NCBI GenBank assembly: GCA_017499595.2
Contig: CM039004.1
Location: 2,418,001 to 2,482,000 of the forward strand
From: Psilocybe cubensis
Lineage: Eukaryota
DNA: 64,000 nt
Reading direction: 5' to 3'
Positions 1 through 64,000 of this stretch are shown here, one piece after another. A program made the translations under genes and the position numbers. Position 1 is the first letter of the stretch. Every line of letters begins with the position of its first letter. The notes under the pieces are model-generated. The model made no database searches, was not told where the DNA came from, and saw only the letters and a list, made by a program, of their open reading frames with translations.

Positions 1-958
1 CACGGAGTGGAGCGTGGAAGATATCTAAAGAACAACAAAAGGTTGAAGATATCACCATTGAGGACAAAATTGCGGCGTACCAGGACGAATTTTCTGCAAA
101 GAAGACCATAGCGAAGGCAGAAAAAGAAAAGTGGGAGATTGTCCTATCCAAAGTTGAAGAGAAGTTTTCCGAACGAACGCGTCAGTTCCAAGCCGAGATC
201 CATCAATGGTATATGGGTATGCGCGAAAAAGAGGGAGAGGAGGTCCGTTTTTTGACTTGTTTTTCAACTAAAGTGTTACTCGCCTTACTAAACGCGCTTA
301 ATTTTTCCAGGTCCGCAGTGCTGCTCATCGTATCAAAAACCTCGCAGAGACTGCACAAGCTGACCTTGGTCTAGATTATGCTTGGCTCGAGGATGTAACT
401 TACGACGACTGGCAACAGTACCACAATATCGCGCGTATGTCTGAAGCCTTCGAACAAACGGCATATGGCATGCAGAACAACACCCTCGAGAACGCGCCAC
501 GTGATCCCATTATGCCCCTGTTGGACAGCCTTGATCTTGACATGCAGGACGTTGTCGCCGGCTTCCAAGTAGCTCTAGGAAGCATTCGCGGCGATGCAAT
601 GAAGGTGTATAGCGTTGGTCTTGGGCAGGCGGAAGAAGATGATAGTGGATTCTTTGTTGTTAACGACGGCCAGGTTAGGAGAGATGATCTGCGAGGGGTC
701 GACTTCGGTGATTTAGGATTGAAGAAGAAAACCGAAGGTGCCGGAGTCGTCAAGATTCGCTCTGATGCTGTTGGCGGAGATTCTGAAAATCAAGGCAAGG
801 ACGACGAAGTGCATATCTTACCTATCGATCCGAGCGTGCCGACAAAGGAAGACTCAACTACGTTTGACGCTAGTAAAGTGGTTATTGGGAAAGATAAGGT
901 GCAGATCGAGCAGGCGCTCAAGGACGTCCCCGTGGAACACGTTCATGAGGAACTTTAG
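1..958 (+). CDS. 3' part of a She10-like (outer spore wall assembly family) protein; 5'-truncated by the window
   Basis: Open frame from position 3, intron 243-310 (GT..CAG), then ...ADLGLDYAWLEDVTYDDWQQYH..., resembling the She10-family AW-x-DxVTYxDWxxYH motif; continues into ORF 437-958. Confidence 0.55.
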
Positions 959-3829
959 ATCGGGCTGTTGACGCCTCTATATGGCATAGAGGGCTTATTT
1001 TTATTGACGTGACCAAAGTACTGTATCTCAGATAATTTTTGCTGCCACTAGTGTGTGTAGTATAATTGGTATTCCTTAACGCCTATTTATTCATGCAGCG
1101 CCTGATTGATGTTTGGTACGCAGCGCATTCCCCTGTGAGATGTACGCCACCATTAATACTAGGTTGTGCGTTAAACACGAACTTAGCGCAGAACACGGTC
1201 AGTTAGTGGGTTACAATTTTAACCTCTCAAGTGAGCGCAAAGGCATAGCCACGATGGCGCCCAGTCGAAATTTTTACCGCAGCTAATGCCGCCCCATGTT
1301 GGCGAAACAGCAAGCAGATGTCTATGATCTCCTTGATGAATACTGCGATCGACTGATTTTCTATAGCCCGATAAGTAACACATTCATTCGTCATGTAACA
1401 TTCCTTCAAGTCTGACAATCTGATCCTGCAAAATTTACTCTGGTAGGGAACCGGGAAGAACTGAATAAGCCACTAACAACTAGTATTATGTGCTCTCCGT
1501 GTCTTACACGATTCGCATTCGGTCTGGAACAGAATGTGGATGAGTTTTAAGCTCTAGAGGTACCGTATAGCCCCAAAAGGACTCTTGCCTGGGACCTTTG
1601 TCAACTTTTTGAGATAACCAAAAAACTGTGCCCCGTTATCACTACGCACTATCCTATGGACCATGGGTTTCCGGATGTTACTTGAAAATTGTACGTTTAT
1701 ATAAGCATTGCGAGATCGCTCAACTTCAGCCAGCGAGACTGAGCATGCCCATGTCCTGATGACGGTTTCTTCGTTTTTGTGTCCCTCGCCAAGAATGGCA
1801 AAAGCGGAACACACCACACACTTCTTAAAAAGGGCATTATACATCTTTCAATTCGTGACTTGTTCAAAGCATTGGTACGCGTCGAATTATGACACTTTCG
1901 TTGTGTTACAGCCGTTTTATTGTTGCATCTCTGTTTTATGACTTCATCTATTTTCAAGAGTACTGATGAAACCATTTTTGCTCGGGTTAACTTAATTTGT
2001 TGCCACGCAGATTCTTACACCGGTGACCATAAATAAACAGTCAGTGGCCCGGAACGACATTTTACTACTAGTTGCCACGCGAACCTCGCGAGACAGACAC
2101 AAGTTATTTATGGTTCTAGTTAGCCCTGTGTCAAACAGAGAGAGTGCAGCTCCGTAAATTTGTAAAACACAACGTTCATAGTCTACCAAATGTCAACGAG
2201 TCAGATACCGAGTCTATCGGTAAAAAAGACTCCAACTGTACAACGCAGGGTTGTTTCGATCGAAAGTACAGTGGATGACCCGTGCTGTGCTGCTTGCACC
2301 TACTTCTCTTGGCACTGTGTTCAGCTTTCACAGTAAACTTGACTGACTATCTCGGTAGTTCTTTTGATATTATAGCGGTCATATTGTAAGACTAGGATTG
2401 ATCTCATAATCGCACTCCATTTACAGAGCTAGAGAAGAAACCCCCTGCTATTACATACGCTTTCTCGATTTCAGTTATTGCCTCAGCTCAAGATTGAAGA
2501 AAGAGAAGCTTTACCAAATACCTATCGTGATATGGTATAATTGACGGGGTGAGAAACATTCTATGGCAATTACGTCTACAATATGAAGGTGTAAGTAATC
2601 CAAAGATCCTTCAGTCCTGGCAATATGAATCGTAAATCAGTTAGGATGTTTGCATATCAAAAATTTTGAACCCTACCTGTAACGGCATCGTCGACGGCGT
2701 CTGTAGTAATGGTGAAATGAGTGCTAAACAAATGCGTACACAATGAATCTAAGGAGAATTCAAGGGCTGATCTAAGGCATAAACGACTGCACATGTCACT
2801 GACTGCGTTTGACGTGCCATACGAACGCAGAGTCGTCAAGTCTATCTGGATTTATCTTCCGCTTTGTGTTACTATTAATTTTTTACAATTTTAATATGGA
2901 TCGGTCCATGTTTCAATCCACATAAAGACGGATGTTCACATCATCCACCGGGCCCAAAGAGACCCCCAAAGACTTGGAAAATTCAAGTTGTTCTTTCGTT
3001 GAGAACTTCAAATGTATGCCCATACATTATAAAATACGTAGCGTCGCCCTTTAGGAAAAGTTACCTCGCCCCAGTATCTTGTCGCGTTTCTACGAGAATA
3101 CCTCTTGATTGTCGTTGAAAAATCTATGACTGAAGCATGGCTGTGTCAAGATACTTAGGTGACCAGCGGCATCTTGGCGGCACTGGCGCAAATCTTGAAG
3201 GTGCAAGTCACGGCACCAATAGTACGTAAGGATTTTGATTTGGCGTTGATGTCTTTCCGCCGTCTTCCCACGAACCTGTCTTATCCACCGGAACGGGTGA
3301 GGGGATCGTTAGTCCCCTGACAACGACTTGCTACAATCTTCACCACTTTTAATCATAGGATGACGGGTTTGTCAGGTCGACATCTGTTGGGTAAGTTCCA
3401 TACCGAACCGATGTAAACTAGCTCAACTGGCGTTTATATAGAACAATCCTCACTGGGATATAGCTCCATGTGAGTCCAATTTGAGCGATCTCTTTTTCCT
3501 GACCAAAGCAGACTGAAAAGGGGTGTCCGTTTTCCATAACTTGCAATAATGCGATATCCAACAGTGTCTAGACATGTCATGCAGCTTTATATTTTCATTA
3601 TCTGTGTCTTCTGACGTTGCGCCTACTCCTTTGCTCTCATTTACTCCTCCAGATTTCGGGTCGTCGGAATATTCAATTAAGGCAAAAATTGTCTGTTCAT
3701 GAATATCAGAATTCTGCTATTTACGCTCGCTCGGATGCTCCTGATTTCTAAAACAGACATATGACTGTGCTCTTTTTGCACGCCTTTTTTACATCATCCT
3801 CCACTTGGTCTTCCAGCATTGATCTTTAT

Positions 3830-4600
3830 CTAGACAACTACGGCACCGTTGGATACTACCAATGAACACTGGTCTAGTTTGGCACAAATGGATACATGTC
3901 AGAAATTGTAAATGACAATTGAAAGACTTGATCAGTTACAATAACACCTTGATAGCTTTATGCCAGATTGCAATAATCCGGACCTAATAGGCATTTCTAT
4001 GGTGCATCTAGCCCCATATCTTTGTGCTATAATTTGAAGAATCTACGCCGACGTATAACACAATTTTTTTCTTTTCTTACCTTGCTTGCCGGTGTTCCAG
4101 GAGTATTAAACCTTTCATCGTCAGACTATGACGCGTCTGGCTAGATTGTTGAGCTTTCTGTGGGGTCTGGAGTGTTTTATGTCAAAACAGTCAAAACTCT
4201 CAATCTACAAAAGCGGAATCAACGGGTATCTATCCGAGCATTGAAGTCGGCCGTCGACATTGCGGATCCTGATATGAGAATTTATATCGATTTCAAGCAG
4301 TTTTGTTGGCCTACATAACATCTCAAGTACTCGAGCACTCAAGGCCTATTTACTTCTGATTACACCGTTGGAACTATATTTCAAAATTTTAGAGTCTATC
4401 ACTGACTTGTGCTCCTCAATCTATAAATATTCGACATCGGGCATCTGGAATGATTAACTCTTATGGCTGGGTTTATTGCCTCTTTACTAGCAAATGGATA
4501 CTGGACGAGACACGCTATGTTGGTAACATGGATCAGCAATCACAAATCTTCAGAAGCGAGTTCGTTTTCCTGCTGTCAGAGAGAGGTCATGACGCGCGGC
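3830..4600 (+). pseudogene. Possible decayed gene remnant (F-box/LRR-like character)
   Basis: Protein-like frames interrupted by several stops (MDTCQKL*MTIERLDQLQ*HLDSF...; IDFKQFCWPT*HLKYSS...GHLE*LTL). Resemblance only. Confidence 0.15.
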
Positions 4601-5905
4601 CACCGACAAGCCCTCTCAGTCCCACCGTAACTCCCCATGTCTATCGATACGTACCTCAGAATGTTTTTGGAGTTACTGCCAGTAGTCTGCTCGACTGTGC
4701 CTGCTTAATTCTTGGTTAGGCACGTTATGACGTTCCTTAACTGTAAAGTACGGCTGCGCAGATATCAATGATCATCAATGTGCAAGTCAACGAGAACGAC
4801 TCTGCAGCGAGTCGAAAACCGTTTCTGCGATACTTTGTAAAATCGAGTATAACCTCTAGCCATGATATTTCAGGCTTTCGGCGCCCACATCTCAATAAGT
4901 CTAAGGGGGGTTGATCTGTCTCTTAGATTAGTGCACATGAAATGTAAATTCAGGTTCGGCTAAATCATCCCTGCCCGTAAAACGTGTTCCGTCCTGAATG
5001 AGCAACCGAACAGAATAGGTGGATATCAAAGCCACTCTCTCGTGCCCATGTGCCGTCATTGCGCAGAGGACCCTGGTGGGGTTCAATCAAGATGTTATTT
5101 GTCTACCGTCACTGCCACGAAGTGCCACGTTAACGAAGGAGTTGCAACCTATTCTTCGGCACAAGCGATTCCATGTGTAAGGATTCGTAATGAGTACATG
5201 ATAACCTCAAGGACTATGGCCGTCGTCGGAGGCATCGAGGGCCGACAAGCCGGAGTTGCTGAGCGCGGTACCCGTCTCGTATTCAACAGTAGTGACAAAG
5301 GCTGCCCTAGCCTCAAAGCCCGTGGCAGCTTGGCAGTTTGGAGAAAACCCTTACGTGCACCACTTTTGACGACTTTCTCATATAGTGAGAACGTGTGAAC
5401 AGTGGTGTTCCATTGAATTGATGAAACATATTTGTTGTGCCAGTGGGAGACCTGGAAGCGATAAATAAACGGAAGCAGACTCGAGAGATTTCATTGGCCT
5501 GGTCTTCTATAGCCAGAGTCCTGAATCTTGGTCGCGCAATTATCTAACAAATGGGATGCAAACATGTACAATTCCGCAAAGAAGTTGCTATTGCGGGTGA
5601 AATAATTAGTCGGGTGGACAGACACAAGAAAACTGCGGTACTTATGAACAGATAAGGAGTTCAAATCCTACGAAAGAAGGAATCGTTAAAGTTGAGTTAT
5701 GGAACAAGATGGTAGGCTTTAGGGATAAAATACAAAGGCGTAGATACGCTTCTCGGTCAGCATCTGCTAGACGGAGTCGCATTGACAGGTTTTCTCGAGA
5801 AGAAAGGACCAATCAAAAGAAAAGGAAGCCAGCCAGGGTTAATCGACACATATAGCTCCAATGACAAGGAAAATGGAAAGAATGTTTTGGTTCGGTGAGC
5901 TGTGT

Positions 5906-6931
5906 TTAATCGTATGTTGCATCTTCAACAGTTTTCCACCTCAAATTGGATTCGTAGAATTCAATCAGCTGAAATCTTGTCAGGGATCTTGGTATGGGAA
6001 AAGTGCATATTTTCTAACCTTTTGAGGAAAGCGCTCTTTGCAGATTGTTGAAGCTTCCATGACTTTCTCCCCGGTGTTGCTAGAATGTACAACGGTTATT
6101 ACTCGCCCATCGACAATGACCGAACGCTTACAGTGTAAAATAAATAACCAAACTGTTCGAGGACTCGGAAGCCTTCTCAACAGTGTCCACAGTCTTTACC
6201 AAGCCTTCCCAACTCTTCAAGCCCATATATTGCTTCATGTTTCCTATAATTGGTGTTTCTGATTCTGGGGATGAAGATTTGACCATCTGCATCTTCGATT
6301 TTGAGTTTTGGGTTGAAATCCTGGCCTTCTTCGGGGGTTGTTCTATTTCGTCTACGTCCATATCATCTGGATCCGGTTTCTGAGACGTCGATTTACGCCC
6401 ACGCTTCTTGGAAGTCAAAGCGTCCTCAGAGTCAGAGACCTCTTCGGATGCGACTGACTTCCTGCCTTTCTTTGGAGACTTTTTTTCCGCGAGCTTTGCG
6501 TTCAATAATTTCTTCTGTTTCTTAGGATTTTTGCGCCAAAATTCATCGACAAGATCTTTGGCGTTGCTATATCACGGTAAGAACGTACGTCTCGACGAAT
6601 TGTGTTTTTGAACTTACACCGCGTCGACTTCATCCACCCAACTATTATCCTCCGAACCATAGCCCTTCCACTTGACATAGTAGCCCATTCGACCCTAAAC
6701 CGCGCAAGAACGCGTATTTGAGCTCAGTGTAAGTAAAACAACTGATTTCAGAGTACATACATCTGGGAAATAGCCGCGTTTCGCGTCTAAAACCTCTTCG
6801 ATTTCGTATTCAGAACCCCCTTCAGAGCCTGCATCAGAGCCAGACTCGGCGTCACTGGCGTCCGGCTTGATTTTGGAGTCAGGACCAACTGCATTGGAGT
6901 CCCCACTATCAGAGTGTGCGACACCGGGCAT
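5906..6931 (-). CDS. swi6: HP1/Swi6-family heterochromatin protein (chromodomain + basic hinge + chromo-shadow domain), multi-exon
   Basis: Spliced translation: EYEIEEVLDAKRG / GRMGYYVKWKGYGSEDNSWVDE (intact aromatic cage), K/R-rich hinge, then SWEGLVKTVDTVE...CKERFPQK-LIEFYESNLRWK chromo-shadow signature. ATG 6931, TAA 5906-5908. Confidence 0.9.
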
Positions 6932-7273
6932 GATGTATGCAACGAAGAACACGCGAGATCGTATTGGAGGGTGAAGGAGGCGGAAGAGACAGCGTGAGAA
7001 CAATTCTACAGCCAGCTCAAAAGCTTTCAATGACATGCTCGGTGCGCGGACAAACAAAGAGACCTGAAGAATTTGCGGCTAGCTGCAATTCGACCTGCAG
7101 ATTGACTGCTTTGAGACCCACGCCAGCAATTTTAACTACACTATTTCTGACATTGCAACCTCTGAGGAGCGTGGACGATTCATGGATTTTCAAAGGTTGA
7201 CATATTACAACCTGTTGTCGAGAAAATATCGAGCAGAAGAAAGACAGAGACATTCCATGAACATATATTCTAG

Positions 7274-7995
7274 TTATCTTCTTCGACTTGGGCTGGCGCT
7301 ACGTCCTCGAGCAGGCCTGCCCTTTTTAGGTCCAGAGGGCGGTGGTCGAACGAAAGCATAGTCACATTGCAATACTTGTTCAAGCAACGGTGTTCCCGAT
7401 GCACCATCAATAGCAGCCTGTGCCTCTGTCATAGTCTCATATTCCACCAGAGCATATCCCTAGCAATACAGAAACTCAGTTGGAGTTCCATGGGTTTCAT
7501 CAGGTGAAGAACGGACCTTGACATAACCGGTTCGACGATCAAGATTGAGATGTAAGTTCTTAATCTCTCCAAACTCTGCAAACTTGTCTTGTACATCCTC
7601 TTCTGTGGCCTCTTCGTGAACATTGGTCACGAGAACAATCCATCCTTCTACAGCTGCGCCCAACTTCAGCAAAAATGCAACATATTTAGAGAGGGAAACA
7701 CGAACATCGCGCTGCCCTGGTATCGGAATCCTTGGCCTGTGTACTCTCCACGCGATCATAGGTTGGTTCTGCTGTTACATTCTCTTCGTTTCCTAGCAAA
7801 CACCATAAGATGAGCCAAATTGGACGCGTTAATAAACGCAGGATTGATCGCACCTCCAGTATTTTGGAAACCTCTGCCTCTTCTCCTTACTGCACCACCC
7901 GAAGCCACTTTCGTAGAGATTTTATCAATGACAACCAAAGATATGGAAGTTTAATAGAGCCTACTATCGTCAATATTCATCTCATCGTCGGACAT
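7274..7995 (-). CDS. RBM8A: RNA-binding protein 8A / Y14 (exon junction complex RRM subunit)
   Basis: [52 protein letters not shown] is the Y14 RRM; N-terminal RRRGRGF; RS-like C-terminal tail. Confidence 0.95.
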
Positions 7996-8898
7996 CTTTG
8001 GCTATTTTCGTTAATAGGTGAGATTTGGTATGCAGTTGGAAGTTGAACTGGCGAAGGTGTTTGTGCGTGACGAAGTAGTCACACCAATCGGAAACAAATA
8101 CGGCATGGCCGTCTCCGACCCCCGAAAAATATAATAGATATTGGAGAGCTGTGACATAGTCACATGGCAATAAATATATATTTTATAAAGATTTCTCACT
8201 TGCTTGTTCGAACTATCCTGTATGTCCAAAAACCACTTCAAAATAAGAGAAACTCATAGCATAAATCAGAAAGGCGTGATTTTTTCAGGCAATCTGAGTG
8301 GAGTTATTGACACAATTGAGTCATTGAATTCGTTACTTCAACTTGTTGTTGGATGGAGTGTCAAATGTACATAGCTATTTTTAGCATTGTCAGGAGTGGT
8401 ATCCAGGCCACGTTGACCACCTTTTTTACCCTTCACCGCTTATTCACCGTTCTGAGACCATGGAAAGGTTTATGACTTCAATCCGACCTCAAGCGCTCAA
8501 TGAGAAGAATTAAACGACAGCTTCTCTTGACGTTTGTTGAATTGTCTTTCCGACAGTGATGTTATTGATCCCGATCGTTCTCGCCAATTCCAAATTCCAC
8601 GGGGGGACCACTCAGCGCAAATGGTGCCTGAACCTGTTTGTCCCCGTTCAAATCTTACCTTCTAGAGTTGATCTCGGTAATATGTGGATCGTGAATCGCG
8701 ATTCCAATATGGTCTTGACCGAACATAGTCATCGTATAGTTTCAAGCTATTCGCACACATAAATCAAGCGGACCGATTCTGCAATCAACCCTTTCAACTC
8801 TCCGCATATTAAAGGGGGACAACATCTTGTCGAGAATAGTAACTTTGTGGCATATCTCGACCTTCGCTACCTATCCTTCTTCTTCACCCATTGACAAA

Positions 8899-9624
8899 AT
8901 GCACGCAGCGCCACTCATCAACCACCCCTGTACGCTATGCTGCCGACCCACCTCTATGTGGTGCAGCCGATGCCAGAGCGCTTGGTACTGCTCGCCAGAG
9001 CATATCAGCAGCGTTAGTGTGCTTGCCTTCTCTTATAAACATTGCTTTTCTGATTTGTAAACTGTACAGGATTGGCCCCGTCATCGGAGAGAGTGCATTC
9101 CGGCAGCGGGCCCCCATACCTCATATAACGTCAATATGATCGCTACTCCGCCACCTGCTGAGCCACAATTTGTCTCCGTGTCAGCGATTCTATTCGCACC
9201 GGAGGAAGGTGCGTGAGCAGACACTTTCGCGTCCGTTTTAATGAATAACACGGTGATAATAGAACGCCCGCGAATAGTCACTATTAGCTGCCGACCCTCT
9301 CCAAAAGCCTCTCAGGGCGTTTGCCCAATCCCGATGTTGGATTCATATTTCGACAGAAACGAAGTCGCGCACCTCGTACTCACGGAAGGGTTGAATAAGG
9401 AGCCACTAAGATTCCCTCTTCATGTGTGGTATGCGCCCAATCTCCTCACCAAAGGAAGTCCCATCAACCGTGCCATATCGCATATTACTTCCAACGCAGC
9501 CGATAAGCCCTGGTGTGGACCGGTTGTTGTTTTAAAATTCAATGGTTCCCGACGTCAAGGATATACGGACGCTGGTTCGAACGACCTTCCTGCCCTCTCA
9601 GCCTTTTTTTTAACCTATAAGTAA
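8899..9624 (+). CDS. MYND-type zinc finger protein, 3 coding exons
   Basis: CTLC..CSRCQSAWYCSPEH-intron-DWPRHRREC MYND pattern; C-terminal domain with PINRAI...PWCGPVVVLKF. Confidence 0.85.
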
Positions 9625-10688
9625 ATCCTGGCCGGTAACCTCTGACTACTGGTGAGTGTTCGTTACCACTCCATTGAACACCACTGATGTTTTATTCACT
9701 TCCAGTAGTTATTTATCAACACTCTAATTAGAAACCTACTTCCCACATGTTCTGAATACTACGCTATCGCTTCCCGCCCGTTCATCGCCGCTCTGTAATT
9801 AATCGTTGTAGCATATCGCTTATATTTGTTTCCTTTCCTTCCTAACTGACATCCACTGGGTTTTCATAGCCCAATCATCCTGAATTGTAGAATCATAGCG
9901 ACTATAGAGTCATTAGTTATTCCTTTTACCGTACATAGTCCAGAATTTTGCAATCCGAATCTAGGCCCTTCGGGGTGGCACACATTCTTCAGGGGGGGAG
10001 CGAAGGTAAACGCCCAAGCCAATTCCTCTGTCATACAAACGAAACTCGTCAGTTGGCGTAAGGTTTTTTAGCGCTTCACGGCGTTCAAGCATTTTGAAGC
10101 CTTAAACTGGTATATCAGTGTGCATTAATCCACATGCTTCCATATGGCACAAACCACTAACCGAGAGGGATTCTCCCATGGGGGTACAGAAACATACAGC
10201 CATGATCATGATGGTGCCCATGCCGATCCACACACTTAACGGAACTGCAGTGCGCAGTCATTTGAACTTTGATGACTTGCCATGTTTCTCTTTCTCCCTT
10301 CTGTCACCCATTCACTGGTGACCTGCCCACCGGGTTGTCTTCGATACACCAGCGAACAAATATTATCCACGAAGAATACTGAACCGGGAATATGCCTTTT
10401 TTCAAGTAGAAAAGAGGACCGCCGGTACGCGCGCAGCGCGTCTAATTTGGCAGCACGGAGTTCGGAATCGAAGCAACAGTTTAACGCTCGGAGAGCCGAA
10501 ATGGCTGAACCAGGCCAATTAAACTGCACTAAATCCAAAGAACGACTCGTGTAGGTCACATATGTTCACCGCGCTCATCAGCAATGACCTACTATGTCGG
10601 TCATTGATAAGATGCGAATTTGTTGATTCAGGCCAGATTACACGATTCAAAAATGGACAAAACAAAATAGGTGCACACAATGCGTGAC

Positions 10689-10719
10689 AAACCCTAACCC
10701 ACAAGTAAAAACCCTAACC
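10689..10719. promoter_or_regulatory. Two telo-box-like AAACCCTAACC motifs upstream of RRP4
   Basis: aaaccctaaccc (10689-10700) and aaaccctaacc (10709-10719), about 70-100 bp before the RRP4 ATG. Confidence 0.4.
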
Positions 10720-10786
10720 TCAGGAGACCGGCCGTTTTGGTGCCATCCAAGTGCCATCCTCGAAAAAGTTCTTGTCCAGATCCATC

Positions 10787-12098
10787 ATGATTTCCTTTAC
10801 TTCATTTCCCTCAAAGCCCCAAGCAACCAGCTACGCAAGCTCAAGTCAATATGGAGAGTCAAAGAGAGACCTTATGGACATTGACGATGAAGATTTTGAA
10901 TCGCAAGGATCTAAATTGACCTGCCCCGGAGAGTCATTAACTTCTTCGCATGCTTATATGCGGTACGAAATTATACTTTTTAAAAGCAAGATAACGGTCG
11001 CTAATTCAATGGGGCAGTGGTCATGGAACATACATTGATGATGATGAGGTTATTGCTTCTGTGGCTGGGACGATTGAACGAGTAAATAAGCTGATCACCG
11101 TTCGGGCCATCCGAAGTCGGTGAGAATAGTTTCACCAACTATTTAGCGTGAATCAGACTAAGCTGAAAACCCAGGTACAACCCCGAAGTAGGGGATCTAG
11201 TTGTAGGGAGGATAACGGAAGTACGACAATCGATGTTGTTCGCAACAGCCGGGATCCGGTCCTCAGTCTAATGTCTTCAATCATCAGGTTCAACCTAGAA
11301 GATGGAAAGTTGACGCCCATTCAAGACAGGACGCTGTTCTGATGCTATCATCAGTAAATTTGCCTGGCGGGGTTCAAGTGAGTCTTTTTATGTCCATATT
11401 TTTTTCTAAATTGACAGATGCCCTTTGGTTTGAAATTCTTGTAGCGGCGAAAATTAGAAAGTGATGAGCTCCAGATGCGTGGTTTTTTTGAAGAGGGTGA
11501 CCTTTTGGTCGCAGAAGTCCAAGCTTTCTTCTCAGATGGCGCCATGTCTCTCCATACACGATCATTGAAATATGGGAAGGTGCCGAATACTGCTGCTATA
11601 TCAACAAGAAGTCTGACCGTTTTCCGAAATAGTTGCGAAACGGACAACTGGTTGTTGTCCCGCCTATCTTAGTGCGCCGTCTCAAGTCTCACTTCCTGAC
11701 ACTACCATGTGGCGTCGATCTCATTCTTGGTCTAAATGGTTACATCTGGGTAAGCAAACACGTAAAGGAAAGTGAACAAGAGGGGGAGGAAGGGTTTGAC
11801 GCAGAGGCGGTGTACTCCAACGTAAACGATGTAGGGGTTCAATTTGAAATCAAACTAAATAAACCAATCCTGATTTTTTCCCATTCGCATCGATCAGGAC
11901 ATAGATGAACCGACAAGAACGGCAATCTCGAGAGTGACACACATAATTCGCGTGCTAACCTCCCACTTTATCCCACTTTCCGACACCTTATTGCTGGAGG
12001 CATATGAATGGGCCGTGGAGCATGAGAGCGACGTTAGAGATCTACTCCAGCAAGATTTTGGCGATGCCCTAGTTTCTTCCGTCGTGTCCGGGAAGTGA
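10787..12098 (+). CDS. RRP4: Exosome complex component Rrp4 (EXOSC2), multi-exon
   Basis: [59 protein letters not shown] and [10 protein letters not shown] motifs across GT-AG introns. Confidence 0.95.
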
Positions 12099-12192
12099 AA
12101 AACATCATTTACAAGGCTATTTGTCCGTTGAGTGTGTCCATGTATTATAATATAAACACAGCACAAAAGGTACATACCTTGGACAATCTAGG

Positions 12193-12981
12193 TTACTCAT
12201 CATCTCCTTCACTCTCTTCTTCGATCTCCGCCTCGTCTTCCTCAGGTTCCTCCTCTTCTTCAACCTCTTCGATTTCTTCCATGGTGTCGTTGTTATTTTC
12301 ATCATTTTCGTCTTCCTCTTCCTCTTCAAGATCTTCATCATTACTCGCATCTAACTGACCCTGAGTGGGGTAGGCTTGTTGTTGTCCTGGCGGATTCTGA
12401 TTCGAAGAACCGCTGGCCATCTTACGGGCTTGAATTGCCCTTCGCGCTTCTTCTTTACTCTCATCTACCGGAAGTAAATCGTCGAGACCAAGATCGCGCC
12501 AACGAAGCGAGCCATTTACCCCACCACCAGAATAGCCCATATCTTCGAACAATGCACGAGATGTTGGATCGTATCCGGGCCGAGGTTTGGAAGATGGGTG
12601 CTTGATATGAGTTGGATTGCCGTATGGATATGAAGGATGCACCTGTGAGGGTAGCACTTGCAGTTAAAGTCAGTTAATGAAAGAATCTTTGCCTTTGAAA
12701 ATGCATCACTGTCTGAATCATCGGGATTTGGAGGAACCATGTGAGGCGGTATATCAAGTTCTGGTAAACTTGTTCAGACAGCCAATATTGATATGTCAAA
12801 CACCAGTAGCCGTACCGTCATCCGATAACTCTCCTGACATGTATTCACTCGTTTCAATGGTGTCGAGGACAAGAAGATCATGGCGGGTCATGTGTAGATA
12901 ACAATAAGTGAGATCCTAGATAGGCAGTGAATACATAGAAAGCAAATAGATGGATTCCGAGTCTGTTTTCTGTACCGTCAT
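12193..12981 (-). CDS. APC13: Anaphase-promoting complex subunit Apc13/Swm1-like protein with acidic tail
   Basis: Spliced: MTDLTYCYLHMTRHDLL...LSDDELDIPPHMVPPNPDDSD...VHPSYPYG...LRWRDLGLDDLL. The WxDLGL and acidic IPP/P..PDD motifs resemble Apc13; one splice junction is ambiguous. Confidence 0.65.
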
Positions 12982-13142
12982 CTTAGGCCTAGAGTCAATT
13001 TTACTCAATGATCTGGTTCAACTTCAAGTGCCACGGGAAGCGCGACGCGATTTCATTTCACTCAAGTCATCTCGTGACTGAATCCAGCCGTACTCGGCAC
13101 AAACTCGGCATTCTCGGAACTACCCTCGGCAGCTCCTCATGG

Positions 13143-13190
13143 CGTGACTTGCTGAACTCAGTCGTCTGAGGCTGAGTTCAGCAATTCACG
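13143..13190. repeat. Inverted repeat / hairpin
   Basis: ttgctgaactcag (13149-13161) is the exact reverse complement of ctgagttcagcaa (13172-13184), extended by cgtga/tcacg. Confidence 0.85.
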
Positions 13191-14747
13191 AAAAACGTCG
13201 CATTGACTTCACAAGAGTGAAAGCTGAAACTAATTAACGAAATTTTATGCTATTAAGCTTATAAAATCTCTTCTTTATTAATTTAATAGGAAATAAACTA
13301 ATCTATCAAATATCATTCTTGAATGACTTGAATAAGCTAGACTTGCCACACCTTGATTTGTTGAAGTGCGGAAGAGATACAAATTGTATTTGTGTGCTTC
13401 ATCTGGGGCCTTATAGCGTTTACTCAAGATTATCGTCCTATTTTTCTTAAAGCTAAATCTTTAAACTTTCAAAACTAAACTGAATTTCAGATGTGAGAAT
13501 TGCCAGTGTATCTCTTGCAAATGAACAGATCATATGGTTGCTGCCAAATGCGGTCAAAACGGTAAAGAAACCCTTATATTCCCCATCGTACAGTTCACTT
13601 TGAACTATTCTATTTCTGCCGCTCATTCCTGTTCATAACCTGGTATTTCCAGCGACGCGAGGGATCAGATTAATCTCGCCATGAATATTTATCAATATAT
13701 ATTTTGAAATTTGAAGGGATGAAATCTTTTTGCCCTGCCATTAATGTTACTAACTTCTGGCATTTGACGTGAGTTTATCCATGCCACTCTGTAGCCATAC
13801 TGCTCTTGTCATAAAATAATGATACTCTCCATTCTCTTCGTATTGATAAGGATCAAATGGTATTTTCCTACTTTCAGGAATGTTCAGATCTTGTTCCGAT
13901 GTATCATATTTAAATCTTCTGGTCACAGGGCATGGTGTAGAGGGCTATCACCCCTAAGCTTTTGGTTCAATGGCTGACCCGACCATACCCTCTCATTCTT
14001 TGCTAAATTTATTAGCAATGAATAACCTTTGTATAAGATCCATCGAATACGGAAGATGTAACCTTCTCAACATCACGCGCCCTACTACTACTAGTAGAAC
14101 AATCATGGGACCGTTGTACAGAGAAGCCTCGTTCTATTGGCACCCAATACACTATCTCTAGTTTACCATTACTACTAGCTTTTCCGATCCTTAAATCTGT
14201 ATCATTATATATAGCCCTTGAATACGAGATTCACTACTTTTACTTAATATTCAAGCTTTCCGATCCCAAGCACTCATAGAATCAACCCCAGGTACACAAA
14301 GTCCCTTATCATCGAGTGGTGTCAACGGAGTGATGGACAACCGAGTGTTGTAGTGTACCTGTTAATGCTCAGACAAGGTCAGCTGAAGATACAAAAGTTT
14401 ATTTAAACTTCACGTGAATTATACTGTCTGTAGCTTTATATTTTCTTTGATTTTATTGCTCAACAATCGGCGGGAACATTGCGCGTATTGTCCACTAGCG
14501 CCATGCTATTTATATCTGTCTCTGTGGCGCCAAAGTCGTGCATAAGCTTGAAATCTGCCATATTGGACCGATAATCTATTTAGAGCGATTGGCTTGCCAA
14601 TTTAGAGTTATGCCGATTGAATACACATTCAGACTCCCGAACCACGCAATTAAGGAGATTACTCCTTTCACATTCATATGTAATTCCCATTGAAATTGAT
14701 TAGCAACAGAAAAAGGTTCAAATAGTTGTACTTTAAATGAAGGCTCC

Positions 14748-17148
14748 CTAAACTAGTTTCTGCAACTTTAAGAAATCTGGTGTGCCAAGTCCAGTTACCT
14801 TGACATTCAGACAACGTCAGAATAGACGTTAGAAAAGCAAAAAAGAAAGCACTCACAGGATCCCAGCCCTTGCCAGCAGTGAAACCTGTACAGAGTTTTG
14901 AATTAACGGTGGTCTGGACTTGTAGAGAATAAAGGATTACCTGATTGACCGCATCCTGGGTTAGACCCAGATGTGATGTCGTTAAATCCAGACGATGCAG
15001 TCGAGTAGATCAAGGGGTTAATGAAGCCCAGGGAAGTTTTCCCTTGCGAAATGCGGAAATCATTCAGTAATGAAAAGATTCCAGCCACAGTCTACGTATT
15101 CATTAAGTCAGTGACCAATTTAGAATGCTCCTCGCGACTTACAGGCGAACTAGCACTGGTTCCGGCTACGGACTGAACTCTACCGCCAATAACGACCTGG
15201 AATCCCTGCCCTTGTGCCGATACGTCTGGATAAGCACGACCAGTTTTACTGTGAAATAGCAAAAAGAGTTAGGATATAGACTCCTTAATGAATATTAAAG
15301 ACCAACTTGAATAAACCAGAGAATTTAGTTCCAAGGCCGTTGAGGAAAGTATTGACAGCGGTGGTCTGATATGAAGGGGTGGCGAAGTAGCGAGAAAATC
15401 CGCCCCCTGAGAAGCTGATAGCGACTTCTGGGTTGATCCTGGTGGTGGCACCGACGGCCGTGACAAATGGGCATCTAAAACGACGAACACTTTGCCACAA
15501 TTCAAGTTTAGTTGATGTACGCTACTCACGATGCAGGGAACGCTGGCTGGAATTGAACCTTATTGGTGCCGTCGTTGGTTTTGCAGTCGCCACCTCCAAC
15601 ACTTCAATGGGAATCCATCAAAATTATATCTCGAGGTAATTAGTTTAACAACCCACCCTTCGTCACCGCTTGAATAGAAGACAGTTGTCCCGAGAGATCC
15701 CAGGGTGGCAAGCATGTTGCAAACGCTGGTCGCATAATCGAGAGGGACCTATAAAAATATTCAATTGATGGAATCATAAGACCTCACTGCTCAAGTACCG
15801 TCTGTTCATCATCTCCGTAGGATGTAGTCAAGGTCTGAGGAATAGTCTTCTGCGCCAACAAGAAAGTCAGAAAATCGAGATAGGGCTCGTTTGTGTTCGA
15901 GGTGGTGAAGGAGTCTGGGGTGAACGGGGGACTTCCGCCGGTACTAAGAAAACATAGTCAATAAAAATGCGAATTTGAGTGGGCGAAACAGATATACCTG
16001 TAGTAGATGTTTGGGGTAGGGAAAGAGATTCCGGTGGTGTATTGGATATCCAAGTTGGCCTAGAGTACCCAGTTAATTACAGCGATTGTATGTCATATAA
16101 AGCGAAAGTACTCACTTCAACTCCAGGGCTATTCTGATTATTACCCCCTCCATTGACCTGAACGATAGAGAATGATGATCCTACGGCATCTGTGCGGAAT
16201 CTGGAGAAAAATGTCTACATGTCCAAAGGATTGGTAGTAACAGATAAACGTCAGATACATATTTCACGAGATTCAAATTTTACACCACTCACCTGAAGAT
16301 CTGCGAGATTAGCAAACTCTTGGAGGTAACCGGCGACACCCAGTTTATTCGTAGCCGTCGCTTGAGGAACATAAGCAGAGGAATTATATAGGTCCCGCAG
16401 ACATGTAGGTGTGATAGTGGTGGAACAGCTTGAAGGTACAGCGGCATTTGATCCGGGAACTAAAGAAGCTGCCAGTTCCTCATCAGTGATAGGCTTGACG
16501 TCAGGCTGCAAGAAGCTTGTCTTTCGCATGCTGCGAAGGGTCCCAAAATAAGTGGTCGGCGCCACGACGTCGATGTGTGAATGAAGTTCTTGAGGAAGTG
16601 AGTAGCTAAGAGTGCGAATAACCTCCTCTCCAGAGGGACCGTGCTCGTAGACGTTGTATTTGGTATTGAGCATCCTTTCTGCTTGTTCGACGGATACGCG
16701 GAGGGTAATCCAATTCCCAGCTGAAGTGCGTTGGGCCTCTGAGGTGTCAATTCCATGGAACGCCAGCCATTCTTCGACAGCTTCCAAGGAGTCGGGATGA
16801 GGAGCTAGGAAGTTGTCAACCTCCTCCTTTGTTAAATGTTGCGCGTATCTGTAAATTAATCATGTCCACTAAACAAACGTTATTGATATAAGTTCATTTT
16901 TGAGCTAACCTTGAATGGAAAGGGTCACTAATTTCCATAAGGTTGGCAATAAGGTCGTCCATGCCGTGCTGCTTCAAACCAAGCTTGAGATTAAAGAAAA
17001 CGTTGGGGTCTGCCGCCTGTTTGAATTGCCATCCTTTGGGTACCTCAACCCATGAGTGTTTCTCCGCGACGTCATCCCATCTACGAGAAATTGCTTTCGA
17101 TGCAGCCAGCTGGACTGCACCCAGGAGCAGAAATGAGGTCCACAGCAT
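14748..17148 (-). CDS. Secreted sedolisin / tripeptidyl-peptidase (peptidase family S53) with pro-domain, many introns
   Basis: Signal peptide MLWTSFLLLGAVQLAAS; pro-domain (YSLPQELHSHIDVVAPTTYF); ITPTCLRDLYN; catalytic E-ANLD, SSGDEG and GTSASSP; C-terminal GWDPVTGLGTPDF. Confidence 0.93.
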
Positions 17149-19990
17149 AGAAGAGAGAAATCTGCAGTTGTATGTAGGATGAGTGGTGGCTCGAAAAACC
17201 ATTCCGCCACATCCTCATTTATAGTCATTGAGCATTAGCGGATCGAAGTAATGCCATGTATAATTGCTCCTTATCTTTCCATAAACGCATGGCAGAAATA
17301 ATGGTCTGGGGAAGTGATGGGAAGCTAGAAGGTGATCTACGAGGGGTGATGCCAATGAACCTCGAGATGCTGGAAAACGGGAGTCAAAGAAGGCAGCAAG
17401 TGCGCATGGCCAGTCCAAAAAGAAAATCGGAACCACCGATATCATATCTACAATCAGGGTGGTCGAGCTATTAGAGATAATCCGTGTGTGTTAGTGAACT
17501 AATACTGGTTGCGCGCAGACGATAAACACCGTTGCGAATGCAGGCCAGTGAGAAGGACGATGCTAAAAATATACCACCCATGTGCTTCGCGTCGACGAAT
17601 TTAAAAGTGAGAATTTTGCGCAATGCGCAGTGAAGGCTTCCGTCTCCCCCGTTCGATATATTTGAATGCTCACGCGAGCCAATTGAACATCTTGCACATA
17701 TGTGACTGCGAATCATTACAGGATTGCACCACCAAACGCACGTCGTCAAATGTCCTAGAGAATGGGTGCGGGTAAACCAAGGATGAGTAAGGCAATTCGG
17801 TTCCATATCTTCATGTGCCAGAGAATACTGGAATCGCTTCGATCTCGCTTCGAGAATATAAGCGTAAAAGACGGTGCCAAAAGACCACTCATGCTCTCAG
17901 AGAATCTGTTCGCGCACAAGAGTTGCCGTACCAATGTAAGGCCCTTATGACCAGAAAGGACGTCCATAGCTTCTTGATATTATGGTTCAATAGGAAATGG
18001 TGTTCCCTTACTTTTAAGCCCGCCCTACTTGCTCCAACCAAGTCTGCGAAAGATACACCCGTCATTTATCGCTTTCTAATAGTAAGTGGCGTAGTTGAAA
18101 AAAGCCGGTTTGCCGGTCTCCCAATGGATATTTGATTCCAAATGACGAGGCATTTCGCGCCTATAAAGTGTATCCTGCGTACCCAGACATCAACGAAAAG
18201 ATTGTAGTGCTTTTGCAGGTCATTCATATAATAGGAGGCCACCCTAAAATTTAATAAGAAATGATGGATATTCGGAACCTGGCAGAACAGAAATATTATT
18301 TAGTATCATTCTATGTGAGTCATCAGAAATAAGAACATTAATAACTGGAACTTACCGGGTAAAATGAACTTGACTCTTTTACTGAGAACCGAGCTTTATA
18401 ACGGAAGTAGCGGAATAGCTATAAGAGTGTAAATATTGTTTGGCAAGCGAACATGAACAATTGGCATTATTTCCGGTTCAGCCTGGAAAACTTTTACGTG
18501 CGAGCTCGCTAGCTCGTTGAAAGAACTTCTCAGTTAGGTGCTTTGTTATTTCAATTATATTAGGCCTGCTAGGGGGTAATTCTTCCATACAGTCAGCTCT
18601 CTGAATCTAAAGCAGGAGAACGGTGTACCTGAAGGACGCAAACCCATGCTATTGGAAGCTAATCATGAAATTTGGACCCACCAGACCAAACCTCCCTGCC
18701 ATGTCTTGTCAGGCGTGCAATATGTGTTTAATTTGCAAGATGAACATACATGCAAACGCAGGCAATCTAACTATCAGCAGGGATTTCTCAAAGCCTCTGA
18801 TCTCAAAGCCTCTGATGGTCTTTTACTCCGCTACCATTCCAAGTGCAATTTGGGAAGTTCCGGCGGCGGTTCGTGGGTTAATGCAAAGCCTATGGCCTGT
18901 TTGAGTAGATGGGTACCGATACTCAGATTTTTGTGCATCCTTTGTACATGTGGCGGGGCGCTCTAGGGCCGGCATCACCGTAGATAGGTACAGTTGGATG
19001 CATTAAAAAGACAATGGTCAACGTTGGAGGGCTATAGATGTATAAGAAGATTTGCTGCCAAAACGTAGTGAACCTTCATTGTGTGATAAACAAGGTGGCC
19101 AGTGGACAAAAAACTCGATTAGCATCCAATCCGAGATGTTTCTAATTCAGCATATTTTCAAGTTCCGCTCCCACAGTTCTGATTACTTTGAACGTTTGAC
19201 GAAATAGGTTGACAGAAACCAATAAAAGCCGCATACCAGAGCTTATATTCATCAAAATTAAAGAGAAACCAAGCGCGGGAAGATGCGTAGATGAATGGGT
19301 GGTGAAACCGAGCCACAACATTTGTACCAACATATCAGCCGGCGAGCCCAGTGGCTATTATTACGACTGTTAGTCTGCCGCCCACTCTGCAGCAACTAAT
19401 TTTCATGCTCAGTTCAAGCTCCAACTTCCGATTAGTTCAAATCGGGATTATGTCTATTCAAAGAAGCGAAATTTATCAAGGCGGGGGCGGCATTAAAGAG
19501 GTTCTTCATGCAGTCTTTGCTAGTTGCCGTAGTAGGGGGAGACAAGGAATGAAAATATTAACATAAAAAAGCAAAGCATCAAACATTGATATTGAACATG
19601 AATAGATTCACTGAAAATGCATTTCAAGTGGTCGGTTGGTCAGTATACAACAAAACAGGTACTTGCTTACCAGTGACCATGTCACTACTTGCTTTCACGC
19701 AAAGTATGAATTTTGACTACTTTAGGCGCCAGCACCACCAACTGATGAGCATTAAGTAGTATAGTTCCGCGTATCTTCTTACGTAGACATAGTTTTGCGA
19801 GATTGTCGCTCACCACAAAACCTGCCAATACTGCATGTCATAGAGTAGAGAAGAAAGGGCTATAGTACTTATGCATATCGATTAAGTGGTGGGATACAAA
19901 AAAGGGAAGAAGAAAACTAGAAAAGAAAGTTGGAGTTCAGGAACAATGATCACAGTTATGATATAAGATGGCGGACCTGATATGACTCTT

Positions 19991-21201
19991 TCAACTTCCC
20001 ATTGAATTATACGTTACACGTCGCATTCGCTCTAACAATAGCACGGAAATCAAGATATCATCAAACAGACCATGGCCGATTGGCATAATTTCCAATTTAG
20101 CCTCTGGGAAGGGTGTATTCCTGCGCAGTAGCTCGTTCGTCGGAGTAAATTTTGCGAGAGGTTGGGTTTCATGGCCCTGCTTATAGCACTTTGAAGTTTG
20201 ATAAGGAAGAATCCTGTGTCAGTGCTCGGAAACAACAACACGAGAGAGAAAATACGCACTGTATACACACGAGCACCAGGAAAAGCGGGGCAGGCCCATG
20301 TTAGGCGATATTGTTCTTTCAATTTGTTGCCCCATTGGAAATGTTTCTGCAACGAATTAAACATTGCAGGATTAATGTATTGGAAGCACATACGAGGCCA
20401 TTCTTATTGTTTTTGACAAACAGGCCGGGCATTGGATACTCAAATCCCCGTATTGTTACAGTCTCCGACGCAGGTGTCGGCAACCACCTATTGGTACCAA
20501 TCATTCGATAAGCTTGAATCGTCCTACATACCCACAATGTCTAAAAATGATATCACAAGATATATATCGTAACTCACTTAAATCCGCCTACATAATCACC
20601 TTCTGCGTGTCCACCTCTCACTACAGATGTTATGAAAGACATGGGAAAGAAAGGGTCATGGCCAACCGAGATGTGGTAGATTGGTCGGGTGTCCGGAGAA
20701 TCCTGTGTTGGCACCAGAATCATAGCGCTACTGCTGGGCCCTAAGCTCGAGAAGGTATACACGACAGGATATGTAGGTATACGAGCGACGTCATAACTAT
20801 ATAAATAAAGAAGATAGTGAGTATAGATTTAGCAGAATGTTTGAGATTGTTTTTACTCAGGGGGTGGTTCGATGGGCGAAGGTGGCTCATCAACAGTGTT
20901 CTCGAGCTAATTCAAAGTTATATTGCTGGAATCCCAAAGAAAAAGGAGTGTTACTTACAACTAATTGTTCTTCTTGCCCCTGTCCCATGGATATCGTGAT
21001 TTGCTGGCCCTCGTTCAGTGCGTCAGTATTCCATGTCATCGTGACTTCTGCAGAGGTAGGAATTTGAATCTCTGCCGGTGGCATTGGATCCTGTACATAG
21101 GTCGTAAGACTCGAAGAAGAGGAAGCCTGGGTAGGTGGCAAGCTCAATTGTAATGAGTCCTCAGGCTGGCGGGAGCGTCGATAGGAAGAGAAAAGTGGCA
21201 T
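19991..21201 (-). CDS. Agaricomycete DUF6593-like protein, paralog 1
   Basis: S/P-rich N-terminus, AMILVP..PIYHISVGHDPFFP..TSVVRGG..YVGGF, and C-terminal GHGLFDDILISVLLLER. Confidence 0.65.
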
Positions 21202-21519
21202 AGGTCAAGTTGTACGCCAGATATCCCACAGAAATCATTTAAGTAAAGGTTTTGATTTGCATGCAGTGCATTGATAGGCCAAGAAGTGGCGGTGAATTTG
21301 AAGAAGCACTTGGAAACATTTTCACAATAGACAGCGAAGAAAACTACTGTCTAAAATCAGAGGCTCATATGGAGACGGGTTTGTCGGTGTATGTAGCTCA
21401 CGTAAGCTGAACTTTAATTTAAAGCTCCGAAAACTTCAAATTAGACTCCGAGGTCATTTCCTTGTCTCGTCACAGTAGACTCGCTAGTAATCTCGGCTCC
21501 AGATTTTCGGGAGAGCTCC

Positions 21520-22318
21520 GGCGGAGAATGAAAACGGAGTCAAAAATTCTGACGAAAACCGTTGCAAATCGCTCTCCATAACATCTGGTGCAATTGCATC
21601 AGTAAAGATGCGGACAGCCCCTGTTGTCACATCAGTCACACTCTCACTCCCTTTTCATCGCTCAATCAATGCTCCTCATACTCCCCGTTCTCCTTGTTAA
21701 TAGACAATTTACTCACTAATAATCACTCTTGACTTACTGGATGACAATAAATACAATATTATTTGATTTCAGTGCAATCCAATTAAGCTAGCCTTATTTT
21801 GATGTCTTGGTGCATCCACTTCTAACTGACAATTATTCAAGGAGTGTGAACTCGCAGAGTGAGTACCCGGCCTGGTAATGCTGTAACATCAAACCTTTGC
21901 TTTCTACCCTAATTCTACTGTCCCATTCAGCCTAAGTATATTAGATCCTCACACTTAACACTTGAGGTTGGTACCTGTACATACTACACGGGCTACAGCC
22001 GTAGAAGTCTTCCAACGGAAATTTTATAACATTTTCGGCCGCAACTGGGCACTTTACATACTTGAGATCACAGATATGGTAAGATATAATATTCAAACGA
22101 AGAGAACTGTTGTCCTTGGACCAAAAATCCTGACTTAGACGGCGTCAAGTCGATGTGTGAGCACGGCGTGACATGTCCGCATCTTTACTGATGCAATTGC
22201 ACCAGACGTTATAGGGCACATCTCCCCGATCAGATTTTGCAGAATTTTTGACTCCGACTTTGATCTCCGCCTATTAGTCCCGGGCCTCTTGCAGGAGGGG
22301 AGATCGTGCCCTATAACG
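21520..22318. mobile_element. MITE-like / foldback element with long inverted repeats
   Basis: 39-bp arms 21578-21616 and 22174-22212 are reverse complements with 1 mismatch. Outer 17-bp arms 21535-21551 / 22240-22256 match exactly. A second overlapping IR lies at 22207-22227 / 22297-22318. No coding ORF inside. Confidence 0.55.
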
Positions 22319-23333
22319 GATGGGAACGAGACTAACTCGCTAGCCAGTCACGTCTGAGCCACTCTTCCTGATTTCAAATTGTTTGCCTCTTGTTGTGGCA
22401 TTGTTTTGACTGCAAACATCAGGCGGACGTTGAATTTGAGAGTGGCTCAGTTCGGACTTCGAAAATGGGATTAGTCAGAAACGGCTGGGTACGAGCCTAT
22501 CGTCACAGACTCATCTCACAGTCATACGATGTTCACCTATTTGGTACCCATAGCATTCGTAAGTAATCTACTGATTCTTGACTGGAGTAGTTGATATCCG
22601 ATAGACAGATTGATACCAATCCATTGATCATTAATAGTATGTGCCACTATATGTGGTGATCATGCCATACTCTAACGAGTAACAGTGTGTAACATCAATC
22701 CGATGGGTAAGGACCAACGAACGAAAACACAGCACAAACACAGCCTCATAAATCTGGTAAAAATCTCGTCAAAGACGCAAATTGAATATTTGGGCGTAGA
22801 TGGTCGCCATTTCTCTATGTGCACTATTCAGCAAATTTCATCTTGATGCCATTTATCACTTGCAATGAAAAGTATACTCGGAACCTTAGAAGAATAGGGT
22901 CAAAAACAAGAAAATCTTGTTAAGCGCCCTAACTTGCACTCATATCCCATGTTATATTGCTTTATTGAATAGTTATATTGTACTACCCAGCTCTGATTGC
23001 GTCAGGGCAAAATTAGCGCACCATCAGGCTATGAGAAGCCATTTAATACTAGCAGTACAGCCCCCGCCAAGCTTGATTGCTGGATATTGTGTGTAAATTT
23101 CTGTCTGTGACCCCTCGGACAGTATACTCCGACTGTAATGCTACAAAATTAAAGTCCAGTTGATCATGGTATAGAAACTGTACCAGAAGGGTATAATACA
23201 TAAGTGCAATCAGGCTTAACTCAGAGTCACTCTGAGCTAGATTCGCCTCCCGACCCAAGGCTTTACGTTCCCCACGTTCTCCAAAATTTGCCACCAGGGA
23301 AAACGGAACCCTGCCGAAAAATTGAAATACTGA

Positions 23334-24481
23334 TTACGACTCCATAATTCTATGTGGCGACGGAGCCTTCCGCTTTCCCGACTGCACCTCGCTAAGTGGG
23401 TCCAGCGCCGCGGTGAGTCGCTGCCGCTCGAGGAGTAAAACAGATATTACGATATCGTCAAGCAGTGTATGTCCGATGGGCATGACTATCAGCTGCGGCT
23501 CCGCGCGCGGGCTGCTCGTCGTGAGGGTAGCGGATACGCTGAACTCGGCGAAGATACGATTATCGTCTGCGGGATCATGGCACTGAGTAGATTTCTGAGT
23601 TGTGAAGACATTGCGGAAGTCGGCTTGAGATATTTACTCACAGTGAATCTCCCAGCTGAAGGCCAGTCCGGACACGTCCATTGCATGTTGAACACCTGTT
23701 TATTACCCCAATGAAAGCGTTGCTGAAGTAATGGGTCAAACATTGGTTGTTAGCGCGATCCGCAAGCCCAGATTTCATACAAAGACAGCAATAAACCTAC
23801 TGATCCTTGTTTGATTTTTTTCTTTTGAAAAATATCTGTTAATCTGTATTCACCTCCATTGATATAAACAGGTTGCTGTGGATGATTTGGAGAAGAAATA
23901 GCAGTTCTATAGATGATATAAGTTCTTTAATAGCACACTTTTTGCAAAGAGCTCGACATACTTGAAACCTCCCACATATAGCCCTTGTTCGCTAGAACCT
24001 TTGACCACAGATGTTACTAAATGCGTCGGGATAAAAGGGTCGTGGCCGATTGAGATGTGATATAGAGCCTGAGCATGGGTATGGGTCGGGATCAACAGCA
24101 TTGCACTAGCGCTGGTGCCAAGGAGCGAGAACGAGTACGCGAGCGGGACCCCAGAAAGCAGCGCATTATCATACCTAATCCGGTGACGTTTTCCAATCAG
24201 CCACCACAACGACTTTCAGCACTTTCTGCCTCATAAATCCTGGCTTGAGAGAAAAAGTGTACATACGATGGAGGATGACCATCAACCGGAGACAGGGGCG
24301 CCACTACTGATGCCGACGACGGCCCAGAAAAGGAATACGAAGACGGCGACAAAGAATGCATCGGCGAGAGAGGGAATGGGAATGCCGCTGCTGCCGCCAG
24401 TGCCGTCCCCGGTGTCGCCTCACCTTCCGCGCTCTTGGTCGACGTTGTTTTCGTCTGGACGGTAAGTGGCTGGTGTTCCAT
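23334..24481 (-). CDS. DUF6593-like protein, paralog 2
   Basis: AMLLIP..LYHISIGHDPFIP..TSVVKG..YVGGF, WTCPDWP, and GHTLLDDIVISVLLLERQR; intron positions similar to paralog 1; start codon tentative. Confidence 0.65.
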
Positions 24482-25345
24482 TGTGCTATTTTCTTCACGG
24501 GACACTGAGGCTGGGGCCCGGGGTCGATAAGGAGCTGCTTATAGAGGGCTATTTCCTCACTCAACCACCAATGCTCATATAGGGGACCAGGCACCGCCGA
24601 GTTCGGGTTTCGCGTCTATACTCAAATGGTTTCCAGCAGGTGTCGCCTCTACGAAATTGGACATAAATAGAAATTGCGGTGGGAATAGCACCTTGTAGCA
24701 TGGGTTTGTTTGAGAGTTTCTTGAGCACGTACTTGCAGGTAACAAGAATCACAGATACAGCGTCAGGCATCATGGTTGGGTGGCTGGTGTGCACATCGTT
24801 TTGAATTCTCAAGCAGTGATAATGATAGATCAATCACAGAAGCCGCGGAAAGCTACGCTCAATGGTTCAGGTTGCTTTTAATCTTATTCCATGTATTTAG
24901 ATGACGATGATGATCAAATTTTTCGTCTATATCAATTGCAAATAGTGTGAGGTTAGCGAGCAATATTATCAAACTCGAAAAACAGACCGCAATTTGGCAG
25001 ACTGCAAAGACAGCGATACTTGCTTCTTTCTGGCCGGTGATACACAACCCCGGCGATACCTCAGTCGGAGTCACGGTGCAAATAATACTGGGCTTCTTGG
25101 CAAAATTGCGTCCTATTGACGTGTGTGGCGGTCCGTACGAGAGGCGAAGAGTGCTGTGCGAGGTGTCAACCCAGATTAAAACTGCGAAAATTGATGATTG
25201 AGTATAGGACGCTAGATACTCGAATCATCACATCTGATGACAATGTTTACGTTTCAAACAAATCATCATCGTAGCCACTGTCTCCAGGAGGACATGGTCG
25301 ACAGTTCCCCTCCCAAATCCACCATCTTGATCTCTACGCCGTCGC

Positions 25346-26667
25346 CTATAAGGCATTCTTGTTCAATTGATTGTGGGGTGTTGTATCGGATGAAGACATG
25401 GAAAGCAGTGACAATCGCCGGCGTTCTAAGAGCAGGATCGAAAAGACTAGATCATCAAACACTGGTTGATCAGTCGACAACACGGTTAATAATGGGCTTT
25501 CTTTCGGTTCGAGTCGGCGACTAGACGCGTTGTAATAAGCACACACGCGGTTATCGAGGGAGTTGCGACACTTTAGAGTTTGGAGCAAAATTAGATTAGA
25601 AAATCATGTTCACGGGCATGAGAGAGGGCGTCGAAAAACATTATACACCGATAGGAAAATGGCTCACCGTGAAGGTCCCTGGGGCAGGCCAGTCCGGGCA
25701 TGTCCACTGCAAACGTGTTTGAGTGATATCTTTCCCGCCCCATTCGAAAGTTTGCTGTCATTTCGGGAGAAAGGGCGCTATCAGTCATACCCAGAACATC
25801 GAAAACAGGACGTTCTTAACCGGCTTACGTTATTGCCGCTTTTCTTCTTTGAACCCTTTCTGAATACGTCTGATTGCTTGCCTTCCACCCCCCGGATAGA
25901 TATTGCTTGACCGGAATTGTCCCGTTCGAGCAATGTTGTGCTAAATACAAAAGTCAGTTGCTTATCATGGCAAGGGGCCCCCGAGGAGCGAGCTCGGACT
26001 TTGGAGGCTCAGGAGAAGTTTGAATAACTTACTGAAAAGAACCGACGTAAGCGCCTTGATCGTTCGACCCTCTGAATATAGATGTCATCATACATGTCGG
26101 AAGGAAAGGGTCATATCCGACGGAAATATAATAAATCGGACTCGTTTCGCCAGAAGTATGGCGTGGGACGACAAGCATTGCGTTGCTGGTGTTTATTTGA
26201 GAGAAGGTATAGGTTGCTGCAGTATCAGAGGGCGGAGTATTGTTGTATCTTTTGGAGATGTAGCAACACGGTTAATTCAGGTGGATATAGAGATGAAACC
26301 GCACTTACGATGGTGGTCGACTACAAGGTAATGTTCCATTTGTTGCGTCTGCTGCGCTATAGGAACGACTGTGATTCGATGAGGAGGTGTTTGCACGAGG
26401 TCTTGTTCCAAAAATCTGAGTCCCTGCTGTCAACACTTTATTCCAGGACCGTTGTGGGGGTTCAAGAGATGGCCGCGGTGGTGACATGGTCACCGGCGTG
26501 GTATTCGCATTTTGTGCGGCCGGCTGCGATACGGGGTTGATGGTGCGGCCGGTGGTTGGTTGAGTATTGGAGGCCGTTTGGGTCCACGAGGTTTTGTGAG
26601 ACGGCAAAGGAAATGGATTGACTCTGGTGTCTTGCTCTTTGCGGTAGGGTGTTTGTCGCTGAAACAT
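25346..26667 (-). CDS. DUF6593-like protein, paralog 3
   Basis: AMLVVP..PIYYISVGYDPFLP..TSIFRG..YVGSF, WTCPDWP, and FDDLVFSILLLERRR. Confidence 0.65.
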
Positions 26668-27434
26668 CTTTACTGTCGTACCACGTTACGGCCGTCTAAC
26701 GTAAACGGTTTAAAGGCTTTCTACGAAGAGAGCACTAGCTTCCAAAAGATGATTTTGTTGAACTGGATTATAAGGATAAGGCCAACCATGGTACTCACCT
26801 CATAAGAGTTTGTGACAAAAGGCGGGATACAGATGCTTGGGCGTTGAGGTTTGAGAAGCGCTGAACCCTGCCGAGCTTTGGCGAACAACGACACGATGCC
26901 GTTGCGTTGAGATTTTTGAGCGGGTCATGTCAAGTGAGGGCGCCTAAGAATTTCCTGGATAGATAAACATGGGAATGTAAGGAGAGATGAATCGTGGGTG
27001 AAAGATTTTTATTCATCATGTTGCGAGGTCGGAGACAGGAGGCAATTGGGAGACAACAAGTCGAGTATCTGAGCATTTCTTCGCGAACAAAGCCTTCAGC
27101 GCTCAGCGCCCAGCACAGCCACATCTTAATTATCCCACGCGATTCGCCATTCAACAAATCTCTTCAACTTGCACAGGCACGTAGCACACCAATAAATCGT
27201 TGCTTAACCCAAAAATGAGCTATAGACTAGACACAACTGATTTTGCCATAATTTTTAGTTCAGCTTGATTGACATGGAAAGAGTAGGCCCGAAAAGGAAA
27301 GGAGGTGGGTACTGAGCCACGTGTCTGGAGTAAAGACGCAAGCCATTGGTTGTCTGACTAACATTTGACCACACACTCTACTTTCACTACACTCTGGGCG
27401 GAAGCGCCAGTTCTTGACTGAACTGTTGTTACTT

Positions 27435-30400
27435 ATGCAAGAAGCTGATGAGCAAGGTACCGCAAATATTCATCTCTTGTCGTCTATTATTCACCTTATT
27501 GTTCTGCACGACCCTTAGATACATGTCGAATCTGCAGTGTGCCGGCAGAGCCCGACCAACCCCTCTTTCATCCTTGCAAATGTTCGGGGACTATCCGTTA
27601 TATTCATCAGGACTGGTATGCTTCAAGATCTATCACATCCAAACCTTTGAACTTACACGATTCATATGATATAGTCTGACAACATGGCTCGCCCATAGCA
27701 AGAAGAAGACTTGCGATGTCTGCAAGCATCCCTATTCATTTACAAAAGGTACGACAAGTTTTGCGCGGCTTCGAGATTGGTAAATTATTGACAAAATATG
27801 GTATCAAGTCTACGCCTCAGACATGCCATCATCCCTTCCACCTCTCCTACTCATTCGGCGGCTGTTACAACAATTATTTTTCGCCGTGTTGTTCGTATTG
27901 AGAGGCATAGCTGTTGCTACAATCTGGCTAGGAGTATTGCCATGGGTGACAGTGTGGACGTGGAGAATGTACTTTTCAATGGGGGAATCCGCGTACGTAC
28001 TCATCCGGGACCTCACCCCAATATCCACTTCTGACAGCTTCCTCTGTTTAGCGCCTGGTGGATAAGTGACCGCCCAAGACCTCCGAGTACAGAACCAACA
28101 GCAACATTTTTCAATAGAATACGCTACGAAGTCCCTGTACCGCCATCCAAGAGCATCTATACCAAGGTTTCTTCACATCCGGTATGGATAGCGCTCTCGG
28201 CAGACATATTCACCGGCCAGATTATTGCATCGCTCATTGTCCTCATCTTCGTCGCCGTCTTCCTCCTCCGCGAATGGATATCGCAGAATGCTCGTCCGGG
28301 CGTATTCGAAGAGGAAGAGCTCCCCGAGCTGCCCCCCGTCCCTGCGCCTCCTCCACCGCAACCACAACCGCAGCAGCAACCCAGGCTCGTCCGCCATTTT
28401 GCGCCGCTCGACCCCGCCAACCCGAACCTTGAACGTGAATTGAGGGCCCGCGCCGCTTTCAATGAGCGCCAGATCGAGGCTCTACGTGCGATGGAGGCGA
28501 TGCGTCAGAATCTGGATCCAAACATCGCCGTGGACCCCAACAGATGGCGAACGGACGCCCAAATAGCTGCGCTTAGGGATAGGAAGAAAAAAATGAAAGC
28601 CAAAGGCCAAAGGCCACCGCATACGGTACGCGATGAAAACCAGGGAGAAACGGACGAGGAAGATGTACAATTTGAGTTAGAGCAAGCGAAGAAGAAAATA
28701 TTCAACCGACATGTTACAGTGGCGCAGGCCTCCCGGCGCAGCTTCCCGCGTCCACCATCGCCTGAGCTCGAGGTTGCGGAGTTGCAGAATACACTCGACT
28801 TCGTGATCCCTCTTGATGGTCCGACTGCGAAGACCGCTTCCAGTGCGGGCCCGTCAACGAGTCCGGTGTCTCCGGATTTCTTTGCACAAAACCCATTTTC
28901 ATCGTCGTCAAAGTCAGACTCACCGTTCCCTCCTGTCGCCCTCAAGCCTCCCAGCGGTGACATCCCTTTTTCGTTACGTGGGTGGCAAACGACGAATACC
29001 AACCCGACCCCGTCCCACGAACAACCTGAACCTGTTTTCCCCCCTGTTACTCTTCAGCCTCCTGCTGACGACATTCCTTTCTCCCTCCGTGGATGGCAGA
29101 CAACCTCACAGCCCATATCTAAAACGGTATCACAGCCTCAGCCAGAAGTCCCGCTGCAGGCTGAGCCAGTCCAGCGCAGCGCCAGCACCGGCAGCGCCGC
29201 GCTCGCTCGCCCACCTCTGCCTATGGCACCACTACCCCAGTCCGGACATAATTCACCATTCTTGTTTTCTCCCGGCAAAACATCTGTCGACTCACCTAGC
29301 CATTCGACCTATCGCGCTCCAGAGGAGCTACAGAAACCACAACAGCCAGAAGCCGGACCATCAAATCCGACCGCAAATTCCTCGAGGGACTACTTCACTG
29401 CCGCCTACCCATCATCTCCGGCTGAGGCCACCAACGGTCACGATGAGGAGGCTGAACGCGAGGAGTGGCTGAACGCACGGGAGGAAGCTATCAAAATGAT
29501 GGAGGAGGAGGAAATTGCCATGGAACAGGATAGCAAGTACTACTCGGTGAGGCAGCGGCTGAATCGAAGACGAGCACATCACCCGCATCATCAGCATTGG
29601 CTTGAGAATGCTAGCGACGACGACGCGGAGGTGGAGAGCAAAGGCAAAGGGAAGATGAAAGAGATGGAAATGAACATAGGCGCATCGACGGCGGTTGTCA
29701 CTGATGTCGGTATTGGAGGGGCGAGTACGAGTAGGGAGCCGCATGGTGCTGCGGCGACGCCGGAGAGTGCGCTGCCAGATTCAGATGTTGATATGGAAGT
29801 GGAGCGGAATAGGTACTTCCAGGCTGCTGCTGAGGCGAAGGTTGGGGACGGGGGCGAGCCTGGGTTAGTAAGTCCCAGCGAGTCGGACGACACAGAAGAG
29901 GATGACGAGGATGATTTCCATGAAGACGACGAAGTAGACGATAGGCATGGAAACGGGCATAGAAATCGACGTCCACATCCTCTCCGACGGCCTCATCTCG
30001 AAGAAGAAGATGACGATGAAGATGACGACGCAGTGTTCTTCCGTGAGCCGAATGATGATGACGGAGTGTCCGACGACGAGGAAGATCAGGCCCAATGGAA
30101 TATTGACGAACAGCAACAGGGGCGGCAACAGGCACGAGCAGGTGCACCGGCTGGCGGGGCGGGTGGAGAAAGGGAAATTGTGCAGTGGGGTGCTCCAGGT
30201 GTACCTGGTGGTGCTCCTGTTGCGAACGACGCCGATGTTGCGGCTGGGCTTGACCTGGAAGATGCGGACGCTAATGGTGAAGATGAATTGGAAGGTGTAA
30301 TGGAAGGTTCGTTTTCCAAGCTTTTTTCTTCATTTATTCCCGACTTATGGTCTTTGTTCTAGCTATTGGAATGAGAGGTCCCATCTTTGGTGTCTTCCAG

Positions 30401-33400
30401 AACGTATGTTTCTCATTCCTCTTTTCTTCCCCCCCTTTTGTTGAGCTTTTCTCTTCAGGCGGCCTTGATGATCTTTGTTCTTGACACTGCTATTGGCATT
30501 TGTGTTTGGGTACCTTTCACTATCGGCAAAACAACAGCTCTGCTCACTGTATGTTATCATTTTCTTAATCATTGATTTCACTAAGCTGAATCATTATGTG
30601 CATAGTTGGACCCCAAACGACTACTGCAAGTTCTGCATTTACCCATACGAGCCATGCGATACCTCACAGATCCTTTCGTCGACGTCTTCGTGTTCATCAT
30701 CATGCGCGTCTTACTTCCTCGCATTGGCAGCTTACTCGGCAAACTGTTCCAACTTTTCTGGTTCCTCGGTTCGAATACGATTGGTAAACTGTTGGGGCAG
30801 GGCATCAGTTCGGGTATTTCGGAATTTTCGTTGAGAATGGTGTGCACCCTTTTTTTTTGCTTTCAATATTCGCAGAGGCTGACGGGCGCATCTGTTCTTT
30901 CTTCAGTACAACCAATCAGCGGATATTATTAGCAAACCCCTTGCTCAGCTATCGGCGTGGACATCTCCTGCAAATATAACTACTGAATCCATATCACCGG
31001 CAAACTCGACCGACCTCCTGGCCGCACTTCCGGACTATTTAGGATTCACGGAACCTTACTTTGAAGTTGTAGGACGCGAAGTGAGGGTTGCGACTACGGA
31101 AGTGCAGCAGTCTTGGGTTCGTCTGTCTTTGGGAAATGGCCCTCTCAGCCGCTTTTTCGCTATCAGCTTGGGCTATTGCGTCGTCAGCGTGTTATTACTG
31201 TTTTATCTGAACGTTTTGACTGTTGGCAACGCGAGAACTGCTGGTGTCGCTGTTCGGAACGCGATTCGTCAACAGCTGCTTGTGCTCAAGGTATGTTCTT
31301 TTCTTGTCAAGAAGCTTGATTTTTTTTTTTCTAATTTGGGCTTTTAATTAGGTCGCAGCCTTTATTTTCATCGAGCTCGTCGTGTTCCCATTGGGTTGTG
31401 GTATCGTGCTGGATCTGTGCACTGTGTGGTTGTTCCCAGAGGCCAATCTGCAATCTCGCATCGCATTTTTCTATTCTGCGCCTTTGACCGCCATGTTCTA
31501 TCACTGGGTTGCAGGGACAATGTTCATGTAAGTTTTATTTTTATTACTTGCTGAGATTTGAACTCACTTTGTTAATTATCAAAGGTACTCATTTGCTGTT
31601 CTTCTGTCGGGTTGCCGGAGTGTGATGCGACCGGGAGCGATGTGGTTTATTAAAGATCCTCAGGACCAGAATTCGCACCCTATTCGGGATATCCTTGACC
31701 GCCCTACCCTCACCCAACTTCGCAAAATATGCGTCAGTGGCTTGATGTATTCGTTTGTGGTGGCGTGTGTCGTCGGCAGCGTTGCGGCGCTATTGGTTCT
31801 GGGCAGTAAATCAATCTTGCCATTCAGATGGAAAAATCGGTGCGCATATTTTTTCGCTCAATGGGTAGTACGGGCTACATGTTCTTATCTTTTCGATCTT
31901 TTTAGGGAACCGCTTTCGAATGTCCCCATTGACTTGCTATTCTTGCACCTTGTCCTGCCGTACACCATGCACTACTTCCGGCCGAAGAAAACGATCAAGC
32001 ATTTTACAACTATCGTGTGGAAGTTTATTGCAACGCGCCTGCGTCTCACTTCCTACTTCTTCGGTGGGAGATATCCCGAAGAAGAGTTTACCCCAAAGCA
32101 CTGGAAGGAGAATTTCATCCGGGGAAACATTCTCGTGGTGATGGACGACGACCATGCAGATGGCACGTTCCGGCGTGTGCCAGCGACTGATAATCTCGCG
32201 CTGCCGCGGGATATGCGTGCGACGGTCGCGGTGGACGCGCGGGGCGAGCCCGTGGACGAGGCCGCGCGCGAGCTGATGGAGCTGCAGAACGCAGAAGCAG
32301 AAAAGGCCAAACGGTCCGTCAAAGACGACTACATGATCGTGTACATGCCCCCGCACTTCCGATGGCGCATTATCGCGTTCATCGTGGTCTTTTGGATCTT
32401 TGGCGCGGTTGTGCTGGGTGTTGGCGTCGCGGTGCCTGTGCAGCTTGGGCGCAGCTTCTTTAGGCTGTTCACGCCGCGCGAGGTGCATGACGGGTACTCG
32501 TTCATCATTGGGTTTTACCTCCTCTGGGTGTGCTATCTCACGGCCAAGGCGGTGGATAGACTGGACAAGCGGCGTCAGCGCCGCAGTGCGGATGGCCCCC
32601 GTGCGGATCTGTACATTCTCGTGCTCAAGCGCGGGTTACTGTGGATTGCGAAGACGGCGTATATGGTGCTGTTCCTAGGCATTGTGCTGCCGACGCTGTT
32701 GGCGCTTGTGATTGATCTGTATATTATCCTGCCTATCAGGTTGATGTATAACCCTAGTATGGTGCCGCACATACGTATCGTGGATCTTTGGGCGCTTGGT
32801 CTGCTTTATTCGAAGATTGCGATGCTCTCACGGCGTATGCAGCCTAATCGCATCACGCGAGGATTGCAAATTGTACGTTCATTACTTTTTTATCTATCAT
32901 GTTCAAGCTATTTCTTACGCATTGTCGTTTTCTTACTTTTACCAGATCGCTGCTCATGGATGGACACGACCGGACCCTGTACGTGCCACGAAAGACGTGA
33001 TTGGCCCATTGTGTGGTGGATTCTTGGGCATGATCATACTCCCCGGCGCAGCCTTCCGCGCACTACAATACCTCTTCCCCAGTATCACCGTCGACAACCG
33101 GTTCATGTGTACGTCACACTTTCCCTCTCCTTCCTCCGCGCTCGATATTGATTATTGACATTTGATTTTTTTTTTGGTGTGGTTATAGTTATGCACGTGT
33201 ACCCGGCCGTATTCATAATCGCAGGCGGCGTGCGCACGGCGATGTCGATGTACGGTGTGCTCTCGGCGTGGTCGCAGGCTGTGAGGGATAAGGAGTTTTT
33301 GGTGGAGATGAGGCTTAGGAACCATGAGCCGGAGATGGAGAATGAGGTTCCGCCTGCGATGGCACCTGCGTCTGCTACTACAGCGGCTGCGTCTGGTACC

Positions 33401-33562
33401 GGTGGTGGGGGTGGGGGTGCAGCGCAAGATGGAGAGGATGGTCCTCGGCCAGCACAACAGCAGCAGCAGAGGGAGGAGAGGGTGGAGACAGATGTGCATT
33501 GGGATGAGTATCTCGCTGAAAATGAGAGGATTAACGCGGAGAGGCGCGCGGCGCTTCTGTGA
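27435..33562 (+). CDS. SSM4: ERAD E3 ubiquitin ligase Doa10/Ssm4/MARCH6 (RING-CH + multi-TM), multi-exon
   Basis: [50 protein letters not shown] RING-variant; LREWI motif; conserved TD-domain segments (FPLGCGIVLD, HWVAGTMFM, MRPGAMWFIKDP); C-terminal VRDKEFLVEMRLRN. Confidence 0.93.
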
Positions 33563-33563
33563 G

Positions 33564-33598
<35 letters not shown>
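33563..33598. repeat. (GTT)12 microsatellite immediately after the DOA10 stop codon
   Basis: Direct reading. Confidence 0.95.
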
Positions 33599-34317
33599 GC
33601 TTTCCTTTCCTTTTTTTTCTTTTTTCTTTGTTTTTTGCTCTTGAGAGATTTTTGTGGAGGACTCTCTTCTTTTTTTTTTTTTAACATTTTACCCGCCTAC
33701 CCTTCCTACCCCTACCCGAAGGAAAGGAAAGGAAGGGAAAATTCGCGCTATATTATCGACTATTAAAGATTAAACATTTATACGTATACACCCCTCCGCA
33801 CCACACTGCACACTGCACTCTCACTGCACACCTTGTATATAATCTAATTTGTGCTTAGAACTTGAACTTGAAGTCGTTTTGTGTAAATTTGTGGTAGTGT
33901 TCCTATTTCCGCGCTATTTCCTGAGCTCTTAAAGTTATCATAGCACCTTGGAGCCTGGAGCCTGGAAAACGACGGCAACGGGCTTTGTCAAGGGTGGTCC
34001 AAGCGCCCTGTCATAAATGTGGCACCTACGGACCAGACTCCTCCCGACTCCGCAGCTTATGATGCATGAGCAATGGCATGTATCGAATATTATATGTAGC
34101 GGGCATTTCCACGATATCATGACAACTGCTCTCACAGACCCAACAACATTCTTCTTAACCTTATACGTACTTACCTAGCTCAGATGATCTAATACTCAGG
34201 AAACGCCAATGCAATGGAAATGCAGATGTTGAAGAGAAATTGAGATTATGATAGTACAATATACAACAAACAATAAGATAGCGAAAAAAAGAAAAACAGT
34301 GAAAACCCTGAACCCTA

Positions 34318-34815
<498 letters not shown>

Positions 34816-35132
34816 GTTGATTTAAGTGGTTGGTGGTGGGGGAGTTAAAAGTGTGAGTGTGGTGTGTGTGTGTGTTGGGTGGTGGAAGCGAGATAACAAG
34901 CCGTGGTTTATTCCAGGCGTCCTTATATAAGAAGAGGATGTGTGGCTGTGCTGCATTTTCCTCGTTTGTTGAATTCACTGGATAGAGGCGCGGTGGGTCA
35001 CGTGGAGAGCGCGATCGCGTTTGTATATAATCGACCCTCGCTTTGGGTAATGGACCCCCACTTACTTTTTCGTCACCCACCAACTCACACCACCACCACC
35101 ACCACTTAACAACAACAACAACAACAGCAACA
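34816..35132. promoter_or_regulatory. Bidirectional H4-H3 promoter
   Basis: 317 bp between divergent ATGs; TATATAA boxes at about 34923-34930 and 35024-35030, with CGCG-containing motifs between them. Confidence 0.7.
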
Positions 35133-35663
<531 letters not shown>

Positions 35664-36848
35664 AGCGTTTCTTGGTTATCTGTCTTTTTCTCTTTTTATT
35701 CCGCATTGTTATTGTATTATAGTGTATCTTTTCATCTTTTCAATCGTTATGCCCATGCCGCAATATGATCCATGGTTAATTTTTTTCCCCAACGAATCCA
35801 AGGAATGGTGTGAGTGTGAATATATGCGTGCGATAAACAAACGCGTCGCGTCGCGTATTTGTTGATGCCATTCTGAGTCCCTTTCAGGCCGGAAAGGGAA
35901 AGAGGGTCGCACGACCTCGTGGCCCACGCGTCGCGAAAACTTGGCACCAACAATCACTTGGCCGTCCATTCTCCTTTCCGAATTCCTCTCTCTTGTGACC
36001 CTATCTGCACCATTGTTGGTGGTGTACAATGCATCTTTGGTAAGATGCTCACTACCGTGGCCAGGACGGTCTGGCCATAGTTTTTCTCTTAACAACTTGA
36101 TTCAGGCGCCACTGTTTGTTGGTCGTCTAGTAATTGATGACACCTCTTGAAGCTTGCAATGACGCCGAAATTGATTCAATTATATTTTATAACCCGACCT
36201 CAGCCGACCGACGGTCTACTTGAAACTTGAGTCAGCGTAGCTGAACCTATCTATCTATCAGACAAAGAAAGGGCCTTGCAATACTTGTATACAAATGCGG
36301 TTACTATATCTATATCTTTGCCCTCACTCAATTCAATTTCACGCCGTCCAGACTCCCGCCTAACGACTCACTGAAGCCCAGCACGAGGTTGGATGCCCCC
36401 TATCCTCCAGGAACCCTGATGACGGCCACGGCCACGAGCCTAGGAATGATAGTATCTCGCCATCTCCAGGTCGACGCGATTTGTCAATTCAATTTTCAAT
36501 TTTCAATTTTTTTTCATTTTGCAAAAAGAAAAAAACACGCAGTGATTATGACCCACAGCGGTGGGTCAGGTCAGCGTCAGGTCAGGTCACCGGCAGCTAC
36601 GTACTGTACTCGAGCCTACCTCGGCCATCCAACCTACTTATCCAACCTCTTTGTCAAGATATGTATATCAGCGCGGATCGCGCCCCTCATCAATCACGCT
36701 TGAGGCCCACCCGGCGTGGAGTCGCTTTTGCTTTTTGTCTTTTCTCTCTCTCTCTCTCTCTCCCTCCCACATCCTTCGTCTCCACCTTCGTCCGCTGTCG
36801 CTGTCGACTGCGTCCTGAGCTGTACCGCCGCCGCCGGTGCGATCGCCA

Positions 36849-39460
36849 ATGGATGGGCAGACAGGGACAGGTTTTCCGGGCGCGGGCTTTCCCCCGCCTG
36901 GAGGTCCAGCGGCACCGCCCCTGTTCATGTACCCCGCTGGCATGATGATGGTCACTCCTGACATCCTTCGTGCGCTCAGGGGGTGGACGATCTTGACCGT
37001 GAGCTGCTCCTCATTAACTCTGCTGTGTATTCATCGTCCTGATTGACTTGGTGTGTGTTTAGTACCTCGAAGGTGTGTGCGCGACGCAACGCTCGTGCGA
37101 CCATTATCGAGAACTGACTCAACACTGCGCTTAGTAACGGCCATGACACTTTTCCTGTACGACTACACTCTCACCTTCGGCATGGAATATCGCCTAGTCT
37201 GGAAGAAGCGGTCGAGCGTGATCAAACTCCTTTACATCTTCCAACGATATCTGCCCTTCTGCGATGTCGGCTTTCTGACGATATATCGTGCGTGTCGCCT
37301 TTCGTACACTTCACATCGTTAATCAATGTTTGATGAAATGATGGTTTTAGGGCACTCGTCTGCGAACCTTACGGGCCCGCAGTGTCATGTTTTGACTGTT
37401 GGGACTGGAAGTATGTCTGTCCGCCCCCTCCTAATTTGCTACCACTGTGGACTAACCGTTGTTCTCCCTCCTCCTTGTCCTAACTCTGAAGTCCTGACAT
37501 TTACCGGTGCTATTGCCTCTGAAAGTGCGCTACTACCCTTATCACCCTATCACACATGCTCCTAACCTAATTCAATTCTCACTTCTCTACTCCATTCCAC
37601 TCCACTCAACCCACTCCACTCAACTCAACCCCAACTCAACCCCAACTCAACCCAACCCACTCAACCCACTCAACTCAACCCACTCAACTCAACTTAACCC
37701 CAACTCAACTCAACTCAACCCACTCAATCCAACCCACTCAACCCAACCCACTCAACTCAACCACAACCGCAGTCCTCCTGACAATCCGCGTCTGGGCGCT
37801 CTGGAACCGCGACGCGGCACTCACCATCGCGCTGCCCATAGGCTTCGTCAGTGTTTGGGTCCCCGCGTCTGTTGCGGGGTATTTTTATATTCAGGGGCTT
37901 ATCTGTCAGTTTTTTTTTTTTCTTTTTTCTTTTTTTTCGTCCCTTTCGCTCCTTTCGTTTCTTTTTTTGTTTTTTTGTGTCGTTTCGCGTGCCGAAAAGG
38001 AGAAAGCTGATTGTTACTTATATGCCTGTGTGCGTGTGTGTGTGTGGTTGTGTGTTTTGTGTGTGTAGACCCAGAGGTCCCATTACACCCAGGCTTTTTG
38101 GGATGTGTGATCTTGAAGGATAATCATATGGTCATTTGGTGTTGGCTCGGGCTCTTGATTTGGGATACGAGTGAGTACTTTCTGTCTCTCAAATCTATGC
38201 GCATATCTCTGAATTCCTTTTTTTTTTTTGTAGTTTGTTTGATTCTGGTTGCTGTTCCTGGTGTAAAATCATGTACGTTCGCGTTCGCTCTTTTGCACAT
38301 GCACAGCAGTGCAAAGCAAAGCAAAGCAGAACAATTTCATTGACGTTGAGTCGAAAATGCAGTTCGAGCAGGTCCGGTGTCAAGGCTTGAATACGTCGTA
38401 TATCGCGATGGTAAGCACCCCTCCTTCCGCCTGTATATCAATATATCAATGCACATCCACTGACTGGTTGCCTTCATCTTCACAGGGAGCTTGTACTACC
38501 TCGTCCTCTTCGGTACGATGACGATGCCACCGCATCCTTTTTCTTTCCCCCTTTTTCTCGTTCCATTGGATGCATGGTCTGATGCCTCGTCTCGTCGCAG
38601 TGTTATCGATCCTCAATATCATCTTCAGCGCTCTCTTTCCGGTAAGCTCTCCACTGTCCTCTCACCTGCATGCATGTATGCACCATGGCTCACGTTCATT
38701 CGTTATTTGCGTTGCGTTGCGTCGGTCTACCCCACACCAGCCTAATGTTCGCGTGGTTACTCTCTCGTAGGTGTTTTGTTGTTGTTTTTTATGTCCACTT
38801 CTATGTCCTTGTTCTTTGTCCCTTGCCTGTGTACTTTGCACAAACTTCGTCCGGCGTTGATTTGTCGATTTCGATTTCGATTCTTTGCTTCTTCGCTTCG
38901 TGGAATTATCCTCGAATCGAAGATGGAGTACGGAATCTCCAAGGCCTTACCAAAGTGCCAAAGTGCATCGTGCATACTGGCGTAAAAGGACCGGAACGGA
39001 ATTCCAAACACACACAAAACGATGAACGATGAACATTGTACACTAACAAACCCTTCATCTTTCTTTTCTCTTCCATCTCTCAACCAGGTTAACAAGGGTC
39101 TTCCACTCGATGCTCGCAAGCCGCGTGCTCCTCGAGCTGAGGCAGCAGACGGACAATAACCACCCGTCCGAGTTCTCGCCGACCGAAATGGACTTTGATG
39201 AGCGGCTTGGGGCGATTGATACGGCTACTGGACATGGGTTTGGGTTTGGGTTTGGGAGGGTTGGGGGGGATTGTGAGTGTGGTGTGGAGGGCTGTGGTGG
39301 GGGTGTTGGTGTTGGGGGTGCAGGTGGAGGAGGAGGAGGTGCTGGTGCAGGTGCTGCTGGAGGTGCGGGTGCAGGTGCAGGTGTAGGAGGAGGAGGTGGT
39401 GGTGGTATGGCACGCCGGAATCGGGGCCGGAGCTTTGATTTGGACGATTTGGGAGCTTGA
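36849..39460 (+). CDS. DUF6533-type multi-pass membrane protein with Gly-rich low-complexity C-tail, many introns
   Basis: LFLYDYTLTFGMEYRLVWKKRSSVIKLLYIFQRY family signature; further LLTIRVWALW, YRDG..YYLVLF and RVFHSMLASRVLLELR segments. Confidence 0.8.
37600..37762. repeat. Degenerate CTCAA/CCCAA/CCCA minisatellite within an intron
   Basis: Runs of ccactcaacccactc / caactcaacc. Confidence 0.9.
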
Positions 39461-39583
39461 GACCTTCAGCTTGGAACGCTTTTCGAAAACTTCGACGGCG
39501 ATTTGGGTCGCGACACCCCCTTCAAGCGAATGTGAATCTTCTCACCATCTTTTTTTCGCTCTTTTTGCTTTTGACGCTGTCGG

Positions 39584-39756
39584 TGTTAGAGTTCCCTCTA
39601 ACGTAGACACACACACGTGCCTGTAGTCACATATCACACAGTATTTGTAGACACACCCGTAGCTACGTAGCCTCAGTTCCTTCTTTGTTAGCACACCCAA
39701 CACGTTCTGGTCCTTCGTCTCTCTCTCCCGCCTCGTCTCCGGGTCTCCTCCTAACA
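39584..39756 (+). repeat. 5' LTR
   Basis: Matches 45838-46010 with no difference seen by eye. Confidence 0.97.
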
Positions 39757-39773
39757 TCAAGAAGGAACTCTAA

Positions 39774-40304
39774 CACATTCAAAACATCCTCTCTCATCGC
39801 CTTTTGGCATTTCAATACCACCGTTTCCCAAACTGCCTGGACTACCTCGTTCCCCTTCGATCCTGCCCATCCAGCAGGATATCGAAGCCTGTACCGACAC
39901 TTGTGACCGCTACTCTTGGCAATTATTTTTTTTTGCAAAGAGACCTCTTGTTGCACGAAGAAACCCTGCGTATTGCTTCCAACCAGGGTGCATCTTTTGA
40001 TACCCTTCGGCGACTTACTGCTGCTGTTATAGACTGTCAACGGTCAATCTCACATACCAGAGACCTTCTCGCTTCCGCTGAAAGACAGTTGCGTTACCTA
40101 CACGACCAGGCTGATCGCGTTCGCGACCTACAAGATTGTCTGGCTACTCTGTCTCGCCGCATTGATAATCTGGCTTTTACCACCTCTCTTAGCCCTGCTA
40201 TTTTGTCTGGACTTCACGCCCGCCTTGACGATATTCTCAGCTCTCCTCTCTTCTCCAGGTCCTCTACCCCAGACAGCTTACCTGACCTTGAACCCTCCGA
40301 TTAG
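39774..40304 (+). other. Met-less upstream ORF (ORF0) in the retrotransposon leader, coiled-coil-like
   Basis: Stop-free frame between TAA 39771-39773 and TAG 40302-40304 with no ATG; heptad-like LRRLTAAVIDCQRSISHTRDLLASAERQLRYLHDQADRVRDLQDCLATLSRRIDNL. Confidence 0.4.
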
Positions 40305-40400
40305 AAGCGCATATATTCACCCTTTTGGCGCATACACCCACCCTCTCTGTTTTTTTCTCTTTCCTTTTTTTAATTCGCTTCTCGCTTATCGTTTGCACTC

Positions 40401-41585
40401 ATGCCTCCCGGAAAAAGTAAAGGTCGTTCGGTCTCCCCCCGTCGTGGTCGTGACGGTAGTGATGACGACACTGTGTCCCGAATTGACCCTGCCATTATCG
40501 CTCTCATTAAGGCTAGCCAGGAATCCAATAAAGAAACTATGAAAGATATTCTCGAACTGTCGCGTATACAAGCCGAAACTATGTTCAAATCATTCCTCGC
40601 GTTACCCCAACTCCAAACCTCTACCCACTCCTCTGCGACTACCTCTACCGCCCGCTCTGGTGATTCACGCGCTTATAAGGTGCCCTTTCCAGGTGCCTTC
40701 GACGGCTCCTCTGATACTGTCGAAGACTTGCTGGCCTCATGGCGTAACTTTTTTCACTCCGACCCCGAAGCATACAAAACCACTGATTCCAAAGTACGCA
40801 CCGCTCTCAGTTCTTTCAAGACCGGCACGCCCGCTGTCTGGCGTAACCAGCTCATTGAAGAGCTAGAGTCTGGGCAATGCGTCTTAACCAACTGGTCCGA
40901 CTTTGAGGAGCGCGTGAAAGACTCCTTCCTGTTCCATTTCTCGCAACAACGCGCGGCACGCGAGATCATGTGCATCCGTCAGAACTCCACGCCCACTCAA
41001 GAGTTCATTATTATCTTCGAGAACCTTGCCTTTCGCTCCAAGTTTAACGACGAAGCGTTGATCCAATGCTTCAAAATGGCCTTGGATAAGCGTATTATGG
41101 AGGAGATTGGACGAACACACCGTGAGATGCCCACATTCGCGGAATGGAAGAGTGCCGCAATCTTGATGGCTCACAGACTGCGTGAGACTGATGCCACGGT
41201 GACTCCGGTCGTCAACACCACCGCCACCTGGCGTCCTCCCCCTTCTTTCACCTCCACCCCTTCCACTGTTCAAAAGTCTAGCAACCCCCGCCCCGCTGCT
41301 CCTGCCCCCAACGCGACTCTACCTGCAAACATCTCCGCTGCTCCGAATCGACGTGCCGCCCTGCCCTGCTTTAACTGCGGCGTATTTGGCCACTTCATGC
41401 GAGTCTGCCCCAAACCCAAAGATCTCGAATTCCAACGCAAATCACGCGCAAAACTGGAACGAGCTCGGGCCGTCCTCGAGTGCTTTGATGCTTTGCCTGA
41501 TGACGACAAGCATGAGATTCGATGCGTTGATGTTGACGAAAGTGCCTTGTTTGATGATTCGGATTTTGTTTCTTGCGTCGAGTGA
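40401..41585 (+). CDS. gag: Gag (retrotransposon gag domain + CCHC zinc knuckle)
   Basis: PGAFDG motif, IRQ...EFIIIFENLA...LIQCFKMAL, and CFNCGVFGHFMRVC. Confidence 0.93.
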   Translation: MPPGKSKGRSVSPRRGRDGSDDDTVSRIDPAIIALIKASQESNKETMKDILELSRIQAETMFKSFLALPQLQTSTHSSATTSTARSGDSRAYKVPFPGAFDGSSDTVEDLLASWRNFFHSDPEAYKTTDSKVRTALSSFKTGTPAVWRNQLIEELESGQCVLTNWSDFEERVKDSFLFHFSQQRAAREIMCIRQNSTPTQEFIIIFENLAFRSKFNDEALIQCFKMALDKRIMEEIGRTHREMPTFAEWKSAAILMAHRLRETDATVTPVVNTTATWRPPPSFTSTPSTVQKSSNPRPAAPAPNATLPANISAAPNRRAALPCFNCGVFGHFMRVCPKPKDLEFQRKSRAKLERARAVLECFDALPDDDKHEIRCVDVDESALFDDSDFVSCVE

Positions 41586-44500
41586 GTAGTACGTCCTCGC
41601 CGCTTCTGTACAACAACCCTGTAATTACTCCCAAATTGCATGTTGCATTGTCTCCAAAATCCGTACCTCTGCCCGTGTTACCTGTTTACGCGACCCCTCA
41701 ACCTTCATTATCCAATTCTGTATTGACTCCTGACAAGCCCTCTTCTTCAACAACATCACCCAACTCCGACTACCCGACACCAACACTCCTGCCCGCGCAC
41801 CCACAACCTCCAACTATGGCACCCGATTGCATTCCATATTCAGACCTCTTTTTATCCTGTCCTGAGGATGATCCACCAGAGCTGCAAGCCCCAGATGCCT
41901 CTGATGATTCGGATGAAGATTCGCCAACCAAGCCTGCTCAACAAACCTCCGCCCACGATGATGCATCTGTCTCTATGACACACGATGCAAGTCCACCACC
42001 GGCCCCACGCGACTCTCTACTTTGCAGCCCGCCCGTCGCTGACCACACAGACTGCCCGCCTTCAATCCCTACACCTGTCCGCACCGTCCTGTGCAACTTG
42101 CGCCGATTACGCAGCACGCCTTGGCGAACCGAGAGCCTGCTCAAATCCTGGGCCCCAAAGGAGCGTTGGGACGACATTGACGATGATCTGATTGCTGCTC
42201 TTTGCGATCTCCCCTGGACCGACGCCGCCAAAGTCCTCCAGCAGCTCAAGAAGCCCCGCGACTACATCTCCCGCATGGGGAGTAAATGCCTTGACATTCC
42301 AATGTCGGCTGCACCCCCAGGCTCGACCTCTTTGGTGTCGCTGAAAGCGCTCTTAGACAGCGGTGCCACTGGTTGTTACGTGCACTCCGATTTTGTCAAA
42401 CTCAATGGATGGGTGACTGAGCGGCTGCCCCACCCCGTTAGCGTTTACAATGCAGACGGAACTCGCAATGCCAACGGTGCTATCACAGATGTTGTTTACC
42501 TTGTCATCCGCATTGAAAACCATGTTGAGCGACTCCGCCTTTCAGTCACCAACACGGGATCATCTTCCCTCATCCTCGGGCACTCCTGGCTCTGGTTCCA
42601 TAATCCGCTTGTTGACTGGCGAGAGGCCAAGCTCTGCTTTGCACGCTGCCCCACGTCCTGTGGTGCTGACGTGCTGCCGACTTCGCACCCTGATGGCGAA
42701 ACCGTGAATGTTTGCCGCGAAGGACCCCAGCTCCGTGAAGACGACATCTTTGATGACAGCCCGGGCCCCTTCACGCCGGTCTCTGCTGCGGAATGGGCTG
42801 ACGCCTTTGCTGGTGAACTTGCCGATGGTGAATCGATGTGCGCGGTTGACCTCAATGAGTTCACGTCCGAACAAGTCCATGGCTCATGCGACCACCGCAT
42901 TTCTCACTTTTTGCGAACTCAACGTGAAGCAGCTTCATATCCCGACCGCTACCTGAAGGAATTTGCACCTGTTTTCTCCAAAGAGGAGTTTGACGAGCTC
43001 CCACCCCGTCGCCCATGGGATCATGCTATTAACCTGAAACCAGATGCAAAGTCGTTCAAAGCAAAGCCGTACCGTCTGTCGCCCGCTGAAACCTCGAAGG
43101 TCAAGGAATGGATAGAAGAGGAAAAACGCACTGGCCGTATACGGGACTCCATCTCTCCCTATGCCGCCCCTTTCTTCTTCATCCAGAAAAAGGATGGCTC
43201 ACTGCGCCCTGTGCAAGACTACCGACGCCTGAACGATATCACGATCAAGAACCGCTATCCATTGCCGCTCATCTCTGACCTCATGGACAAGCTTAAAGGC
43301 GCGAAAGTATTCACCAAACTTGACGTCCGCTGGGGTTTCAATAACATTCGTATCAGGGAAGGCGATGAGCACAAGGCTGCCTTTATCACGGAGTTTGGAC
43401 TTTTTGAGCCTCTTGTAATGTTCTTTGGATTGACAAACTCACCAGCTACCTTCCAGAATATGATGAACGATCTGTTCAAGGATCTCATTGCTGGCGGCCA
43501 TGTCGTGATATATATGGATGACATCCTCATCTTCACTGATGATGTCCAGTCCCATCGACATCTTGTCCGCAATGTCTTGCAGATTCTGGAGGACAACAAG
43601 CTTTATCTGCGGCCAGAAAAGTGCTGTTTTGAGCAGGACCGTGTGGAATACTTGGGCGTCATTGTCGGCCACGGGAAAATGTCCATGGATCCCAAGAAAG
43701 TTGACGCTATCACCTCTTGGCCAATCCCGCGCTGTCGTAAGGACGTCCAACAGTTCCTCGGTTTCGTCAACTTCTACCGTAGGTTTATCAAGAACTTCTC
43801 CCGCATTGCCGCTCCCCTGCATGCCCTGGGTGGTTCGGCGCCTTGGGTATGGGACAATTTGTCAACATCCGCCTTCAACGAGCTCAAATCCGCCTGCGCT
43901 TCACACCCGGTGCTACTTCTTCCCCGCGACGGTGCCCCATTCCGCATAGAGGCAGACAGCTCTGGATACGCAACCGGCGCGGTGCTCAGCCAATTTGTTG
44001 ACAATTCCTGGCAACCGGTCGCGTTTGCTTCAAAAGCCCTCAGTCCCGTTGAGCGCAACTACGAGATACATGACCGCGAACTACTGTCAATCATGAGGTC
44101 TCTCGATGACTGGCGACGCTACCTCCACGGCTCCGATTCTCCTGTTGAGATCCACACCGATCACAAGAACCTTCAGTATTTCATGACCGCTCAGAAATTG
44201 AACCGTCGTCAGGCTCGCTGGTCCCTGCAGCTCGCTGAATTCGATTTCGTACTCGTCCACAAGCCAGGCCCGACCATGATCTGCGCAGACTCGTTGTCCC
44301 GCCGCCCCGACTACGATAAAGGTGTTGGCGACAACGAAAACGTCACCTTACTGCGCCCAGAACACATTCGACGTACTGCTGAATGCTCAATTGGGGATGA
44401 CCCCGTCCTGGCTGACATTCGAACTCACCAGCACCAAATCACTGAAATGTGGGAAAAGCACAAGAACCTGCCTGGCTGGTCCCTCCACGACGGCTTGCTT

Positions 44501-45826
44501 TCATGGCATAACCGAATCTTTGTGCCAAACAAAGGCAACTTGCGTCAACGAATACTCGCCGACTGTCATGATCACCAATCCGTAGGCCACCCTGGCCGGA
44601 TGAAGACCATGGAACTCGTCCTGCGCGACTATTGGTGGCCGTCACTATCAAAAGACGCGAAGCGTTACGTTGATGGATGCCCCACCTGTCAATCAACTAA
44701 GCCTCTGAGGATGGCGCCCGCGGGCCTACTGACCCCCAACGAAATCCCTTCCTCCAATTGGGAGATCATTTCCTGTGATCTCATCGTGGACTTACCTAAA
44801 TCTCGCGGCTTCGATTCGATCTTTGTCGTCGTCGATAGACTCTCAAAAATGGTTCGTATCATCCCATGCAAAAAGTCAATCACTTCTGAGGGTCTCGCGC
44901 GCCTCTTCCGCGACCATGTCTGGAAAGACTTCGGACTGCCACGACGCATCATCTCCGACCGTGGTTCAATCTTCCTGTCAAACTTTACTCGGGCCCTCAA
45001 CGACCTGCTAGGCATTTCACAGAACGCGTCCACCGCATTTCGACCTCAAACAGACGGACAAACTGAGCGCGTCAATCAAGAAATCGAACAATACCTACGG
45101 ATCTTTGTGAATAACAGGCAAAATGATTGGGTGGAATGGCTTGCATGCGCCGAATTTGCTATCAACAATAAGATTCACTCGTCCACTGGCTTCTCGCCCT
45201 TCTTCCTAAACTATGGCTCCAACCCCCGCCGAACCCTGCAACCCGCACGCCTCTCGGACGACCGTGTCCCCAAAGCTCTTGAATTCGCCTCTCAAATGGA
45301 TTCCCTCGCGAAGGAATCCGCTTCAGCGCTAAACCTCGCCGCTGATGCAATGAAGCGATCCTATGACACCTCTCACCGCGCTCCACCCGTCTTCAATGTT
45401 GGCGACATGGTGATGCTCAGCGCCTCCGACATCAAGTCCTCACGTCCGTCTAAAAAGCTCGATGTTAAGCGTCACGGACCTTTTCCTGTGACGAAACGCG
45501 TTGGCATCCAGTCTTACACCCTCGACCTACCGGCCTCGTGGTCGATCCACCCTACTTTCCATGTCTCTAAACTCTCCCGTTTCATACCAGCAGAATTCGA
45601 TTCCCAAACTTCACCCGCGACACCAACACCTCCCCCCGCGTTACCACCCCCAGACATTGCAAGTGTGCTCGGCCACAGGGCCCTGCGCAGTGGAACACAG
45701 TTCCTCGTGCTGCTCGATGGCTGCACAGAGGAAGACGCTTCGTGGTCAAGCCACTCATCCTTCCCTAACTCTGAAGTACTAAACAATTACATACGCCTCC
45801 ACAACATCCCGGACGCCCACCTTTAA
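41558..45826 (+). CDS. pol: Pol (protease, RT, RNase H, integrase, degenerate chromodomain) in -1 frame to gag
   Basis: LLDSGAT protease; KLDVRWGF / MFFGLTNSPATFQ / YMDD RT; ADSSGYATGAVL, NYEIHDRELL RNase H; H..GHPG..CPTC, SCDL, SDRG, QTDGQTER integrase; GPF motif. Frame opens at 41558. Confidence 0.96.
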   Translation, partial: FGFCFLRRVSSTSSPLLYNNPVITPKLHVALSPKSVPLPVLPVYATPQPSLSNSVLTPDKPSSSTTSPNSDYPTPTLLPAHPQPPTMAPDCIPYSDLFLSCPEDDPPELQAPDASDDSDEDSPTKPAQQTSAHDDASVSMTHDASPPPAPRDSLLCSPPVADHTDCPPSIPTPVRTVLCNLRRLRSTPWRTESLLKSWAPKERWDDIDDDLIAALCDLPWTDAAKVLQQLKKPRDYISRMGSKCLDIPMSAAPPGSTSLVSLKALLDSGATGCYVHSDFVKLNGWVTERLPHPVSVYNADGTRNANGAITDVVYLVIRIENHVERLRLSVTNTGSSSLILGHSWLWFHNPLVDWREAKLCFARCPTSCGADVLPTSHPDGETVNVCREGPQLREDDIFDDSPGPFTPVSAAEWADAFAGELADGESMCAVDLNEFTSEQVHGSCDHRISHFLRTQREAASYPDRYLKEFAPVFSKEEFDELPPRRPWDHAINLKPDAKSFKAKPYRLSPAETSKVKEWIEEEKRTGRIRDSISPYAAPFFFIQKKDGSLRPVQDYRRLNDITIKNRYPLPLISDLMDKLKGAKVFTKLDVRWGFNNIRIREGDEHKAAFITEFGLFEPLVMFFGLTNSPATFQNMMNDLFKDLIAGGHVVIYMDDILIFTDDVQSHRHLVRNVLQILEDNKLYLRPEKCCFEQDRVEYLGVIVGHGKMSMDPKKVDAITSWPIPRCRKDVQQFLGFVNFYRRFIKNFSRIAAPLHALGGSAPWVWDNLSTSAFNELKSACASHPVLLLPRDGAPFRIEADSSGYATGAVLSQFVDNSWQPVAFASKALSPVERNYEIHDRELLSIMRSLDDWRRYLHGSDSPVEIHTDHKNLQYFMTAQKLNRRQARWSLQLAEFDFVLVHKPGPTMICADSLSRRPDYDKGVGDNENVTLLRPEHIRRTAECSIGDDPVLADIRTHQHQITEMWEKHKNLPGWSLHDGLLSWHNRIFVPNKGNLRQRILADCHDHQSVGHPGRMKTMELVLRDYWWPSLSKDAKRYVDGCPTCQSTKPLRMAPAGLLTPNEIPSSNWEIISCDLIVDLPKSRGFDSIFVVVDRLSKMVRIIPCKKSITSEGLARLFRDHVWKDFGLPRRIISDRGSIFLSNFTRALNDLLGISQNASTAFRPQTDGQTERVNQEIEQYLRIFVNNRQNDWVEWLACAEFAINNKIHSSTGFSPFFLNYGSNPRRTLQPARLSDDRVPKALEFASQMDSLAKESASALNLAADAMKRSYDTSHRAPPVFNVGDMVMLSASDIKSSRPSKKLDVKRHGPFPVTKRVGIQSYTLDLPASWSIHPTFHVSKLSRFIPAEFDSQTSPATPTPPPALPPPDIASVLGHRALRSGTQFLVLLDGCTEEDASWSSHSSFPNSEVLNNYIRLHNIPDAHL

Positions 45827-45837
45827 GAGGGGGGTGA

Positions 45838-46010
45838 TGTTAGAGTTCCCTCTAACGTAGACACACACACGTGCCTGTAGTCACATATCACACAGTATTT
45901 GTAGACACACCCGTAGCTACGTAGCCTCAGTTCCTTCTTTGTTAGCACACCCAACACGTTCTGGTCCTTCGTCTCTCTCTCCCGCCTCGTCTCCGGGTCT
46001 CCTCCTAACA
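45838..46010 (+). repeat. 3' LTR
   Basis: Follows the polypurine tract; followed by TSD GTCGG. Confidence 0.97.
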
Positions 46011-48989
46011 GTCGGACTTGCGCGTGTTGTTGATGGTGGTGCTGTTGCTGTGGGTTATTGGTGTGGGTTATTGGTGTGGGTTGCTGGTGTGGGTTGCTGT
46101 TGCTGGTGCCTGTGCCATTGGCGGGTGGGAAGTGGGAAGCGGGGGATTATGGGTTATGGGTTAGGGATTGAAGAACATTTTTCTTTGGAGGATTTTGGCG
46201 AGTCGGGGCGAAATCGAAATCGAAATCGAAATCAAGTTCGGTTTTCAATGGATGGAGAGGAGCACGATTTGGGACGCGGCACACCTACCTACCCAACCGG
46301 CCAACCAACCGACCGAGCGACCGACTGACCGAGCGAACGACTGACTGAGCGAACGACCGAGCGACTAAATGGACGAGCTGTCTATAAGAATTCGAGATGG
46401 CGCGGGTCGCAGCGACCGAGAATTGGGCACGTCGCGCGGTTTAGCGCGCACGCGCACTCGCACACGAGATAGGCGATTCGAAATGTGCGTGTGCGTGAAG
46501 GGCCCTTAGCGCTCTGAGGTGTTTCGGGCGCAGAATACGAAGGGCAAAGGCAAAGAGCAATGGCAATCAAAGACAAAGACAAAGACAGAGCGAAGACGAA
46601 GCGGAGGCTCGGAGAAGCAGCCCATGGGCCATAGCCCAAGGTTTCAAATTTCATTATTCAATTATAGACCAATCAACAATCAATTATAATATTTTACAGT
46701 GGCGGCTTGTGTTATGGTTATGTATGTACTTTTCTTATATTAATAATGGGTGTGTAATGCGTGTAATTATGTGTGTGGGTGGGATGTGTATAGATCTTTA
46801 ATATCTCTTAATATCTTTTTGCGATGTTTTCTTGTGGTTTTCTTAAAATGGGTCGGATAATGCGCTGCGCGACGCCACAGATGTGTTGCGAGGGTTTGCG
46901 AGTGCGCGCGCGCGGGGTGACGTCGCTTGTCAGCTTTGTGGGTTGCGCCGGGGGTATGCGTATGTGCTTTTGTTTCGGTATTTTGGCTGGGACTGGGAGC
47001 CTGGGACGACGACGAACTTGGTTTCAGCGGTTTAAATGTTTAACAGTGTGGCTATCCCATTGAACAAGAGTAACCGTGCTAGTAACCGAAACGTACGGAT
47101 AAACCAATGTTTGGAGGAGGGGAGGGGCTATTCCTGCCGCGAGGGACTTTCTTTAGAAACCCCACACAATCACACAATCGCAATCGCAATGCAACCCCCC
47201 CCCCTCCCCCTCAGACGTCGACGCGCCATCAGCCACCTTGACCAGTTGTTCTCATTGTCATTCTGTAGCGCTGCTGGCCCTGCCGACTGCGGTGCAGATA
47301 TAATGATGGCTTGGTTTCTTCTTATGTGCAATTCACTTATAACTTCCCTTGTCCTCGAGTAATACTGAGTACTACTCTCCCCGTTTGTCTTGGGGTTCGC
47401 TTTGTACTGCTACTTGTGTTGTGGCTTTTATATGCGGCGGCGGCCCTCGCTGTAGGTTGAAGCTTGAAGCTTGAAGTGTTATAGAATGGAGCTGGGAGAT
47501 GCTGCGTCGCAAGCGCAGACTATTAATGCTTTGAAAGGGCTGAGCTTGGCACTACGCGCAGCAATCATTTTTAGATTGTCACAAATGTTGAAAAAATTTG
47601 ATGGAGAATAATGACTGGATTATTTCCGCAAAAGCGTCTAAAAAAGAGTCGAAGAAATTAAAATTAGGCAATATCTTTACAAGAACGGTAAATTTGATGA
47701 CACATATGTACTTTACCAACTGAATAAAATTGACATTTTGTATTAAACTTTGGTATATGAACAATAAATAATGCCCGACGATCATATATTTTATTTTTGA
47801 TAATTCATTTTTGCCTCTGCCAAAAACAATAAAACAATCAAAATAGGTCAATCTTTTTGTCATTTCCGGACAGGAGTTATCAAAATAAAAATGTTTGAAT
47901 ATCAAAAAATAATAAACAGGTACCTGCCAGGTACCGTGGCAGTACTGGTCAAGTACAGCACGTACCAGTCCTTTACGCGTCCTGGCTTTTGATCCATTCT
48001 AGATACCAAAACCTCACACGTGACTCTGATCAAAGCTTTTGATTCAAGGACGGCCATGGCCATTGCCAGGTGCCATATGTTCCAGTAAGTCGCGTTAATT
48101 GACCTAACCACCACTGTAGACAAGCTCCATGATCTGACAGCTACAATCCAGTAGTCACAACGATCAGTTGGGATGACGATTATGGAGACGAAGGTCGGAT
48201 TACAGGAGAAAAACGTGGGCCCGTACATGTATTCCACAGCCTGGGACGGCGACATTGCAGATGCCACATTTTTATCACTCCATTATTTTCAATGAACAGA
48301 TCACTGATTGCACTTGTTCTTCTTCTGACAGCTGTCTATATCTCTAAGAAGTAAACTTTCCGTGACTTCTGTCTTCTACCCTGTATCCTCGGGTCTCTGG
48401 TCCTGTCCATATGCTAGCATTGTTTCAAAAATGTAGCTATATTCCATTACAATCAATGTACCACCAACATCTGTTTGATTTCACTCGGCTGCCCTTGGAA
48501 TTTTGTTTCTTCCTGCAAGTAGATGAAGCCCAGTTTTAAGAGACTCCATACCAGCCCAGCGGAAGACACCCGAGAATCTTCCCTGTCCTACACAAGTCGT
48601 TCACAGCGCACGCAGTTGTGCTACGGACGACTTGTTTTCAAGCATCCGGCTCGCTGATTAGCTCCTGTGCGACCAAAAAGTACGGGTTGTATGGCGATTT
48701 TGCTTGTGACATGTCATGCTCCCGCATCGGCAACACAGCCATGCCATTGACCTTTGATTTCTCGGTGAGCTCTGGCGAGGGCCCGTACCCATTTGACATT
48801 CCGAATGATCTGAGAATACTTCGGCAAAAATATACGTATGGGATTTACATTATAATGTTGTAATTGTGTCGGACTCCTGAAAATAACCAAACGTGGTACG
48901 TATATTTAGGTAGCCCGAGGGAATACACTGTTGTAACATATCATAACTCTATCAGCCAGTATAATTAGAAGTTTGAAGGTAGGGTATGC

Positions 48990-50342
48990 TTGTTGATGAG
49001 CAATGCAACGCTGAGCGTTGATTCAACGCCCGCATTTGCATTAAATTTAAGGTACATTGTCATGCCATTCGCGGAAGGCTTTGACTCCATTTGGTCGCTG
49101 AGTCAGAAACCAACTTCGAACAACACAGAAGTCGTGAGTCTCTACCTTTCCACCATCAGTATGAGCGGGTTCGGGGACCCAAAGGGATGGATAATGTCCA
49201 TGTCAACAAGCCCTGTGACTTTGACCCTTCCTTATTCTACGACAGCGCTTTACGACGACGATCGAGGTCAAGGACGTCCCCCAATCCGGCCATTGGAGCA
49301 TAGCAGCTCCCAACCTTTGTCCTTAGAGCCTCTGAGGCCAGCGAGGGACTCAGCATCTTTCCGATGGCACAGCAGTACACCTATACCCACTCCAGCTTCT
49401 TCATCCGGGTCCATTAGCCCCGTTTCTTCCTCACGGCCAAACTTTCTTCCATCCTCACAACAGCTTAATGGCACAGGTTCAAAGCAACCGTTGCGGAAAG
49501 CCAGTTCAAAGCGGCTTAATGGCACGGGGTGTTCGGCGCGTCCCGTAATACCAAGGGTTATTGTCGCATCGTACAACCCCAATCCGTGGCCCATCAACGT
49601 AGGGCGTTCACAACGACAGACAGAGAGTTTTTCTCCGCGACGCAACGCAGATGCCACACCAAGACCTACCGCCCCAGCAACTAACGATGTTTACCCTTCA
49701 TCTCCGCAGTTTCATATGTCTGCGCCTCAGCCACCAACAACGTCTTCTCCGTGACACAACGATGCAGAGTCATTCCCAAGACCCGCCATCCCGGAGTTGT
49801 CCTACCCGTCAGCCTCTTCACCGCAACTGCCAGTCGCCGGCGCCTATACTACTCCAGTCGTTCCAATGCAGCCGGCAACCTCTGAATCTTCAGAAGCTCC
49901 CTCGAACACAATCGCGGTTCCTCATCAGCAGGAGAGACCATTGAAGCGCAAACGCTGCTCTTCTACTGATGGTCATGCGCGGATCTACCCAAATGAAAAC
50001 CAGAGAGCGGCCGAGAGTCCCAACCCCTCTTCAATGGGGCTTCAAGAAGAATCTTTGAACTGTTCAGCGCCAACATCATCTGAGAGGTCCCCATTGTCTG
50101 GTATTGTCCCTTCTGAATCGCTCAATCGCATTGCCACGTTGGAAAGGGCCCTTAAGGTCATTTCCACTGAAGTTGCTTCTACTGGGATTCTTAGGTCCCT
50201 TTTTTTTGCGCCATGGGGTTCAGAGGGGGGTAATCAAAAAGGTGCTGACAATGCAAACAACAGTGTGTGCACTAACGAAGCAACTGATGGTGTGTGTCCC
50301 CTCTATTCACGTCCAATCTCAACCATCTCACTGTACCTCTAG
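48990..50342 (+). pseudogene. Ser/Pro-rich protein gene interrupted by one in-frame TGA
   Basis: ORFs 48990-49754 and 49797-50342 share a frame and are separated only by TGA 49752-49754; PLKRKR NLS-like motif. Confidence 0.5.
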
Positions 50343-50847
50343 CTCTAATGGGACTTCATACCCATGGCCCACCAACCTGTACCTGCTGCAAGATAATCTC
50401 AGCATTGCGCTCACTGGTGCAGGATGATATCCATGTTACATGACAGTGTTCACCTGGCCCCGAACCGCCGTAAAAATCCATTGTTTACCATCAATTTTAT
50501 TATTCCCTCCTCGTAATGTTTTGCACCTTGCTTTCACACCTCAAGTTCTTGTACTTTCTTGCTTTTGTCAAGTCCTTCCTTGTCTATATATCCGATATCT
50601 TCTCCGCCATTACCATGTTGACCACAAAGAACTGGTCCAACAAATGTTCCTCAAGTGTCCAGGACGTCGAGGGCTGTTTCTTTATTCCATTCAACACAGG
50701 TAAATGGCTGTTTGTCAGCTGTATCATCGTGGCCTATACATTTTCTTATATACACGTCCACACTTTAAATACAGTCGCACACATATGTATGTGATATATA
50801 TATATTGGATTATACACAGACACGCATGAACCAGGGGAAGGGTATTA

Positions 50848-51083
50848 TGGTCGTCCGTTATGGTTGCCGTGTTGCACACTTGGCCAGACGTTCCTGAGAG
50901 AAAATTAGGGTCCCGTAATGCTATCATCACATTTTTACGACATCCCTTTCATTGAAAGTCGTGGCTGGTCGTCCGTTATGGTTGCCGTGTTGCACACTTG
51001 GCCAGACGTTCCTGAGAGAAAATTAGGGTCCCGTAATGCTATCATCACATTTTTACGACATCCCTTTCATTGAAAGTCGTGGC
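50848..51083. repeat. Perfect 118-bp tandem duplication
   Basis: tggtcgtccgttatgg...gaaagtcgtggc at 50848-50965 and 50966-51083. Confidence 0.95.
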
Positions 51084-51915
51084 TTTGACATTGAATAAGT
51101 GACTGTTTGTAATTTTATTACACGAAGTCAAGAGAAAACTCTACACAAAAGAAACTTGTACAATTTCTTGCCAGGTGGTCACCCAGCCGTACATGACGCA
51201 ATGTCTGGCGGCTGGTTCGAAGATGCTAGTTGTTTTCTTGTTCAAGCCGCTTTCACTTCTTTGCTGTCCTCGTTATTCTCCATATTACCTGTTCATCTCT
51301 GGGATATTTCTTCTTTTTTGTGCTTATATCATCATGTTCAGTCCCCATTTGCAGCTGTTCATTTGGAAGTTCTGGCCTTTGAAGAAATCATTCTATTTCC
51401 AGCTTCATTGTTTACTACGCAATCAAATGGATTTAACTGGAGTTGTATCGGTTGCCACGGCCGCGTGCAGCATATTAACATATCCCCTTCTCGTTGAGCT
51501 TCGCAGGCTTGAGCGATGTTGTCTGTAGCTTGTTGGAGCCCGGGCTCTCTTGAAGTTCCTTCTTTTTGCGCTCGATGCCGATGGGACTTTGACGGTGCGT
51601 GTACAATACAGACTCGGGCGATATTAACGCCAAACGAGATTGTGGGGGAAACAAGACCTAGTGCACATTCTCCTCAAATTCCGCATTCCGGCACATTCCA
51701 ATCGCTTCCTCTCTTCTAGGGCTTCCTTTTACGCAAACTAAGAATACTCCAGGTAGCACCAATAAAGGGAGCTCCCATCAAACATTCCCCAATTTGATTC
51801 TGTTGACAGAATAATGCAGACTGCATGCCTAGCTGTGACTGCCGACGGCACGGTGTTAGTTTACCGAGACTTAAGACCCTTATATTCGACATAAGTCGGT
51901 ATTTGCTACGAAAAC

Positions 51916-52534
51916 ATGTCCTCAGCTATGCCGTCAAGCTATGAGCTTAACACCATATTTCCACTCCCTACACGCCCGCCTGCCGCCAATCCCTTTTGCA
52001 AAATTGTTGTCGGTGAAACTTTCGACTCCGAAGACATTTCCCCGATGGCAGGGCTAGCCACATCTTGTCAGCAAACAGCCGTCATTGTGGCACGACACAA
52101 TTTAATAGCTAGGCCTAAAGGGCAGGCTGGGTGCCCAAGTAGGGGTGGATATAACTTGCAGGAAGTTCTAGGATGGCCTCCATCCGTTTATACAGAGGTC
52201 CAGGTATGAGCATTGCCCTGTGACTTCTGCCAACCGGGTGCTCATAAAGAAGTTCAAAAGGTTTTTATTCAGGAAAGCGCAAGATCGTATATTAGAAACA
52301 ATTCTTTAAGGCAAGGCAGAACGATCACGCAACAACCAAACGATGTCGTCAAGCTTATCTTGGAGGAGGTGGGTGGTCTTCATTTGTGAGTTTGACGATC
52401 TCAGAATAGTTAACCCGTTCAGTCAGGCACGTAATAAATTTGAGCATTTGGCGAGATATGAGAACAATTGGCCTTGCATGGACATGCTAAAGACTTTTCT
52501 CTCCAACGCTTCCACTGGGAGACGTGGTGCATGA
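51916..52534 (+). CDS. Uncharacterised small protein with an Agaricomycete-type helical domain (3 exons)
   Basis: IARPKGQAGCPSRGGYNLQEVLGW..YTEVQ-VFIQESARSY..ITQQ..-ARNKFEHLARYENNWPCMDML; two short canonical introns keep the frame. Confidence 0.6.
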
Positions 52535-52988
52535 GACTGTGATTAGAATCTTCTCTATTTTCTATATACAATAAGGATCACGAGCATATGATGTCCCAGA
52601 GCGCTTTGTGTTCTATCTGATCTTGACCGTCATTGTGTCGAAATAGGTCAGGTAGTCTCTTAAATTAGTAATGCTCGCCATCCATTTGAAATCTATGCGG
52701 GTTTATGATGCCTTGGACGCCTTCAGTTGGACGCCTTGGTCTTGGCGTGATATATGCGCACTCCGCCACAGGAGGCCACAGGGCGGAGATGATGTACTTA
52801 ACCGATGAAATAAGTGGGTAACCTTGTCCAGTAATCTTTATTGTTTTTCCTGATCAATTGTTCTATCTATGTATATATGTGCGGAGACCCATTCAAATGA
52901 TTTCGGCTACTCCCGCTCAAACCCTCGTTCACCGCAAAAGACAAAATAGCTTTCTAGCAGCTGTTGAAGCGCACATCTTGAAGTGAAA

Positions 52989-54271
52989 ATGGATCACCCA
53001 CCAGCCACAATCTTCTCAACTGAAAACGTGAGGACTTCATACTTTTTGTTAATGTTTGACATTGAGCTGTCTCAGACACTTGGACTGAGATTCCTGAAGG
53101 TTTACGATACACACAGCCGCCAAATAAACGATTTGAAATTCCAGTCCTGTGGAGGCCTATTTGCGACAGCCGGTAAGCATTTTGTTCGATGGCTTCGTTG
53201 ATCTGATACAATTACTGCTGCCAATCCAGACAGAGATGGCAAAATATTCATCTTTAATGCCTTTGATACCAATCTTTCAAACCCCGTTACAACAGCGACG
53301 TTGAGTGAGGAGTTTGGTGGTGTTACATCGCTGCTTTGGATAGACAACGGTCTCATTGCAGTGGGATCCACAAGAGGTAAAATAAAGGTACTGGCCTTGA
53401 GCGAAAACTTGGTACTTGACATCTTCTTTGTCATATCAGACGCTCCGGCGAGCTTACTCTCTTGTCCAGAAACGGCTCACAGAAGTCTGCAGCACCCAAA
53501 TGGATACCAACGAGGACATCTCATTGCATCCCATCACTACAATGGACTACAGTCACCACACCCATCAACTCACATGCTTCAATGGAGTTCTCGTCAGGAC
53601 GTGGCATTTGACCAATCCTGGCTTGTCCGGTTTCTTTTCAAGTGCAAAGAAACTTATCCCATCCTTAACTCAAGGCCAAATAAATCTTTACAAGACGAAT
53701 GTTTGGGGTTTTCTGAGATTTTCTGCCCTGGACGGGGGTAAATATATTGTGTGTCCTTACGACGCCCGATTGAAGGTAGGTATCTATCGTACCATCGACT
53801 GTGTCACAGTTGGGATTCTTTCAGTTCCAGGTTTGTTGAGGACCGCTCCATTTGGTATCTTTCTCACTCTTAGCACTATTAGGACACCATCAGGGTGTTG
53901 TGAAGGGCGTACACGTGCGTAATCGTCGTCATAATCTCCTCCAAAAACGACATTAACACCGAATTTAGTCGGTAACAGATGGTTTAGGCGACGATTACAT
54001 TGCTTGCGTGTTTCAAACTAAAGGAGGGTTTGCTAAAATATGTGTTTGGACGGTAAGATTAGTGGATAACTTAATGAGCTGTGTTGACGATGTGACTTAG
54101 AATGCACCCAGAAAGGACACGCTCAGACGAAAATACCAGCGACACTGTAGCAGACTATGCTCAGGGGAATTCGTGTTGAATTTGATTATCATTTTCTTCA
54201 CAATCTTCTTGATATTACATGGTCCTTTGGATCATCAGGGTGGAGTTCTCTCAACTATCGACTCGGATTAA
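52989..54271 (+). CDS. WD40-repeat protein with C-terminal TM helix, apparently internally deleted
   Basis: HSRQINDLKFQSCGGLFATA-DRDGKIFIF, GVTSLLW..LIAVGSTRGKIKV, KICVWT-intron-...EFVLNLIIIFFTIFLIL. 3' end uncertain (a further hydrophobic ORF runs to 54730). Confidence 0.55.
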
Positions 54272-55099
54272 CTGACAGCAATAAGTGGTTTGGGCAGACC
54301 ACCAAACAACCGTGATAGTGTATAAACCATTGCAGTGCATTGACAATCCTCGTTCATAATTCGCATACCTCGCAAGGCCTTCGGTGTTGTTTTTATACGC
54401 AATGAGATTGTCGATGTCCACCAACCCCTGCTCCAGCCACATTTTTCATACCGATATTATCCGTCAATGGTAACCACTCTGTCTATAGACAATACCTCTT
54501 AATTGAAAAATATCCTTCTTGACTATGCCTCTTGGATTATCCATTTCCAATACATTGTCCATAGTTGTATGATCCATCCACTTGTGTACTCGTCCATCTT
54601 GCTTGCCGTATTTACGATCCTCTACAGTGCATTCATCTGCAATAGCATGAGGTTTTCTATCATTTTTATGGCCTATGGTGGTTCCTCCATACATAGTGCA
54701 GTTGTCATTCCATTATCATTCATCCGCTGACGGGTACACGATTCCTTCGTCACTGTCGCCCAGGGAAGCCATCTACCGTACATACGCTTTGGCAATGTCT
54801 GGTGAACATCGGTCAAGGGAGTGGCTGTGTTGCCGAGCGCGGCACCACAGCACCGTGGGGCCGCTTAATCTGTTTTATTTCGACTCCATCGTACACAACC
54901 ACCTGCCTCGCCACTGGACCGTTTTCTAGGTAAGTAAGATTAACAATCATTTTTCTTCAATTTTTTTTTTACATTTCGTAGTCTCGAAGGGCCCATAGGC
55001 CACTCTTAAGTCTCCCCGCCGCCTCTCGCTCAACTGGTGTAACAGGCCGCCACCCATCTCCCTCGTTGACGCTGCAGTCGCCCTCATTTGACGACCCAG

Positions 55100-55760
55100 C
55101 CCCAGACCGCCCCCTGGCCAGTACACGCCGTTTCCACCGTGTCACCAGCGCCACCACCCTGTCCAACCATGACGACTTACAATCCGTGCGTTGTCTCCAC
55201 CACCCCGCCACCCTGGCAACGACGTCAGCACCGGCGCCACCCTCACCACCACCACCACCACCACAACACGCAGTTGCGTGTCCACACTCTCCGACCACGC
55301 CGACGCACAGCCTGTGCGTCGTCTCCATCTCTCCGTCTTCCTGGAACGACACGCAGCGGTCTGCGTGTCGTACCTTCCACCCCGTTACCGCCGGCGCCAC
55401 CCTCTACCACACAACGACACGCAGCGCAGCCACCCCACCGCCGGCGCCACCCTCTACGACCATAACGACACGTCGTGCTGCCACCCAACCCCCGCCCACA
55501 CTCTCCAACCACGACGACACGCAGTTGCGCTGCGTGTCGTTGCAGCCACCCCACCGCCGGCACCACCCTCGCGTTTTTGCGTGTCGTTGATCCCACCCGA
55601 ACCCCGCTCTCTTGCCCCACTGCCGACACTCCCCCAACCACGACGACGCACACCGCTGTGCGTCTCATGCTTCACACCTGCCACCGACACGCAGCGGTCC
55701 TGTTGCCGCTGCTCCCCGCGATTTCGGCCCACAGCGACACGCATGTGCTCGCAAAGCTGC
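55100..55760. repeat. GC-rich degenerate tandem array of short hairpins
   Basis: Recurrent ccggcgccaccctc and acgacacgcag..ctgcgtgtcgt / gacgcaca..tgtgcgtc units. Confidence 0.8.
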
Positions 55761-56707
55761 AGGGTGTGCTGGGTATTGGTGGTATGAGCGGGATCGGCGC
55801 TGCGGTGATATGTGCTGCTGTTACCTTCTGTGGAGGCGTAGCGGCGGGACGAGTAGCCAGTACATGCTGCTCGTCCGGTGGGGTGGAAATGACTTGCGCG
55901 TTGTGCACGGTAGGAAGCGGGAGGTCAAGAGGAAATGAGTCGCGGCAGACAACCGCTGTCTATCCTGCGTATGTGATGGGTTGGGGAGTGTGTGTAGGAC
56001 GGAGGAGGGGGCGGACGCAAACGCGAGCAAGACAAGACGAGCAAGGACATTGGCGCTCGTTGTCGGTTGGACGGCGGGGCGCAGAGGCAAGAGAACTTCA
56101 CAGATGAGTGGACGGGGATGAGTTGAGATGCAGGCAACGTCACCGTTTCTCGCCTCTGCATCTGCATCTGAACGCAAAGCAGCATTTCAATGTTGACAGT
56201 GGTAGCATTGACAGTGGGATGAGCCCCTCTCTTCACGGTTTGTGACGACAGCGGCAACGAGGGATGGCTAGCACCAATGAGGAGAGGGGCAGCAATGATG
56301 AGCAGAGGTGGCGTGGGGTGCAACAATGGGTGGCCACAACGAGAGGTGGTGGTGAGCAGGGCGAGCGAGGAAGGCTTGCTGTTGGTTGGGACCTGCGCTA
56401 TATATAATTTACTACGACACTTGATATTATTCCCGTAAAATGACCCCAATCTATTCATATGCACATGAAATATGTCTGAGAAACTTTCAAGTGAGCCTGA
56501 AAATATAGCAATTGAGACTCAAAAGACACTGTTAATAACCTGATATCGCATCGTGCCTTTCCGTGATTGGAAAGCATACACACATGAATGTACATACTTA
56601 TACTAAACGGATACATATCGCCCAGCCATCAAAGTTCTGCTATTCGCTTGCCAAACAGTTTTCTTTCCCTTTTTCTAGAGAAAAAAACGTGTCATGTGTA
56701 TATATTC

Positions 56708-58519
56708 TCAGAGGTCGCTGTTCAGGTTGAAGTTGACTGTGTCGAGGTCGCTGTTCAGGTTGAAGTTGACTGTGTCGATAGGGTCGATAGGGTCGATAGG
56801 AGCTTGCCAAGCCAGTAATGACGGGAGACAAAGATAGAAAATTGCACCTCCTAATGCGATCAAAATAAACACAACGGACACGATTGTGATGAAGATTAGC
56901 TTCCAGGGCGATATGGGTGATGTATCTGTTCTTGATTTGACAACAGTGTTGCGAGGTTTCTTGTCCTTGGCTTTGTTCTAATCACCTTTTTGTCAGCGTC
57001 TCCTCATGATTGGCGCGGACTGAGTAGCGTCTTACCCTCCAGACATATATCTTGGATGGCTGATCTCCCGAAATAGATGTGGATACAACCACATCCCCCT
57101 GGGCGGTATGGGACTTTGACTGACTTCATCAGAAAGGGAAGATATCTATCCAACAAACTGCTTACATGCACAGCCTGAATATCTTGTTTGCCTGTAGGAG
57201 GCAGAGATTTGGTGAGGCCAGGTCAGATGTGAGAAATAGGACAGGTAACATGTCAACAATACCCTGATGTAACCTTCCAACCAGGGATCCGCCCTGCGCC
57301 TTGTGCAGCTGGATATTTCCGTCTGCCGATGGTATGACAAGATATTTACCGCCTTGCAGGAAAGAGATTGCTTGATGACAGTCGGGAACGATTTTAAGTC
57401 TGACGGTGTCGATTCTGTTGAACTGGGTGTCGAAGAGATCAACCCCGTCACGTAGGTTGAAAATCGCCAGGCGGTTCAAGTTTTTTAGAAATATCGCAAA
57501 CCCACTTGGTATCACGCCAAATTTCAGTTAGCCCATACGAACAGACAAATATGGTCGATGGACCTACATGTGGCGGTTATCAGGGGCGCCTTCCTCGTGT
57601 CCGAGGACAACTTCCTGAATTTTGGTCAACGTTGGCGCATCGGTGTTATCGAGAGCGTAACATTGTCTGGAGTTTATTCAGTGTGTTAACAGGGCCCATA
57701 TCAGCGATTCTGAACTTACACAGTAGCATTTTCCAAAAATCCGGCTAAAAGGTGCGACCCCCGACGAAATGAATGAGACAAACCTAGGCTGACAGTAGCT
57801 TGTTGGACTGTTTGCTAAAATGATTGGGGTCAAGTTCCCTAAATACACGTCATTCACTGCCGTCTATGAGCATCACTGTCCGTAACCACTGGTGGAAACA
57901 CCCCACATCGAGATACTCTTGTGCCCCTGACCGAGAGAAACCAATCGCCTGGTATCTGGGCAGTAGTCCATAGAATAAACCGGGACCTGCGCAGCCCCAT
58001 CTCCATGAGCTATGACCTTACACACTTCAATGAGCTAAAGTGAGACAGAAGCAGTAAGGAGACAGGTGGGGGGAATAGGACTAGATAAAAAAACATGCCC
58101 TATTGTTCTGAAGCGAAAAGATGACAATGGCCCCCCTCGACATTCCGACCGCCAGTAGTTCTGAACCGAGCCAGAGTAAAGGCAGACGCCGCGCCATATT
58201 TCAAGTCAAAAATTATGTACTGTAGTGCTTGGAGGGTGTCGGAGAGGTAATCATAAAGGACGAGAGTTCCCAGGTCATCTGTGAACAGACAGACCGTTAG
58301 TAAATGCACTGGATGCAGAGTCATCTTACTGGAGACAACAAACAAGCCCCCATTTCCCGGCTGGATCATCAGCAGATTTAAGCCGTGATACCGGGTCTGG
58401 TAGACGCGGTGGAGGGCCAAGTTTAGCTCCTACAAATCATATATGGGTGGAAACTAAACTTTGTGAAAAACGATACGCACATTCTTTCTTCCGAAGCCAA
58501 TGGATATAAACTGTCCCAT
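56708..58519 (-). pseudogene. WD40-repeat + C-terminal TM protein, paralog of 52989-54271, frameshifted
   Basis: MGQFISIGFGRKN-ELNLALHRVYQT...; the homologous LLWLGSELLAVGMSRGAIVIF lies in a shifted frame at about 58178-58180; LAIFNLRDGVDLFD, ISFLQGGKYLV, KIYVWR-intron-...LIFITIVSVVFILIALGGAIFYL. Confidence 0.6.
56711..56800. repeat. 33-bp x2 and 9-bp x3 in-frame tandem duplications
   Basis: gaggtcgctgttcaggttgaagttgactgtgtc twice, then gtcgatagg three times; encodes PIDPIDPIDTVNFNLNSDLDTVNFNLNSDL on the minus strand. Confidence 0.9.
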
Positions 58520-58685
58520 GCTAGGCTTAGATAGATTAGGGTGTTATGTACGTGGGGAGGGTTGGATGGAGGATATTTGACGCAAGTTTGGAGCGAGCTT
58601 CTTATACTGCTCTATCACAATTGTAATATTACCCTTGTTGTCAGTTCCCTATTCATTTGTCCCGGCGTAAAATGCACTCAGTCAC

Positions 58686-59471
58686 TCAATTCGGAAAGCT
58701 TGAGCTCCACATCAAACCATCAAAGATACGGAAATTTTCGCGCAAGGTGTTCTTAATTGTTATTGCTACAGTTGCTTTGGCGTCAGGGTCCGAGAAGAGT
58801 GCAGGTACGAGTCGCTTTTCACCAAATACGCCTGTCCAAACAATGGGGGCGCCTGTAACCCCAAACGTCACAAGAGTCTAACAATAGAAGAAATTATCAG
58901 ACAAATTGTTACGTTAGTCGGCAACTACATTTTTTTCGCTTACACAGGTAAGTGGGAGCTTTACAATCAACTGTTCGAGTTTATCGCCTTGCCCAGTCTC
59001 TGCCAAAGTCTTGTAGTCAGGGTAGCTTTTAAAATAAGGGAATCAAGGAACCATTGTACCTTCTCGAGTTCGCTAGCGGGATCCTATCAATGTCAGAGCT
59101 GTGTCCGCTATTGCACACCGCCGTTTGAATACAAGGCCATAAAGGATCAAATTATGCCTTTTCAGTTCTACGTTACGAGTACTCTGCTCACGGCCAGGTG
59201 ATGGACCGTTTGACTTTTGCGGATTCACGGAAGATCTAGCCGCAAAGAGGAAGGATGCAGAGACAAGAGTGAATGTGTCGACTTGGTGGGAGAGCACGGC
59301 GGCAATGTCATTATTTTGAACAACGGCATCATGGATTCTAGTGGATTTGTACGGAGAAGGCATGCATATCGACACCCCAAGTTGTGTCCGTACCGTTTGG
59401 AATGGCGTCGGAGTCGGGGAAGGCCAGGGAAACTTTTCATCATCCATACATCTAAGATTTTCAGCAGTCAT
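58686..59471 (-). pseudogene. Uncharacterised gene with in-frame stops
   Basis: ORF 59073-59471 continues in frame through TAG and TGA (IGSR*RTREGTMVP*FPYFKSYPDY...) to a GTAAGC donor and a further exon. Confidence 0.3.
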
Positions 59472-59543
59472 GATTATTTTATTGTCTATCCAAATGGTGT
59501 TTTAAGTCGTCCATCTTCGCATAACCCCATCACCCTTGGATAG

Positions 59544-60303
59544 TCACTCTAAGATAATCATTGGTTCCCAGCAACAATCCAGCAAACAGACGTCAATGCA
59601 TCCATTTCTAGGCTCTAAAATAGCCTTGTGACTATTTGGGTGTACGACCTGCCCCATTTTTGGTGGGTACTCTCGTCCAGGTCGGTGGAGGACTTACCTG
59701 GATTGAATCCGAGCCCAGTGTGACCTTCAAATCGTCTATCATAACCCCAATGTTATTGTTGTATTCCACCATCACTTCAGCGAGATATTCCGTAGAGTAA
59801 TCGCGCAGATTCTTGTAGACTCTAACTTTAACAAAAGCCTGTGGGATCCGTTGGATGTTACTGTCATCGTCGACGTCCATGTCAAATAATGGGGAATCTT
59901 GAGCCTCGTTGCTGTCATCCTCCTGAAGGAAAGTGCATCGGAGATATCTATAACACAGAGTGAGATGGACAGTAACTTACCAGTAGCAACAGGTGTTTCA
60001 AGATGCTGTTGATATAGTCTTGTTTGATATGGGCAGGTCGATGGATTCCACCGCTCTTCGCAACTTGAAGTTTGAACGTCTCGCATATGCGCTTAAGCAC
60101 GGTCACTTTTGAGCCTTCAAGAGATTTCAAACCAGTGAAGGCCCCGCCAAGTTCATCCGAAACCGCCTATTTAAAATTATTGGTAAGATTAGTATACAAT
60201 GTAACACGGTAATGGTGGTTTCCTTTCTGAAAACTTCTTCTTCATTCTTGGACCGCTTCATGGCATTTGTAGTTTGCAAGGCTTCCTGGATTTTACGTTT
60301 CAT
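59544..60303 (-). CDS. Small protein with SAP-like motif, multi-exon
   Basis: MKRKIQE.. then LEGSKVTVLKRICETFKLQVAKSGG...IKQDYINSIL, resembling the SAP helix-loop-helix pattern; GTAAGT donors. 3' end approximate. Confidence 0.45.
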
Positions 60304-61777
60304 TCTGTGAGTTCTTGATCCAGAGTTACGATATGCAGATGGCAGCCAGGAGTTAAAAGACAGATCATAACTATGTCACGAGATTAGATTACTTATCATT
60401 ACTCGTCACCGAATGCTCGTTGGCTCGCCGTGGGGGCATGCCCAAGGCGTGCCTGAACCGTTCATATGGGTAGGTATCCCAAACGGGAAGTTGACAGAAA
60501 AATGTAGAGAAATTGTACAATTTTCATCGGAAAATAACACGATGACCTTGAGAGGGAAACTTTGGAATCTACGCATCACTGGGAAGGAAATTTCGTAGAA
60601 TACCGATTCCAATCCACTGAAAATTCGCGCTGGCGCGCGGTTCTCCTTGAACATGTAGCTTCCATGTTCAACAATGGATTGTATCTTATATTCCGGGGAA
60701 TTGGGTAAACAAACCCTGAATTAACCATGAAACGGCCACAGCGAGTAGATCCGTGGCCTGTAGGATGCGCGGGAATGTGGCTGTGCCGGCAATTCGGCTG
60801 GAGGAATTTATCCGCTTTTACAGTTTGCTTCTCTGCCGAGTCCGTTTGTGAGGCCGTCGTTCATTGGTTTCCCTCACGCCAACGAGGGCCACAGGCGCGA
60901 ATTTTTGGGCGTTTTAATGCAGCGGGCTGCTGAAAAAAATTAATATTGCTAATAAACCACAAAGTCTCCTTTTTATAGCGTTGGCGTACGAATGTAGCTT
61001 GACGAAAGGAAAATGTTCCATAAAACTTGCTTGACGGTGATGAACAAATGACGGATGGTGAGAGGGTCACATTAATATACTAGGATGCTGGGCCTCCACA
61101 GCCCGACCTAACCTAATTGAGTTGTGTGGGAACCATCATGCAGAATAATATTAATAGTGCATCAGTCCATTGGCTCAACTCATCATACACATGGCCTAAT
61201 TGGGTGAGCTGAGAACTTTTGAGCCGCCAGGACAATTGATCCCACCTCTTGCACCCTCATCTTGCACCCTTGGTGAACTTTCTCCATGTAGTTCTCTGCA
61301 CTTACTCATACGCCTCAGAAATTGCTCGCACTAGAATTGCCGTATTGGCTTTTTGTATGAATGGCACAGGTAGTTCCACCTAGATACGGATACGTGCCAT
61401 ATCATCCAGAAGCCCTTTAAATGTTCCTCGACTAATTATCCATGCCAGCGTCCCATAAGCCACATATTTAGGTTTCTAAAACAAACTAGGAATAACACAG
61501 AAGAACTGTCTCGGCGCTTTTTGAGATGTCCGTCATTTGTATAGGCCGAGTCTGCCATAATTATAGCTTGACTATAACCTAATTTTTTTTTTTCGTCGAA
61601 ACGACCTCCCTTCGTCTTTGTTTCGTACTGTTGCAGCGCCTTTCACCCGTCATTCAAGCCGACCAAATCGTTTCTCCTTCCAACATTTTCTAAACCATTT
61701 GAATCTTTGAACCATAGTGAGTCCCTGCCTTTTTTGACACCCTGGATCTGAACGCTCCTAATCAAAGACACAGGACG

Positions 61778-63463
61778 ATGCCTATTGCGACGGACTTTCC
61801 TAGCATCCAAAAAACGAAGGACGACGTTGATTACATCGACGCCGTAGTCAAGCAGATAGAACACAGAATTAAGCAGCTTGTGGCTGAACGAATCTACCTT
61901 AATCGAAAACGCAATAGCTACTCGCCCGCCGTCAAACTGCCTCCCGAGCTACTGTCGCTCATCTTTCAGTTTGCTTGCCTACCCGATGAAGGACACCAAC
62001 TTGAATATCACACGCCAACCATGTACCATTACGGAGAAATAAACCAGGGCCTATGTATTGGGAAAGGTGCTTTGACCCCATTCTTTCTTGGCACCATCTG
62101 CAGTGCGTGGCGACAAGTCGCACAGGACACCTCACAGCTCTGGTGTGCCGTCATTGTGTATATGAATCAGCGGCATGCAGATTCACAAGCTGCCCTGCTC
62201 AAATCATGGCTCAAGCGCTCTGGACAACGTCCCATCTCCGTGAAGCTTGTAGAGGGAGACAAGGCGAATAATCGAGACGCTGACTGGCCCACAGACGTCA
62301 CGGATATAGAAGGGGATGCCAACCACGAAAGAGCCGACCGGTGGCCCGCCGATTTCGTCGATGTCTCGTCAGCTGTAATCAACGTACTCGCCTCCCACTC
62401 AAAACAATGGCACACAATTGATATATTCGTCCCTCACTCATGGAAGTTAGAACTTGCAAAAGTGCGCCATAATATCCCTCTGTTAACGAGCTTGACGCTG
62501 CGCGTGGCAGACACCTGCCCTTCACTTGCATACATCGACGTATTCGCCTACGCCCCCCAGCTACACTCGGTCCACCTGGTAGGGTACTCAGTCACAGATA
62601 TCTGTCTTCCTTGGAAGCAATTGTGCCATCTTGAGGGGGAATACTTCAGTTCATGGGATTGCCTCAAAGCCATGCATCTTGGGGTACGACTTAGGAAGTG
62701 CCAGTTCGAACAGCTCTGTCACGGATTGGAGTTTACCACCTTCAATAGCCGGCCTATCAAGCACGAGTATCTTACTTCGTTCGAATTGTTGATGAAGACT
62801 ACGCACGAGCTCGATACCTTTCTCAGCTCGCTGATGTTACCTAATCTGAAAGAACTCGTGGTGTCGCTATCCGATGAAGAGTCTCTGTTGTGGCCCATAA
62901 TCCCGCTGATGCGTCGTTCAGATTTCAAACTACAGCTTCTTCATCTCCTTGGCACAACACCGGATGAAGAACAATTGATCGGGTTTTTAAAGGTGCAGCC
63001 GTGGATTAAGTCTTTGATACTCCTCAACCCACTGGTTACCACAGGTGGAACTCTGGGCTATAGCTTTATTGAAGCGATGACGCCCATGAAGGCCAGAAAG
63101 GAATATGACCAGCCAATAGCCTATCTCCTTCCAATGCTTGAGCATTTTGAGTATCAAGGCGCCACATCGTTCACTCCACACAGCCTTGTTCGTCTTCTTT
63201 CCAAACGGTGGCAAACAGGTGCGCAAATTTTGGGTGAGGCCCCAGTTACACATCGTCAGCCACTCCCCTACCCAATCCCTGCAGTTAAGGTCCTTCAAAT
63301 GCAAAAAGTCGAACCAGCTCTTCTCCGCTCAGTGACCATCACCATTTCCAGGGCATGGAATTTAACATTGTCTGACACACAGATAGTTCAACGTCTTGAG
63401 GAAGAGGGCATGCATATCCAACTTCTCGAATTCCCCTCTCGCAACCGTAGGAGGCGTATTTAG
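61778..63463 (+). CDS. Intronless F-box domain protein with LRR-like C-terminal region
   Basis: 561-aa ORF: N-terminal coiled coil, SPAVKLPPELLSLIF, PFFLGTICSAWRQVA...LW, WLKRSG..P, and LPWKQLCHL / LPNLKEL repeats. Confidence 0.88.
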   Translation: MPIATDFPSIQKTKDDVDYIDAVVKQIEHRIKQLVAERIYLNRKRNSYSPAVKLPPELLSLIFQFACLPDEGHQLEYHTPTMYHYGEINQGLCIGKGALTPFFLGTICSAWRQVAQDTSQLWCAVIVYMNQRHADSQAALLKSWLKRSGQRPISVKLVEGDKANNRDADWPTDVTDIEGDANHERADRWPADFVDVSSAVINVLASHSKQWHTIDIFVPHSWKLELAKVRHNIPLLTSLTLRVADTCPSLAYIDVFAYAPQLHSVHLVGYSVTDICLPWKQLCHLEGEYFSSWDCLKAMHLGVRLRKCQFEQLCHGLEFTTFNSRPIKHEYLTSFELLMKTTHELDTFLSSLMLPNLKELVVSLSDEESLLWPIIPLMRRSDFKLQLLHLLGTTPDEEQLIGFLKVQPWIKSLILLNPLVTTGGTLGYSFIEAMTPMKARKEYDQPIAYLLPMLEHFEYQGATSFTPHSLVRLLSKRWQTGAQILGEAPVTHRQPLPYPIPAVKVLQMQKVEPALLRSVTITISRAWNLTLSDTQIVQRLEEEGMHIQLLEFPSRNRRRRI

Positions 63464-64000
63464 ATAGCCATCCCTGCTGACATTTCATTACCAATCACCC
63501 CCAATTTGTTACAAAAAATTTGTCTAGTGTGCAATATAACTATGGCTTTTACTTTCAACAGACCAAAGTCACTTATTTAAGTATGTGAAAGGTCAAGGTT
63601 AAACGCTACAGGATTCCATTTCTACGTAGCGTGCAGAGGACCACCAGACACGAATCTGCTTTAAAACGAGTAAGGACGAGTTGAAGATGTGCAAAGATAC
63701 CGCCACCCACGTTTAGGTATACGGTTTGTGGTTTGTCTAGGAGGGACTACGTTGTAGGAGGATGCTGGCGGGCGAAGGTATACCTCTTGAGATCTTTTGA
63801 CGATGACCCTTATCTCAAACATGCCCAGAACCTGCCATAGACAGTTTATGGAACGGTGAATATGTTCAAAAGCATAACTTAGGAGTCAGGGTCGGGTCAT
63901 TACTTGAATCCTGCGAGCCTAATGCCCATTTCCATCCCGGGAATCCCTTTCTTATCGCACCTGATTGAGATTTAATCATCAACGCAACATCTTCTCAACC

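Follow-up and report, generated by a model that had tools for sequence, protein, structure and literature searches.

The Tf1 retrotransposon carries one single gag-pol ORF, and we know of no ORF between its primer-binding site (PBS) and gag. Tf1 is primed by the first 11 bases of its own RNA (PMC7175516). Extra conserved ORFs of unknown function (aORFs), present in most copies and lying either upstream or downstream of gag-pol, have been described for plant Ty3/gypsy elements (PMC7264820). Ribosomes reading the unspliced genomic RNA of MLV initiate glyco-Gag at a leader CUG that precedes the AUG of gag (PMC3042739). In C. elegans, the element Cer1 encodes an accessory protein, and its Gag has a coiled-coil N-terminus (PMC10309623). 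Among the pararetroviruses, ORF I of RTBV starts at an AUU that ∼90% of ribosomes pass, and ORFs I and II are together AUG-free over 900 nt (PMC5902531). The virion-associated type of protein known as VAP (CaMV ORF III, badnavirus and RTBV ORF II) is small, is encoded immediately 5′ of the capsid gene and forms a coiled coil, and its Pro-rich C-terminus is anchored in the capsid (PMC4974523). Non-AUG initiation has also been reported in fungi (PMC5487733).

Thus, extra ORFs before gag (in plants) and leaky scanning through AUG-free ORFs (in pararetroviruses) are already known. An earlier note on the locus analyzed here, which suggested that an extra 5′ gene of this kind may be undescribed, overstated its novelty in light of the ORFs before gag of plant Ty3/gypsy elements (PMC7264820) and of the well-known non-AUG expression of AUG-free ORFs in RTBV and badnaviruses (PMC5902531). 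In our literature search, with subscription journals and supplementary files outside its scope, we found no description of a fungal LTR retrotransposon whose gag is preceded by a conserved ORF lacking AUG. Here, we analyze such a candidate ORF, which we call ORF0, in an element of Psilocybe cubensis.

The host element and its ATG-free leader

The window, which is the whole 64-kb stretch of Psilocybe cubensis DNA that was analyzed, contains an intact Ty3/gypsy LTR retrotransposon on the + strand (39584-46010); all features described below are on this strand unless stated otherwise. The element is flanked by the target-site duplication GTCGG (39579-39583 and again 46011-46015). Its two LTRs of 173 bp (39584-39756 and 45838-46010) have TG...CA ends and are 100% identical, the 5′ LTR is ATG-free on the + strand, and the polypurine tract AAGAGGGGGG (45825-45834) lies ahead of the 3′ LTR. 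The gag gene (40401-41585; 394 aa; start context CTCATGC) encodes a Retrotrans_gag domain (Pfam, 1.1e-5) and a CCHC knuckle (zf-CCHC, 1.8e-4). The pol frame (41558-45826), which is −1 relative to gag and overlaps it by 28 nt, encodes protease, RT (RVT_1, 3.6e-35), RNase H (RT_RNaseH, 1.4e-33), integrase (Integrase_H2C2, 1.1e-20; rve at 31.9 bits, slightly below the cut-off of 32.6) and a Tf2-type SH3 domain (SH3_Tf2-1, 4.3e-18). The LTR ends, target duplication, polypurine tract, CCHC-containing gag and order of pol domains are those of Ty3/gypsy elements (Metaviridae). The narrower label of chromovirus that had been given to this element was not established, with Pfam Chromo scoring only 11.4 bits (E 0.32; cut-off 25.1) at its expected place, the integrase C-terminus. 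No second copy of the element was found within the 64-kb window. Given the identical LTRs, we conclude that the element is young and that its family was active recently.

The PBS AAGAAGGAACT (39759-39769) lies 2 nt past the LTR, is without the TGG of the tRNA type and is of the self-priming type. As in the Tf1/sushi group, it is complementary to a stretch within the LTR, in this case over 11 nt (AGTTCCTTCTT, 39675-39685). When the RNA of 39676-39790 was folded, positions 39676-39685 paired with 39759-39768 in a structure of −24.8 kcal/mol (z −5.17), a stability equalled by 0 of 200 shuffles. Because of the analogy with Tf1, the genomic RNA is likely to start at about 39675, so that AGTTCCTTCTT would form both its 5′ end and its self-primer; the leader from this putative start to gag would therefore be 726 nt long (39675-40400). 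An A/T-rich sequence, TATTTGTA (39642-39649), is situated 26-33 nt 5′ of the presumed RNA start and may represent a TATA-like box.

The leader lies inside an ATG-free stretch (39531-40400) that takes in the whole 5′ LTR. The observation in the earlier note that no ATG occurs ahead of gag was upheld, and the gap is longer than had been claimed: at 871 nt, from the ATG at 39530 to that at 40401, it is the longest on the + strand of the window, where 1084 ATGs were counted and the runner-up gap is 498 nt. Of the 64 trinucleotides, ATG alone is missing from 39675-40400. The depletion is also statistically real, since dinucleotide-preserving shuffles (n=2000) contained a mean of 5.5 ATGs and only 0.15% of them contained none. 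With no ATG upstream on the sense strand, a non-AUG start is therefore the sole route to ORF0 from the element's own RNA.

ORF0, its diverged relative and its predicted product

As originally described, ORF0 is a frame of 176 codons followed by TAG in window frame 0 (39774-40304), and this open frame was confirmed. The stop (40302-40304) is followed by a second in-frame stop, TAA (40371-40373), and a pyrimidine-rich spacer of 96 nt (40305-40400) separates ORF0 from gag. Coding-like position-specific composition is confined to the last ∼120 codons (39942-40301; hereafter the C-part), which is also the part that matches a relative described below and that serves as the terminal exon of six public gene models. 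On the antisense strand, ATG-initiated ORFs (44-71 codons) were found at the edges of ORF0 only, and no antisense gene lies beneath its conserved part.

The 176-codon frame as a single gene stood only in part: its last ∼120 codons match the relative, but its first ∼53 codons lie outside the conserved ORF. Instead, the conserved ORF has a Pro/Ser-rich N-terminal part in window frame 2 (39755-39934, as judged by the match to the relative), and the two homologous frames join at a run of nine T (39926-39934). A comparison of the DNA contig of sequencing run X1 with the window over 39740-45830 revealed a sole difference, namely one T fewer in this stretch (the letter left out at 39926). Two other sequencing runs presumed to be RNA, X2 and X3, matched the element nowhere, a result that carries no weight for or against expression. 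With eight T instead of nine, the conserved frame is therefore unbroken from 39755 to 40304, or about 180 codons (∼182). The nine T of the window reflect either a homopolymer error in the assembly or a mutation newly arisen in this copy. The TTG at 39804, which had been suggested as a start codon, falls in the non-homologous part of the frame and was dropped.

We searched 1.84 billion representatives with phmmer and obtained 3 matches at E≤0.001. The relative, P0005, is a P. cubensis predicted protein of 203 aa (E 7.8e-21; 48% identity in the phmmer alignment), and P0007 is a 208-aa variant in the same cluster; the locus of this pair corresponds to NCBI protein XP_047742970.1, locus tag JR316_0012456. 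The C-part aligns with P0005 without a gap, with 56 of 120 residues identical (47%). Residues 36-84 of P0007 match window frame 2 over 39755-39934 (23/53 identical; one 4-codon indel; pairwise E 4e-11), and the N-terminal part of the relative had no match at E≤100 in window frames 0 and 1. At its N-terminus, P0007 reads GSPPNIKKEL, a translation of LTR-end and PBS sequence that the window encodes too. Over the U5/PBS part, the window frame that the relative matches changes from 1 to 0 and then to 2 within ∼35 codons. Such frame switching is to be expected of noncoding sequence and provides an internal control for the constancy of the ORF0 frame, where the sole break over ∼180 codons is the T9 run that is missing from X1. 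Taken together, P0005 and P0007 read like the equivalent leader of a diverged sister family. Because this relative is known solely as a predicted protein of the same species, it was ascertained as an open frame.

The sister sequence shares the lack of methionine. P0007 has 0 Met in the 207 residues after M1, and the ORF0 of the window likewise has 0, compared with 9 of 394 residues in Gag and 24 of 1422 in Pol. M1 of P0007 is located three codons 5′ of the residues equivalent to the presumed RNA 5′ end; from this position, it is probably in U3 and therefore probably absent from the genomic RNA. Another of the phmmer matches, P0006 (738 aa; E 7e-6; five repeated stretches), was set aside as the spurious chance match of a repeat protein. 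The 3 phmmer matches, P0006 included, gave no relative outside P. cubensis. When metagenomes were scanned, the ORF0 alignment produced 131 pattern matches and Gag 106; a scan of viral contigs with Gag produced 3. None of these was confirmed.

The predicted product of ORF0 (∼20 kDa) has the character that had been proposed for it, namely amphipathic heptads of coiled-coil type and an acidic C-terminal tail. Hydrophobicity along ORF0 has a period of 3.5 residues, with the observed power reached by 0 of 5000 permutations, and P0005 likewise has a period of 3.5. AlphaFold2, run on the two-row alignment, predicted a single long helix of 63 residues (C-part residues 19-81; 39996-40184; pLDDT of 87-96 by block) followed by a disordered tail (pLDDT <50). 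This tail contains the acidic motif SR-x-STPDSLP-[DE]-LE (40254-40292), which is conserved in the relative with 11 of 13 positions identical between the families. A homodimer prediction for the C-part, made without control runs, scored 0.01 and speaks neither way. No Pfam family was assigned to ORF0, a scan at E≤10 giving four sub-threshold helical families; the ESM Atlas held no family (best score 0.80; recognition 1379); and a Foldseek search of the BFVD viral models returned 60 matches with E≤10, 0 of them at E≤0.001. The idea that ORF0 is a duplicate of the element's Gag was rejected, with the best similarity between the two at E 0.69.

Alternative readings of the leader

One explanation for the open frame is that the leader is untranslated: it would be AUG-free to permit scanning, would serve RNA roles such as self-priming, packaging or dimerization, and would contain the frame as a by-product of its pyrimidine-rich composition, with the likeness to P0005 reflecting conservation of cis-acting RNA. 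Several observations suit this reading. Pyrimidines (C+T) make up 64% of the leader and stop triplets are scarce in it, so that a 176-codon opening is only moderately unusual; among 3000 shuffles of 39757-40400, a frame of at least 176 codons arose in 1.1% and one of at least 150 codons in 3.9%. The codon-usage score of the C-part (0.03) is the best of the three frames but weak next to that of gag pieces (0.15-0.31). Resampling of synonymous codons in the ORF0 protein gave an expectation of 1.9 out-of-frame ATGs and a probability of 0.11 that none occurs, and thus ATG avoidance at the synonymous sites of ORF0 is not significant and the depletion of ATG is borne mainly by the amino-acid sequence. 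The strong self-priming structure at the 5′ end and the frame shift of the window copy at its T9 run are also in line with an untranslated leader. However, beyond the PBS the predicted folding of the leader is no better than that of shuffles (z −1.38; 2 of 20 equally stable), so it is not unusually structured, and it has no match in Rfam. This lack of unusual structure fits passage of scanning ribosomes and lends no support to a purely structural RNA.

Against this reading, positions identical between the two families recur within the helix with a period of 3.4 residues (permutation p 0.012-0.017), and conservation is concentrated at hydrophobic residues (13 of 19 identical, versus 13 of 44 for the others; Fisher p 0.006). 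Constraint on RNA would not predict this period or this hydrophobic bias. Likewise, the 120 codons of the C-part are gap-free and the preceding ∼55 codons have a single 4-codon indel, whereas in the noncoding U5/PBS the frame switches two times over ∼35 codons. When neutral drift was simulated to the observed identity, 120 codons stayed stop-free in 8-11% of runs. The mean BLOSUM62 score of mismatched residues was −0.45, versus −0.80±0.20 in neutral simulations at equal identity, of which 3.6-4.7% scored as high; this excess of conservative substitutions is marginal, a point that suits the untranslated reading. Each of the protein-level tests is modest, but jointly they favor selection on the protein, and we consider a wholly untranslated leader unlikely. 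The reading of the earlier note was supported in part. Conservation of the frame in relatives holds for the gap-free 120 codons of the C-part but fails in the window copy at the T9 run, and the proposed accessory protein gains from the signs of protein-level conservation in a second, internally Met-free family, but with its N-terminal part in another frame than the one described.

A second possibility is that ORF0 is a real exon that is expressed from a different messenger, which would bring in an AUG either from a start further 5′, located in U3 or the flanking host DNA, or by splicing into the AG at 39939-39940. The products would be fusions of host exons to ORF0 or, in the sister family, a protein begun at the ATG in the LTR. 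The public gene models bear on this possibility. An initial search identified three P. cubensis models in which unrelated N-termini are followed by exactly this 120-residue part, 100% identical; in total, six public models (P0002, P0003, P0004, P0008, P0009 and P0010) use the C-part as their terminal exon. P0008 represents this very locus, fused to an upstream Gly-rich host ORF, and P0009 and P0010 are fusions to a glycogen debranching enzyme and a glucose-6-phosphate 1-epimerase, respectively. Profile searches recovered these P. cubensis chimeric models only. The six models, all of them from P. cubensis, place the ORF0 family at at least 4 host loci with 99-100% identity; together with the identical LTRs, this indicates that ORF0 travels in transposition-competent copies.

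All six models splice a host exon, or an exon that starts in the LTR, into exactly the AG at 39939-39940, where a T-rich tract precedes the AG ahead of the conserved C-part, and the LTR of P0007 supplies an in-frame ATG, as expression from another messenger would lead one to expect. However, the models are predictions obliged to find an ATG, and we conclude that all six are chimeric, that is, false host-gene fusions that offer no proof of expression. Moreover, the part 5′ of the acceptor is conserved at the protein level, and splicing at this site would therefore split a conserved ORF. The LTR in the window is entirely without ATG, the U5/PBS frames are not conserved between the families, and a mobile element is unable to depend on host exons at every new site. 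For these reasons, expression from another messenger seems to us unlikely. Whatever the messenger, ORF0 has been turned into false chimeric host genes, one of which is named ‘BLOC-1-related complex subunit 5’, and masking is needed.

That ORF0 is instead a decaying relic, either of a former N-terminal domain of Gag or of a gene whose AUG start was lost recently, we consider quite improbable: although its C-part shares the gag frame 96 nt upstream of that gene, coiled-coil Gag N-terminal regions occur in other Ty3/gypsy elements such as Cer1 (PMC10309623), and the frame-shifting T9 run and weak codon-usage score would suit decay, the frame is open and Met-free in both families despite their divergence at over half of the residues, which is unexpected under independent decay, two stops part ORF0 from gag, the product has no similarity to Gag, and no Gag-fused form was found among longer proteins (2 matches among 7999 candidates, both host-gene chimeras). 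Two further ways of joining ORF0 to gag were considered. A candidate intron picked out by eye (GT 40259, AG 40416-40417) would keep the frame, but its donor is poor and its length of 159 nt atypical; read-through of both intervening stops was rejected as implausible.

Proposed expression of ORF0 and comparison with known systems

Since no AUG occurs before gag and the ORF looks selected, near-cognate initiation combined with leaky scanning is the simplest reading. We rate the chances as about even that ORF0 is a conserved coiled-coil gene with an accessory role, one whose translation begins inefficiently at a non-AUG codon that most ribosomes pass by on their way to gag. The accessory gene would then consist of about 180 codons, from just past the PBS to 40304, and its product would comprise a Pro/Ser-rich N-terminal part, a long amphipathic helix of coiled-coil type and a disordered, acidic STPDSLP-[DE]-LE tail. 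A minority of scanning ribosomes would initiate ORF0 at a near-cognate codon, for which CUG 39833 and CUG 39863 are candidates, and the majority would cross the 726 nt that lack AUG and initiate at the gag start codon (40401), by leaky scanning as in RTBV and the badnaviruses. The absence from ORF0 of Met codons and of out-of-frame ATGs would be the price of its position upstream of gag.

The sequence context of the near-cognate codons singles out no start site. In the homologous frame, those with a purine at −3 are AUU 39809, CUG 39833, CUG 39863 and AUC 39881, and none is preferable; both CUG codons are preceded by A at −3 but followed by C at +4, and both favored context bases are present only at AUC 39881 and AUA 40029. 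As to function, the product might be an oligomeric adaptor whose tail binds Gag particles or a host factor. Nothing was found in favor of the earlier suggestion of a restriction factor.

If ORF0 is translated, this fungal LTR retrotransposon would have a third gene, one that is invisible to standard annotation because it lacks an ATG, and the role of small coiled-coil partners of Gag could be studied in a system that is simple and recently active. A further proposal, which we regard as doubtful, is that this fungal Ty3/gypsy lineage encodes a VAP-like, particle-associated coiled-coil protein before gag, expressed in the manner of badnaviruses and with a tail that docks to Gag or to a host factor. 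Were this true, a module consisting of a coiled-coil gene before the capsid gene together with leaky scanning would be shared by, or have arisen twice in, Metaviridae and Caulimoviridae.

The element resembles members of the Tf1/sushi group (Tf1 and Tf2, with Tcn1 proposed) in the 11-nt complementarity between LTR and PBS, the strong stem and the Tf2-type SH3 domain. It differs from Tf1 in that an ORF is present between PBS and gag and in that the RNA 5′ end is here deduced by analogy. Plant aORFs are comparable in their conservation, and ORF0 is 99-100% identical at at least 4 loci and 47% identical in a second family, all within the one species examined. However, the plant aORFs mostly lie between pol and the 3′ LTR and are not reported there to be AUG-less (PMC7264820), and the present host is a basidiomycete; phmmer detected no homology between ORF0 and plant aORFs. 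In contrast to MLV glyco-Gag, which is an in-frame extension of Gag, ORF0 shares the gag frame through its C-part but is followed by the stops at 40302 and 40371, and its product would therefore be a separate protein.

The likeness to VAP is that ORF0 is also a small ORF of coiled-coil type directly before gag, with a conserved Pro/acidic tail. The coiled coil is N-terminal in VAP, whereas in ORF0 it is preceded by the Pro/Ser-rich part. Searches for a VAP match by sequence, profile or fold found none (no caulimovirus family in Pfam at E≤10, no viral match with phmmer, none with Foldseek against BFVD), and the comparison with VAP is therefore one of functional analogy and not a claim of membership. 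Likewise, Pfam and phmmer revealed no sequence similarity between ORF0 and RTBV or badnavirus proteins.

The arrangement itself is nevertheless like that of ORFs I and II of RTBV and the badnaviruses (Caulimoviridae), in which ∼900 nt of AUG-free ORFs precede the capsid-polymerase ORF (PMC5902531); here, the region of the upstream ORF is AUG-free in all three frames over 726-871 nt. In those viruses, which are DNA pararetroviruses of plants, a shunt structure stands in front of the ORFs, whereas the present element is a fungal LTR retrotransposon whose upstream gene is putative and has only candidate start codons. If ORF0 is translated, a strategy so far documented for plant pararetroviruses would be used in a fungal element.

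T run in the conserved ORF and the gag-pol junction

The conserved ORF is the Met-less frame upstream of gag (ORF0) as read in homologous frames, with an N-terminal part (39755-39934) and a conserved 120-codon C-part (39942-40301) joined at a T run. At this run (39926-39934) the window carries T9 and the DNA contig of sequencing run X1 carries T8, the sole difference between the two across 6.1 kb, and the extra T shifts the frame of the conserved ORF. The T9 likely reflects an assembly error in the homopolymer, or else slippage that mutated the run very recently. Downstream, the C-part and gag (40401-41585) share a reading frame, interrupted by TAG at 40302 and TAA at 40371, and the motif GCGCATA recurs in the intervening spacer (40302-40400). 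The last 28 nt of gag (41558-41585) also belong to the pol frame, which is -1 relative to gag.

Host gene models fused to ORF0

Public P. cubensis gene models join host exons to the C-part at an AG (39939-39940). At the element's own locus, model P0008 combines a host part (39047-39460) with the C-part, and elsewhere the C-part is fused to a SERF-like exon (P0002 and P0003, one named 'BLOC-1-related complex subunit 5'), to glycogen debranching enzyme (P0009) and to glucose-6-phosphate 1-epimerase (P0010). These fusions are probably annotation artefacts from unmasked retrotransposon sequence.

The host sequence ~170 nt upstream of the insertion site contains a G-rich imperfect repeat (39230-39415; period 9-21 nt; units GGT/GGA/GCA), which codes for a segment rich in Gly and Ala within the upstream host ORF; a further, C/A-rich repeat block lies at 37569-37772.

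Comparison with known elements

A Chromo match (45660-45770; pol residues about 1369-1403) lies behind a Tf2-type SH3 domain, and because it is sub-threshold (E 0.32) the chromovirus label for the element is unproven. Within the LTR, 39675-39685 is complementary over 11 nt to 39759-39769, a site beginning 2 nt past the LTR, and this stem is strong (z -5.17). A second complementarity pairs the LTR start (39584-39595) with 39764-39775. The 11-nt complementarity is a self-priming signature like that of Tf1.
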